NCBI RefSeq assembly: GCF_003790525.1
Contig: NZ_CP033633.1
DNA length: 64,000 bases
From: Escherichia coli
Lineage (GTDB): Bacteria; Pseudomonadota; Gammaproteobacteria; Enterobacterales; Enterobacteriaceae
Strand: one strand, 5' to 3'
Shown: positions 1-64,000 of the stretch, piece by piece
Position numbering within the stretch: position 1 is the stretch's first letter
Layout: every line of letters starts with the position of its first letter
Notes under the pieces: model-generated
Told to the model about the DNA's origin: nothing
The model's input: the letters and a program-made list of their open reading frames with translations, nothing else
Databases searched by the model: none
Program-made: the position numbers and the translations under genes

Positions 1-10
1 ATTTAACAGT

Positions 11-708
11 AATTACCAGTGTTATGGCTATCGTCGCCTGCATGCGATGCTCAGGCATGAGGGGGGGGGCGGCTATCAGAAAAGGTTGTACGCAGACTTA
101 TGGTGGAAGAACAGCTTGTCGTCAGCCGTAACCGTCGTCGCCGCTACAGCTCATATTGCGGAGAAATCGGACCGGCTCCGGATAACCTTATCGCCAGAGA
201 TTTTAAGGCGGAGCAACCTAATCAGAAATGGCTGACAGATATCACGGAGTTCCACCTCCCTGCAGGTAAAGTCTGGCTATCATCGGTGGTGGACTGCTTC
301 GATGGAAAAGTTGTGAGCTGGTCTCTCAGTACACGCCCCGATGCTGAACTGGTCAACACTATGCTGGATAGCGCTGTCGAAACGTTAAATGCTGGCGAAC
401 GACCGGTGATACACAGTGACAGAGGTGGGCATTATCGCTGGTCAGGCTGGCTGGAAAGAGTGAATGCAGAAGGTCTTATTCGCTCAATGTCCCGCAAAGG
501 ATGTTCACCTGATAATGCGGCATGCGAAGGCTTTTTCGGCAGACTGAAAACGGAAATGTATCATGGGCGTAAATGGTCGGGCATCACGCCAGAAAAGTTC
601 ATGCAGCAAGTGGATACTTACATCAGATGGTATAACGAGCGGCGTATAAAATTATCGCCGGGTGCAGTCAGCCCCAAAATGTACCGCCAACAATGCGGGC
701 TGGAATGA
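11..708 (+). pseudogene. IS3-family transposase OrfB (DDE integrase core); 5' end outside window; frame switches at a G9 homopolymer (61-69)
   Basis: Frame 2 (11-69: YQCYGYRRLHAMLRHEG) and frame 1 (100-708: RRRRYSSY...QKWLTDITEF...HSDRGGHY...SPDNAACEGFF) are consecutive IS3 OrfB segments joined at the poly-G run. Confidence 0.6.
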
Positions 709-1600
709 TAAAGCAGTCCAGGAAATCGTCCGCATCCCCAGAACGGTCAAACATCGTGGCGTTGACAACGGGTTCCTGAGTCCGGTGAAGCGCCGGTTAC
801 TGGAAAATGTTGTGTACGTCATAACAGAAACGGAGAGAAAAACGGCGATGCAAATCAGGCGGAGAAGGGTGTATCAGCGGTTACTGAAGGTTGACCCGCT
901 GAAGTGCATCCTGTGCGGAGGTCAGATGCGGTTTACGGGGCTGAAGCGGGGCTACCGTCTGGCAGAGCTGGTCATGATGCATGAGCCACTGGCACGACAG
1001 CGGGTATACAGCTGAGAGCCGCAGAGGGGAAGTTGCGTCCATTTTTTGAGGAATGGAGCAAAAAATCATCACAGATATAAAAAATCAATCAATGAAAGCC
1101 ATTTAATTGCCGGTGCATTGTGGATGCAGTCCTCATGGTACGTAACCAGAGTTGAATAAACATCCATTTTTTTGTGTTTTTTTAACCTCCCCGGGTTTTT
1201 AATTCCTGTCGATTAAAAGTGTTAGATTATTTGGTTAAGAGTTCTCTCGTCCTATTTATTCAGGCGTTATCACGGATATGCAGATCGCTAAGTCAGTTGT
1301 AAGAAAACCAGACAGTGCACATCATTATACCTAGGTCTTCTCTGGAAAAATACTTAGGAATAATTTATGTAAAACAGGTTGTCGTCTTCATGATTTAAAC
1401 GCAGTACATATATATACTCTATAATAAATACAGGGAGTATCACGAGACGTCTGGATAAGAGGAATAACCAGAATAAATTGGTAAGGAATAAAGACACTTA
1501 TTTCTATTGAGAAAAAACATTCATCCTGATGTGATTAGTATCAATGAAATAATGTACTTGTATGGTTGATAAAAAAATGCATCACTAAAGAAAAAACAGT

Positions 1601-4600
1601 ATGAATAAGAATATACGAATTTTACAATTTCTGGTCAGTATACTTTATTCTGTGCAGTCTCATTTTTCTAGTGCGCAAACAATACAACTGAATGGTAATG
1701 GTATACCTGAAAGTATAACCAGGAGTATTACAGGTGTTGATGGAAACGCGGCGCTTAATATCAGCGTGCCGTATAAAACAAGTTATACTCAAAATATACT
1801 ATCTGTTGAAAGCAGTATTAACATCAAAGGAGGAACAAGCAATACATCAATCGGTGGTGCAGGTGTCTACGGTGAAAACTTTACGCTAAATAATAATGGT
1901 AGTGTTTGGGGAGGAGATGGATATAATGGTGGAATTGCTGTTAGTGGCAACAAAATATCTATAAACAATTACAGAAATGTATATGGGGGTAATGGTCTTG
2001 GTGGCTCAGGAAGTAGCGGAGGTGCAGGGTTAAGCGGGGATGATATTATAGTTGATAATTACAGAAGTATATACGGAGGTGATGATGTAGGTGGGACAGG
2101 TGGTTCCGGTGTAACCGGTAGCAATATTACAGTGCATAATTCCGGAGGAATATTGGGCGGTAATGGCGTAAACGGTGGTGATGGTATTAATGGTAGTAAT
2201 CTTTTCATTACTAACGACAACATGATATCTGGAGGATATGGAATAAAACAAGGGGGAGATGCTATTTCTGGAAATCAAATCACTTTGAATAATAACGGTA
2301 TTGTTCAGGGGGGATATGGCCCCGACGGTGGTTGCTCTGTTTATGGAGAAGATATCCATATTAATAATCATGGTAATCTTTCAGGATTATATAATAGCCA
2401 AAAAGATGCTTATAATACATCAATAATTTTTTCTGGCGGGTATAATTCATTAGATATTTATTCAGATTCTGTGATTAATGGTGATATTAAACTAGCTAGT
2501 ATACCTGTTAATGGTACAAATGAATTAATTATTAAGAACATCAATAACGCAACAGCAATTAATGGTGGGCTAATGATTGGGAATGGCTCATCTGTTTATC
2601 TGTCAGGCAAGAACTCCATTTTTAACGGAAATATAAGTATTGATGAAGACGCATCTATGAACCTGTCTGTAGGAAATGCTAATGTTCACGCAAATACTAT
2701 TACATTAAAAAGTGATTCATGGCTTAATATAGACACATCAATTAAGAACTGGACTCAGGACTATTACACATTATTGTCGTCAGACACAGGTATCTCGATC
2801 GCTGATAATAGTCACATTGTACAATACAATGTATTACTGACAGAAGGTGCTGAAAGTTATGTTTATACGTCTTTAAATGACGACGATAACAAACTGATAT
2901 CCATGCTGAGATGGAATAATACAAAAGGGATGGGATATGGAACCTTTAATATAGAAAAAGATGCCACTCTGAACATAGGCGTTTCTCTTTCCGATAATCT
3001 TTCACCTTTATTATATGATGGCTGGGACGGCAAAAGTCTGACAAAATCAGGTAATGGTACTCTTATACTTTCTGCAACAAACAATTATACAGGAAATACA
3101 GAGGTTAAATCTGGCGTATTAATTCTTGCTGCACCTGATGCTCTTGGTCGGACTGAGTATTTATATTTATCCCGTGGCGCAGAACTGGATATGAATGGGT
3201 ATCCTCAGACAATAAGCAAACTACTGACGGCTGCAGGCTCTGTGCTGAACATTCATGGCGGAAGTCTGATACTGAATAATGGAGGAGAATCTGCAGGTAC
3301 TATTGCAGGGGATGGTTCTCTGAACATAAATGGGGGAATGCTTGATATAACGGGTAATAATCGTAATTTTTCCGGTGTTTTTACCGTGAATAAGGGGGCT
3401 CATTTGGCTGTATCCACGGCTGATAATCTGGGGACAGCCTTTGTTGATAACTATGGCACATTAACTCTGAACAGTACATCAGCATGGCAGCTTACCAACA
3501 ATATCAGTGGTTATGGTAATGTTCGCAAGACGGGAGCAGGTGCACTGAACATTAGCGATAACGCAAAATGGAGCGGGATGACAGATATTATTCAGGGGAC
3601 AGTGATACTGGGGAACGCAGATTCACCGGTGATGCTCGGCAGTAACCAGGTCATTGTTGAAGAGCAGGGCAAACTCTCCGGGTTTGGGGGCGTTGCAGGA
3701 AATCTGAGCAATAGTGGTATAGTCGATCTCACTACATATATGCCGGGTAATATACTGACTGTCGGAGGGAATTACACTGGCAGAAATGGACTTATTCTCC
3801 TCCAGACAGAAACAGGTGGTGACAATTCGAAAACAGATCGTCTGGTGATTAAAGGTAATGCCAGTGGCCGTACCCGTGTCGCTGTTACTCAGGCCGGTGG
3901 TTCTGGTGCAGAGACACTTAATGGGATTGAAGTGATTCACGTCAGTGGCAATGCTGATAATGCTGAATTCATTCAGACGGAACGTATTACAGCCGGAGCT
4001 TATGATTACATACTGAAACGTGGTCAGGGGATTAACAGCACTAACTGGTATCTGATTAGCAGAAAAGACATTCCTGTACCACAACCTGAAGCTGTACCGG
4101 AAAACCATGATAATAATTTGCGTCCTGAGGCAGGTAGCTATGTTGCCAGTATTGCTGCTGCAAATAATCTGTTTGTAACGAATCTGTATGAACGACAGGG
4201 ACAGGAGTTGTATATCAGCCACATGACAGGAGAAGAAAATGAAGCAGGTATCTGGATGTATAATAAAGGAAAACATAATCGCTGGCGTGACAACAGTAGT
4301 CAGCTGAGAACCCGGGGGAATAGCTACGTTGTGTTAATAGGGGGAGATATAGCTCAGTGGAGCCTGAATGGTACCGATCGCTGGCATACAGGTATGATGG
4401 CTGGCTATGGTCATAATAATAACAGTACGAATGCCCTGAGCACCGGATACCATTCGGAAGGAAGAATGAATGGATACACAGCGGGTCTTTATGCAACATG
4501 GTATGCCAATGATGAAACACACAATGGTTCTTATCTTGATAGCTGGCTGCAATACAGCTGGTTTGATAATCATATAAATGGAGAACGGCTGCCTGCTGAG

Positions 4601-5098
4601 TCATGGAAGTCAAAAGGGTTTACGGTATCTCTGGAAGCAGGATATTCATGGAAGGCTGGAGAGTTTACCGACAATTACAAGGGAAGTCATGAATGGTATG
4701 TTCAGCCGCAGCTTCAGGTTGTCCGGATGAATGTAAAATCAGACAAATATCATGAAAGTAACGGAACCAGTATTGAAAATACCGGTAACGGAAATATTCT
4801 CACCCGCCTGGGAGCAAGAACATGGCTTACCAGCAAAAACGGTAAAAATACGCGGTATGCGGTTCCGTTCAGACCATTTGTGGAGGCACACTGGTTGCAC
4901 AATAGTCGTGTTTTCGGCACCAGTATGAATGGTGTAAGTATATACCAGGATGGTGCGCGTGATATCGGAGAAATAAATGGTGGTGTTGTGGGAATGATAA
5001 CACCAGAAGTAGCATTCCGGGCTGATGCAGGCATTCAACTTGGAGAACATGGATACCATAATACATCTGCCATGTTGAGTGTGGAATATCGTTTCTGA
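1601..5098 (+). CDS. type Va autotransporter (adhesin-like): signal peptide, Gly-rich beta-helix passenger, C-terminal beta-barrel
   Basis: 1165-aa ORF; hydrophobic N-terminal leader; repeated GGNG/GGDG motifs; C-terminal ~280 aa with alternating aromatic pattern ending VEYRF; AT-rich relative to neighbours. Confidence 0.8.
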   Translation: MNKNIRILQFLVSILYSVQSHFSSAQTIQLNGNGIPESITRSITGVDGNAALNISVPYKTSYTQNILSVESSINIKGGTSNTSIGGAGVYGENFTLNNNGSVWGGDGYNGGIAVSGNKISINNYRNVYGGNGLGGSGSSGGAGLSGDDIIVDNYRSIYGGDDVGGTGGSGVTGSNITVHNSGGILGGNGVNGGDGINGSNLFITNDNMISGGYGIKQGGDAISGNQITLNNNGIVQGGYGPDGGCSVYGEDIHINNHGNLSGLYNSQKDAYNTSIIFSGGYNSLDIYSDSVINGDIKLASIPVNGTNELIIKNINNATAINGGLMIGNGSSVYLSGKNSIFNGNISIDEDASMNLSVGNANVHANTITLKSDSWLNIDTSIKNWTQDYYTLLSSDTGISIADNSHIVQYNVLLTEGAESYVYTSLNDDDNKLISMLRWNNTKGMGYGTFNIEKDATLNIGVSLSDNLSPLLYDGWDGKSLTKSGNGTLILSATNNYTGNTEVKSGVLILAAPDALGRTEYLYLSRGAELDMNGYPQTISKLLTAAGSVLNIHGGSLILNNGGESAGTIAGDGSLNINGGMLDITGNNRNFSGVFTVNKGAHLAVSTADNLGTAFVDNYGTLTLNSTSAWQLTNNISGYGNVRKTGAGALNISDNAKWSGMTDIIQGTVILGNADSPVMLGSNQVIVEEQGKLSGFGGVAGNLSNSGIVDLTTYMPGNILTVGGNYTGRNGLILLQTETGGDNSKTDRLVIKGNASGRTRVAVTQAGGSGAETLNGIEVIHVSGNADNAEFIQTERITAGAYDYILKRGQGINSTNWYLISRKDIPVPQPEAVPENHDNNLRPEAGSYVASIAAANNLFVTNLYERQGQELYISHMTGEENEAGIWMYNKGKHNRWRDNSSQLRTRGNSYVVLIGGDIAQWSLNGTDRWHTGMMAGYGHNNNSTNALSTGYHSEGRMNGYTAGLYATWYANDETHNGSYLDSWLQYSWFDNHINGERLPAESWKSKGFTVSLEAGYSWKAGEFTDNYKGSHEWYVQPQLQVVRMNVKSDKYHESNGTSIENTGNGNILTRLGARTWLTSKNGKNTRYAVPFRPFVEAHWLHNSRVFGTSMNGVSIYQDGARDIGEINGGVVGMITPEVAFRADAGIQLGEHGYHNTSAMLSVEYRF

Positions 5099-5244
5099 TG
5101 TGTCTTTACATTATAAATATCCTTCACAAAATATTGTTGATAAGACATGGTTAGGTGGTGAGCTGCCTCGGAAAATATGACGACAGTAATGATTTCTAAG
5201 AGATTTGAAATGCGTTGATAACAAAATCTGAAATATAGGAGTCT

Positions 5245-6030
5245 GTTTAGGAGAGCCTGTTTAGGATTCTGTGTAAATGCCTTTTCTCAGAAGTGACCGT
5301 CCAGGCGGTCACCGAACTCGATAATAAAGCGGCTCATTGCCATTCGCCAGTCCTTCAACGGCATCGTCCATTTCTGGGACGCAGACTGGATTGCCAGCCA
5401 CACCACTTTTTTCACCGAGTCGTCTGTCGGGAACACTTTACGCTTTTTGATCGCATGGCGGATCACGCTGTTTAGCGACTCGATGGCATTCGTCGTATAG
5501 ATCACTTTGCGGATGTCCGTTGGATAAGCGAAGAACGTGGCAAGATTCGGCCAGTTAGCCTGCCAGCTTCGGCTTATCTGAGGATAGCGACTGTCCCAGG
5601 CCGCAGCGAACGCTTCCAGTGCCTGCTGACCTGCCTCTTCCGTGGGAGCCTGATAAATCGCTTTCAGGTCGCGAGTGACGGCTTTGTAGTCCTTCCATGA
5701 CACGAAGCGCAGGCTGTTGCGCACCATATGCACGATGCATAACTGGATGCGGGCCTTCGGATATACTGTGTTGATGGCATCCGGGAAGCCTTTCAGGCCA
5801 TCCACACAGGCGATGAGGATATCGTTCAGACCGCGGTTTTTCAGTTCAGTCAGCACATTGAGCCAGAACTTCGCCCCTTCATTTTCGGCCAGCCACATAC
5901 CCAGCAGTTCTTTCTGACCTTCGATATTGATGCCCAGTGCCAGGAACACCGATTTGTTGATGACGCGACTGTCCTGCCGAACTTTCAGGACGATACAGTC
6001 AAGATAAACAATTGATAAACAGCATCCAGT
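5245..6030 (-). mobile_element. IS256-family element fragment, copy 1 (transposase 3' two-thirds, 5287-~6000; N-terminal part replaced)
   Basis: ORF 5287-6114 encodes ...ALGINIEGQKELLGMW...LIACVDGLKGFPDAI...CIVHMVRNSLRFVSWKDYKAV... typical of IS256/mutator transposases; same sequence recurs at 10491 and 57069. Confidence 0.7.
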
Positions 6031-6112
6031 GTAAGCGTACAGCCTGAACCGTCTGGTCAGAATCTGACGAATTAGACAAAGTGATGTCCACCAAATAAGT
6101 GAAGTGCGCCCC
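6031..6112 (+). mobile_element. IS66-family left terminal fragment (same as left end of complete copy at 11269)
   Basis: gtaagcgtacagcctgaaccgtctggtcagaatctgacgaattagacaaagtg... shared with 11269-11337, then diverges. Confidence 0.5.
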
Positions 6113-6147
6113 AATAGTTAGACACCAGATCTGTAACTGAGGAGCGT

Positions 6148-6456
6148 ATGAGCAAATTTTCATTAGAATTCAAAAGGGAAGTATCAGAAAAATACCTGGA
6201 AGGTGAGCTGAGTTTGAAGTCTGTTGGAAAAATGTACAATATTGACCCCAGCACGGTAAGGAAATGGGCTTATGTTTACCGTAAGCACGGATTAAAAACA
6301 CTGACTGGGCAAAAAAGACGTTATGACGATAACTTCAGATTGAATGTGGTCAGAGATGTTATTGATAATTCTCTTTCTATAAGGGAAGCTGCAGTGAAGT
6401 ATGGGATCCCTGCTTTTAACACCATATCCAAATGGATTAAAAAATACAGTGAGTGA
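6148..6456 (+). CDS. HTH-domain transposase OrfA-like protein of a truncated IS (element cut by IS629)
   Basis: 102-aa ORF with helix-turn-helix-like segments; ends 3 bp from IS629 terminus; assignment by general resemblance only. Confidence 0.35.
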   Translation: MSKFSLEFKREVSEKYLEGELSLKSVGKMYNIDPSTVRKWAYVYRKHGLKTLTGQKRRYDDNFRLNVVRDVIDNSLSIREAAVKYGIPAFNTISKWIKKYSE

Positions 6457-6495
6457 ACCGCCCCGGGTTTCCTGGAGAGTGTTTTATCTGTGAAC

Positions 6496-7386
6496 TCAGG
6501 CTGCCAGATCATCGTTTCCGATGGAAGCATAATAAGCTTTTTCTGCTTCTGCCGGTGGGATATGGCCCAGCCTTTCCAGCAATCGTCGATTGTTATACCA
6601 GTCCACCCACGTGAGTGTGGCCAGCTCCACTTCTGTCCGGTTTTTCCAGCTCTTACGGTGTATTACCTCCGCTTTGTAAAGGCCATTGATGCTCTCCGCC
6701 ATCGCGTTGTCATACGAGTCACCAGTACTTCCTGTTGATGCCAGTAATCCGGCTTCCTTAAGCCGCTGTGTGTAGGCCAGCGATACATACTGAGAACCTT
6801 TATCACTGTGATGGACTGTGCCGGACGGTCGACGGGCCCATAACGCCTGCTCCAGAGCATCCAGCACGAATGTCGTTTCCATAGACGATGAGACCCGCCA
6901 CCCCACGATGTATCCGGCAAACACATCAATGATGAACGCCACATAGACGACCCCCTGCCATGTGCTGACGTAAGTAAAATCAGCCACCCACAACTGGTCA
7001 GGACGTTCTGCCACAAACTGACGGTTTACGCGGTCGCCTGCGGCAACGGCTTTCCGGCTGACGGTAGTGCGGACCTTTTTACCCCGGAGAACACCGGCAA
7101 GTCCCATAACCGCCATGAGGCGCGCCACTGTACATCTGGCTACCCTGATTCCTTCCCGTAACAACTGACGCCAGACTTTACGCACACCATATACCTGATG
7201 ATTCCCATCGTATACGCGCAGTATCTCTTTCTTCAGCCAGTCATCGCGCTGCGCACGGGCACTGCGTTTATAAGGATGATGTCGCTGTTGCTGACAGTGG
7301 TAATACGTTGACGGGGCAATATGTAGTTCACTGCATACCGGTCCGACCCCGTACAGCTTACGCAGCTTATCCAGCAGTGGCATCAC
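6496..7386 (-). CDS. IS629 transposase OrfB
   Basis: 296-aa ORF; DDE integrase core (HSDKGSQY...[15 protein letters not shown]); overlaps orfA as in IS3 family. Confidence 0.85.
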
Positions 7387-7709
7387 TTTTTCCAGAGGCG
7401 GTCGAACTCCGCCTTCGCAAAATAAGCGGAAGCCTGGCGAAGGATATCGTTACTGCGGCGCAGTTCACGATTTTCACGTTCCAGCTCTTTCAGACGCTGA
7501 CGTTCAGCGGTGGTGAGCCCGCCATCACCGCCTCCGGTATCCCGCTCATGCTGGCGTACCCAGACACGCAGAGTCTCCGGTGTACAGCCAATCTTTGGGG
7601 CAATGGAACAAATTGCCGCCCACTGTGAGTCATATTCGCCCTGACTTTCCAGAACCATACGAATCGCCCTCTGACGGACTTCGGGGGAAAAACGAGTATT
7701 TTTAGTCAT
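7383..7709 (-). CDS. IS629 transposase OrfA
   Basis: 108-aa [33 protein letters not shown]... with leucine-zipper tail. Confidence 0.85.
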
Positions 7710-8003
7710 TCTGTTTACCTCTTTATCAGGGAGTTTAGTCTCCAGGATTCCCGGGGCGGTTCAGTTTTCACTCAGCTATGAACAACTGACCCGGTTTGCG
7801 GAACGACGCATCCGGGAATGCAATCTGGACAGCCAGGGCGCGATTTATCTCTGCGAGTCAGCCAAAGCCGGAGCCGTGCTGATCTTCTGGCATGAACTGG
7901 CCATAAATGGCTATACCTCAATGAATGCCATAAAAAGACAGGAGATCATTGACGCCGACCATCAGCGCCTCAGAAAGCTTATCTGGCCGGAGGATGACTG
8001 GAA

Positions 8004-8594
8004 ATGACCCAGAGCCGCCGACCGTCGCCACTGCAACGGAGAGTGCTGATTGTGCTGGCTGCCCTTGATGAAAAACGGCCAGGCCCCGTGCTGACGCGGG
8101 ACATAGAACGGGTGCTGGAGCGAAGCGGGGAAGCCCCGGTCTACGGGCCAAACCTGCGCGCCTCCTGCCGTCGTCTGGAGGATGCCGGATGGCTGCGTAC
8201 CCTGCGCGCTCCGAACCTGCAGCTGGCAGTGGAACTGACGGACGCCGGCCGGGCCGTGGCACAGCCTCTGCTGCTGGCAGAACAGGACCGCCTCCGGGCA
8301 GAACAGCGTGCGGCAGAAGTCGTCGTACTGCCGCTGGTCCCGGCAGCAGGTCTGCCCGCAGACGGCACTTCTGCCACTGATCTGGCGGTGGAGCTGAACG
8401 GCATGACGTATCAGGCCTGCCGCGAGGATTTTGTGGTACGTCTCGACGGCAGCACCTGTCTGCAGTTATGGAATAAAGAAGGCAGGGTGGTACGGCGGGA
8501 GGGCGATCCGCTGGAAGTGGCGCAGTGGCTGCAGGCCTGTCACGATGCCGGAATGGAGGTTCGTGTACAGGTTAATGAAAGCGTCACCCCGTAA
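8004..8594 (+). CDS. hypothetical high-GC protein, possible winged-helix DNA-binding N-terminus
   Basis: 196-aa ORF; start overlaps stop (ATGA) of an upstream gene remnant at 7767-8006 that is cut by IS629. Confidence 0.45.
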   Translation: MTQSRRPSPLQRRVLIVLAALDEKRPGPVLTRDIERVLERSGEAPVYGPNLRASCRRLEDAGWLRTLRAPNLQLAVELTDAGRAVAQPLLLAEQDRLRAEQRAAEVVVLPLVPAAGLPADGTSATDLAVELNGMTYQACREDFVVRLDGSTCLQLWNKEGRVVRREGDPLEVAQWLQACHDAGMEVRVQVNESVTP

Positions 8595-9114
8595 CAGTAT
8601 TTCCCGCTCCGTGAAATTGAAACTTTGCAATTAATTCTTTGAGCGTCTTAGCTTTACAAGTAGTGATATGTCGCTTCCGTCAGGAATTTCGAGTTTTCTT
8701 ATCCGGTGATGTAGCCCGACATCAGTTTTATATCCAAGCAGTCTGGTGGCCTGGCTTATTGTTACTTGTATAACGACCTTTGTTCAGTTCAGTACATTCC
8801 GTCCCAGTTCGGACGGTTGTTTTTTTATGATGAAATGCTGTAGGAATATACTGACACGTGCATTACCCCTACCGCGATAATGCAACCGTACAATATAGGG
8901 CGTTTCCTAAACGCAGCCCTCATCACTCCAATCCAACAAGACACAGCATTTTTGATCACGAAGAAAGACAAATATATTTCCGTTGTTACAAATAACAACA
9001 GTGTTTTATATTTCTTTGACCTCAGGCCCGCGCATGTTGCCATTCGATGTCATTTTCCTGACTCGTTTCTTCTTTATGGTGTAGTGTGATCTTCACTTTA
9101 TGGATGCTAACAAT

Positions 9115-10473
9115 ATGAAAAGAAAAATTATTCCTGTGCTAATCGGTTGTACGCTCTCTTTCTCTGCCCTGGCGGCACAACCTACGGCTGAGCGCTATGT
9201 CGTCAGTTTTCCAGAAGGCACGCACGTGAACTACGCCGGCGCATTTGCTAGTGCATTCCCGAACGGCCTTCCGGTTGGGATAGGTTCTGGCCTGCTGTTC
9301 ACCGGTAAACAGGGCGATGCCCTGACATTCGCAACCATTACCGATCGCGGTCCGAACGCGGATTCACCGAAAGAGGGGAAAAACGAAACTAAAATTTTCG
9401 TTACGCCAGATTTCGCGCCGCTGCTGATGACGATTCGTGTACAAAACGGCAAAGCGGAGGCCATCGATCCCCGTCCTCTGCATGACGATAAAGGCGCGAT
9501 CAACGGTCTGCCGCTGGCAAGTGACGTGATTGGATCCACCAATGAAGTGGCCTTCAGCGACACGTTACATAGACTGAAGGGGGATAATCGCGGGCTGGAT
9601 ACGGAAGGGATCACTCCGGATGGTAAAGGAGGTTACTGGCTGTGCGATGAGTATGGCCCGTTCCTGATTAACATCGACAGTAAAGGGAAAATCCTGGCAA
9701 TCCACGGTCCGCAGGCGGCGGAAGGGGAAAAAGTGATTGCGGGCGGTTTGCCAAATATCCTCAAATGGCGTCAGGCGAACCGCGGCTTTGAAGGCCTCAC
9801 CCGTATGCCGGACGGGCGTATTATTGCCGCCGTGCAAAGTACGCTGGATATCGACGCTAAGAGCAAGGAAAAGGCGCTGTTTACGCGTCTGGTGAGCTTC
9901 GATCCGGCAAGCGGAAAAACCGCGATGTACGGTTATCCTATCGACAGCGCGGCCTACAGCAAAAACAGCGACGCTAAAATCGGAGACATCGTGGCGCTCG
10001 ATAACCAGCGCATCCTGCTGATCGAACAGGGAAGAGATAAAAACAACAGAATGCGTAACCTGATTTACGAGGTCGATCTCAATAAGGCGAGCGACCTGTC
10101 AGGCTTCGACAAGCCGGGTGAGTATCCGGAGTTTGATGATGAGAAAACCCTGTCACAGCGAGGCATTACCCTTGCGCAGAAAACGCAGGTTGTTGATCTG
10201 CGCTCCTTGGGCTGGCAGCAGGAGAAGGCTGAAGGGTTGGCGCTGATCGACAGCAAAACGCTGGCGGTGGCGAACGATAACGACTTTGGCGTGAAGGTGG
10301 CGATGCAACATCCGGTTGAGGGCAAGACATTCAAGGATTATCGGGTGAACGCGGAAGGAAAGCTGACGCTTGACGACAAGCAGGTTGAAACGACCCTCAG
10401 AGTGAAGCCACTGGAGAAACCGGAGTCTGACAGTGAACTGTGGATTGTGACGCTGCCGGAAGCGTTGAAATAA
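9115..10473 (+). CDS. secreted protein, phytase-like esterase family (tentative)
   Basis: Signal peptide MKRKIIPVLIGCTLSFSALAA; 452 aa; family assignment from memory of conserved blocks only. Confidence 0.5.
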   Translation: MKRKIIPVLIGCTLSFSALAAQPTAERYVVSFPEGTHVNYAGAFASAFPNGLPVGIGSGLLFTGKQGDALTFATITDRGPNADSPKEGKNETKIFVTPDFAPLLMTIRVQNGKAEAIDPRPLHDDKGAINGLPLASDVIGSTNEVAFSDTLHRLKGDNRGLDTEGITPDGKGGYWLCDEYGPFLINIDSKGKILAIHGPQAAEGEKVIAGGLPNILKWRQANRGFEGLTRMPDGRIIAAVQSTLDIDAKSKEKALFTRLVSFDPASGKTAMYGYPIDSAAYSKNSDAKIGDIVALDNQRILLIEQGRDKNNRMRNLIYEVDLNKASDLSGFDKPGEYPEFDDEKTLSQRGITLAQKTQVVDLRSLGWQQEKAEGLALIDSKTLAVANDNDFGVKVAMQHPVEGKTFKDYRVNAEGKLTLDDKQVETTLRVKPLEKPESDSELWIVTLPEALK

Positions 10474-10490
10474 GTTTATAAGGTACGGAC

Positions 10491-11268
10491 AGGAGCCTGT
10501 TTAGGATTCTGTGTAAATGCCTTTTCTCAGAAGTGACCGTCCAGGCGGTCACCGAACTCGATAATAAAGCGGCTCATTGCCATTCGCCAGTCCTTCAACG
10601 GCATCGTCCATTTCTGGGACGCAGACTGGATTGCCAGCCACACCACTTTTTTCACCGAGTCGTCTGTCGGGAACACTTTACGCTTTTTGATCGCATGGCG
10701 GATCACGCTGTTTAGCGACTCGATGGCATTCGTCGTATAGATCACTTTGCGGATGTCCGTTGGATAAGCGAAGAACGTGGCAAGATTCGGCCAGTTCCTG
10801 CCAGCTTCGGCTTATCTGAGGATAGCGACTGTCCCAGGCCGCAGCGAACACTTCCAGTGCCTGCTGACCTGCCTCTTCCGTGGGAGCCTGATAAATCGCT
10901 TTCAGGTCGAGAGTGACGGCCTTGTAGTCCTTCCATGACACGAAGCGCAGGCTGTTGCGCACCATATGCACGATGCATAACTGGATGCGGGCCTTCGGAT
11001 ATACTGTGTTGATGGCATCCGGGAAGCCTTTCAGGCCATCCACACAGGCGATGAGGATATCGTTCAGACCGCGGTTTTTCAGTTCAGTCAGCACATTGAG
11101 CCAGAACTTCGCCCCTTCATTTTCGGCCAGCCACATACCCAGCAGTTCCTTCTGACCTTCGATATTGATGCCCAGTGCCAGGAACACCGATTTGTTGATG
11201 ACGCGACTGTCCTGCCGAACTTTCAGGACGATACAGTCAAGATAAACAATGGGTAAACAGCATCCAGT
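10491..11268 (-). mobile_element. IS256-family element fragment, copy 2 (transposase frameshifted: ORFs 10527-10745 and 10678-11187)
   Basis: Near-identical to 5245-6030 but with a 2-bp deletion near 10797 splitting the ORF. Confidence 0.7.
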
Positions 11269-11339
11269 GTAAGCGTACAGCCTGAACCGTCTGGTCAGAA
11301 TCTGACGAATTAGACAAAGTGGTGTCCACCAAATAAGTA

Positions 11340-21331: not shown

Positions 21332-22195
21332 TTATTGTTCAGTTAACTTCATTTCGACAAGTAAAGGTAAATGATCTGAGACAGATGCATATGGCTTACT
21401 TTCAGGGGTCGCTCTATCTGACGGTTTAGGAATATATACATCTTTAATGTCCCATTTTTGAGCATTTGATGTAAGTATATAATCAATTTTCCTGTCTGGA
21501 TTCCATGATGGTGCCGTGTACTTCAATTCCTTATCAGTGTCATTGAACCATGCTGTTAAATCCAAGTACTCTGTTGATTGAGGTGGTAAATTAAGATCAC
21601 CCACTATAATTGGAAGTGCATTTTTAAACTGCCAAGAAGAGAATTCTGTTTGAAGAGTTCTTACTTGCTCTGCTCGTAATGGCTGCGTAGTGAAGTCCAA
21701 ATGAGTAGTTACTAACATAACAGGCGCAGGATAATTAGGGACATCAACTTCTACAGCACAGGCCGCTCTTTGCTCCGCACCTTTGATGTTAGGTAGTTCC
21801 ATCCTTTTACTCAATTTCAAATCATACTTAGACAGTACTGCTGTACCATATTCCCCACCATCATGATCTATAGCCTTGCAGAAGTAATAATTCATTCCCA
21901 ACTTATTAGCTATATACTCTGCTTGATTGACTGGGTTAGAACCCTCTTTACTAAAGTTCTTACCAGAACGCCCAGTCATGTTATCAACTTCTTGCAGTCC
22001 AATAATATCAACATTCATTTTACGAATTGCTTCTACAATGGCATCAGTACTCCCCATTCTAGAGGCCATTATGTTATATGACCCAACACGAATACTATCG
22101 GTATCTGCTGGACCATCCATGAGGCGATCAGAAGCTAAAGTTGAAGAGGAAAGAACTATAAACCCTATAACCGCAGCAATGCTTGTTAATTTCAT
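21332..22195 (-). CDS. secreted endonuclease/exonuclease/phosphatase (EEP, DNase I-like fold) family protein
   Basis: Signal peptide MKLTSIAAVIGFIVLSSSTLA; ...DIIGLQEV... near N-terminus and ...SDHLPLLVEM... near C-terminus; AT-rich. Confidence 0.65.
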   Translation of the reverse strand: MKLTSIAAVIGFIVLSSSTLASDRLMDGPADTDSIRVGSYNIMASRMGSTDAIVEAIRKMNVDIIGLQEVDNMTGRSGKNFSKEGSNPVNQAEYIANKLGMNYYFCKAIDHDGGEYGTAVLSKYDLKLSKRMELPNIKGAEQRAACAVEVDVPNYPAPVMLVTTHLDFTTQPLRAEQVRTLQTEFSSWQFKNALPIIVGDLNLPPQSTEYLDLTAWFNDTDKELKYTAPSWNPDRKIDYILTSNAQKWDIKDVYIPKPSDRATPESKPYASVSDHLPLLVEMKLTEQ

Positions 22196-22376
22196 TTTTA
22201 CACCTTGTTATTTTTGATAGTAAATTTACATATCAAAATAAATCATAAAATCGCTTTTTTTAGTGATAAAAACCTCAAAAACAAAAACAATTAGTGATCA
22301 ACATCTCATAAGTAGTACATTTATCAACCGTTCCATTAATGTTTCATTCTATCGCGAATTAGGTAATGACTCCAAC

Positions 22377-22880
22377 TTATTGATAGTGTTTTATGTTCAG
22401 ATAATGCCCGATGACTTTGTCATGCAGCTCCACCGATTTTGAGAACGACAGCGACTTCCGTCCCAGCCGTGCCAGGTGCTGCCTCAGATTCAGGTTATGC
22501 CGCTCAATTCGCTGCGTATATCGCTTGCTGATTACGTGCAGCTTTCCCTTCAGGCGGGATTCATACAGCGGCCAGCCATCCGTCATCCATATCACCACGT
22601 CAAAGGGTGACAGCAGGCTCATAAGACGCCCCAGCGTCGCCATCGTGCGTTCACCGAATACGTGCGCAACAACCGTCTTCCGGAGCCTGTCATACGCGTA
22701 AAACAGCCAGCGCTGGCGCGATTTAGCCCCGACATAGCTCCACTGTTCGTCCATTTCCGCGCAGACGATGACGTCACTGCCCGGCTGTATGCGCGAGGTT
22801 ACCGACTGCGGCCTGAGTTTTTTAAGTGACGTAAAATCGTGTTGAGGACAACGCCCATAATGCGGGCTGTTGCCCGGCAT
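22377..22880 (-). CDS. insB: IS1 InsB
   Basis: Near-identical to 20359-20862. Confidence 0.85.
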
Positions 22881-23074
22881 CCAACGCCATTCATGGCCAT
22901 ATCAATGATTTTCTGGTGCGTACCGGGTTGAGAAGCGGTGTAAGTGAACTGCAGTTGCCATGTTTTACGGCAGTGAGAGCAGAGATAGCGCTGATGTCCG
23001 GCGGTGCTTTTGCCGTTACGCACCACCCCGTCAGTAGCTGAACAGGAGGGACAGCTGATAGAAACAGAAGCCAC
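22799..23074 (-). CDS. insA: IS1 InsA
   Basis: Near-identical to 20165-20440. Confidence 0.9.
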
Positions 23075-23304
23075 TGGAGCACCTCAAAAACACCATCATA
23101 CACTAAATCAGTAAGTTGGCAGCATCACCCAGGGGGCCAGTCTAGCAGATTATGGTGCGCAGTTATACAACAGCAGTAATGAGGAGTCTACTATTTCTCT
23201 TGTTATGCCAGATGCAATTGAATGGAACGGAAAGAATACGCCAAGACGGCAATACATGATAAAATATATTGCCGTATTTAAATATTAAAATTTATTTTTG
23301 TAGA

Positions 23305-23712
23305 TTATCTGAATTTTCGGTGACCTTCAAGTTTTATATCGTTCATTTTATCCAGAGACTCACGTAATGATTCTATATCCCCGTCCTCAACTTTCTTTTT
23401 TGCAATATTGATTTCATGTTGTAGTTTTTTTAACTCTTCCTTATAACTATCTACAGAAACTTTATCATTAACATCTATCTTTTCAGGAATAATATTCATA
23501 GAAGAATCTACAGCTTTATCCATCATTTCAAGAGCATTTAATAGTGATGATTTATCATTGGAAGATTGTAGAATACTCATACTTTTGGCAAGAGACTGCA
23601 TGTTTTTATCCAGGCCAGAAGCCAAAGATACGTTGCTGAGAGATAAAAAAATAGCTAGTACAGCACCTGAGAAAAATACCTTTTGTTTTTTCATTAATAT
23701 ATTCCTGTTCAA
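23305..23712 (-). CDS. small secreted four-helix protein, cytochrome b562-like (tentative)
   Basis: Signal peptide; ~110-aa mature helical protein ending ...EGHRKFR (cf. cytochrome b562 C-terminus); AT-rich. Confidence 0.45.
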   Translation of the reverse strand: MNRNILMKKQKVFFSGAVLAIFLSLSNVSLASGLDKNMQSLAKSMSILQSSNDKSSLLNALEMMDKAVDSSMNIIPEKIDVNDKVSVDSYKEELKKLQHEINIAKKKVEDGDIESLRESLDKMNDIKLEGHRKFR

Positions 23713-24078
23713 AGTTGATTATAGTTATGTCAATTTAAGTTTATTATTATGATTTTTTATTTTTGTACTATGAATCTCCTGTATGCTTATATGTGCAGAA
23801 AATCTCATTTTATCAAGAAGAATATCAAATTTTCTCCGATACTTCTACATACTCCATCATTCATGCTCCTTTTATCCGTGCACCGTAAAACCCCGTCCTT
23901 CAGCGGGGATATAAGGCGCTGTTTTCCACCTAACCAGGTGTCTGCTGCTATTCAATGTATTGGCGGATGACGGATGCCGCCCGTTGAAGCAGGAACCCAC
24001 GTCCTTAGGGCGTGGAGGATGTCAAATACCCGCCCTCATTGAGAGAGAAGCTACGAGATTTTCGCTAAGGGACACAGG

Positions 24079-25560
24079 TCATACGGGAGATGGCGGTTCC
24101 CAGCGTTTATCCTGCTCCGGCGGAGGCAGTGATGCGTCATCGTTGCTGTTCGCCGCGATATAATCGCGGTAGTAGCGTTCACTTCCTTCCCGGTGATGAT
24201 CCACATCCGGTCGTGTAATCCTGTAGTCTTCGTGACCGGTACGGCCTGTCACATTATGCCAGGCAACCATTTCAGCAAAGACCTGGTTAAATTGTTTGTC
24301 GTTTCCTTCTGGTTCAAAGCCCATTCTGGGATCACGCTCAAACAATACAGGTGCAATCAAATCCAGTTTATCTGCCAGCGCATTGCGGTCATGGTGATTA
24401 CGGAAAACAACCCTGTCACCATAATCCGTACAGACAAACTCTCCCGTCCGACGGTCACGGAAACGAACACTCCCGTTCTTCTGCAAACGGGCCTCGAGAT
24501 CACCGGTATTACCGTATACCGGCGTTCCGCCCGGTTCACAAAGCACGACACAGCGGTCTGTTGTTGTTGTGCGTGACTTGTCTTTACGGCGATCGCGATA
24601 ATCCCAGCCTCTCAACTGCGATACAGCAGCCCTGTCTCCCTGAGCAGCCTGAATTTCGACCCACTGACGGTAAGAGGGTGGATACCACTTCCCGTCAGCA
24701 ATAAGTTTCTGTCGCTCATCCCTGATGTCTTCTTTCAGCCTGATCAACGCCTGCATTCGCTGAACTTCTGCAATGTGATAATGCAGCTTACGTAATGCCG
24801 GATCATCGTACTGCGCACGAATGTGTGACTTCCGCAGACGGCATGCCTGATGAATTTCCCGACAACGTTCCCCATTACGCAGATCTGGTTTACGCCATTG
24901 TTCACGCCATGCCAGATAGCGGGCACGCAGGTCAGCACGGGCCTCAGCTCTGGCTTCACGTCGCTGCCGGCGCAGCATTGGGTCACGTTTACTGCTGACC
25001 CCGTACCTGTCACTGACAGCCAGCTCCGGGTTATAGCGACTTTCAGGTTGCACCCTGTCAAACAAATCTGCTGGGGCACTCACAAAAGGTCCGGCCTGTG
25101 GCTCTGCACGCCCCAGAGTCAGATCAGGATGAATGCTGCTGGCCTTCACCGGCGTTTGCTCATGATTAAAGGCATCAACGACAACAAGCCCGTGATGTTG
25201 TTTCTGTAGCATCAGTCCCTGTTGTGCAAACAGCTCATGACAACGCTGCCAGGTAAACTCACCCTGTGTGATCATTTCTTCAATCTGAGGGCTACAATGG
25301 CTGATGCTGTATCCCCACAGACTTTCTTTATCAGAAAACAGTTCGCGTTTGATATCCCCCTGCGGCCCCGTGCCTGTACGCATACGGTGCCATTCTTTAT
25401 CGGTCGCAGGACAGCTCTCCATACGACGACCACGGAAGCGTTCTGTTGGCGTAACCTGGCGGAAAATATCTGTTGGTACAGGCTGCCAGCCACCATCGAG
25501 TTGATTCACATTGTCGAGCGTCAGCAGTGACCATACGGTGTCAGCACGAACGGGAGTCTG
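24079..25560 (-). pseudogene. relaxase fragment: paralogue of the C-terminal ~490 aa of the NikB-like relaxase at 53701-56403; nuclease domain missing
   Basis: Long collinear similarity (QTPVRADxxWxLLTLxN...WHRMRTGxGPQGxIKRExFSDKESLWGY...) to the 900-aa relaxase but lacking the HxH relaxase motifs. Confidence 0.65.
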
Positions 25561-25599
25561 GTTATGATATTTTTCGGATCCCGGTGAAAAAAGAGAGAA

Positions 25600-25720
25600 A
25601 CATGCAGATACCATGCATATCCATATGTTTGGCATCTGCATATGACAGGCATACGCATATCTCACACATCTGCATATCTATAACATATACATATGTATCA
25701 CATCTGCATATACTAAACAT
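25600..25720. repeat. array of ~6 imperfect direct repeats with 17-bp periodicity (ATCTGCATAT-N7)
   Basis: GCATAT cores at 25615, 25638, 25655, 25672, (25689 variant), 25706. Confidence 0.5.
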
Positions 25721-25750
25721 ATATAAAAGCCGTCTTGCCAGGAGGAAGAC

Positions 25751-25981
25751 ATGAGAACCGTATCTATTTTCAAAAATGGCAATAACCGCGCGATCCGTCT
25801 GCCCCGCGATCTGGATTTTGAGGGGGTGAGTGAGCTGGAGATTGTACGGGAAGGGGACAGAATCATTCTGCGTCCCCTCCGCCCGAGCTGGAGCTCATTC
25901 CTGGAGCTAGAAAAGGCCGATCCGGGCTTTATGACGGAACGCGAGGACGTTGTCTGCGACGAAGGACGATTTAACCTGTGA
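25751..25981 (+). CDS. vapB: VapB/VagC-type antitoxin (AbrB/SpoVT fold)
   Basis: 76-aa ORF MRTVSIFKNGNNRAIRLPRDL...; overlaps downstream PIN toxin. Confidence 0.8.
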   Translation: MRTVSIFKNGNNRAIRLPRDLDFEGVSELEIVREGDRIILRPLRPSWSSFLELEKADPGFMTEREDVVCDEGRFNL

Positions 25982-26394
25982 ACAAGATCTATATGCTCGA
26001 CACGAACATCTGCTCGTTCATCATGCGCGAGCAGCCTGAAGCAGTGCTTAAGAATCTGGAGCAGGCGGTGCTGCGCGGTCACCGTATAGTGGTCTCGGCC
26101 ATCACCTACTCCGAGATGCGCTTCGGCGCCACCGGTCCAAAGGCATCGCCACGCCACGTGCAGCTGGTTGACGCGTTCTGCGCCCGTCTCGATGCCATCC
26201 TGCCCTGGGATCGCGCTGCGGTGGATGCAACCACGGAGGTTAAGGTGGCGCTGCGCCTCGCCGGCACGCCGATCGGTCCGAACGACACGGCGATCGCCGG
26301 GCACGCCATCGCCACCGGGGCAATACTGGTGACGAATAATGTGAGAGAGTTTGAGCGGGTGCCTGGACTGGTACTGGAAGACTGGGCAGGATAA
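25978..26394 (+). CDS. vapC: VapC/VagD PIN-domain toxin
   Basis: 138-aa ORF MLDTNICSF... with acidic PIN residues; hairpin terminator at 26402-26425. Confidence 0.85.
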   Translation: MNKIYMLDTNICSFIMREQPEAVLKNLEQAVLRGHRIVVSAITYSEMRFGATGPKASPRHVQLVDAFCARLDAILPWDRAAVDATTEVKVALRLAGTPIGPNDTAIAGHAIATGAILVTNNVREFERVPGLVLEDWAG

Positions 26395-26955
26395 AGGAGT
26401 AAGGCCGCCCCCGACGGCCTTACCACTATTTTGCGATGTCAGTCGTATTCATTTTCAGCGTTAAAAAAGGGCTCTATACGAATACGTGTATCAGCGTGAG
26501 TAAGTTTCGGCGGCCTGATAAATCCACTATTTCCCAGCTGGACAGCCAGTTGCCACATGGCATCACTACGGGGAATGCTACGATAATTCCTCTCTGTGAG
26601 GAAAGCGGCATAATCCTGATGCCCGAACGTCATGAGCACCTGTCTGATGAACTTGTGTGACCCACCGTCATTTTTAAGACATTGCATCAGCAGTGCCTGC
26701 TTCTGCCGGTCATCGGTTATTTTGGTGGAGAACCTTATCAGGGCTTGCTGGCTGAGAAGTGGTGCCTCAGAGAGCAGGGCTTCATCTTTTTCCCAGAGCC
26801 AGTTCAGGATACTGATACAGACTTCATCTGCAATCTTATCGCCATTCAGAATTAAACGAGTAATCCCCAGGTCAAACTGGTCATCAGCAAATAAAACAAG
26901 CTGAACCGCCCCGGGAATCCTGGAGACTAAACTCCCTGATAAAGAGGTAAACAGA

Positions 26956-27282
26956 ATGACTAAAAATACTCGTTTTTCCCCCGAAGTCCGTCAGAGGGCG
27001 ATTCGTATGGTTCTGGAAAGTCAGGGCGAATATGACTCACAGTGGGCGGCAATTTGTTCCATTGCCCCAAAGATTGGCTGTACACCGGAGACTCTGCGTG
27101 TCTGGGTACGCCAGCATGAGCGGGATACCGGAGGCGGTGATGGCGGGCTCACCACCGCTGAACGTCAGCGTCTGAAAGAGCTGGAACGTGAAAATCGTGA
27201 ACTGCGCCGCAGTAACGATATCCTTCGCCAGGCTTCCGCTTATTTTGCGAAGGCGGAGTTCGACCGCCTCTGGAAAAAGTGA
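26956..27282 (+). CDS. IS629 transposase OrfA
   Basis: Identical protein to 7383-7709. Confidence 0.85.
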
Positions 27283-28169
27283 TGCCACTGCTGGATAAGC
27301 TGCGTAAGCTGTACGGGGTCGGACCGGTATGCAGTGAACTACATATTGCCCCGTCAACGTATTACCACTGTCAGCAACAGCGACATCATCCTTATAAACG
27401 CAGTGCCCGTGCGCAGCGCGATGACTGGCTGAAGAAAGAGATACTGCGCGTATACGATGGGAATCATCAGGTATATGGTGTGCGTAAAGTCTGGCGTCAG
27501 TTGTTACGGGAAGGAATCAGGGTAGCCAGATGTACAGTGGCGCGCCTCATGGCGGTTATGGGACTTGCCGGTGTTCTCCGGGGTAAAAAGGTCCGCACTA
27601 CCGTCAGCCGGAAAGCCGTTGCCGCAGGCGACCGCGTAAACCGTCAGTTTGTGGCAGAACGTCCTGACCAGTTGTGGGTGGCTGATTTTACTTACGTCAG
27701 CACATGGCAGGGGGTCGTCTATGTGGCGTTCATCATTGATGTGTTTGCCGGATACATCGTGGGGTGGCGGGTCTCATCGTCTATGGAAACGACATTCGTG
27801 CTGGATGCTCTGGAGCAGGCGTTATGGGCCCGTCGACCGTCCGGCACAGTCCATCACAGTGATAAAGGTTCTCAGTATGTATCGCTGGCCTACACACAGC
27901 GGCTTAAGGAAGCCGGATTACTGGCATCAACAGGAAGTACTGGTGACTCGTATGACAACGCGATGGCGGAGAGCATCAATGGCCTTTACAAAGCGGAGGT
28001 AATACACCGTAAGAGCTGGAAAAACCGGACAGAAGTGGAGCTGGCCACACTCACGTGGGTGGACTGGTATAACAATCGACGATTGCTGGAAAGGCTGGGC
28101 CATATCCCACCGGCAGAAGCAGAAAAAGCTTATTATGCTTCCATCGGAAACGATGATCTGGCAGCCTGA
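27279..28169 (+). CDS. IS629 transposase OrfB
   Basis: Identical protein to 6496-7386. Confidence 0.85.
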
Positions 28170-28559
28170 GTTCACAGATAAAACACTCTCCAGGAAACCC
28201 GGGGCGGTTCAAACACCCTTTCTTCATCCATCCTGCGCGCTCCATCTGATAATGTTCTGACAGGTAAAAATCAAATTCTGTATGATTTTTGTGTTATCGA
28301 TTTATGATAATATCAGATATTTTTTCATTACTTATGATTAAAATCATATCTAATATGAATTTATGTGTATTGCTTAATTATCATATCACCTGCCCGTTTC
28401 CCGCCGCGCAGATCCGGTTTCCGGCTGAAGTGGATCCAGACCTGATTTGTTGCTGAGTATCGGTAAAAGTGCGGCTTATAAGCTATTCTGAAACATGGCA
28501 AGTGAATCTGGGCTGTATAATTCCGGCAAGTGTCATCTGTATTTAAAGGACGTGTGAGT

Positions 28560-29012
28560 ATGAAATTTATGGAATGTGCTGTCCGGGATGTGATTTATGG
28601 GACCAATGTCCGTCTTGTCAAACCGGTCAACATTTATGAATGTGAACTCGGGGACAATGTGTTTGTCGGCCCCTTCGTTGAGATACAGAAAGGCTGTGTC
28701 ATTGGTAGTGGAAGTCGGATACAGTCGCACACGTTTATTTGTGAGAACGTAACACTGGGGGAGAAGTGCTTCATTGGTCATAACGTGACGTTCGCCAACG
28801 ATCTGTTTCGTTCAGGAGCACCAGATCCGTCACCGGATAACTGGATCAGCATTACCCTGGGGGATTCGGTTACTGTTGGCAGTGGAGCCATTATTCTGTC
28901 TCCGTATATATGCAGCGGAGCTGTTATTGGTGCGGGTTCAGTTGTGGTAAAACCGATTGAGAACAAAGGCATTTATGCAGGAAACCCGGCAAGACTGCTC
29001 AGAATATTATGA
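28560..29012 (+). CDS. hexapeptide-repeat (left-handed beta-helix) acyl/acetyltransferase
   Basis: Repeated [LIV]G-x4 hexads (VFVGPF, CVIGSG, VTLGEK, CFIGHN, VTVGSG, AVIGAG); SD aagga upstream of ATG 28560. Confidence 0.7.
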   Translation: MKFMECAVRDVIYGTNVRLVKPVNIYECELGDNVFVGPFVEIQKGCVIGSGSRIQSHTFICENVTLGEKCFIGHNVTFANDLFRSGAPDPSPDNWISITLGDSVTVGSGAIILSPYICSGAVIGAGSVVVKPIENKGIYAGNPARLLRIL

Positions 29013-29018
29013 AAAAGA

Positions 29019-29045
29019 AAAGGGCCGTTACTGGCCCTTTTTATC
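29019..29045 (+). terminator. rho-independent terminator (GGGCC-N6-GGCCC + T-run)
   Basis: aaagggccgttactggcccttttta directly after the acetyltransferase stop. Confidence 0.5.
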
Positions 29046-29225
29046 AGAGGTAGGTCTGTGAATACGGCAGGTGTACAGAAATCGACTGCCGGGGATCGAT
29101 TTCCAGGGCCGCCCGGTATTCTGCGTCAGTGATATCACCTTTTTTCGGTAAATAACCGAGAGCATCGTTTCCCAGCCCTGACAGTATGCGTATTCTGGCG
29201 ATCCGGAAATCAAACAGGCTGTCCA

Positions 29226-29408
29226 TCATACCATGCTCCGGAAATGCGGGAGGAGTGGCCAGATAGGCAGGTTTGACCATTGTCCTAAAGTGCCTTCAGG
29301 AAGAGATAATCGGGAAGCGCCTTCACTGATCGAAAGTTGATTTTCAAGAACCGTTCTGACAGCTTCGGCTTTGAACTCTTTAGAGTAACGTTGGGTTTTT
29401 CTGCTCAT
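29226..29408 (-). pseudogene. IS3-family transposase OrfA N-terminal remnant
   Basis: MSRKTQRYSKEFKAEAVRTVLENQLSISEGASRLSLPEGTLGQW then frame lost. Confidence 0.5.
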
Positions 29409-30389
29409 TATTAGCTCCTTCTGATGCCATTCTATTTCAGGAAGGAGTGTCCGTTAAACCCAGGCTACCTCATAGTTCATTTTCTGTTGATGCGCTGAAG
29501 ATCATTTCATTCAAAATACTGACATCTTTCATAAAGACCTCCATTTTATGTCGGGGAAAAATAAAGCACAGATAAACCATATTTTCACATTTAATTTACA
29601 AATTAGTGGTATCAGTCACAAATAACTTACAGGTCCGGTAATATCGGTCTGTTAGTGATATTTACTGAAAATGATGGAAAGATATTGATAACGTGGTTGC
29701 CATAACCAATGCTTCAGGGAAGCCGATATGGTTAATGTCATTACAATCGTCGCCACAGTTGCCTGTGTATCCGGATATTTGAAATGGATCTTCCAGAAGC
29801 GGACTCGGGTAGTATCTTCATGGTTTGGCTTTCAGCAGATCTGTGACTCTGCTATTTATTGATGAATATGACCTTTACAATTCCAGTTATTGTTCTGATT
29901 GCAATAATCACTTCATCACAATAATCCACCATTTTTTGTGATTATCTGGCAATAATTTTCTTTTCTGCTCCAGAGATCCGAAAACTCCTGGTTCCGGATC
30001 CGCGGATCCTTCGCTGCCGCCCGCTGGTCCGCTTTCACAGGATGTGGTGTCCCGCTCCGCTGACATGACACTGTATGTTGTGTTTCTTCCCGTGTTCCCG
30101 AGCCAGTCATCAGCGGCAGAAAAGATCGCTTCGCTTATTCACTGATCCTGATTCACTTCCGGAAAATCCTGAATCCGATAAAAATCGGATCATAGAAAAA
30201 CAGTCATCCTGTAATTTATCATGGTTACTACATTGCAGGTTATTATTGTCATGATTACTTTTCAGGTCAGTTATTGATGGTGGTGTTAATAATAGCTGGA
30301 TAACAATATTCCGTTGCCGGAGGCATGTTATAGCGTAATACTGGTGTATACTTAATGGTGTACAGAGAGTATGTAAGATGAGGTGCATT

Positions 30390-30915
<526 letters not shown>

Positions 30916-31725
30916 ATGTCAGGCTCCGTTATACACAGCCAGTCTGCAGCCATGGTACCGGCAGTGTATTCTGCCGGACAGTCTGCACAACTTCCTGTTG
31001 CCATTGATTATCCGGCAGCTCTGGCACTCCGCCAGATGTCGATGGTTCATGATGAACTGCCGAAATATCTGCTGGCTCCCGAGGTGAGTGCCCTGCTTCA
31101 TTATGTCCCGGATCTGCGCCGCAAGATGCTGCTGGCCACTCTGTGGAACACCGGCGCGCGTATTAATGAAGCACTAGCGCTGACGCGGGGGGATTTTTCG
31201 CTCACGCCTCCGTATCCGTTTGTGCAGCTGGCCACTCTGAAGCAGCGGACAGAAAAAGCCGCCAGGAGGGCAGGAAGGATGCCCGCCGGTCAGCAGACTC
31301 ACCGTCTGGTTCCGCTCTCCGACGCCTGGTACGTCAGCCAGCTGCAGACGATGGTGGCCACACTGAAAATCCCCATGGAACGGCGTAATAAACGAACAGG
31401 CAGGACAGAGAAAGCGCGGATCTGGGAAGTGACGGACAGAACGGTCAGGACCTGGATTGGGGAGGCGGTTGCCGCCGCTGCTGCTGACGGTGTGACGTTC
31501 TCTGTTCCGGTCACACCACATACGTTCCGCCATTCCTATGCGATGCACATGCTGTATGCCGGTATACCGCTGAAAGTTCTGCAAAGCCTGATGGGACATA
31601 AGTCCATCAGTTCAACGGAAGTCTACACGAAGGTTTTTGCGCTGGATGTGGCTGCCCGGCACCGGGTGCAGTTTGCGATGCCTGAGTCCGATGCGGTCAC
31701 AATGCTGAAAAACAGACATGTATAA
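30916..31725 (+). CDS. resD: ResD tyrosine site-specific recombinase (multimer resolvase)
   Basis: 269-aa ORF directly after ccdB as in F; C-terminal HxxR...Y catalytic region (HTFRHSYAMHMLYAG...STEVYTKV). Confidence 0.8.
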   Translation: MSGSVIHSQSAAMVPAVYSAGQSAQLPVAIDYPAALALRQMSMVHDELPKYLLAPEVSALLHYVPDLRRKMLLATLWNTGARINEALALTRGDFSLTPPYPFVQLATLKQRTEKAARRAGRMPAGQQTHRLVPLSDAWYVSQLQTMVATLKIPMERRNKRTGRTEKARIWEVTDRTVRTWIGEAVAAAAADGVTFSVPVTPHTFRHSYAMHMLYAGIPLKVLQSLMGHKSISSTEVYTKVFALDVAARHRVQFAMPESDAVTMLKNRHV

Positions 31726-31862
31726 TAAGTCACAATTATGAATTGTGATTTCTTCTATAAAAAAGAGACCACTGCAATATGTGATCTCTTGTATTATTTC
31801 ATAATTGGGTGATGCTGCCAACTTACTGATTTAGTGTATGATGGTGTTTTTGAGGTGCTCCA

Positions 31863-32138
31863 GTGGCTTCTGTTTCTATCAGCTGTCCCTCCTGTTCAGC
31901 TACTGACGGGGTGGTGCGTAACGGCAAAAGCACCGCCGGACATCAGCGCTATCTCTGCTCTCACTGCCGTAAAACATGGCAACTGCAGTTCACTTACACC
32001 GCTTCTCAACCCGGTACGCACCAGAAAATCATTGATATGGCCATGAATGGCGTTGGATGCCGGGCAACCGCCCGCATTATGGGCGTTGGCCTCAACACGA
32101 TTTTCCGCCATTTAAAAAACTCAGGCCGCAGTCGGTAA
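31863..32138 (+). CDS. insA: IS1 InsA
   Basis: Near-identical to other insA copies. Confidence 0.9.
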
Positions 32139-32560
32139 CCTCGCGCATACAGCCGGGCAGTGACGTCATCGTCTGTGCGGAAATGGACGAACAGTGGGGC
32201 TATGTCGGGGCTAAATCGCGCCAGCGCTGGCTGTTTTACGCGTATGACAGGCTCCGGAAGACGGTTGTTGCGCACGTATTCGGTGAACGCACGATGGCGA
32301 CGCTGGGGCGTCTTATGAGCCTGCTGTCACCCTTTGACGTGGTGATATGGATGACGGATGGCTGGCCGCTGTATGAATCCCGCCTGAAGGGAAAGCTGCA
32401 CGTAATCAGCAAGCGATATACGCAGCGAATTGAGCGGCATAACCTGAATCTGAGGCAGCACCTGGCACGGCTGGGACGGAAGTCGCTGTCGTTCTCAAAA
32501 TCGGTGGAGCTGCATGACAAAGTCATCGGGCATTATCTGAACATAAAACACTATCAATAA
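32057..32560 (+). CDS. insB: IS1 InsB
   Basis: Near-identical to other insB copies. Confidence 0.85.
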
Positions 32561-32570
32561 GTTGGAGTCA

Positions 32571-33482
32571 TTACCAACTATTACTGTCCAGAATCTCCAC
32601 GGCTGAAATATATAGCGGAGAAACTCCACTGCCTTCAGGAAAACGGACAATGACATCATGATTATTACTGGACATCGTATAACCAGCCTCAACATAATTC
32701 CCTGTCTCAGAAATAACGCCATCTTCCTGGATTTCGGGATTAGACCGAACTGGAGTATTCATCTGACCCACACTTAATACCAGGTCCGGTAGATTTGGTG
32801 ATACAGGGGCACTGTAAACATCTTTAATATTGGTTCCCGGACGACTCCGGTCCGGAACTGGAACGGCATCCACTACTGGCACTGTCATCGGAATACCTCC
32901 GATAATAGCCATATATTGTGTACCATTCTGCATAAGGTCCGTCAGACGATATTTTACCGGTACATTATTACCCGCTGCTGGTAACTGGCTGGCAGGGATA
33001 TCCGTTACCTGCTCCAGTTGCTGTGTAACCATAAGACGAATAATTTTTTGCTCATTTCCGGAAGCAGGCTCCAGACGGGCAAAAGAAACAGCAGCCGGGC
33101 GAGACGGTTCTGGCAAACCACCACGTAAACCATTTTCAAGAACTGTTCGTGCAGCGGAAACTTTCTCGTTTCCCCAGGGGCTATGCACACTGACAGACCA
33201 TCCCGACCAGTCTCCCTCTTCAAGTTCCTTATCAAGAATAATCCGGCGAATAATTCCAGGAAAAAGAACACTTTGTACAAGTGCGATACCTTGTGGGCTG
33301 TAATCCCCCCATCCCGGAGGCATGGATGGAGCGAGACCTGATGAGCCTCCGGGTTTCACATCACCGCCCGGAATTCGTCCTGTTGACGGCCACACAACCA
33401 TTGTGTCCCCGTAATCAATACCTTCTGTCGGTACACTACCTTCATTATCACTCATAGAAAACCTCTTTGACTTTAAAAACAA
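32571..33482 (-). pseudogene. unknown Gly/Pro-rich protein, C-terminus cut by IS1 (stop codon supplied by the IS1 end)
   Basis: 303-aa ORF MSDNEGSVPTEGIDYGDTMVVWPSTGRIPGGDVKPGG...; reading frame runs into the IS1 terminus. Confidence 0.4.
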
Positions 33483-33669
33483 TCAATTAAAATTAAATAC
33501 TGTACATATAACCACTGGTTTTATGTACAGATCAAAAATTACGCCGCTGTGTTTTCTCTGTCAAGACTGTGGATTTCAATTTTTGTGAAAACGATCAAAA
33601 AACAGGCACTCACACCACGTGCTATTCTCGCCTGATACCACAAAAAACTGCACAAGCATTACTGGTCAG

Positions 33670-34129
33670 GACGGCAGGAAGAATGCCCGCCGGCCAGCAG
33701 ACTCACCGGCTGGTTCCGCTCTCGGACTCCTGGTACGTCAGCCAGCTGCAGACGATAGTGGCCACACTGAAAATCCCCATGGAACGGCGTAATAAACGAA
33801 CAGGCAGGACAGAGAAAGCGCGGATCTGGGAAGTGACGGACAGAACGGTCAGTACCTGGATTGGGGAAGCGGTTGCCGCCGCTGCCGCTGATGGTGTGAC
33901 GTTCTCTGCCCCGGTCACGCCACATACGTTCCGCCATTCCTATACGATGCACATGCTGTATGCCGGTATACCGCTGAAGGTCCTGCAGAGCCTGATGGGG
34001 CATAAGTCCATCAGCTCAACGGAAGTCTACACGAAGGTGTTTGCGCTGGATGTGGCTGCCCGGCACCGGGTGCAGTTTTCGATGCCTGAGTCCGATGCGG
34101 TCACAATGCTGAAAAACAGACACGCATAA
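33670..34129 (+). pseudogene. partial second copy of resD (3' ~60%), diverged
   Basis: Translation TAGRMPAGQQTHRLVPLSD...HTFRHSYTMHMLYAG... collinear with resD residues ~115-269. Confidence 0.7.
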
Positions 34130-34265
34130 TTCATAAATCATAATTATGAATTGTGATTTATTCTGTAAAAAAGAGACCACTGCAATATGTGATCTCTTGT
34201 ATGCAAGGGGGCTTAAACAGTATGAATTCACAAGTGTGATTTCATAAGTAATAACTTTTTGATTA

Positions 34266-34541
34266 TTATGTTAGTGTTTTTAAGTATTGCTCAAGGGCTA
34301 CTCTGACGATGGCACTTACATTTTTTGGATCTTTACCATTGCGTTTATTCCTCAATGCCAGATCTTCTATTGTGACAAGCATGCTTTCACCAAGAGAGAT
34401 TGTCGTCCGACATTGTTTTTCTGGTTCGGTTTTTTCCGGCGCGCCGTATGGTTTATCCGCAAGGCGCTGAGCCAGAGCCTCTGCTTGTTCTACCGTAACT
34501 GCAGCTCTGTTTAATGCTTGCTGGCTGGGTTTCTTCACCAT
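34266..34541 (-). CDS. small ribbon-helix-helix centromere-binding protein (ParB/ParG-like) of a type Ib partition system
   Basis: 91-aa ORF immediately downstream of and overlapping the ParA-like ATPase gene. Confidence 0.5.
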   Translation of the reverse strand: MVKKPSQQALNRAAVTVEQAEALAQRLADKPYGAPEKTEPEKQCRTTISLGESMLVTIEDLALRNKRNGKDPKNVSAIVRVALEQYLKTLT

Positions 34542-35179
34542 GGGCCAAATACCTCATTCATTAAATGTTCAATTTCTGCTTTGGCTGCTGTATTGTTCGT
34601 TTCTACTACACCGGTGCCGTTGCTCATGCAATCGCGATAGACTTTTCTGAAACAAATAACTGAATCCAGAACTTGAATTGTTGGGAATTCTTCAAGATAT
34701 TCAAGGAATTCTTTTCTCTCATTTCCCCTCAAAACCGGATTGGTTGTTGCCATACTTTGTAAACAATAAACCTTAAGTTCCGGGTTAAGGTTACGCATTG
34801 CGTCTATCTGTTGTTCTAGTTCTGTAAGAGTATCCAGATCTGGTTGAGAACACTGTAGTGGCGCAATTATTTGATGTGCGACAACTCCACTCGTTATGAA
34901 TTCCTTTGAGTTTCTTCCTGCGACATCCACTATTACATCATCGAACTTTTCATTCAGAGCCTGTAGTGTTTGTGTCAGATTATCAAATTTCTCAACAAGA
35001 GTTATTGCTGGTAAAAGTCCTGCAGCTTCTCGTTCCGCATGATGTTTTGCGGCTGTTCGTTGTAGATCTCCGTTTAACAGGCAGACTTCCCTTCCTTTAT
35101 TTGCGAGAGCAATAGCCAGGTTTGATGCAATGGTAGTTTTCCCTGAACCACCTTTGTTCCCACCAACTACAGTAATCAT
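34535..35179 (-). CDS. ParA/ParF-type partition ATPase (deviant Walker A)
   Basis: MITVVGGNKGGSGKTTIASNLAIALA...; 214 aa; divergent from parM. Confidence 0.8.
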   Translation of the reverse strand: MITVVGGNKGGSGKTTIASNLAIALANKGREVCLLNGDLQRTAAKHHAEREAAGLLPAITLVEKFDNLTQTLQALNEKFDDVIVDVAGRNSKEFITSGVVAHQIIAPLQCSQPDLDTLTELEQQIDAMRNLNPELKVYCLQSMATTNPVLRGNERKEFLEYLEEFPTIQVLDSVICFRKVYRDCMSNGTGVVETNNTAAKAEIEHLMNEVFGPW

Positions 35180-35407
35180 TGCAACCTCATAAATGTGATG
35201 TGTGAAGTATGATGATATTTTGACACGGTAACCTGAGGTGTCAATATGCGTTCATATTTATGAAGTATGAAACATGAAGTGTTTCATATGATGTAATAAA
35301 TAATACTTGTGTTTTGTGATTTCATAACTATGATAGTACTCAAATTGAGTATTACCTTGCAACCAGAAACAGTGATTTACTCAGATTGAGTATTTAAGGG
35401 GCTATAG
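35180..35407. promoter_or_regulatory. intergenic centromere/promoter region shared by the two divergent partition operons
   Basis: AT-rich 228-bp region with short repeats (tgatgtg, atgaagt, attgagtat x2) between divergent par genes. Confidence 0.45.
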
Positions 35408-36379
35408 ATGAACGTATACTGCGATGATGGTTCAACAACAATCAAGTTGGCATGGAATGACAATGGGAAAATCAGTAAGTCGTTGTCGCAAAACTCATTT
35501 CGTCATGGATGGAAGGTTGACGGGTTAGGGATTCGCCAGACATTTAACTATGAACTGGATGGTAAAAAATACACGTATGATGAAGTTAGCAACCAATCTA
35601 TTCTTACGACTCATATTGAGTATCAATATACGGATGTTAACCTGTTAGCTGTGCATCACGCTTTACTGAATAGTGGATTAGTGCCTCAGCCTGTATCATT
35701 GACTGTGACTTTGCCTATCAGTGAGTTCTACACGAAAGAGTGTCAAAAAAATGAACTCAACATTCAGCGTAAAATTGAGAATTTAATGAGGCCGATTCGT
35801 CTTAATAAAGGCGATGTTTTCACCATTGAACACGTTGATGTGATGCCTGAATCATTGCCAGCTGTGTTTTCTCGTCTGGTCATGGATAAAGTTGGTCAGT
35901 TCGAAAAATCGCTGGTAGTTGATATTGGCGGCACTACGCTTGATGTTGGTGTTATCGTTGGTCAATTTGACTCTGTAAGTGCCATTCATGGTAATTCTGG
36001 CATTGGTGTGTCTTCAGTTACGAAAGCTGCAATGAGTGCATTGCGCATGGCATCCAGTGATACCAGTTTCCTCGTTGCAGATGAATTGATTAAACGTCGT
36101 AATGACCCGGACTTTGTTCGGCAGGTTATAAATGACGAAACAAAAACTGATCTGGTCCTTAATACCATTGAGGGGGCTATTGCCAGTCTGGGGGAGCAAG
36201 TAGTCAATGAGCTCGGTGATTTTCATCATGTGAATCGTGTTTATGTTGTCGGTGGTGGGGCACCGTTGATCTATGATTCGATAAAAACGGCATGGCACCA
36301 TCTTGGGCAAAAAGTAGTGATGATGGAGTCGCCACAGACAGCACTGGTTGAAGCTATCGCGGCTTTCAAAGAGGAGTAA
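35408..36379 (+). CDS. parM: ParM (StbA) actin-like plasmid segregation ATPase
   Basis: 323 aa; MNVYCDDGSTTIKLAWNDNGK...FNYELDGKKYTYDEV... collinear with R1 ParM. Confidence 0.85.
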   Translation: MNVYCDDGSTTIKLAWNDNGKISKSLSQNSFRHGWKVDGLGIRQTFNYELDGKKYTYDEVSNQSILTTHIEYQYTDVNLLAVHHALLNSGLVPQPVSLTVTLPISEFYTKECQKNELNIQRKIENLMRPIRLNKGDVFTIEHVDVMPESLPAVFSRLVMDKVGQFEKSLVVDIGGTTLDVGVIVGQFDSVSAIHGNSGIGVSSVTKAAMSALRMASSDTSFLVADELIKRRNDPDFVRQVINDETKTDLVLNTIEGAIASLGEQVVNELGDFHHVNRVYVVGGGAPLIYDSIKTAWHHLGQKVVMMESPQTALVEAIAAFKEE

Positions 36380-36383
36380 TATT

Positions 36384-36776
36384 GTGGACGATGAACGGAA
36401 AAGGAAAAAATTCACACTTTATCTGCATCCGGAAAAAGCTGCAGACTTTCAAACTTTGGAAGCGATAGAGTCCGTTCCGCGTTCTGAGCGTGGTGAGCTG
36501 TTCCGGAATGCATTTATTTCTGGAATGGCGTTACACCAACTTGATCCTCGCCTGCCTGTATTGCTGACTGCCATTTTGAGCGAGGAGTTTTCAGCAGATC
36601 AGGTTGTAACCTTACTCAGTCAGACGACTGGATGGAAGCCTTCTCAGGCCGATATCAGAGCTGTGTTGACTGAACTCGGTGCTTCGCAATCTGCTGAAAA
36701 AATGCCTCCTTCTGCTACTGATTCGGTGCAGGAGGCAATGAATGATGTGCGCCTTAAAATGCAAAAATTATTCTGA
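36384..36776 (+). CDS. parR: ParR-like centromere-binding adaptor (GTG start)
   Basis: ~130-aa ORF directly after parM, SD gaggag 8 nt upstream of GTG 36384. Confidence 0.55.
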   Translation: MDDERKRKKFTLYLHPEKAADFQTLEAIESVPRSERGELFRNAFISGMALHQLDPRLPVLLTAILSEEFSADQVVTLLSQTTGWKPSQADIRAVLTELGASQSAEKMPPSATDSVQEAMNDVRLKMQKLF

Positions 36777-36780
36777 TATA

Positions 36781-38052
36781 TCAGAATGAAGCAATGGGGA
36801 TCTCAGTCCATTGTGTTGTATACGAAGGCGAGAGCATTTCCCGTTTCATTTGCCATTCAGGGGCGGTTCCTCGCCCCGCAAACCACACTTTCCCTTTTCC
36901 CGACTGGTTCAGTTCATCGAGTGTTTTCATTAACTTTTCACTGTTTTTACGGGGCTGGATTTCATCAAATAATCCCGGCTGCGCTATACCCGATGGTGTG
37001 AAATCAGCCAGCATGACTCCTGCCTTCATATAGCGGTACCCTTCACGCCAGACATGGTTTAAGGCTCTGCATGCGGCGGCAATAATGTCCCGGCTGTCCT
37101 GTGTGGGCAATGGAAGCTTTTCCACAGCGGCATTGCTGTAACAGGGTTCTTTTACTGCAAAGGGGGATGTCCGTACAAATGTCGTCACCTGCCGGCAATA
37201 CTGACGCTCCCCACGTAGTTTCTCTGCGGCCCGCTCTGCATACTGAACAACAGCCTGGTGCATGGCATCTTTGTCTGTGATTCGTTCACCAAAACTGCGA
37301 CTACAGACAATCTGCTGTTTTGCCGGTGGTGCTTCTTCCAGGGATATGCAGGACTCGCCGTTGAGTTCGCGTACCGTACGCTCAAGAATGACGCTGAAGT
37401 TTTTCCGGATGAATGCCGTGTTAGCCTGCGCCAGCTGCAGTGCTGTGTTAATACCCAGCGCATTCAGCTTTTCCGTCAGTCTGCGTCCTACTCCCCAGAC
37501 CTCACCAACTGGCTGCAGTCCCAGTAGCTTCAAGATCCGATTACGGTTTTCTGCCGTCAGCGCGACCACACCGGAAAACTGTGGCCATTGCTTTGTTGCC
37601 CACTGTGCACTTTTAGCCAGCGTTTTTGTAGGCGCAATGCCCACCCCCATGGTGAGTCCTGTCCAGCTCTTTACCTGTTCCCTGAGCTGATGACCAAAAA
37701 ACTCCGGAGAGATGCAATGATTTATCCCCCGCAAATCAATAAACATTTCATCAATTGAGTAGGGCTCAACTGCGGGAGAAAGCGACTCCAGAACAGCCAT
37801 GACCCGTTGGCTCATGCTGTGGTACAGCGCATAATTGCTGGAAAATACATGTATTTTCTTCTCCAGGCGCATCTGTCTCACCTGAAACCAGGGCTGCCCC
37901 ATTCTGATGCCAAGGGCTTTTGCCTCCGGGCTGCGCGCGATCACACAGCCATCGTTATTGCTGAGTACGATGACCGGTTCGTTGCGAAGGTCCGGGCGGA
38001 AAACTTTTTCACATGAGGCGTAGAAACTGTTGATATCAGCCAGTGCAAACAT
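36781..38052 (-). CDS. Y-family DNA polymerase V catalytic subunit (UmuC/MucB/ImpB-like)
   Basis: 423 aa; MFALADINSFYASCEKVFRPDLRNEPVIVLSNNDGCVIARS... N-terminus. Confidence 0.85.
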   Translation of the reverse strand: MFALADINSFYASCEKVFRPDLRNEPVIVLSNNDGCVIARSPEAKALGIRMGQPWFQVRQMRLEKKIHVFSSNYALYHSMSQRVMAVLESLSPAVEPYSIDEMFIDLRGINHCISPEFFGHQLREQVKSWTGLTMGVGIAPTKTLAKSAQWATKQWPQFSGVVALTAENRNRILKLLGLQPVGEVWGVGRRLTEKLNALGINTALQLAQANTAFIRKNFSVILERTVRELNGESCISLEEAPPAKQQIVCSRSFGERITDKDAMHQAVVQYAERAAEKLRGERQYCRQVTTFVRTSPFAVKEPCYSNAAVEKLPLPTQDSRDIIAAACRALNHVWREGYRYMKAGVMLADFTPSGIAQPGLFDEIQPRKNSEKLMKTLDELNQSGKGKVWFAGRGTAPEWQMKREMLSPSYTTQWTEIPIASF

Positions 38053-38489
38053 CAGCGTAACTCCCGCGTCCTGTGTATCACGTGAGTGACAACACCAAAA
38101 ATACAGATGTTTTCCGGATACAGTGTGCGGAACTCCGGGCTGTCTGAAACCGGCTCCAGTGCCGGGCGTGGGCGCAACAGCAGTCGTTTGACGGTGAACT
38201 CACCGTCGATCTCAGCGATAACGATGTCCCCGTGTTGTGGTTTTTCGGCCCTGTCCACTACCAGCAGATCACCATTCTGCACGCCAGCCTGGTTCATCGA
38301 TTCACCGCTGGCGCGCAGAAAGAAGGTGGCTGCAGGTCTGCTGATGCAATAGCTGTTCAGATCCAGTTCCTGCTCAGCATAATCAGTGGCAGGCGAAGGA
38401 AAACCGGCCTGGCAACGATCGGCAAACAACGGTCGCACGTAACTGTCATCGCCTGAAGGGTCAGCCGGACGGTGATAAACGGTACTCAT
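38052..38489 (-). CDS. UmuD/MucA/ImpA-like self-cleaving accessory subunit
   Basis: 145 aa; ...ASGESMNQAGVQNGDLLVVDRA...GDIVIAEIDGEFTVKRL (Ser/Lys peptidase fold). Confidence 0.8.
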   Translation of the reverse strand: MSTVYHRPADPSGDDSYVRPLFADRCQAGFPSPATDYAEQELDLNSYCISRPAATFFLRASGESMNQAGVQNGDLLVVDRAEKPQHGDIVIAEIDGEFTVKRLLLRPRPALEPVSDSPEFRTLYPENICIFGVVTHVIHRTRELR

Positions 38490-38734
38490 GCTGCAGGCAG
38501 CCAGCTGTCGTCCTGCCAGATTTCTTCCAGCAGAGACAGGATACGTTCTTTATCCTTGTCGTTGCGGGCTCCTGTGACAGATACAGACGGGGCGCTGCCC
38601 TGGTCTATACGCAGCCAGATTTCCGGGTAGTGTGGTTTCAGACGTTGTTCGATTTCATTCTGTAGCGCCTGAAGTGTGCCTGATTTGAGGTTTTTTGTGC
38701 TCTGGCGGTCGAAAAGAATTTCAATGCGGATCAT
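38486..38734 (-). CDS. DinI-family protein (ImpC-like) heading the umuDC-like operon
   Basis: 82-aa ORF from internal ATG (MIRIEILFDRQ...ILSLLEEIWQDDSWLPAA), DinI-like acidic C-terminus. Confidence 0.6.
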   Translation of the reverse strand: MIRIEILFDRQSTKNLKSGTLQALQNEIEQRLKPHYPEIWLRIDQGSAPSVSVTGARNDKDKERILSLLEEIWQDDSWLPAA

Positions 38735-39127
38735 GTTCTCATCTCCCTTTTCTCTTGCTGTATGTATATACAGTATTCTAATAACTGAATCCACACACAG
38801 TCAAATGTCATTATTGTGACTAAAAAACGCTCAATTCTCTGAGGGTGTGGCTGTATGCCTGCTGTGGAGTGCTGTGTCCAGCTTATCCACAGCATTTTGT
38901 GCACGGTTCTGTGGACAAAATACCTGGTTACCCAGGCCGTGCCGGCACGTTAACCGGGCTGCATCCGATGCAAGTATGTCGCTGTCGCCGGCCTCCTCAC
39001 CCGGTCACGTTTCGTCGTTCCTCCTCCACGCGCTGCGGCTTCGGGGCCGCACCTGCATTCGTATGCGGTCGCCCGGTAACAGGTGCGGCACGGCCTGATG
39101 GAGGCCGCATGTGAGAGGAGAATTCCC

Positions 39128-40054
39128 ATGCCAAACTGGTGCTCGAATCGTATGTATTTTTCTGGTGAACCGGCACAGATCGCTGAGATTAAACGACTGG
39201 CCAGTGGTGCAGTCACACCGCTTTATCGCCGCGCCACAAATGAAGGTATTCAGCTGTTTCTGGCCGGAAGTGCCGGACTTCTGCAGACCACTGAAGATGT
39301 GCGGTTTGAACCATGCCCCGGACTGACGGCTGCCGGACGTGGTGTTGTATCTCCGGAGAATATAGCGTTCACCCGCTGGCTGACACACCTGCAGAACGGT
39401 GTACTGCTGGATGAGCAAAACTGCCTGATGCTGCATGAACTCTGGCTGCAGAGCGGTACTGGACAGCGTCGCTGGGAAGGATTACCGGACGATGTCAGGG
39501 ATACCATCACCGCACTTTTCACCGCAAAAAGAGGTGACTGGTGTGGCTTCTGGAGTAACGAGGATGTATCGGTGTGGTGGAACCGTCTGTGTGACAATGT
39601 ACTGCCGGAAAAAACCATGCCGTTTGACCTGCTGACGGTTCTGCCGACCCGCCTTGATGTTGAAGTGAATGGCTTCAACGGTGGTGTTCTGAACGGTGTT
39701 CCTTCTGCATATCACTGGTATACAGAACGGTATGGTGTGAAGTGGCCTTGTGGGTATGACCTGAATATCAGCAGTCAGGGGGAAAACTTCATTCAGGTGG
39801 ATTTCGACACGCCGTGGTGTCAGCCGGAAAGCGACGTTATTGCAGCATTAAGCCGCCGTTTCAGCTGCACGCTGGAGCACTGGTATGCCGAACAGGGCTG
39901 TGATTTCTGTGGCTGGCAGTTGTATGAGCGCGGAGAGCTTGTTGATGTGCTGTGGGGGGAACTGGAATGGTCTTCCCCGACAGATGACGATGAGCTGCCG
40001 GAAGTCACCGGACCTGCGTGGATAGTCGACAATGTGGCGCATTATGGCGGATGA
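39128..40054 (+). CDS. hypothetical Cys/Trp-rich leading-region protein
   Basis: 308 aa from ATG 39128 (MPNWCSNRMYFSG...); SD ggagga upstream; first ORF of the co-oriented leading-region block. Confidence 0.55.
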   Translation: MPNWCSNRMYFSGEPAQIAEIKRLASGAVTPLYRRATNEGIQLFLAGSAGLLQTTEDVRFEPCPGLTAAGRGVVSPENIAFTRWLTHLQNGVLLDEQNCLMLHELWLQSGTGQRRWEGLPDDVRDTITALFTAKRGDWCGFWSNEDVSVWWNRLCDNVLPEKTMPFDLLTVLPTRLDVEVNGFNGGVLNGVPSAYHWYTERYGVKWPCGYDLNISSQGENFIQVDFDTPWCQPESDVIAALSRRFSCTLEHWYAEQGCDFCGWQLYERGELVDVLWGELEWSSPTDDDELPEVTGPAWIVDNVAHYGG

Positions 40055-40102
40055 AGTATGACGGAGACGGGCGGGAAACCGCCCGTTTCTTTTCCGACAA
40101 AG

Positions 40103-40447
40103 GATGTCGCCGGCGGCTCCGCTTTACCCGGCCATGCGGGGCATGGCCTTGTGGGTTTTCAACTCTGTAGCCTCAGCGTCGTGTGCGGGCTGTGCCGTGC
40201 CTCCATCGTAGCCGGGCTTCTGCGGGCGGGTTGCAAGGTAAGGTGAACCGCTGCGGTCACCCGGTCCCTCCTTCCCGTCTGCCGTGATTTTCCGGTCGTT
40301 CACCCGCTCAGATTTCGCGGTCTCACCCTCCAACTCCCGTCAGCCGTGTGCGTCAGGCTGCGGCTTCCCTTGCGCCCTTGCAACCCTGCAGGCCCGGCAA
40401 AGATGGAGGCACGGCACCGCCCGGTGTCGCGGAATATGTGAACAACG
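40103..40447 (+). repeat. structured non-coding repeat, family A copy 1 (ssi/Frpo-like candidate)
   Basis: ~345 bp GC-rich, near-identical to 47056-47402; directly upstream of the klcA-like gene. Confidence 0.6.
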
Positions 40448-40459
40448 GAGGAAAACATC

Positions 40460-40885
40460 ATGCAATATGCGAAACCTGTCACTCTGAATGTTGAAGAGTG
40501 CGACCGTCTCTCCTTTCTGCCTTACCTGTTTGGCAACGATTTTCTGTATGCCGAGGCGTATGTGTACGCGCTGGCGCAAAAAATGATGCCGGAATATCAG
40601 GGAGGCTTCTGGCACTTCATCCGCCTGCCGGACGGTGGCGGTTACATGATGCCGGATGGCGACCGTTTCCACATGGTGAACGGTGCAAACTGGTTTGACC
40701 GTACCGTGAGTGCTGATGCCTGCGGCATCATTCTGACTTCCCTTGTGATTAACCGCCAGTTGTGGCTGTACCACGACAGCGGGGATGCGGGACTGACACA
40801 CCTTTACCGGATGCGCGATGCGCAGTTGTGGAGCCACATCGAATTTCACCCCGAATGCAATGCGATTTACGCGGCACTGGACTGA
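40460..40885 (+). CDS. antirestriction protein, KlcA/ArdB-like (tentative)
   Basis: 141 aa; ...[22 protein letters not shown]...[15 protein letters not shown]...; assignment from remembered family pattern. Confidence 0.5.
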
Positions 40886-40931
40886 TTAACGGACGGGGCG
40901 GCGATGCCGCCCCTGTAAAGGAGACGAGAAC

Positions 40932-41351
40932 ATGTACTGTACTGTTAAAGAAATTATCCGCGAAGTGCTGGATACAGACGTGCCGGACAGTGAATGCGTT
41001 TTTGCTGTGGTGCTGACCCGTGGGGATGTACGTCACATAGCCCAGGACTGGAGTCTGACAGACGATGAGCTGGAAACCGTCATGCAGCGGCTGGACGATG
41101 CCTTTGAGCATGGTGCTGATGTCAGCATTGTTCACGACGTTGTTCGTGAACTGATGGAGGAAAAGCGCGTAAACCGTCTTGTAACAGTCCCTGCGGTGCT
41201 GCTGGAAAAAGTGATGGTGATGGCTGGTAGTGAAATTTATCGCCTCCATGCTGTAGGGAGCGAGAACGGGGGCGACGGTGACGCATTTGTCAGGGAAGAA
41301 CGTGAGATTATGCGGTTGATGCGTCAGGCGCTGGACGGGGAGAACGGGTAA
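40932..41351 (+). CDS. hypothetical acidic leading-region protein
   Basis: 139-aa ORF co-oriented with neighbours. Confidence 0.5.
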   Translation: MYCTVKEIIREVLDTDVPDSECVFAVVLTRGDVRHIAQDWSLTDDELETVMQRLDDAFEHGADVSIVHDVVRELMEEKRVNRLVTVPAVLLEKVMVMAGSEIYRLHAVGSENGGDGDAFVREEREIMRLMRQALDGENG

Positions 41352-41542
41352 TGAATATCAGCACAGAAACCCGCGAAATTCTGCGCAATTACAAAGCCGT
41401 GATTAATGCACGACGTCGTGAGATGGGGCAGAAACCGCTCACCACCGCGCAGATTGTTGATGAAATCTGCGATTTTGTGGCAAATCAGCAGGCTGTTTTC
41501 CTCGGCGGTCACTACATCCTTCAGGGCAGCAGAAACAGGTGA
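41351..41542 (+). CDS. hypothetical small protein
   Basis: 63-aa ORF, start overlaps previous stop. Confidence 0.35.
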   Translation: MNISTETREILRNYKAVINARRREMGQKPLTTAQIVDEICDFVANQQAVFLGGHYILQGSRNR

Positions 41543-41744
41543 TACAGGGCAGGCGGTGGAGGCCGCCTGTCAGCCCGCGCGAAAACCCCTGGCAGGCTGA
41601 CGCCTGCCGGAAACGCGGGGTGCAGCGCCTGCGGCGCTGCCGGCCCGGCTTTCCGGTCAGAAGGTAGTGTATGGCTGTATGCCAGGAACAGGTGTGATAT
41701 TCCGTGACGCTGTCACCGTTTCTGGCTGTTTTTTGTTGCGCCCA

Positions 41745-42300
41745 CTTCGGCTCCCGGCTGCCTGGCGGCATCCGGTCGTCAGGCCCGACTCCGACAGGCA
41801 GCTGCTGGCGCACCCGCCAGTCTCCGCCGAACCCGCTGGCGCGGTTTCGGGCTGTCGCTACGGTCCGATGCGTGAAAACCCGGGCTTGCAGCGACCGTTC
41901 CGGTCGCGCCGCCTCTGTCGCGCCGTGACCTGCGCTCCCTGCACACCTGACGGTGTGTGAGGAAACTGCGCCTGATGGCGCAGCAGTCTTCCCTCCTGCC
42001 GCCACCTCTGCGGCCTGTTTCCCGCTGTGGACTTTCCGGGGGGCAGACGTAACCCCCTCCCGTTCCATCTGTCCAGGGTGAGATGCACCGGCCACAAAAT
42101 TTTTAGCCATGAACCCGGCTAAAAATTTTGCGTCCGCCCCCGGACAGCTGTCCCGTGAGGCGGTAAACGGGCCCCCATCGGAAAGGTCCACTGCGGGGAG
42201 AAACCCCTGTGAAGTGGACGGCAGGAGGAGCTTTCGCTCCTCTGAAGGGGCACATGAACGTCCCGTCGCCGGTATCCGGTTTATCTCACATCTTTCAGTC
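41745..42300 (+). repeat. structured non-coding repeat, family B copy 1 (ssi/Frpo-like candidate) upstream of ssb
   Basis: ~555 bp GC-rich, many internal palindromes; paralogous to 48098-48640 and 51470-51850. Confidence 0.6.
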
Positions 42301-42311
42301 AGGAGGTTCTT

Positions 42312-42839
42312 ATGAGTGCACGTGGTATCAACAAGGTCATCCTCGTCGGGCGTCTGGGCAATGATCCGGAAGTCCGTTACATCCCCAACGGGGGCGCAGT
42401 GGCAAACCTGCAGGTGGCCACGTCAGAAAGCTGGCGCGACAAACAGACGGGGGAGATGCGGGAGCAGACGGAATGGCACCGCGTGGTGCTGTTCGGCAAG
42501 CTCGCGGAAGTGGCAGGTGAATATCTGCGCAAGGGCGCGCAGGTCTACATCGAGGGGCAACTCCGTACCCGTAGCTGGGAAGATAACGGTATCACCCGTT
42601 ACGTCACTGAAATTCTTGTTAAGACCACGGGCACCATGCAGATGCTGGGGAGTGCACCACAGCAGAACGCTCAGGCGCAACCGAAGCCTCAGCAGAATGG
42701 GCAGCCACAGAGTGCTGACGCGACGAAAAAAGGTGGCGCGAAAACGAAAGGCCGTGGACGTAAGGCCGCGCAGCCCGAGTCTCAGCCGCAACCGCCGGAG
42801 GGGGAGGATTACGGGTTTTCAGACGATATCCCGTTCTGA
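42312..42839 (+). CDS. ssb: plasmid single-stranded DNA-binding protein
   Basis: 175 aa; OB-fold N-terminus, Gln/Pro-rich linker, acidic tail ...DDIPF. Confidence 0.9.
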
Positions 42840-42857
42840 CTGGCCTGACTGTGATAA

Positions 42858-43130
<273 letters not shown>

Positions 43131-43193
43131 GAGAGGTGCCGGACGGGAACGCGTCCGGCAGACATACAACCATCCCGGTCAAAGGAGAAATAT

Positions 43194-45151
43194 ATGTCAG
43201 TTACAGAGTCTAAGACAAAAACGGAGCGTAAATCCAGCCGTAAACCTGCAAAAACGCAGGAAACTGCACTGTCTGCCCTGCTGGCGCAGACGGAGGAAGT
43301 GAGCGTGCCGCTGGATTCACTGATTAAATCACCGCTGAATGTGCGCACGGTGCCGTATTCTGCGGAGTCCGTCAGTGAACTGGCTGATTCCATTAAGGGA
43401 GTCGGCCTGCTGCAGAATCTGGTTGTTCATGCCCTGCCAGGTGACCGTTACGGTGTCGCCGCAGGTGGTCGCCGACTGGCAGCACTCAACATGCTGGCAG
43501 AGCGTGACATCATTCAGGCTGACTGGCCTGTCCGCGTGAAAATTATTCCGCAGGAGCTGGCGACGGCTGCATCGATGACCGAGAACGGTCATCGTCGGGA
43601 TATGCACCCTGCCGAACAGATTGCCGGATTCCGCGCAATGGCGCAGGAAGGCAAAACACCTGCGCAAATCGGTGATTTGCTGGGCTATTCACCCCGCCAT
43701 GTCCAGCGAATGCTGAAACTGGCTGACCTTGCGCCTGTCATCCTCGATGCGCTGGCAGAAGACCGCATCACCACCGAACACTGTCAGGCGCTGGCGCTGG
43801 AGAACGACACCGCGCGTCAGGTGCAGGTGTTTGAAGCCGCCTGCCAGTCAGGATGGGGTGGAAAACCGGATGTGCGGGTTATCCGCAACCTGATTACGGA
43901 AAGTGAAGTGGCGGTGAAGGACAACACTAAATTTCGCTTTGTGGGGGCTGATGCTTTCTCGCCTGACGAACTGCGCACCGATTTGTTCAGCGATGACGGG
44001 GACGGTTATGTCGACCGCGTGGCGCTCGATGCCGCCCTGCTGGAAAAACTCCAGGTTGTTGCAGAGTCCCTTCGGGAAGCAGAAGGCTGGGAATGGTGCG
44101 CCGGGCGCATGGAGCCAGTCGGTGAGTGCCGTGAGGATGCCGGAACATACCGCTGTCTGCCGGAGCCGGAAGCGGTGCTGACGGAGGCGGAAGAAGAACG
44201 CCTGAACGAACTGATGACGCGTTACGACGCGCTGGAAAACCAGTGTGAGGAATCCGACCTGCTGGAAGCAGAAATGAAGCTGATGCGCTGCATGGCGAAG
44301 GTCAGAGCGTGGACGCCGGAGATACGTGCCGGAAGCGGTGTGGTGGTGTCCTGGCGTTATGGCAACGTATGTGTCCAGCGTGGTGTGCAGTTGCGCAGTG
44401 AAGATGACGCGACTGACGACGCTGACCGCACGGAACAGGTGCAGGAGAAAGCGTCAGTGGAGGAAATCAGTCTGCCACTGCTGACGAAAATGTCTTCCGA
44501 ACGCACGCTGGCAGTCCAGGCGGCACTGATGCAGCAACCGGACAAATCCCTGACACTGCTGGCATGGACGCTCTGCCTGAATGTGTTTGGCAGCGGAGCG
44601 TACAGTAAACCAGCACAAATCAGCCTGGAATGTAAACATTATTCGCTGACCAGCGATGCGCCGTCAGGGAAGGAAGGTGCCGCATTCATGGCGCTGATGG
44701 CAGAAAAAGCCCGTCTTGCGGCCCTGTACCGGAGGGATGGTCACGGGACATGACGACATTCCTTTCACTCAGTCAGGAGGTGCTGTTATCCCTGCTCAGT
44801 TTCTGCACCGCGTGCAGCATCCACGGCGTTCAGACCCGCGAGTGTGGTCACACGTCACGCAGCCCGCTGGACACGCTGGAGAGCGCCATCGGTTTTCACA
44901 TGCGCGACTGGTGGCAGCCGACAAAAGCAAACTTCTTCGGACACCTGAAAAAGCCGCAGATTATCGCAGCCCTGAATGAGGCAGGACTGTCCGGTGCCGC
45001 ACGGGACGCGGAGAAGATGAAGAAAGGCGATGCGGCTGAACATGCAGAGTTCCATATGAAAGACAACCGCTGGGTGCCTGGCTGGATGTGTGCACCACGT
45101 CCACAGACGGATACCACTGAACGCACTGATAACCTGGCTGATGCCGCCTGA
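43194..45151 (+). pseudogene. ParB-like nuclease-domain protein (leading-region ParB/YubM-like) split by a frameshift near 44750
   Basis: ORFs 43194-44753 (519 aa, ParB/Srx-like motif ...VAAGGRRLAAL...) and 44750-45151 (133 aa) together span the ~650 aa expected. Confidence 0.65.
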
Positions 45152-45202
45152 TGAACAACCACACCGCCCCGCCGGAGACGGGGCGGCAGCAAGGGAGATA
45201 CC

Positions 45203-45640
45203 GTGATGAAAACTGAACTGACCCTGAATGTCCTGCAGACCATGAACGCACAGGAATATGAAGATATCCGTGCTGCGGGAAGCGATATGCGCCGTAATCT
45301 CACTCACGAGGTGATGCGTAAAGTGGACGCACCGGCTAACTGGATGATGAATGGCGAGTATGGCAGTGAGTTCGGGGGCTTTTTCCCCGTCCAGGTTCGT
45401 TTCACGCCAGCCCACGAACGTTTCCACCTGGCATTATGTTCGCCGGGAGACGTCTCTCAACTCTGGATGCTGGTTCTGGTGAATGGTGGTGGACAGCCTT
45501 TCGCCGTCGTTCAGGTGCAACATATCTTCACGCCTGTCGCGATCAGTCACACGCTGGCGCTCGCCGCGACACTTGATGCGCAGGGATACAGTGTTAACGA
45601 CATCATTCATATTTTGATGGCAGAAGGAGGTCAGGCATGA
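45203..45640 (+). CDS. psiB: PsiB, plasmid SOS inhibition protein B
   Basis: [27 protein letters not shown]...[10 protein letters not shown], near-identical to F PsiB. Confidence 0.9.
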
Positions 45641-46356
45641 GCGCACGTTCACGGGCACTGATCCCCCTCAGCGCAGAACAACAGGCCGCCATGCAGGCTG
45701 TGGCTGTCACCGAACAACGTCGTCGTCAGGGACGCACACTTTCAGCATGGCCTTATGCCAGCGCTTTCTTTCGCTGCCTGAATGGCAGTCGCCGGATTTC
45801 GCTGACCGATCTCCGCTTTTTTGCCCCTGCGCTGACGAAGGAGGAATTTCATGGCAACCGTCTCCTGTGGCTGGCTGCCGTGGATAAACTGATTGAAAGT
45901 TTTGGTGAAGTCTGTGTTCTTCCCCTGCCATCCGATGCGGGGCATCGTCTGTTCCCGTCTGTTCCTTTTCGTGAAGGTGAGCGTCGTCGTCAGAAAACCA
46001 CGCTGACAGAGCAGAAATACAGCCGCCAGCGGGAACGTGAGGCAGAACGACGGGAACTGGAATACCAGACATGTTTTGCTCAGGCGCAGATTGACCTTGC
46101 GTTTCATACTCCCGCCACGGTCGGAAGCTGGTTGTCCCGCTGGTCTGGTGCTGTTGAGGAGCATGATCTGGAAACGATTTTCTGGGGGTGGTGCGGGCGT
46201 TTTCCGTCACTGTCATCATTTGACCGGTTTTTCTGGCAGGAGGGACCACTCTGGCGGCTGATTTTTGAAGCCGGTGAGGCCGGTCGTGGTGCACCGGTAC
46301 AGGTACGTGCACTTGAGCAGTGGATGATCCCGAACAAGCTGGAGAACGTAATATGA
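45637..46356 (+). CDS. psiA: PsiA, plasmid SOS inhibition protein A
   Basis: 239-aa ORF overlapping psiB stop; [22 protein letters not shown]... Confidence 0.85.
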
Positions 46357-46949
46357 TGAAATCAGACGAAAAATATCAGGTTCCCGTGTGGATGCGACCT
46401 CTGTTGCCGTTGCTCTGCAACACCGGGGGGAACGATCCGGAAGAACTGCTGAATGATACAGCAACCACTGTCAGTGCGAATGTTGTCCGTTATGTACTGA
46501 TAGTTGCTGTGCGGTCGCAGGTTGATCTGCTGCAGATTCTGTACAGGAAAGGGCTGTTGCGCACAGAGATACCAGGTGGCTTTTCACCGGAAGAAGCGCA
46601 GGCACTCCTGGATAATCTGGTGCGCAGCCATATCAGCAGGGCGCTGTCGGGTGAGCGAATGGCAGCCCGTGACAGAAATGCCGATCTGGCCTGGATTCGA
46701 CAGCAACTGGTCGATGCCGCCTGGTTTGTCCGTGCCACACTGGAGGCGCATGGGATGGGCGTCGGAAATGAGAGTCCCCCTGCTCAGCCGGAGACAATGC
46801 CGGACATACAGACACGGGAACTGGTGATGTTGATCAAGCGACTGGCATCATCGCTGAAAGCGGTGAAACCGGACAGTTGTGTGGTGCGTGAAGCGCAGGA
46901 CTGGCTGCGCGACAGAAAACTTGTGAGCATCACGGATGTTCTTCGGTGA
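46353..46949 (+). CDS. hypothetical leading-region protein
   Basis: 198-aa ORF; ATG overlaps psiA stop (ATGA). Confidence 0.5.
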   Translation: MMKSDEKYQVPVWMRPLLPLLCNTGGNDPEELLNDTATTVSANVVRYVLIVAVRSQVDLLQILYRKGLLRTEIPGGFSPEEAQALLDNLVRSHISRALSGERMAARDRNADLAWIRQQLVDAAWFVRATLEAHGMGVGNESPPAQPETMPDIQTRELVMLIKRLASSLKAVKPDSCVVREAQDWLRDRKLVSITDVLR

Positions 46950-47055
46950 ACCAGTGGAGGTATGCTTGAGGGGCAGGGACATGCCGGTCATGATCGTTTC
47001 GTTCCAGGGGTGGTCTGGAGATCATGCGGTGTGCTCCCTGCTCTCGCCGGAATAA

Positions 47056-47402
47056 GGACGTCGCCGGCGGCTCCGCTTTTACCCGGCCATGCGGGGCATG
47101 GCCTTGTGGGTTTTCAGGTATGAAGCCATCGTGTCGTGTGCGGGCTGTGCCGTGCCTCCATCGTAGCCGGGCTTCTGCGGGCGGGATGCAAAGGTACGCT
47201 TCGCCGCTGCGGTCACCCGGTCCCTCCTTCCCGTCTGCCGTGATTTTCCGGTCGTTCACCCGCTCAGATTTCGCGGTCTCACCCTCCAACTCCCGTCAGC
47301 CGTGCGCGTCGGGCTGCGGCTTTCCTTGCGCCCTTGCATCCCTGCAGGCCCGGCAAGGATGGAGGCACGGCACCGCCCGGTGCCGCAGAACATGTGACTA
47401 TG
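47056..47402 (+). repeat. structured non-coding repeat, family A copy 2 (ssi/Frpo-like candidate) upstream of ardA
   Basis: Near-identical to 40103-40447. Confidence 0.6.
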
Positions 47403-47414
47403 GAGGATTCGGGA

Positions 47415-47915
47415 ATGTCTGTTGTTGCACCTGCTGTATACGTTGGAACCTGGCACAAATACAACTGCGGAAGCATCGCCGGACGCTGGTTTGACCTGAC
47501 CACGTTTGATGATGAACGCGATTTTTTCGCCGCCTGCCGTGCCCTTCACCAGGATGAAACCGATCCGGAACTGATGTTTCAGGATTATGAGGGATTCCCG
47601 GGGAATATGGCCTCTGAATGTCATATCAACTGGGCCTGGGTTGAAGGCTTCCGCCGGGCGCGGGATGAAGGCTGCGAAGAGGCTTATCGTCTCTGGGTGG
47701 ATGATACCGGTGAGACGGATTTTGACACCTTCCGCGATGCCTGGTGGGGCGAGGCTGACAGTGAGGAGGCTTTTGCGGTTGAGTTCGCCAGTGATACCGG
47801 CCTGCTGGCTGGCGTGCCGGAGACGGTGGCGCTCTATTTTGACTATGAGGCGTATGCGCGGGATTTATTCCTGGACTCCTTCACCTTTATTGACGGTCAT
47901 GTGTTCCGTCGGTGA
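47415..47915 (+). CDS. ardA: ArdA antirestriction protein (DNA mimic)
   Basis: 166 aa from ATG 47415: MSVVAPAVYVGTWHKYNCGSIAGRWFDLTTFDDERDFFAACRALHQDE...; highly acidic. Confidence 0.85.
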   Translation: MSVVAPAVYVGTWHKYNCGSIAGRWFDLTTFDDERDFFAACRALHQDETDPELMFQDYEGFPGNMASECHINWAWVEGFRRARDEGCEEAYRLWVDDTGETDFDTFRDAWWGEADSEEAFAVEFASDTGLLAGVPETVALYFDYEAYARDLFLDSFTFIDGHVFRR

Positions 47916-48097
47916 TTTACTCCCCCGCTCCGGCGGGGGTATGGCCTGCCGGGCCGCCGGAAAACCCTGGCAGGCTTACGCCTGCCTGAAATGCAGGAGG
48001 GCCGCGCCTGCGGCGCTGCCCTTCCTGCCCGTCATGGTGTGAGGCATTTTTCTGTTATGTCGTTTCTGTTGTTCTGATTTCCGGAGGCGGGGACACC

Positions 48098-48640
48098 CTT
48101 CGGCTCCCGGCTGCCTGGCGGCATCCGGTCGTCAGGCCCGACTCCGACAGGCAGCTGCTGGCGCACCCGCCAGTCTCCGCCGAACCCGCTGGCGCGGTTT
48201 CGGGCTGCCGCTACGGTCCGATGTCTGAAAAACCAGGCCTGCAGCGACCGTTCCGGTCGCGCCGCCCCTGTCGCGCCGGAAACGGCGCTCCCTGCACACC
48301 TGACGGTGTGTAAGGCCACTGCGCCTGATGGCGCAGTTGTCTGCCCTTCCGCCGCCACCCCTGCGGCCTGTTTCCCGCTGTGGACTTTCCGGGGGCTGAA
48401 GCGGCCACAACACGTTTCAGCCGTCCAGGGGAGAGATGTACCAGCCACAAAACTTTTTGCCGCAGGCGTCAAAAACTTTTGCGTCTGCCCCCGGACAACT
48501 GCCCCGTGCCGTGGCAGTCGCTGCCCCATCGGAAAGGTCCACTGCGGGGAGAAACCCCGAAGAAGTGGACGGCAGAAGGGGCTTTCGCCCCTCCGGGGAA
48601 TAACCGGTCGGCCCGGCGACCTGATTCAGCAGAAGGAGAC
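48098..48640 (+). repeat. structured non-coding repeat, family B copy 2
   Basis: Paralogue of 41745-42300. Confidence 0.6.
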
Positions 48641-48646
48641 GTTTTC

Positions 48647-49081
48647 ATGACAGTCAGCAGCACGATTTCCGTTTTTTGCCGAGACGGGGTGTTCCGTACC
48701 GTTTACTGCCACCTGCACGGTGAGCCGACCTGGAACGGTCGCATCCTGCATACCCACTATGCCACCGGTCAGCTGGCCGAAGCCCTGGTTGAACACGGAG
48801 ATATCCGTTGCCTCGGTCCCCGTTGCGACAAACCCGCCGGGCATACGCTTCAGAACCCGGTGGACGGTGTGACGGCTTATTACGGACGTGACAGTGGTTT
48901 CCGGATGGACAGTGAAGCGCGTGAGTACCGCTCTTTCAGGGAGGCTATTGCCACTGAAAGCACAGAAGAGGTGCGCTTCCATTATGTGTTCATCGACGGC
49001 TACTGGAAGGTGATGTACCGCACGCCGGAAGGCTGGAAGATGAAAGCGCTCGCGCTGGCACTGCGTCGCTGTCCGGAATGA
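48647..49081 (+). CDS. hypothetical leading-region protein (Cys/His-containing)
   Basis: 144 aa from ATG 48647 (MTVSSTISVFCRDGVFRTVYCHLHGEPTWNGR...); SD aggaga 9 nt upstream. Confidence 0.55.
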   Translation: MTVSSTISVFCRDGVFRTVYCHLHGEPTWNGRILHTHYATGQLAEALVEHGDIRCLGPRCDKPAGHTLQNPVDGVTAYYGRDSGFRMDSEAREYRSFREAIATESTEEVRFHYVFIDGYWKVMYRTPEGWKMKALALALRRCPE

Positions 49082-49173
49082 AAAAAAGCAGGGCGATAAA
49101 CCCTGCCTTTCTCCGCCGGCGCTTCCCCGTACGGAAGTCCGGCATCTCATTCACTAACTATGGAGATTATGCT

Positions 49174-49440
49174 ATGAGGCCATCAATTATCTTCGCAACC
49201 GCCGAGTATGTAAAGCGTCTGCGTGAAGAGTGCCGGCGGGAGAACAAACCCCTGCACCGCCATACCCGCTTCAGACGCCAGGAACTGGCACCGGATGAGA
49301 TTAACCCGGACGTCCTGGCGATGGGCGGTCATATCGCCAGACGCTGCAGTGAGCGGAAGCGGGTGCGTATCCCCGCCATGAAAGTCAGCGAATGGGGCCA
49401 CCTGCTCCGCGCGCTTGAAATTGAGCGGGTCTGCCACTGA
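49174..49440 (+). CDS. hypothetical basic small protein
   Basis: 88 aa from ATG 49174 (MRPSIIFATAEYVKRLREE...); SD ggaga upstream. Confidence 0.45.
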   Translation: MRPSIIFATAEYVKRLREECRRENKPLHRHTRFRRQELAPDEINPDVLAMGGHIARRCSERKRVRIPAMKVSEWGHLLRALEIERVCH

Positions 49441-49504
49441 TTAACCCTTGCCGTCTGCCTGTGCAGGCGGCAGGATACGTTCAGACATCTCACCAGGAGG
49501 AACC

Positions 49505-50467
49505 GTGAGTAAGAAGAAAACCACCACGACGCCCACGCCGCATGATGCCGCGTTCCGGTCGTTCCTGGCGAACCCCGACGTCGCCAGAGATTTTCTGGAA
49601 CTGCATCTTCCGGCGGAGTACCGGCAGTTGTGCGACCTGTCCACGCTGAAGCTGGAACCCGCCACCTTTGTTGAGCCGGACCTGCATCAGTACGCCAGCG
49701 ATATCCTCTGGAGTGTGAAAACCACCGGGGGTGAAGACGGCTATATTTATACGCTCATCGAGCACCAGAGCACCGAAAATCTGTACATGCCTTTCCGCAT
49801 GTTACGTTACAGTGTGGCGGCGATGCAGAGACATCTGGAGCAGCACAAAACATTGCCACTGGTGATTCCGGTGCTGTTCTATCATGGTGAGCGCAGCCCG
49901 TACCCGTACAGCATGAACTGGCTGGACTGTTTTGAGGATCCGGCGCTTGCGGCTAAAATATACACAAAGCCGTTTCCGCTGGTTGATATCACTGTCGTTG
50001 ATGACAATGAAATCATGAACCATCGCCGGATGGCCGCACTGACGCTGCTGATGAAGCATATCCGCCATCGTGACATGATGGAGCTGCTGGACAAACTCCC
50101 GCAGGTCATGGTGGAAATTTCAGACGAGCAGGTGCGTGTTCTGATTCATTACATCGTTAACGCAGGGGACTCTGTATCACCGGAATTTATGCGGGCGCTG
50201 GCTGAGCGTCTGCCGCAGCATGAGGATAAACTGATGACTATTGCCGAACGTCTTGAGCAGCAAGGAATACAGAAAGGAATACAGCAGGGAATACAGCAGG
50301 GAATACAGCAGGGAATACAGCAGGGAATACAGCAGGGAATACAGAAAGGCCGCATGGAGGAGAAGCAGGATATTGCGCGTCAGCTTCAGAAAACGGGAAT
50401 GCCATCTGCACAAATCTGTCAGATCACCGGACTTTCCGAAGCTGAACTGAAGAACATCACTCACTGA
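49505..50467 (+). CDS. Rpn-family (YhgA-like, PD-(D/E)XK) recombination-promoting nuclease with repeat-containing C-terminal tail
   Basis: GTG start with SD caggagga; N-terminal HDAAFRSFL...DFLELHLP...IEHQS...FRMLRYS motifs; C-terminal GIQ[QK] x7 repeat then conserved tail. Confidence 0.75.
   Translation: MSKKKTTTTPTPHDAAFRSFLANPDVARDFLELHLPAEYRQLCDLSTLKLEPATFVEPDLHQYASDILWSVKTTGGEDGYIYTLIEHQSTENLYMPFRMLRYSVAAMQRHLEQHKTLPLVIPVLFYHGERSPYPYSMNWLDCFEDPALAAKIYTKPFPLVDITVVDDNEIMNHRRMAALTLLMKHIRHRDMMELLDKLPQVMVEISDEQVRVLIHYIVNAGDSVSPEFMRALAERLPQHEDKLMTIAERLEQQGIQKGIQQGIQQGIQQGIQQGIQQGIQKGRMEEKQDIARQLQKTGMPSAQICQITGLSEAELKNITH
50234..50467 (+). CDS. putative intragenic small ORF (RpnS-like) from an internal in-frame SD+ATG within the Rpn gene
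   Basis: gagga-N7-ATG at 50234; product MTIAERLEQQ(GIQx)n...TGLSEAELKNITH parallels the two stand-alone downstream cassettes. Confidence 0.4.
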   Translation: MTIAERLEQQGIQKGIQQGIQQGIQQGIQQGIQQGIQKGRMEEKQDIARQLQKTGMPSAQICQITGLSEAELKNITH

Positions 50468-50475
50468 TGAGAACC

Positions 50476-50506
50476 ACAAAGCCCGGCAAAATGCCGGGTT
50501 TTTTTG
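50476..50506 (+). terminator. hairpin + T-run after the Rpn gene
   Basis: aagcccggcaaaatgccgggttttttt. Confidence 0.6.
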
Positions 50507-50529
50507 TCAGCAGGAGCAGAGCAAACAGT

Positions 50530-50703
50530 ATGACGATTGCAGAACGTCTTGAGCAAAAAGGTCGCCAGGAGGGCAGGATGGAAGGTGCGCTTGAAAAAGC
50601 CCTGGCTATTGCGTGCCAGCTTCAGAAAATGGGGATGACGCCGGAGCAGATTAAGCAGGCTACCGGACTGTCCGAAGCTGAACTGAAAAAAATCATTCAC
50701 TGA
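50530..50703 (+). CDS. stand-alone Rpn C-terminal-tail paralogue (orphan RpnS-like cassette 1)
   Basis: 57 aa MTIAERLEQKGRQEGRMEGALEKALAIACQLQKMGMTPEQIKQATGLSEAELKKIIH; own SD and ATG. Confidence 0.5.
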   Translation: MTIAERLEQKGRQEGRMEGALEKALAIACQLQKMGMTPEQIKQATGLSEAELKKIIH

Positions 50704-50714
50704 TGAGAGCATCA

Positions 50715-50743
50715 CAGCCCGGAAGAATGCCGGGCTTTTTTGC
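50715..50743 (+). terminator. hairpin + T-run after cassette 1
   Basis: cagcccggaagaatgccgggctttttt. Confidence 0.6.
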
Positions 50744-50761
50744 CAGCAGGGGCAGAGCAGT

Positions 50762-50992
50762 ATGACTATTGCAGAACGTCTTATACAGAAAGGTTTCGAC
50801 GAAGGTTTTAAAGAAAGTTTTAAAGAAAGTTTTAAAGAAGGCTTTAAAGAAGGCTTTAAAGAAGGGGCGCTTGAAGTGGCGCGGGAAATAGCCTGCCGGC
50901 TGCGGGATATAGGCTGGCCGCCGGAACGGATTCAGGAGGTCACGGGACTTTCCGGTGAAGAACTGAAAAAGCTGTTTCCTGATGAGCAGTAG
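50762..50992 (+). CDS. stand-alone Rpn C-terminal-tail paralogue (orphan RpnS-like cassette 2) with FKE[SG] repeats
   Basis: 76 aa MTIAERLIQKGFDEGFKESFKESFKEGFKEGFKEGALEVAREIACRLRDIGWPPERIQEVTGLSGEELKKLFPDEQ. Confidence 0.5.
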   Translation: MTIAERLIQKGFDEGFKESFKESFKEGFKEGFKEGALEVAREIACRLRDIGWPPERIQEVTGLSGEELKKLFPDEQ

Positions 50993-51022
50993 CCTGGCAT
51001 TCAGCCAGGCTGTGAATCATGC

Positions 51023-51274
51023 TCACACATCCTCTGCCGTTTCCCCCAGTTCATTTTCCAGACGCCTGATGATATCTGCCTTACGCATCCCCTGCATGTG
51101 AGGCAGCAGGTCACGGACTGAAAGAGCCTGGGTGGTCCTCCAGACGGTGACGTCCACCTGTTCCGCATTTTCCCAGGCGTGCCATGTTCTCTGCGTCACG
51201 CCAAATTCTCTGGCCGCTTTTTCGCGTGACCAGAGCATGCTTTTTCGCCAGATTCGCAGTTCCCAGCCGGTCAT
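51023..51274 (-). CDS. small putative DNA-binding regulator (HTH-like), antisense to the leading-region block
   Basis: 83-aa ORF; promoter-side intergenic region carries GTGAA-N5-TTCAC palindromes. Confidence 0.4.
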   Translation of the reverse strand: MTGWELRIWRKSMLWSREKAAREFGVTQRTWHAWENAEQVDVTVWRTTQALSVRDLLPHMQGMRKADIIRRLENELGETAEDV

Positions 51275-51291
51275 AAAACACCTTTGAAAAA

Positions 51292-51374
51292 GTGAAAAAA
51301 CTTCACTTTATTTTATCACCATAATTGCCAAATCAGCGCGATAAATAAGTGTGAAAAAAGTGAAGAAATTTCAC
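51292..51374. promoter_or_regulatory. two 15-bp palindromes GTGAA-N5-TTCAC (51292-51306, 51360-51374): candidate operator pair
   Basis: gtgaaaaaacttcac and gtgaagaaatttcac, plus extra GTGAA half-site at 51351. Confidence 0.45.
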
Positions 51375-51469
51375 TTTTTTTGGTTGCAGATGTCGTGCGG
51401 TTTTCTCTGTTTTCACCTGTGCGGGAGTGGTGCGCCAGTGACCACAGCATGCCGTTGTTGTGCCGTCGG

Positions 51470-51850
51470 TTTTCTCCGGTCGCGCCGGATGCGGCGCTCC
51501 CTGCACACCTGACGGTGTGTAAGGCCACTGCGCCTGATGGCGCAGCTGTCTCTGCCTGTCTGCCGCCGCACTGCGGCCCGTTCTCCGCAGACGAACTTTC
51601 CGGGGGTACATACACGACCACATCCCGTTTCAGTCGTCCAGGGGAGAGATGTACCAGCCACAAAACTTTTTGCCGCAGGCGTCAAAAACTTTTGCGTCTG
51701 CCCCCGGACAACTGCCCCGTGACGTGGTGAGCGTCCCCCGTCGGAAAGGTCCACTGCGGGGAAATCCCCGAAGACCCGGACGGCAGAAGGAGCTTCGCTC
51801 CTCCGGGAAATGACCTGGCTGACCCGGCAGTCGTGACGATGAGGAGACAA
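51470..51850 (+). repeat. structured non-coding repeat, family B copy 3 (5'-truncated)
   Basis: Collinear with the 3' ~380 bp of 48098-48640. Confidence 0.55.
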
Positions 51851-51854
51851 TGTG

Positions 51855-52703
51855 ATGAATCAGACTTTACCCACTGCTGACCTGAATACTGCCGGCACGA
51901 CAGATGTTATTCCGTCTGTGGCTATCGACCGCATCATCGCGCAGCGTAACGAAGGTATTGCACTGTTCATGCAGGCGATGGAATGCCTGGCGACAGCGCG
52001 CAGGATTCTGCTCGATGCGTCAGGTGATATTTTTCTTTACGGGTTTGAAGACTGCGTGACTGATTCCGTTCGTCGCATGGATAAACCGGAAGAAGCGAAA
52101 AGGAATATCACCCGTCTTGCCGACCGGAAAATCTGGGACCGCCTGATGACAGATACGGGCATGTACACCTTCATGAGTTCATGCCAGCGTGATGAGTGGA
52201 ACAGCCAGCTGATGAGCGACACCTGTCCTGAAATCATCCTGGACAATGTACTGGCAACATTCCGCCATCTGAATGCCAGCAAAATGCAGACATTTGAACA
52301 GGGACTGATTGATGTCTACCGGAAATTGTCATGGGATTACAGAACCAATAATCCCTGCCGTCTGGGCAAGAGAATCATTATTGAAAACCTGCTGTACCGC
52401 TGGAGTAACGGGCGTGTGACGCTGGACTGCAGCGGGCGGGAGGCACTGGATGACCTGGTACGTCCGTTTTATCTGCTGGATGGGCGCAACATTCCTGACT
52501 TCCGGAGCAGCATCGGGGCGCAGTATGGTGAATTTCTCGGGAACGGCGACAATGTCGGTAAGCTGTTAGAAGGGGAATATTTTACGGTGCGTGGCTACCA
52601 GAAAGGGACCGTACACATTGTCTTTAAGCGTTCTGACCTTGTTGAAAAACTGAATGATATTATTGCACGGCATTATCCTGGTGCATTGCCGCCACGAGTC
52701 TGA
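51855..52703 (+). CDS. hypothetical leading-region protein
   Basis: 282 aa from ATG 51855 (MNQTLPTADLNTAGT...); SD gaggag 8 nt upstream; last co-oriented gene before the oriT region. Confidence 0.55.
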   Translation: MNQTLPTADLNTAGTTDVIPSVAIDRIIAQRNEGIALFMQAMECLATARRILLDASGDIFLYGFEDCVTDSVRRMDKPEEAKRNITRLADRKIWDRLMTDTGMYTFMSSCQRDEWNSQLMSDTCPEIILDNVLATFRHLNASKMQTFEQGLIDVYRKLSWDYRTNNPCRLGKRIIIENLLYRWSNGRVTLDCSGREALDDLVRPFYLLDGRNIPDFRSSIGAQYGEFLGNGDNVGKLLEGEYFTVRGYQKGTVHIVFKRSDLVEKLNDIIARHYPGALPPRV

Positions 52704-52788
52704 TTAAACAGAAAAGCCCTGGTATTTATGCCGGGGCTTTTTTTTCTGTAATCATCATAATCTCAGAACATGATGTGACATTGTCACA

Positions 52789-53124
52789 TCAATTGTTGTT
52801 CATATCGATGCCATCTTTTCTGCCTGAATCTGTCTTTTTAGGTGCTGTTTTAGAGGAAGAACGGCGGGATGGTTTTTTCGATTCTGCTTCCCGAATAATG
52901 TCACGAAGTGCCTTCTCTCCTACTTCATACCCTGCATTTTTGAGCGTGTCACGAACATCTGCCAGTGTATAACCCTTTGTCCTTACCAGGACAATGATGT
53001 CATCACGAATGGCATCAAGAAAATCACGCAATGTTTTCCGTTGAGCGGTGAGGTCCGGCAATTCCGATAAGGCAGATTTTGCCAGCTGGATGTCATCATC
53101 TGAGTAAAATTTTTTAGAAGCCAT
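52789..53124 (-). CDS. hypothetical protein adjacent to oriT (basic C-terminal tail)
   Basis: 111 aa from ATG 53124 (MASKKFYSDDDIQLAKS...); SD ggagag upstream on minus strand. Confidence 0.45.
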   Translation of the reverse strand: MASKKFYSDDDIQLAKSALSELPDLTAQRKTLRDFLDAIRDDIIVLVRTKGYTLADVRDTLKNAGYEVGEKALRDIIREAESKKPSRRSSSKTAPKKTDSGRKDGIDMNNN

Positions 53125-53139
53125 TAGCACTTTCTCTCC

Positions 53140-53350
53140 GTTTCATGTTGAAGTCTGATTTTATCATCAAAAACTGACTCCTGGCAGGGCTGCGCCCTGC
53201 CTCTGCCGTCTGCATAAGACTATGATGCACAAAAATAACAGGCTATAATGGCCTGAAAAACGGGACAGGATGTGTAATCGTATAACCGCGCACGCACGGC
53301 TATACGATTACCACCTGGTCAGGGCTTTGCCCCGACACCCTGGTAAGGAG
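53140..53350. promoter_or_regulatory. candidate origin of transfer (oriT) with inverted repeats, upstream of nikA-like gene
   Basis: IR GGCAGGGC-TGC-GCCCTGCC (53183-53201) and perfect 11-bp IR GTAATCGTATA-N14-TATACGATTAC (53273-53308). Confidence 0.4.
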
Positions 53351-53356
53351 CAGACC

Positions 53357-53689
53357 ATGAGTGAGAAGAAAAACCGAAGTGGTAGTGAGAAACGGCAAAA
53401 GAATGTCCTCATTGCTGTTCGTTTTTCACCAGAAGAGGCTGATATTGTTAAAGAAAAGGCAGAAAAAAACGGACTGACAGTTTCAACTCTGATAAGAAAA
53501 ACTGTGCTGGGAAAACAGATAAATGCCCGCATTGACGAAGATTTTTTGAAAGAGCTGATGCGTCTTGGTCGCCTGCAGAAGCATCTGTTTGTGGAAGGAA
53601 AACGCACGGGAGATAAAGAGTATGCAGAGGTTCTCGTTGCTATTACAGAACTTGCTAATACTCTGCGAAGAGATTTAATGGGACGCTGA
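53357..53689 (+). CDS. nikA: relaxosome accessory protein (NikA/MbeC-like ribbon-helix-helix)
   Basis: 110 aa; MSEKKNRSGSEKRQKNVLIAVRFSPEEADIVKEKAEKNGLTVSTLIRK...; immediately precedes the relaxase. Confidence 0.65.
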   Translation: MSEKKNRSGSEKRQKNVLIAVRFSPEEADIVKEKAEKNGLTVSTLIRKTVLGKQINARIDEDFLKELMRLGRLQKHLFVEGKRTGDKEYAEVLVAITELANTLRRDLMGR

Positions 53690-53700
53690 GATAATCGCTG

Positions 53701-56403
53701 ATGAATGCCATCATTCCGAAAAAAAGACGCGACGGAAAGTCTTCTTTTGAAGACCTGATTGCGTACACCTCAGTGCGGGATGATGTGCCGGAAGATGAAC
53801 TCAGGCCAGACACGGAAATGAAAGCTGAGATTCCGCACCGGAACCGCTTCAGACGTCTTGTTGATTATGCAACACGTCTGCGTAATGAAAAATTTGTTTC
53901 CCTGATTGATGTGATGAAAGACGGCAGTCAGTGGGTGAATTTCTATGGTGTGACCTGCTTTCATAACTGTTTGTCTCTTGAATCTGCGGCTGAAGAAATG
54001 CAGAAAGCAGCAGACCTTGCTCATTTTTCCAAAGATGATACAGATCCTGTTTTTCACTATATTCTCTCCTGGCCTGCGCACGAAAGTCCGCGTTCTGAGC
54101 AGCTTTTTGACTGTGTGCGTCACACCCTGAAATCCCTTGAGCTGTCAAAACATCAGTATGTGGCAGCCGTTCATACAGACACGGATAACCTGCATGTACA
54201 TGTTGCAGTGAATCGTGTCCACCCTGAAACCGGCTATATCAATTGCCTTCCGTGGAGCCAGGAAAAACTCAGCCGTGCATGTCGTGAACTTGAACTTAAG
54301 CACGGATTCGCGCCTGATAATGGCTGCTTTGTGCATGCACCCGGCAACCGTATTGTGCGCAAAACAGCGCTGGTACGTGAGCGCCGTAATGCCTGGCGAC
54401 GCGGGAAAAAGCAGACGTTCAGGGAATATATTGCGCAGATGTCGATTGCCGGGCTGCGTGAAGAGCCCGCACAGGACTGGTTATCTTTGCATAAACGGCT
54501 GGCCAGTGATGGTCTGTATATCACGATGCAGGAAGGGGAACTGGTGGTGAAGGATGGCTGGGACAGAGCGCGGGAAGGTGTTGCACTCAGTTCGTTCGGA
54601 CCGTCATGGACAGCTGAAAAACTGGGGCGGAAACTGGGGGAATATCAGCCTGTACCGACAGATATTTTCAGTCAGGTGGGGGCACCCGGTCGTTATGATC
54701 CGGAAGCCATTAACGTGGATATCCGGCCGGAAAAAGTGGCAGAAACGGAGAGTCTGAAACAGTACGCCTGTCGTCACTTTGCTGAACGCTTACCGAAAAT
54801 GGCGCGAAATGGTGAACTGAAAAGTTGCCTGGCTGTACACCGTACTCTGGCAGAGGCGGGATTATGGATGGGGATTCAGCACGGGCATCTGGTACTGCAT
54901 GATGGATTTGAACCACAGCAGACGCCGGTTCGTGCAGACAGTATATGGCCGTTGTTAACGCTGGAAAATATCAGAAAACTGAATGGCGGCTGGCAGTCTG
55001 TACCGAAGGATATTTTTACTCAGGTTGTACCACAAAGTCGCTTTAGTGGGCATCGAATGGATATGCATCCGGTCAGTGATCATGAATGGCACAGAATGAG
55101 AACAGGGGCTGGCCCACAGGGGGCAATTAAGCGGGAGATTTTCTCTGACAAAGAGAGTCTGTGGGGATATGCAGTCAGCCATTGTGCCCGTGATATTCAG
55201 TACATGATCTCTGAAGGGCGCTTTAGCTGGCAGAACTGCCATGAACTGTTTGCCCGCAGTGGACTGATGTTACAGAAACTGCATCATGGTCTTGTGATTG
55301 TGGATGCGTTTAATCATGACCAGACACCGGTTAAAGCCAGCAGCATTCATCCGGATTTGACTTTGTCCAGAGCAGAGCCGCAGGCCGGGCCATTTGAAAT
55401 TGCAGCGGCGGATATTTTCGATCGGGTGAAGCCTGAAAGCCGTTATAACCCTGATATGGCTGTCAGTGACAGTAAGGAACCCGGGTTTAAACGGGATCCT
55501 GAATTGCGCCGCCGTCGTCGTGAAACCCGTGCAGCTGCGCGGGAAGATTTACGTGCGCGTTACCTTGCATGGAAGGAGCACTGGCGTAAACCCGATTTAC
55601 GTTACGGCGAACGGTTACGGGAAGTTCATGCTGCCTGCCGCCGGCGCAAGGCGCATATCCGCGTACAGTTCAGGGATCCGCAAGTGCGTAAGCTGCATTA
55701 CCATATTGCGGAAGTGCAGCGAATGCAGGCGCTGATCAGGCTGAAGGAAAGCGTCAGGGAAGAGCGACTGTCGCTGATGGCGGAAGGTAAGTGGTACCCG
55801 CTGTCTTACAGGCAGTGGGTGGAGCAGATGGCGGTTCAGGGGGATTCTGCTGCTGTATCTCAGTTACGTGGATGGAATTATCGCGACAGAAGGAATGATG
55901 AGGTGCTTTTAACCACGCCTCAACGCTGTGTGGTTCTTTGTGAACCAGGCTCCACCCCGATTCACAGGGATATCGGTGGCATGGTGGCGACTTTGCAGCG
56001 TAATGGCAGTGTGCGTTTCCGTGATGCGACAACAGGAGAGTACGTCTGTACAGATTATGGTGATCGCGTTGTTTTCAGCAACAGTGCCGATAACAAAACA
56101 CTGAAGAAAAGGATGGTCAGGGTGTCCAGTGTGCTTTTTGCAAGGGATCCCCGAATGGGGTTTGAGCCGGAAGGTCAGGATGCACAATTTAACCGTATGT
56201 TTGCTGATATGGTTGCGTGGAAAAACGTGCAGCGGGATGAGCGTAAGGGGCACTACAGGATAAGTCGTTCTGATGTTGATCAACTGAGGGTCAGTAGTGA
56301 AAAACGTTTTCGTGATTATCTTAAAGGGCGTGATACTGAATCACACACTTACCATCATGCAACGGATGAAAATAAGTGGGAGCCGCCATCACCGGGGATG
56401 TAA
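53701..56403 (+). CDS. nikB: MOBP-type conjugative relaxase (NikB-like)
   Basis: 900 aa; relaxase His-triad motif AAVHTDTDNLHVHVAVNRV in N-terminal domain; size and context match IncI1 NikB. Confidence 0.75.
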   Translation: MNAIIPKKRRDGKSSFEDLIAYTSVRDDVPEDELRPDTEMKAEIPHRNRFRRLVDYATRLRNEKFVSLIDVMKDGSQWVNFYGVTCFHNCLSLESAAEEMQKAADLAHFSKDDTDPVFHYILSWPAHESPRSEQLFDCVRHTLKSLELSKHQYVAAVHTDTDNLHVHVAVNRVHPETGYINCLPWSQEKLSRACRELELKHGFAPDNGCFVHAPGNRIVRKTALVRERRNAWRRGKKQTFREYIAQMSIAGLREEPAQDWLSLHKRLASDGLYITMQEGELVVKDGWDRAREGVALSSFGPSWTAEKLGRKLGEYQPVPTDIFSQVGAPGRYDPEAINVDIRPEKVAETESLKQYACRHFAERLPKMARNGELKSCLAVHRTLAEAGLWMGIQHGHLVLHDGFEPQQTPVRADSIWPLLTLENIRKLNGGWQSVPKDIFTQVVPQSRFSGHRMDMHPVSDHEWHRMRTGAGPQGAIKREIFSDKESLWGYAVSHCARDIQYMISEGRFSWQNCHELFARSGLMLQKLHHGLVIVDAFNHDQTPVKASSIHPDLTLSRAEPQAGPFEIAAADIFDRVKPESRYNPDMAVSDSKEPGFKRDPELRRRRRETRAAAREDLRARYLAWKEHWRKPDLRYGERLREVHAACRRRKAHIRVQFRDPQVRKLHYHIAEVQRMQALIRLKESVREERLSLMAEGKWYPLSYRQWVEQMAVQGDSAAVSQLRGWNYRDRRNDEVLLTTPQRCVVLCEPGSTPIHRDIGGMVATLQRNGSVRFRDATTGEYVCTDYGDRVVFSNSADNKTLKKRMVRVSSVLFARDPRMGFEPEGQDAQFNRMFADMVAWKNVQRDERKGHYRISRSDVDQLRVSSEKRFRDYLKGRDTESHTYHHATDENKWEPPSPGM

Positions 56404-56471
56404 AAATCATGTAGACAGGGTGATTAAATCACCGTAATGTGTCCTCGTTGTGTATACATTATGGGGGAGAT

Positions 56472-56720
56472 ATGCGAACACAGGTGACACTGCAAAAATG
56501 GGGCAACAGTATTGCTCTCCGGTTAACCGGAAATCTGAAAACCGTGCCGGGTTTTTCGGCAGGAGATGTGGTTGATGTGGAAATCAGTGAGAAAGGATTG
56601 ATCGTGGAAAAACCGGTGAGACCTCGTCTTACAGAGGCTGTATTGCTTGCGGGGCTGACGCCATTTTCCGCGCATGCAGATGAAGCTGCCACTCTTCTTG
56701 ATAAGGAGAGTGAGTTCTGA
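56472..56720 (+). CDS. MazE/PemI-like antitoxin (AbrB/SpoVT fold)
   Basis: 82 aa MRTQVTLQKWGNSIALRLTGNL...; stop overlaps toxin start. Confidence 0.65.
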   Translation: MRTQVTLQKWGNSIALRLTGNLKTVPGFSAGDVVDVEISEKGLIVEKPVRPRLTEAVLLAGLTPFSAHADEAATLLDKESEF

Positions 56721-57064
56721 TGTTTGTTCCAAAGCGTGGTGATATTTGCTGGCTTGATTTTGAACCCCAAAAAGGAAAAGAAATTGGCAAATATCGTCCG
56801 GCATTAATCCTGTCCCATGAGCAATATAATCGTTTAACAGGGCTTGTCATATGCTGCCCTGTCAGTACGAGTATCCGGGGCGCTCCAACAGAGGTTCCTG
56901 TTACTAATCTCGATGCACCAAGTGTGGTGGCCACAACGCTCATACAGACACTTGACTGGCGGCAAAGGCAAGTGCGTTTAATTACGGAAGCAGAAGAGGG
57001 CGTATTTGATGAGGTGCTTGAGAGAGTGATCACTCTGATTGGTGGTGAACATTTACTGAAGTGA
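56720..57064 (+). CDS. MazF/PemK-like endoribonuclease toxin
   Basis: 114 aa MFVPKRGDICWLDFEPQKGKEIGKYRPALILSHEQYN... Confidence 0.8.
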   Translation: MFVPKRGDICWLDFEPQKGKEIGKYRPALILSHEQYNRLTGLVICCPVSTSIRGAPTEVPVTNLDAPSVVATTLIQTLDWRQRQVRLITEAEEGVFDEVLERVITLIGGEHLLK

Positions 57065-57068
57065 AGGA

Positions 57069-57321
57069 GCCTGTTTAAGATTCTGTGTAAATGCCTTTCT
57101 CAGAAGTGACCGTCCAGGCGGTCACCGAACTCGATAATAAAGCGGCTCATTGCCATTCGCCAGTCCTTCAACGGCATCGTCCATTTCCGGGACGCAGACT
57201 GGATTGCCAGCCACACCACTTTTTTCACCGAGTCCGTCTGTCGGGAACACTTTACGCTTTTTGATCGCATGGCGGATCACGCTGTTTAGCGACTCGATGG
57301 CATTCGTCGTATAGATCACTT
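57069..57321 (-). mobile_element. IS256-family element fragment, copy 3 (terminal ~250 bp, cut by IS629)
   Basis: Same end sequence as 5245 and 10491; ORF 57122-57319 encodes the transposase C-terminus. Confidence 0.6.
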
Positions 57322-57375
57322 TGAACCGCCCCGGAAATCCTGGAGACTAAACTTCCTGAGAAAGATGTAAACAGG

Positions 57376-57702
57376 ATGACTAAAAATACTCGTTTTTCCC
57401 CCGAAGTCCGTCAACGGGCAGTTCGTATGGTTCTGGAAAGCCAGGGCGAATATGACTCACAATGGGCGGCAATTTGTTCCATTGCTCCAAAGATTGGCTG
57501 TACGCCAGAGACCCTGCGTGTCTGGGTTCGCCAGCATGAGCGGGATACCGGGGGCGGTGATGGTGGGCTCACCACCGCTGAACGTCAGCGTCTGAAAGAG
57601 CTGGAACGCGAAAATCGTGAACTGCGCCGCAGTAACGATATCCTTCGCCAGGCTTCCGCTTATTTTGCGAAGGCGGAGTTCGACCGCCTCTGGAAAAAAT
57701 AA
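57376..57702 (+). CDS. IS629 transposase OrfA (variant)
   Basis: 108 aa, one substitution relative to copies 1 and 2. Confidence 0.8.
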
Positions 57703-58095
57703 TGCCACTGCTGGATAAGCTGCGTGAGCTGCAGTGAGCTGCATATTGCCCCGTCAACGTATTACCACTGTCAGCAACAGCAGCATCATCCTGATAAACG
57801 CAGCGCCCGTGCGCAGCGTGATGACTGGCTGAAGAAAGAGATACAGCGCGTATACGATGAAAATCACCAGGTGTACGGTGTGCGTAAAGTCTGGCGTCAG
57901 TTGTTACGGGAAGGTATCAGAGTGGCCAGATGCACTGTGACACGTCTTATGGCGGTTATGGGTTTTGCCGATGTTCTCCGGGGTAAAAGGTCCGCATTAC
58001 CGTCAGCCGGAAAGCCGTTGCCGCAGGCGACCGCGTAAACCGTCATTTCGTGGCAGAACGTCCTGACCAGCTGTGGGTGGCTGATTTTACTTACG

Positions 58096-60835
<2,740 letters not shown>

Positions 60836-61366
60836 TGAGTTAACAGACAAAACATTCTCCAGGAAACCCGGGGCGGTTCATATCGCCAGAAAAGCTTTCA
60901 CAACGCCTGTGAGCATATCCAGAACAAAAACGAAAAAATCCTTGTTCGTTCTTAAAAATCGCGTTAGAACTCCTTTGAGCGTGTTCTGCGACTGTGTCTT
61001 GTGTTGGCATGCGTAAACGGGAGCCGCAGTTCGCGCTCACCCTCCCATCTGTATTTCACCTGACGACACGGTTCTTCGTTACGTTCCTTCGGTGAGTGAG
61101 TGCCTGTGCGTCAGGGTAACGCAAAGTGTTCAGGTTTTGCGGGGTGTCAAGTCGGTTAGACTAACCGACCGCAGAATTAACTATACCTCTGAAGGTCTCC
61201 CCCGATATATCTGCCTGTCAGATATGTCGCCGATTCGGCATATCACTACATTAAACTCCTTAAAAAACAATGATGCTATGTTGACTGACGGTTTTTCGGA
61301 AGTCTGACCGGAGAGACGTCAGTACGAAACAGAATGAAGTTGAAAAAACGATCACGTCAGGTCACT

Positions 61367-63438
<2,072 letters not shown>

Positions 63439-64000
63439 TTATGCCGTGCGCACAGTCATAAGAAGCTCATGCAGAAAGCATGTAAATTTTTTAAGACGCA
63501 GATATATAAGGTATTTTCGCCATTCTGCGAGGGGAAAACTCGTAAGTTTCATAACACAAAAATTGTACGGGTAATCCGAAGGTAAAAATAACGTACCTCA
63601 ATCACCAGCTACTGGTGACATCCGTTTCCAGAGGCTAAACGGATGTTGCCGCCATACAGGCATCCTCTTCCAGGCTCATGGGATATTGCAGTCACCCGAA
63701 GGCGCTTCTCTCAGACCTCCGGGAGATTGGTTGGTCGCCGGAGCGACAGATATTCAAAAGGCATTTTGCTCCATGAGAACAAAAAATCAACAGTATTCTA
63801 GACAAGGAACCGGAGACAGGCTAAAAAAACTGTGGGCGCGTTTCTGGCAGTCAAGAAAACCATGGGGTTAGTAAGATTATGCAACAGGAGCCAGGAACGC
63901 GTTCCGCTTCTTCTGTAAGAGGCGCTCAGAATGTGCTTAATGCTTCTTTTAATGGTATCAGAGATGAACGGGCCTGAGTCATTCCGGCAGGTTATAGCGT

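Follow-up and report, generated by a model that had tools for sequence, protein, structure and literature searches.

Described regulators closest to the ygeA system

RstR of the filamentous phage CTXphi is a small XRE-type repressor with lineage-specific operator specificities. The element enters the cell as single-stranded DNA (ssDNA), and the RstR gene runs against its other genes. Aca2 of phage ZF40 is a small helix-turn-helix (HTH) homodimer that autorepresses through two similar inverted repeats in its own promoter and 5′ region (PMC6765145). Reg576 of plasmid p576 is an autoregulated repressor for which a burst of expression in the new host has been described, lasting until the repressor accumulates (PMC6294495). 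Plasmid leading genes, which lie on the plus strand of the DNA studied here, have ssDNA promoters that allow their transcription from the transferred strand (PMC12672017, PMC11541004), and F ygfA, like ygeA, runs against the T-strand and is made only 10–20 min after conversion to double-stranded DNA (PMC9849209).

Here we describe ygeA, a gene in the leading region of an I-complex plasmid. In its proposed mode of action the product resembles Aca2, Reg576 and RstR, although it belongs to none of these groups, and we found no paper in the literature that describes the ygeA family or its operator. On the comparisons given below, we consider it likely that ygeA encodes an autorepressor with two operators in its own promoter, which would be expressed only after the transferred strand has become double-stranded.

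The ygeA locus in the leading region of an I-complex plasmid

The window, by which we mean the whole stretch of 64 000 nt that was analyzed, comprises the leading region and the oriT/relaxase end of an I-complex resistance plasmid (IncI/K-type), with nikA (53270) and nikB (53701) downstream of the ygeA locus. Its top plasmid match was an IncK2/Z plasmid with 99.8% identity, and about 2,000 IncI1/Igamma/K/B/O records matched it at 95–99%. The ygeA region was found in about 2,000 plasmid records and ygeA homologs in 3,698. The gene is called "ygeA" in the R64-style IncI annotation and 'helix-turn-helix transcriptional regulator' in RefSeq. The features of the locus are as follows.

51023..51274 (including the stop codon), minus strand: ygeA-type gene, an open reading frame (ORF) for an XRE/Cro-like HTH protein of 83 aa
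51280..51285, minus strand: Shine-Dalgarno sequence AAGGT, 5–6 nt upstream of the ATG, read from the sequence
51289..51309, no strand: predicted proximal operator O1, AAAGTGAA-aaaac-TTCACTTT, with 8-bp arms
51310..51318, minus strand: predicted extended −10 element TGaTAAAAT of the ygeA promoter, directly abutting O1, called from sequence
51357..51377, no strand: predicted distal operator O2, AAAGTGAA-gaaat-TTCACTTT, followed on the plus strand by T7
51470..51840, plus strand: class-1 single-strand promoter (ssi/Frpo type), given as context and located by repeat families D5 and D8, copy alignment and the literature (PMC12672017)

The ORF at 51023–51274, which an earlier note on this DNA had taken for a minus-strand gene, is a real one: it starts with ATG, encodes 83 aa with an HTH match and is preceded by the AAGGT Shine-Dalgarno sequence, which is invariant in an alignment of I-complex plasmids, neighboring positions excepted. 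The gene is monocistronic, is convergent with a group of Rpn-tail genes and is oriented backwards within the first-entering region, adjoining the single-strand promoter. The same note had called it an antisense regulator and the only minus-strand gene of its block. The former description holds for the orientation of the gene, but there was no evidence of an antisense-RNA mechanism, and the latter does not strictly hold, as the MobC-like gene yggA (52789–53130, minus strand) is also nearby. Located between the DUF4942 gene and nikA, yggA is a second gene that runs against the transferred strand; at least 13 loci contain both yggA and the HTH gene, equally oriented, and no ygeA-type operator was found at yggA.

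RefSeq additionally lists a 65-aa 'hypothetical protein' at about 51308–51505 on the minus strand (639–836 in locus L044), which runs from the interior of the single-strand promoter across both operators and terminates at the TGA that belongs to the predicted extended −10 element. This ORF was probably annotated in error, in DNA that is GC-rich and structured, and other long ORFs within the copies of the single-strand promoter, such as 51380–51730 and 51413–51850, look equally artefactual.

Two inverted repeats upstream of ygeA

The motif GTGAA-N5-TTCAC, a pair of which had been noted upstream of ygeA as perfect 15-bp palindromes, occurs exactly at 51292–51306 and 51360–51374. These are its sole matches in the 64 kb, where 0.09 would be expected, and two or more matches were obtained in 0 of 100 shuffles. 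Owing to an asymmetric center of 5 bp, neither site is a perfect palindrome, and the true inverted repeats are longer than 15 bp. The full repeat, AAAGTGAA-N5-TTCACTTT, is 21 bp long with 8-bp arms, and O1 and O2, 68 bp apart from center to center, remain its only two matches in the window with 3 mismatches allowed. A search with up to 3–4 mismatches covered the window and the other 78 kb of the closest plasmid, NZ_CP029742.1 (roughly 140 kb), and returned no further full operator, so that in both the motif is unique to the ygeA intergenic region. An additional GTGAA half-site that had been noted is indeed present at 51351–51355, but it varies among close relatives and is probably there by chance.

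On the gene strand, the promoter region reads TGaTAAAAT-AAAGTGAAgttttTTCACTTT-ttcAAAGGTgttttATG. The extended −10 element abutting O1 is the sole −10-like element at ygeA, where a consensus scan returned no −35 match and no sigma-70 promoter. Transcription is predicted to start near 51303, about 7 nt downstream of the −10 element and within O1, which would give a 5′ UTR of about 29 nt.

Conservation in close and distant relatives

In an alignment of seven I-complex plasmids including ColIb-P9, variable columns numbered 1 of 21 in O1, 0 of 9 in the −10 element, 14 of 38 in the spacer and 3 of 21 in O2, and the variation in O2 fell in the central 5 bp or the T-run, leaving the arms conserved. 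Judged from this alignment, the predicted operators are conserved islands in an otherwise drifting intergenic region.

The distant set consisted of 38 homologous loci, all from Enterobacterales, that were collected from plasmid records and one genome per species, with a protein identity of 30–86% (30–50% for the distant ones). The palindrome AAGTG-N9-CACTT was located upstream of the start codon, about 30 bp away, in 30 of these loci. When at most one mismatch was allowed, AGTG-N9-CACT gave 43 sites in the 4,940 nt upstream of the 38 homologs (130 nt each) and 54 sites in the other 234,842 nt of the same loci, the latter being about the chance rate and the upstream density 38-fold higher. In every site-bearing locus the proximal site was 29–63 nt upstream of the ATG, and in most homolog loci a TAnAAT-like hexamer was found directly 5′ of the proximal palindrome. 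The AAGTG stem is conserved across loci with otherwise unalignable intergenic DNA, while the center of 5 nt is fixed in length and free in sequence.

A second site was found 56–68 bp further upstream in about 12 homolog loci and three sites in L020–L022; many homolog loci have no distal site, and the spacings of 56–57, 64 and 67–68 bp give no consistent helical phase for the two sites. Two same-sequence operators and an extended −10 element without a −35 element would also suit an activator–repressor switch like that of the C proteins of restriction-modification systems, in which the distal site would activate the −35-less promoter and the proximal site would later repress it, and an IncL/M homolog of ygeA directly precedes a 'restriction endonuclease' gene. 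C-boxes, however, are adjacent sites and not 56–68 bp apart, their motif differs, many homologs have a single site only, no restriction-modification genes flank ygeA in the window, and C.Esp1396I came just 50th in a fold search with the model of the ygeA product. We regard such a switch as improbable and autorepression as the better reading of the two sites.

Eight of the 38 homologs were without a site, mainly in an IncL/M-type subgroup with the gene inside an operon. This subgroup (L005, L007, L027, L030, L032, L034 and L039; 31–35% identity) belongs to the maintenance region, upstream of a tyrosine recombinase gene and parM, and its operator is mostly missing but is present in L032 and L039. 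In pCTX-M3 (L007, 2501–3329, IncL/M), the end of the homolog overlaps the start of the 'restriction endonuclease' gene in a controller-protein-like layout. Family members were also seen in phages (OR545055.1, NC_054966.1 and NC_016767.1): a Yersinia phage copy is identical to the copy on an Escherichia albertii plasmid (L006), and the others are in Klebsiella, Erwinia and Serratia podophages.

The operators are absent from the two other copies of the class-1 single-strand promoter in the window and also from the F leading region, which has Frpo1 and no ygeA homolog. Across the sequences compared, the predicted operator sites follow the ygeA-type gene and not the single-strand promoter.

Protein family and operator specificity

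The ygeA product matched Pfam HTH_31 at E = 1.2e-4 over residues 3–40, and 27 of 43 family members matched HTH_31/HTH_3 at E ≤ 0.001, which identifies them as HTH proteins of the XRE/Cro-C1 type. A match to phrog_6962, which has no assigned function, was obtained at E = 1.8e-13 for the window protein and down to 1.5e-45 for its relatives, while NCBIfam, PADLOC (anti-phage defence) and Rfam gave nothing above threshold for the family, the matches in PADLOC and Rfam being at chance level. A word-indexed protein search returned close relatives only, and an exhaustive profile search was needed for the family, which gave 1,012 cluster representatives at E ≤ 1e-3 and 89 at E ≤ 1e-10. The AF2 model of the product (pLDDT 89.8) has helices at residues 3–12, 17–24, 28–35, 42–60 and 65–76; the second and third would form the DNA-reading helix-turn-helix, with residues 28–35 as the predicted recognition helix. 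A tethered two-copy AF2 model was compact (pTM 0.79, both copies with pLDDT >94), which fits a dimer without proving one.

Throughout the homolog loci, the outer AAGTG/CACTT of the operator is constant and the inner two bases fall into three classes. GTGAA/GTGTA goes with the helix ..TWHAW (H32) in 3 loci, GTGCA with ..YK[SVDAT]Y (K32) in 24 loci and GTGAC/GTGTC with ..YKRY (K32-R33) in 4 loci. The operator class tracks the recognition helix without exception and the varying residues are within the predicted helix 28–35, although this covariation is confounded by phylogeny and is suggestive rather than statistical proof, because there are three clades only.

Islands of conservation in close relatives, recurrence in distant ones, covariation with the protein and absence elsewhere together argue for the palindromes as operators of the adjacent HTH protein, as the earlier note had suggested, and autoregulation is most likely as the most economical reading. 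The sites also superficially resemble the half-sites of CRP, the consensus of which is TGTGA/TCACA with N6 spacing, and could then bind a host factor such as a CRP/FNR-type dimer that is unrelated to the adjacent protein. Such a factor is extremely unlikely, as the sites are spaced as GTGA-N7-TCAC, occur only beside the ygeA family and change their inner bases with the recognition helix of that family.

The predicted −10 element is a call of one hexamer, which could equally be the T-tract of a terminator on the opposite strand, and in the leading-gene direction the palindromes read A-tract, stem, T-tract. They might thus serve mainly as intrinsic terminators or insulators that stop the leading-operon transcripts (from ssi2 through the Rpn genes, plus strand) before the ssi1/DUF4942 unit. 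On the plus strand O2 forms an A/U-rich stem of 12 bp followed by U7 (−11.3 kcal/mol, z = −2.3), the distal site of L013 adjoins a canonical terminator, and in L003 and L016 both palindromes were flagged as terminator-like on the leading-gene strand (2 and 4 matches versus 0.2 expected). In the window both hairpins are weak, however (that of O1 as RNA having −6.3 kcal/mol and z = −0.8), and the terminator scan flagged neither window site. The stem is moreover conserved in its sequence, AAGTGCA, and not just in its pairing, the center keeps a length of 5 nt with free sequence, the inner bases track the recognition helix, and the sites occur only beside a ygeA-type gene. Because of the conserved stem sequence, the fixed 5-nt center and the covariation with the protein, we favor operators over terminators and give a mainly terminating function a low probability. 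A dual role as operator and weak terminator, with secondary insulation, is possible.

Comparison with Aca2, Reg576, RstR and antitoxins

Among solved structures, Aca2 was the best match of the ygeA product in both profile and fold (E = 1.3e-4; Foldseek probability 0.98–0.99, 28–31% identity). However, the Aca2_YdiL profile (PF08965) recovered 0 of 43 members of the ygeA family at E ≤ 0.001 and 3 at E ≤ 0.1, and the ygeA product of 83 aa is all-helical and does not have the C-terminal domain of Aca2. The motifs also differ, AAGTG-N9-CACTT with sites 68 bp apart at ygeA versus TTCG-N6/8-CGAA for Aca2, and ygeA is monocistronic without an upstream acr gene, whereas Aca2 is anti-CRISPR-associated. 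Control by a 5′-UTR RNA hairpin in the manner of Aca2 is unlikely, because the predicted start of transcription is inside O1 and the RNA hairpin is weak.

The likeness to Reg576 would be that of a plasmid-encoded autoregulated repressor in the first-entering region, with the same logic of a burst that lasts until repressor has built up (PMC6294495). Reg576, however, belongs to the ribbon-helix-helix type and acts at four establishment-gene promoters through TTATCCC operators, whereas the ygeA product is an HTH protein for which predicted operators were found at its own promoter only, and the leading genes beside ygeA use ssDNA promoters.

Homology to RstR is weak. It was seen as a faint similarity by tblastn and with the NF041951 profile (E = 2e-8 for the L006 and L007 proteins), for which the relatives scored 16–34 bits against a cut-off of 80 bits and the window protein had no match. 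RstR represses the divergent rstA promoter, and no such target was found at ygeA.

With the XRE-type antitoxins HipB, MqsA and HigA, the ygeA product shares the HTH fold class and weak profile matches and, as proposed here, autorepression through palindromes. Nevertheless, ygeA has no co-operonic toxin or partner ORF, and the NCBIfam matches reached 12–15 bits against cut-offs of 62–79. Two further candidates were rejected. The IncI ygeA is not homologous to the 'ygeA' of F (DUF932, downstream of Frpo1) or to F ygfA (SLT transglycosylase), the shared name being coincidental, and there was no evidence of identity with the 'AcrIE9/10a' HTH-like protein (PMC12248084), which has a beta-sheet insert and an IncF/Klebsiella context.

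Proposed autoregulation and its timing

In the circuit that we propose, a YgeA dimer would bind both 21-bp inverted repeats and repress its own transcription from a promoter that probably consists of the extended −10 element TGaTAAAAT (51318–51310, minus strand) without a good −35 element. As O1 directly follows the −10 element and covers the predicted start, a dimer bound there would block open-complex formation or promoter escape, and O2, 68 bp upstream, may provide cooperative or auxiliary binding. Since ygeA is opposite to the transferred strand, it would not be transcribed from the incoming single strand but only after complementary-strand synthesis, so that a short burst of ygeA expression might follow that synthesis in the new host and give way to a low, autoregulated level. 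An HTH autorepressor with palindromic operators is a standard mechanism and, if autoregulation is all that it does, a routine circuit. As a regulator that serves only itself lacks an obvious purpose, a target is probably missing from this account.

The adjoining single-strand promoter

The 'B3 element' of the earlier note, read-through into which the small protein was suggested to gate, is a class-1 ssDNA promoter of the ssi/Frpo type (51470–51840), located upstream of the DUF4942 gene (51852–52703, plus strand), which it drives. It shares about 350 bp with the copies upstream of ssb and ygcA (about 41745–42300 and 48098–48650), and its fold as T-strand ssDNA had z = −7.8 relative to shuffled controls, with a core hairpin at about 51561–51787. 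The three-copy alignment and the ssDNA fold rule out the palindromes as a part of the repeated element, as the operators are outside both.

With this copy, the window has three class-1 copies, upstream of ssb, ygcA and the DUF4942 gene, respectively, and the oriT-proximal one is without about 190 bp of the left part that is common to the other two. A second repeat pair (40123–40441 and 47078–47397, 92–94% identity) occupies the positions expected for class-2 promoters upstream of klcA and ardA (PMC12672017).

We considered whether YgeA also controls or gates the divergent oriT-proximal leading operon (from ssi1 into the DUF4942 gene), as an Aca-like shut-off or roadblock once the DNA is double-stranded. 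In at least 13 loci, nikA/nikB/yggA homologs are located within 1–4 kb of the HTH gene, whose orientation is the reverse of that of psiB, psiA, ssb or DUF4942. The operator region abuts the left end of the class-1 element in L028 (blastn), the same gggagccgaagg edge is found in L003, L011, L014, L018 and L019, and a locus-wide scan of 400-nt windows with RNA folding parameters placed strongly structured windows (z ≤ −5) directly upstream of the operator region in about 10 loci and just beyond the distal operator in loci with inserted toxin–antitoxin cassettes. In L013/L017/L033 and, with a different cassette, in L035, a perfect distal operator is retained 845–1121 bp from the gene despite the insertion, next to a DUF932 gene and an ssi-like hairpin (z = −8.7), an arrangement that may point to a separate role of the distal site at the boundary of the single-strand promoter. 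Aca2, the nearest structural relative, represses anti-defence operons (PMC6765145). Against such gating, the operators are outside the homology and the hairpin of the single-strand promoter, a conserved divergent promoter for double-stranded DNA was found neither in the spacer, which is not conserved, nor beyond the sites, and L012, L014, L018 and L019 keep the adjacency to the single-strand promoter with a proximal site only. Furthermore, F shuts off its Frpo-driven genes without such a protein (PMC9849209), and ssDNA promoters are reported to inactivate simply on becoming double-stranded (PMC12672017). Gating of the neighboring operon is therefore unlikely, and we retain autorepression as the preferred account of the two operators.

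The inserted cassettes (3157–3970 in L013, 2880–3970 in L035, and those in L017 and L033) encode a RelE/HigB-like toxin and an HTH antitoxin and are located exactly between the operators. The distal operator retained in these loci also adjoins a terminator.

A broader and quite doubtful extension would make the YgeA family a 'double-strand-only' late component of the leading region of MOBP/MPF_I plasmids, placed back-to-back with the oriT-proximal class-1 ssDNA promoter. The operators, doubling as weak terminators, would form a boundary that insulates or silences the first-entering operon after synthesis of the complementary strand, an Aca-like layer for anti-defence islands, and the GTGAA, GTGCA and GTGAC specificities would prevent cross-talk between co-resident plasmids. 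If the insulation or silencing of the first-entering operon were true, a protein layer would be added to a program for which DNA strandedness is at present the sole explanation.

The IncI/K/B/O group ranks among the main vehicles of resistance genes, those for ESBL included, and the leading regions of these plasmids have come to be viewed as anti-defence islands under ssDNA promoters. For a gene annotated merely as 'helix-turn-helix regulator', the present analysis newly provides an operator motif, a predicted promoter, three specificity classes and a conserved position, which together make ygeA a testable candidate for 'late' regulation in the leading region. The conservation of this position, in which ygeA abuts a class-1 ssDNA promoter and runs against the transferred strand, is noteworthy.

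Rpn-tail genes next to ygeA

The Rpn (YhgA-like) nuclease gene at 49448–50467 contains a 12-nt tandem repeat that encodes QGIQ about 8 times (50258–50349) and is followed by two stand-alone genes for Rpn C-terminal tails (about 50530–50703 and about 50762–50992). The tail genes have a common start region, ...ATGAC(G/T)ATTGCAGAACGTCTT..., and the second carries a 12-nt repeat of its own, encoding KE[S/G]F (50811–50866). Hairpin-plus-T-run terminators stand at the ends of the Rpn gene and of the first tail gene, and the same layout of Rpn and tail genes was found in L002 and L008. Rpn toxins are blocked by small intragenic tail proteins with shared tetrapeptide repeats (PMC10400941), so that the free-standing tail genes of the leading region could act as decoys that counter an Rpn defence of the host. 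Where the last tail gene and ygeA converge, an 8-bp GC-rich hairpin, AGCCTGGC-attca-GCCAGGCT, was found between their stop codons at 50992–51013; as it has no T-run on either strand, the convergent transcripts may overlap there.

Follow-up and report, generated by a model that had tools for sequence, protein, structure and literature searches.

What does the first gene that can be read from an entering conjugative plasmid encode, and how might its product serve the plasmid in a new host? This question is raised by an open reading frame that lies close to the origin of transfer in the 64-kb window, i.e., in the whole stretch of DNA analyzed here. In the ORF listing this frame (51852-52703, + strand) begins at a GTG, and the in-frame ATG at 51855 yields a product of 282 aa, which is also the length implied by the RefSeq CDS (849 nt, 282 aa plus stop) in near-identical plasmids. 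A Shine-Dalgarno sequence, GAGGAG, is seen directly at 51841-51846 (+), 8 nt 5' of this ATG. The preliminary description, which placed a 282-aa gene with this ribosome-binding motif at 51855-52703, was therefore correct on the location of the gene and on its reading frame.

When searched against Pfam, the predicted protein matched PF13708 (DUF4942) with an E value of 1.8e-50 and a score of 171.7; the alignment covers residues 90-275 of the protein and positions 5-189 of the model, that is, 185 of 190 positions. PHROG 38825 matches as well (E 9e-25). End-to-end homologues number in the thousands, with identities ranging from 98-100% down to 26%, and they form 3087 representative clusters at 50% identity. 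Because of the DUF4942 match and of these full-length homologues at identities as low as 26%, we conclude that the ORF is a genuine, conserved gene, and not a chance reading frame. The HMM search proposed earlier thus ended in a full-length match to a Pfam family. The gene had also been called unknown, and this is right insofar as its function is concerned; its family, however, already has a name and is already listed as enriched in leading regions. RefSeq genes that are 98-100% identical to the window gene, on IncI1, IncK and IncB/O plasmids, are labeled 'DUF4942 domain-containing protein', and they have the same length and the same slot, first from oriT and templated by the T-strand. The window protein differs from this family in no respect, and is a member of it. 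Hp22 of plasmid pESBL, for which YgfB and YdiA are alternative names, is the same gene. Within an alignment of 59 sequences at 26-51% identity, the window protein included, residues D90, W94, G150, D200, L201, H254 and N267 are invariant. Comparison with near-identical copies gives dN/dS values of 0.23-0.50, which rest on just 7-8 differences and are hence uninformative.

When 2 kb around the gene are searched, 2232 plasmid records match, with E. coli plasmids of the IncK2/Z group (I-complex) at the top, at 99.5% identity. Judged by sequence similarity and gene content, the window represents an IncK2/Z leading region. The order of genes begins with impCAB-like genes, DUF1281, klcA, DUF1380, ssb, DUF905, a ParB-like gene, psiB and psiA, and continues with ardA, an Rpn-family gene, a small HTH gene (minus strand), the DUF4942 gene, a yggA-like gene (minus strand), oriT, nikA and nikB. 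The block formed by the upstream hairpin, the DUF4942 gene and yggA is retained in about 1900 plasmid records, and the window allele itself occurs in 1340 of 5426 complete E. coli genomes, nearly always on a plasmid. Of 72,556 catalogued plasmids, at least 5000 carry a member of the family; 92% of these carriers are conjugative, and IncI1, IncK and pOXA-48-type resistance plasmids are among them (the pOXA-48 copy is 51% identical). The context of DUF4942 genes is always a mobile element, where the neighbors are ssb, klcA, RadC, primase or SprT-like genes, or an integrase.

Neither the gene nor its privileged position is a discovery, as both are already in the literature and in RefSeq. In Supplementary Table 1 of Samuel and Burstein (Nature 2024), DUF4942 is leading-region family 24 (2171 members, FDR p of 0), which is found in T-strand orientation at a median of position 1 from oriT and is labeled 'Uncharacterized; DUF4942; Methyltransferase'; a second DUF4942 family, number 76, has 551 members. 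What is new here is that the fold appears to be an orphan, that the domain is also found fused to an M.TaqI-like adenine methyltransferase domain without a target-recognition domain (TRD), and that the window contains no such enzyme. Our literature search returned no experiment on any DUF4942 protein; the name is mentioned, but never in a functional context.

Position relative to oriT and the upstream single-stranded element

An inverted repeat is located to the right of yggA, at 53277-53314, after which the minus strand reads ACATCCTG followed by T (53273-53265). We take this sequence to be the nick-region consensus of the MOBP (RP4/R64) type. The oriT core thus extends over 53265-53314 on the minus strand, with the nick between 53266 and 53265, where ACATCCTG gives way to T; nikA (53357-53689) and nikB (53701-56403) come after it. 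Since the nick consensus sits on the minus strand, it is this strand that is transferred, and that serves as the template for the + strand gene. The minus strand enters with its 5' end first and proceeds to lower coordinates, and the stop and start of the DUF4942 gene are 0.56 kb and 1.4 kb away from the nick, respectively. Being templated by the transferred strand, the DUF4942 gene is the first to become available for expression as the single strand enters, and its slot is therefore the most privileged one for a conjugative plasmid. The earlier claim that the gene would be among the very first to enter a recipient holds.

The claim that it is the last leading-region gene before oriT needs to be amended. 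It is the last gene on the + strand, and it is indeed followed by the oriT-proximal region, but a yggA-like gene of 113 aa intervenes on the minus strand (52789-53130, from the ORF listing); pESBL Hp23, 'Protein YggA', occupies the same position. The yggA-like gene is coded on the transferred strand itself, and thus it cannot be transcribed until the complementary strand has been made. PMC6112013 describes its function in R64 as unstudied. In several plasmids RefSeq labels it 'molybdopterin-guanine dinucleotide biosynthesis protein MobC', which looks like a naming artefact.

A repeat unit of about 370 nt (51470-51840, minus strand) directly precedes the DUF4942 gene. It had been noted before as the third member of a repeat family, and the two copies that it matches lie at 48267-48617 (86% identity) and 41917-42242 (79%). 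No fourth copy is found within the 64-kb window. The first and second copies share an additional 160-200 nt on their upstream side (41745-41910 and 48098-48260, 93% identical) that is missing from the third, which is thus a shorter version of the element. When folded as single-stranded DNA, the third copy reaches -106.5 kcal/mol on the minus strand (z -7.6 relative to shuffled sequences), as compared with -91.6 kcal/mol on the plus strand; the transferred strand folds into a long hairpin. When the IncK and IncF copies are folded to a consensus, a single long hairpin results, in which 14 pairs are compensated and a conserved bulge of about 11 nt, bearing TGGTACATC, is left unpaired in the 3' arm.

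A profile built from the three copies (nhmmer) matches the leading region of an IncF plasmid three times, with E values of about 1e-23. Two of these matches are directly upstream of ssb and yubP, i.e., at the positions of Frpo1 and Frpo2, so that the repeat belongs, by homology, to the Frpo/ssi-type (class 1) single-stranded DNA promoters. The third IncF match (OZ026791.1, 9588-9945) lies upstream of the ydbA-ydcA operon, and this location suggests that the IncF ydcA methyltransferase is also expressed from single-stranded DNA. A scan of the hairpin on the transferred strand for -35 and -10 hexamers gave no convincing sigma-70-type match, the best being 7/12, no sigma-70-like site was found on the + strand between 51000 and 53400, and an Rfam search of 47500-53600 returned no match.

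Downstream of the gene, an intrinsic terminator is found at 52712-52745 (+), between the convergent DUF4942 and yggA genes. It consists of a GC-rich hairpin followed by eight T, with an RNA fold of -25.9 kcal/mol (z -5.75), and is not listed by a simple terminator scan. The DUF4942 unit is thus composed of a hairpin, a Shine-Dalgarno sequence, one gene and a terminator.

Expression of related elements on entry has been measured in pESBL. PMC12672017 describes ssi1-3 of IncI1 plasmids as 'class 1' single-stranded promoters related to Frpo. It reports up to about 500-fold induction at 15 min for six operons in the pESBL leading region, ssi1-3 preceding three of these, based on RNA-seq with start sites confirmed by 5' RACE. 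By homology and position, we infer that the window DUF4942 gene would be subject to the same zygotic induction. The minus strand would enter with its 5' end leading, starting from the nick near 53265. The hairpin at 51470-51840, located in the first 1.8 kb, would fold on the single strand, and host RNA polymerase would transcribe from it toward the nick, across the gene and up to the terminator at 52712-52745. Transcription would in this way be possible before a complementary strand exists, and the promoter would be lost upon conversion to double-stranded DNA.

In F-like plasmids the positional counterpart of the window gene is yubP (DUF932, ORF273), which is likewise the last + strand gene before oriT, is located behind Frpo2 and is followed by a gene on the opposite strand. 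As a homologue YubP was rejected: the BLASTP E value is 0.034, and YubP weakly matches TIGR03299/DUF932.

Fold of the protein and its fusion to a methyltransferase

A structural model of the window protein was created with AlphaFold2, using the 59-sequence alignment (pLDDT 88.7, pTM 0.79). In this model the first ~18 residues are disordered, residues 21-158 form a helical half and residues 173-273 form a small alpha/beta domain. Searches of PDB sequences, with the single sequence or with the 59-sequence profile, gave nothing below E 0.28, and all 50 matches listed by Foldseek for the model against AFDB50 are DUF4942 family members. The structure-based search proposed in the preliminary description therefore revealed no match beyond the family itself, in the PDB or in the AlphaFold sample; at this search depth, the predicted DUF4942 fold is an orphan, with no relative in either. 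Searches with NCBIfam identified no family, and neither ArdA nor KlcA (ArdB) was matched by the window protein in Pfam or NCBIfam. The sole PADLOC match comprises 35 residues of a '2TM effector' model (E 0.0018) and was judged spurious. The statement that the protein has no recognizable catalytic motif has held up, as no known catalytic motif or family was matched in NCBIfam, PADLOC, Pfam or the PDB.

In particular, the window protein is not a methyltransferase. Pfam identifies no methyltransferase domain in it, and motif I (EPxxGxG) and motif IV ((N/D)PP(F/Y)) are both absent; the protein ends at ALPPRV. Methyltransferase motifs are present only in the C-terminal extension of fused relatives, and thus the UniProt name 'Methyltransferase' for stand-alone DUF4942 members is a misnomer.

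The only lead on function comes from these fused relatives. Among the best 150 of the 3087 clusters, four have representatives of 467-559 aa with a C-terminal extension that contains VLEPSAGxG and MNPPF motifs and is recognized by Pfam as a class I methyltransferase. Fusions of DUF4942 with a methyltransferase are found in phages and plasmids alike, at 459-562 aa and with EPSAGxG and NPPF motifs. All phage relatives examined are fusions (phiPSA1 gp22, MR13, Dolphis, Marinomonas P12026 gp32, phiA005 and RHph_TM3_3_3), plasmid-borne ones come from Methylibium and Brevundimonas plasmids, and in PHROG 32703 the order of the two domains is reversed. In phiPSA1 gp22, P12026 gp32 and Methylibium RPME01 WP_011831692, the N-terminal 270 residues are the same domain as the window protein, with the invariant W, D, H and N residues in common; the fusions then carry a C-terminal M.TaqI-like catalytic domain of 170-190 aa, whereas the window protein stops.

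When a profile of the extension was compared with proteins of solved structure, M.TaqI was the closest (E 3e-13), and the alignment falls on residues 22-211 of its catalytic domain. In the same profile alignment, the C-terminal recognition domain of M.TaqI has no counterpart in the extension. The fused domain is thus the core of an M.TaqI-like DNA N6-adenine methyltransferase, devoid of a target-recognition domain. In IncF leading regions this minimal enzyme occurs on its own, as YdcA (187 aa), preceded by a Frpo-like element, and giant phage and plasmid proteins, DarB-like ones among them, contain it too. DUF4942 was not seen in the giant polyvalent proteins that bear this methyltransferase, only in two-domain proteins. 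Two further ideas were rejected: IncF YdbA, encoded upstream of YdcA, is not a DUF4942 relative (hhalign probability 0.1%), and the gene that overlaps the IncHI2 DUF4942 gene encodes a coiled-coil protein instead of a methyltransferase.

Possible roles of the DUF4942 protein

We tentatively favor a role for the window protein as an early-expressed, non-catalytic DNA-targeting module that aids establishment or counters restriction, a reading that we consider possible though not quite probable. That DUF4942 may be a targeting module is deduced from its recurrent fusion to a methyltransferase core with no recognition domain of its own; a fusion partner of this kind leads to a concrete hypothesis on its function. 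DUF4942 would be a substrate-binding or targeting module, whose substrate is likely to be DNA or a DNA-bound host complex, and in the fusions it would, in the simplest reading, bring the recognition-domain-less core to this substrate. As the first product made in the recipient, the free-standing form would bind this substrate as well, but leave it unmodified. Restriction complexes could in this way be occluded or distracted, another enzyme could be recruited, or some further establishment task could be served. That is, the protein would help the entering plasmid to escape restriction or otherwise to become established, and would not be needed for DNA transfer itself. Should a role in anti-restriction or establishment be borne out, the protein would offer an obvious point of attack against the spread of resistance plasmids, and its role would also explain a widespread family of phage 'methyltransferases'.

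Functional data are available for the pESBL homologue. In a TnSeq screen, Hp22 was scored 1.00 'non-essential' and 0.00 'required for transfer', as was every other leading gene, ardA and M.EcoGIX included, in a non-restricting mating. M.EcoGIX nonetheless protects pESBL on entry, up to 1000-fold, when recipients restrict. The preliminary description would have counted the lack of a transfer phenotype against a defense role; because ardA and M.EcoGIX are also dispensable in the same mating, this lack is uninformative as it stands. M.EcoGIX (YfbB/YfeA) is an orphan adenine methyltransferase, specific for single strands, that is encoded in IncI1 and IncF leading regions. Like the window gene in the reading proposed here, it is a leading-region gene with a single-stranded promoter on entry and is dispensable for transfer unless the recipient restricts, but the proteins are unrelated: M.EcoGIX belongs to the beta class, with a DPPY motif, and no methyltransferase domain is present in the window protein. 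ArdA and KlcA/ArdB, encoded in the same leading region and zygotically induced, represent the functional class to be expected, but the window protein has no sequence, profile or structural match to either.

Several observations count against the targeting reading. The pI of the window protein is 6.0 (the family median is 6.8), so that it is not markedly basic and lacks the strong acidity of a DNA mimic such as ArdA; DNA mimicry was rejected on this basis, and a near-neutral value gives no sign of DNA binding either. Target-recognition domains are usually highly variable, unlike DUF4942 with its invariant polar D, D, H and N, and these residues would be as much at home in an active site or a ligand pocket as on a surface that binds DNA. 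The fusion may also be a 'polyvalent' joining of two independent anti-defense modules, and not a working pair. Lastly, the stand-alone genes examined have no M.TaqI-like methyltransferase nearby, and pESBL Hp22 is dispensable for transfer.

A more specific version of the targeting reading is that DUF4942 is an orphan-fold module that reads a feature of DNA. The free-standing proteins would then constitute a new class of anti-restriction or establishment factors, and in phages the domain would be the missing TRD of a minimal M.TaqI-like methyltransferase. The feature may be single-stranded or hemimethylated DNA, or a base flipped into a pocket formed by the invariant W, D, H and N. We regard this version as rather doubtful; were it true, such a module would be the very first protein that many enterobacterial resistance plasmids make in a new host.

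The protein might instead be an establishment factor unrelated to defense, for example one that helps complementary-strand synthesis or reprograms the host, which we consider unlikely. A precedent is provided by the ParB-like YfjB/HerB, which, according to PMC13370423, alters host transcription and lowers the cost of plasmid acquisition. In addition, the activity of M.EcoGIX is tied to DNA polymerase I, so that a methyltransferase-associated domain could dock onto replication proteins. However, DUF4942 is also found in prophages, beside the integrase, and in lytic-type phages, where the conversion of a conjugative strand is irrelevant.

It is less plausible still that the stand-alone protein is one half of a split methyltransferase, that is, a detached targeting or activating subunit for an adenine methyltransferase provided in trans, with the pair methylating the entering strand. 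The partner could be a plasmid enzyme of the YdcA or M.EcoGIX type, or host Dam. The fusions speak for such a pair, since they occur in both domain orders and with one specific methyltransferase clade, as do the free-standing YdcA behind a Frpo-like element in IncF and the protection that M.EcoGIX confers on pESBL at entry. However, no YdcA-like or M.EcoGIX-like methyltransferase gene is present in the 64-kb window, and no M.TaqI-like enzyme was found near any stand-alone DUF4942 gene examined (pOXA-48, IncFIB(K), IncHI2, prophage and metagenomic elements). Moreover, M.EcoGIX belongs to a different class of methyltransferases, and the IncF locus examined contains YdcA but no DUF4942 gene.

Comparably improbable, in our estimate, is that the protein is an autonomous effector, i.e., a new-fold enzyme or a ligand pocket, in which case the methyltransferase fusions would be two joined, independent anti-defense modules. 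The target of such an effector might be nucleic acid or a host immune signal, or it might read a modified base. Its invariant polar residues favor this reading; against it stand the absence of any match to a known catalytic motif or family, and the confinement of DUF4942 to two-domain proteins, away from the giant polyvalent ones with the same methyltransferase.

A donor-side function as a relaxosome accessory or transfer regulator, which the location of the gene within 600 nt of oriT and the effect of the yggA-like orf35 beside oriT on mobilization of IncM pCTX-M3 would favor, is very improbable and has been largely refuted by the Hp22 TnSeq scores. In addition, the gene is not among the conjugation genes named in the text of the pMS7163B report, the family occurs in phages, which have no oriT, and no double-strand promoter is seen on the + strand between 51000 and 53400.

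Other features of the surrounding leading region

The set of anti-restriction genes varies among close relatives of the plasmid, as the leading region of the related IncK2/Z plasmid p1106-NDM contains a methylase gene of the M.EcoGIX type (41322-42005) that is absent from the window.

The ParB-like gene of the window, a homologue of YfjB/HerB (43194-45151), is broken into ORFs of 519 aa and 133 aa. Relative to the intact gene of pE16-3 (1959 nt), which is otherwise 99.95% identical, the split is due to a single-base deletion near 44727 (CCCTGTTACC to CCCTG-TACC); the window copy is either a pseudogene or the product of a sequencing error.

The region of the Rpn-family gene (49448-50992) includes a 12-nt tandem repeat that encodes (QGIQ)n, at 50258-50349. 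Two small ORFs after the gene, at 50467-50703 and 50762-50992, each repeat the C-terminal tail of the Rpn protein (MTIAERLEQ…GLSEAELKKI), and such tail domains, encoded on their own, might serve as decoys or antitoxins.

Finally, upstream of the leading region are two pairs of direct repeats, one of 300 nt at 95% identity (31263-31562 and 33667-33966) and the other of 83 nt at 88% identity (31712-31794 and 34120-34202), and the members of both pairs are spaced by about 2.4 kb.

Follow-up and report, generated by a model that had tools for sequence, protein, structure and literature searches.

[quoted passage not shown] The assignment is carried by what the analysis gives directly for the oriT, and this is homology, anatomy, conservation, covariation and the families of the adjoining proteins. 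The site is an ordinary and already known one, and repeat/NikA variants of such oriTs are already in print. In the literature, no experiment on this oriT sequence variant was found. As a textbook relaxosome site it has little weight as a discovery, and its practical value lies in annotation, where the core of the oriT, the predicted nick and the transfer direction can now be assigned for this IncK2/Z-like plasmid from avian E. coli; public annotation leaves the oriT unlabelled and calls NikA 'MobA'.

Anatomy and conservation of the oriT

A candidate oriT had been proposed in an earlier note on this DNA, in an interval of about 230 bp upstream of a nikA-like gene. The length is about right, as the intergenic interval has 227 bp, and the proposal is supported by homology to the experimentally defined oriT of R64 together with the presence of NikA and NikB orthologues. 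The interval runs collinearly with the DNA between yggA and nikA of the IncI1 plasmid R64, where the R64 oriT lies (NC_005014 66816-67047), and in the alignment of the two the nick region is identical, the 8-bp repeat is present, and the same distance of 8 nt is found between the nick region and the long repeat. The mean column identity of this intergenic alignment is 96%, with the substitutions concentrated in the long repeat. The oriT of R64 has about 93 bp, lies immediately upstream of nikA, and comprises inverted repeats of 17 bp and 8 bp, a 'repeat A' that is bound by NikA, and a nick region (PMC4743918, PMC3817090). The corresponding elements of the window are listed in Table 1; on the minus strand, their layout in 5' to 3' direction is GGGTGTCGGGGC-AAA-GCCCTGAC (the 8-bp repeat), CAGGTG, the long repeat, and ACATCCTG^TCCCG. 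For R64, Furuya and Komano reportedly defined oriT cores of 44 bp and 92 bp and described a role in termination, and in their work of 1991 the long repeat is said to end 8 nt from the nick. The predicted nick of the window lies at the same register, 8 nt from the end of the long repeat.

Table 1. Features of the oriT region and its surroundings (positions in the window; a caret marks the predicted nick)
Feature	Position	Strand	Remarks
Frpo-like leading-region repeat nearest to oriT	51476-51828	-	one of three
yggA homologue, 111 aa	52789-53124	-	97% identical to R64 YggA; divergent from nikA
Palindrome GGCAGGGC-TGC-GCCCTGCC	53183-53201		exact; leading side of nic, outside the oriT core
TATAAT, candidate -10 of the nikAB (oriT operon) promoter	53244-53249	+	putative
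oriT core	53256-53345	- (transferred strand)	homologous to the ~92-bp minimal R64 oriT; nick region, 17/18-bp and 8-bp repeats
Nick region CACATCCTG^TCC	53263-53274	-	predicted nic between 53266 (G) and 53265 (T)
Long inverted repeat	53274-53311		counterpart of the R64 17-bp repeat
Repeat A (nick-proximal arm; NikA-binding arm in R64)	53274-53291
Repeat B (distal arm)	53294-53311
8-bp inverted repeat GTCAGGGC-TTT-GCCCCGAC	53318-53336		7/8 complementary; distal element of R64-type oriT
nikA, 110-aa ribbon-helix-helix relaxosome accessory protein	53357-53689	+	66% identical to R64 NikA
nikB, 900-aa MOBP relaxase	53701-56403	+	70% identical to R64 NikB, full length

Nick regions of MOBP systems follow the consensus (C/T)ATCCTG(C/T) (PMC3772185). 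The nick region of the window fits this consensus (YATCCTG^Y), and its 12-mer CACATCCTGTCC is invariant in all 17 aligned oriTs, R64 included, and has a single occurrence in the window. The shorter pattern YATCCTGY is found there at 19 sites, of which only the one in the nick region has an inverted repeat of at least 11 bp just 5' of it. By homology, the nick is predicted on the minus strand between G53266 and T53265. Another YATCCTGY site, at 26393 on the minus strand, resembles an oriT by its 9-bp hairpin but was rejected, as it consists of the stop-codon region of vapC and a terminator-like hairpin. In this segment (26380-26430, minus strand), which is made up of the end of vapC (25978-26394, plus strand) and the hairpin, TTATCCTGCCC is identical to the nick decamer of RP4, probably by chance. 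A second oriT in the window, considered on account of the truncated nikB gene described below, was ruled out, as the nick 12-mer and the 8-bp pattern each occur once in the window.

The nick region is preceded by the long repeat, an imperfect repeat of the 17-bp type, with 8 nt between the end of its proximal arm and the nick. Its perfect cores of 11 bp, GTAATCGTATA (53274-53284) and TATACGATTAC (53301-53311), are separated by a spacer of 16 nt, and in their extended form the arms have 18 nt, are 89% complementary and leave 2 nt between them. The perfect 11-bp repeat had been recognized in the earlier note; its placement at 53273-53308 deviates by 1-3 nt, and the N14 given there for the spacer is too short. 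The 64 kb contain perfect 11-bp inverted repeats with spacers of up to 30 nt at three distinct sites, as compared to 0.23 seed matches per dinucleotide shuffle, and in shuffles of the 227-bp intergenic interval an 11-bp repeat came up in 0.12% of the trials. The pairing of the long repeat was followed in 17 oriTs that were aligned on the minus strand of the window, namely the window, R64 and 15 others, with 10 large plasmids (IncI1, I-gamma/K1, K2/Z and B/O types and an Enterobacter plasmid) and 7 small Col-type plasmids in the set. Eight of the 15 long-repeat pairs have changed on both sides, in 33 cells, and while 16 of 500 shuffles reach eight such pairs, none of the 500 reaches the observed covariation score or cell count. 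Pairing is kept in about 92.5-94% of the cells and goes down to 32-48% when the register is slid by 1-3 columns.

The second repeat, distal to the long one, reads GTCGGGGC-AAA-GCCCTGAC on the minus strand. Hardly any variation is seen in it across the 17 oriTs, R64 has identical arms, and the pattern turns up once in the window, with 0 occurrences expected by chance. When the minus strand of 53250-53350 is folded as single-stranded DNA, both hairpins form (-24.7 kcal/mol, z = -5.05).

Matches to the interval are found in more than 3,500 plasmid records. Small plasmids of the Col type (1.5-6.7 kb) match 53256-53345 only, and many of these small plasmids have no relaxase, some of them not even an annotated gene near the site. 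R64 has been shown to mobilise small plasmids via the R64-type oriT copies that they carry (PMC4743918). As the small plasmids share only this segment and as such copies are mobilised by R64, the functional core can be placed at about 53256-53345, with the GGCAGGGC palindrome outside. The range of 53140-53350 that the earlier note had assigned to the oriT therefore does contain it, but is wider than the functional core. The 101-bp segment 53250-53350 is found with at least 95% identity in about 211 of 3,668 matching plasmids, and many others have it at 84.5-86.4%; pSC138 (86.4%) was checked among the latter, and it carries the NikA of R64 and an R64-type repeat.

Relaxosome proteins and variants of the long repeat

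The start of nikA is ATG 53357, which is preceded, at a distance of six bases, by AAGGAG at 53345-53350; the ATG at 53270, which opens the longest open reading frame, was rejected in its favour. NikA scores 111 bits against the NCBIfam MobA equivalog (cut-off 80), matches the solved N-terminal domain of NikA (2BA3, E = 2e-7), and has weak NCBIfam matches to TraJ and RelB. Its identity to R64 NikA is 49% in residues 1-55 and 80% in residues 56-110. NikB scores 416 bits against the TraI/MobA(P) relaxase family NF041893 (cut-off 250) and carries Tyr22 as well as HTDTDNLHVH from residue 158, which represents the HxDxDxxHxH motif. The oriT is thus adjoined by an operon for a ribbon-helix-helix NikA and a MOBP relaxase with its tyrosine and histidine triad, and nikA and nikB point away from the site, as had been expected of the relaxase operon.

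Variation in the nick-proximal arm of the long repeat goes along with variation in the NikA segment that stands before the conserved RF(S/T) motif, and by homology to the solved domain of R64 NikA this segment would belong to the DNA-binding N-terminal part. Five combinations of repeat arm and NikA segment were drawn from 13 plasmids that were compared (Table 2).

Table 2. Combinations of NikA segment and nick-proximal repeat arm
Class	NikA segment	Repeat arm
Window	QKNVLIAVRF	TATACGATTAC
R64	QKTVVRTLRF	TATTACAATTGC
pSEEH1578	QKTILRAVRF	TTATACAATTGC
B/O/K2/Z plasmids	RKRIVKFTARF	CCGACATTCCC
E. hormaechei plasmid	QKTVIKTLRF	TATTACAAATGC

The class of the window is common to p69-3818, pSCU-483-2 and pEF5-18-41_2. 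Since neither the nick region nor the 8-bp repeat varies in these oriTs and the long repeat changes in step with the NikA segment, the window can be regarded as one specificity variant of these oriTs. It does not belong to IncI1 in the strict sense, as defined by repeat A and the NikA segment of R64. An assignment to the IncI-gamma type (R621a) was rejected as well, since the NikA of R621a is the R64 NikA, with an identical protein accession; the window thus stands apart from the class of R64 as well as from that of R621a. Also in the case of IncZ and IncB plasmids, the 17-bp repeats have been found to differ along with NikA, with the 8-bp repeats unchanged and identical to those of R64 (PMC3817090).

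It is a tentative idea, somewhat more doubtful than probable, that the long repeat and the N-terminal ribbon-helix-helix segment of NikA make up one exchangeable specificity cassette. The eight aligned I-complex plasmids share a near-identical leading-side flank, and the flank of the E. hormaechei plasmid is divergent. Mosaics that arise by relaxase-mediated recombination between oriTs would fit the class pattern, and so would diversifying selection. In the comparison of the window with R64, identity is about 97% over 52700 to about 53270 and 55-80% from the long repeat onward, with the drop at about 53262-53275, which is the nick region and repeat A, and the proteins show a step from 97% (YggA) to 66% (NikA) and 70% (NikB). 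This break is compatible with recombination at oriT, and also with a conserved leading region that abuts a diverged transfer region. Possibly the repeat/NikA classes are orthogonal in function and each has small-plasmid mimics of its own; if they are orthogonal, this would decide which small plasmids can be mobilised by each I-complex plasmid. In the 1,570-bp Col(MG828) plasmid NZ_CP070003.1, an oriT core is found at 289-396, with a nick-proximal arm (TATACGATTAC) identical to that of the window; this plasmid has no annotated gene near the site and is a candidate for a hitchhiker specific for the oriT class of the window.

Plasmid context, predicted transfer and alternative readings

The palindrome on the leading side is exact at 53183-53201, just as the earlier note had it, with arms at 53183-53190 and 53194-53201 and a loop of 3 nt. 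An 8-bp repeat such as GGCAGGGC/GCCCTGCC comes up in 1.2% of the shuffles of the 227-bp interval. Two divergent relatives have kept the palindrome by compensatory changes (GGCAGTGC/GCACTGCC and GGCAGGAC/GTCCTGCC), and R64 is one base short in the left arm. Its position overlaps the -35 of a sigma-70-like promoter directed toward the yggA homologue, and the segment shared by the small plasmids does not include it. Orf35, the YggA homologue of the related IncM plasmid pCTX-M3, is a repressor of nikAB-tra, and its deletion increases nikA transcripts about 40-fold (PMC6112013). It is thus a reasonable guess that the palindrome possibly serves as a putative operator of the divergent yggA/nikA promoter region. 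On the records of some homologues of the YggA protein, PGAP has placed the label 'molybdopterin-guanine dinucleotide biosynthesis protein MobC', which is absent in R64 and pEF5-18-41_2; a MobC-family assignment was rejected, as no Pfam, NCBIfam or PHROG family supports it. On the nikA side, TATAAT is invariant in nine aligned relatives, the divergent E. hormaechei plasmid included. It has no good -35, and the sigma-70 consensus scan reported no convincing nikAB promoter and also not the TATAAT itself. Transcripts from this putative promoter would run through the nick region and the repeats. A search with Rfam gave no family within the interval.

The segment 41000-64000 is 99.2% identical to pEF5-18-41_2, an IncK2/Z plasmid (MPF_I, MOBP) of E. 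coli from chicken, and the first 25 kb of the window match related avian E. coli plasmids. To the left of the site, pEF5-18-41_2 encodes an antirestriction protein, Ssb, a ParB-like protein, PsiB, PsiA, ArdA, an Rpn-family protein and a DUF4942 protein, which is typical of an I-complex leading region. That the leading-region genes are transcribed toward the oriT, as had been stated earlier, holds for 16 of 20 genes in this closest annotated plasmid, which are on the plus strand, but not for the gene nearest to the site, the divergent yggA homologue on the minus strand. Three Frpo-like repeats of 330-350 bp (41917-42242, 48267-48617 and 51476-51828) share one orientation and are 79-86% alike, and the minus strand of the last one folds as single-stranded DNA with -102.6 kcal/mol (z = -7.6). 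In IncI plasmids, Frpo sequences are known from the leading regions adjoining oriT and nikAB (PMC3817090), and the Frpo-like repeat near the oriT thus marks the DNA to its left as a leading region. Between the gene of a helix-turn-helix regulator (51023-51274, minus strand) and this repeat, there is a further perfect 11-bp inverted repeat at 51354/51370 (AAAAAGTGAAG...), with a similar AAAAAGTGAAAAAACTTCACTTT motif upstream at about 51290. The Rpn-family (recombination-promoting nuclease-like) reading frame at 49448-50467 (plus strand) contains a run of GIQQ/GIQK repeats, and its C-terminal 'TIAERLEQKG...' module recurs in two short reading frames downstream of it (50467-50703 and 50762-50992).

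From homology with R64 and RP4, we infer the binding of NikA, the exact nick position, the transfer direction and the role in termination as follows. The ribbon-helix-helix protein NikA would bind the nick-proximal arm 53274-53291 and thereby position the relaxase NikB on the adjoining nick region, where Tyr22 of NikB would cut the minus strand between G53266 and T53265 (5'-CACATCCTG^TCC-3') and stay on the 5' end. The minus strand would be exported in 5' to 3' direction, and with a nick in this strand the DNA of lower coordinates would thus enter the recipient first, beginning with the yggA homologue, the DUF4942 gene, the Frpo-like repeats, ardA, psiBA and ssb, and nikAB would come last. Both inverted repeats would be reconstituted at the trailing end, where they may serve termination and recircularisation. 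With this polarity, the leading region is 3' of the nick on the transferred strand and the tra genes are last. The predicted direction agrees with the mostly plus-strand leading genes, as the incoming minus strand would be their template, and with the Frpo-like repeats, as their strong fold is on the predicted T strand.

On the other side of nikB, where R64 has trbC, the window has a PemI/MazE-PemK/MazF-like toxin-antitoxin pair (56439-57064). Behind this pair come an element of the IS3 family (ALIL pseudoknot 57657-57743), a group II intron (60279-60365) and a match to STAXI RNA (63591-63748). In the closest plasmid, the TrbC match covers residues 1-692 of 763. With the trbCBA neighbourhood displaced and the TrbC match incomplete, the self-transmissibility of the host plasmid is not assured. 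At 24085-25566 (minus strand), a truncated second nikB is found that is 99% identical to residues 405-898 of R64 NikB; it has no relaxase domain and no nikA or oriT beside it, and it is a remnant of an IncI1-type plasmid within the IncK2/Z-like plasmid.

One may ask whether the oriT is intact in sequence but stranded, being a relic or a site that is mobilisable only in trans on a plasmid rearranged by IS elements and the group II intron. The insertions that follow nikB in place of trbC, the TrbC match that ends before the C-terminus, and the truncated second nikB, which points to a past rearrangement, are in line with this. However, nikA, nikB and all elements of the oriT are complete in length and agree with the 16 relatives at the conserved positions, the closest plasmid is typed as conjugative with MPF_I, and trbA, trbB and most of trbC remain. 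We therefore consider a stranded oriT unlikely, and it would in any case concern the transfer ability of the plasmid and not the identity of the site.

The other alternatives concern the palindromes themselves. The long palindrome could mainly be an operator or a 5'-UTR hairpin that controls nikAB and has no part in DNA processing, as the repeats lie between the invariant TATAAT and the nikA start and hence in the nikAB leader. Ribbon-helix-helix proteins commonly are autorepressors, and the weak matches of NikA to TraJ and RelB would be in line with such a function. Nevertheless, small plasmids keep the repeat and the nick region without having nikA or nikB, and the fixed register of 8 nt to an invariant nick is a requirement of a relaxosome and not of an operator. 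A mainly regulatory palindrome is thus very improbable, and regulatory and oriT roles may also coexist. Even less can be said for palindromes that arose by chance or form a rho-independent terminator of a neighbouring gene: 8-bp palindromes are indeed frequent, with 39 counted in the window, but an 11-bp repeat in the intergenic interval has a P of about 0.001, there is no T-run after the repeat, the terminator scan did not report it, and the repeat is conserved with covariation in 17 plasmids. By this covariation and by the homology to the R64 oriT, chance and terminator are refuted, and the R64-type oriT remains the preferred reading.

Comparison with known systems

The oriT of R64 and ColIb-P9 is the closest reference. 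It has the same position between a yggA homologue and nikA, the same CACATCCTGTCC, the same 8-nt distance and the same 8-bp repeat, its leading-side flank is about 97% identical, and NikA as well as NikB are orthologous. It differs in the arms of the long repeat, which are GCAATTGTAATA/TATTACAATTGC in R64 and GTAATCGTATA/TATACGATTAC in the window and are related by compensatory changes, and in the proteins, with only 49% identity in the N-terminal half of NikA and 70% in NikB. The IncB/O, IncZ and IncK2 plasmids p3521, pO26-CRL125 and pO111-CRL115 follow the same pattern, with 8-bp repeats identical to R64 and a differing 17-bp repeat and NikA (PMC3817090), and the C-terminal end RRDLMGR of NikA is common to these plasmids and the window. 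In those plasmids sampled here that have a repeat of the B/O/K2/Z type, however, the arms are GGGGAATGTC.../...GACATTCCC and the NikA segment is RKRIVKFTARF, which is another specificity class than that of the window; p3521 and pO26-CRL125 were compared by their description.

A further system for comparison is the IncP plasmid RP4/RK2 with its TraJ-TraI relaxosome (MOBP), which shares the nick core ATCCTG, an inverted repeat just 5' of the nick region, the family of the accessory protein (by the weak TraJ match of NikA), and a relaxase with Tyr22 and the three-histidine motif. Beyond the nick core there is no DNA similarity to RP4/RK2, the sequence of the repeat is another one, and the mating-pair system is MPF_T instead of MPF_I. 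No more than an analogy is provided by the conjugative pWBG749 family of Staphylococcus aureus, which has split up into several oriT subtypes, each mimicked by small plasmids (PMC8136818); sequences, relaxase family and hosts are unrelated to those of the window.

Among the carriers of R64-type oriT copies, the small Col-type plasmids, such as pEC156 and the nikA-bearing group of NTP16, pCERC7 and pU302S, share exactly the core 53256-53345. They differ from the window in that they have no relaxase gene, and most of them no nikA, which makes them dependent on a helper plasmid. For pEC156, mobilisation by R64 via a copy of the R64-type oriT has been demonstrated (PMC4743918).
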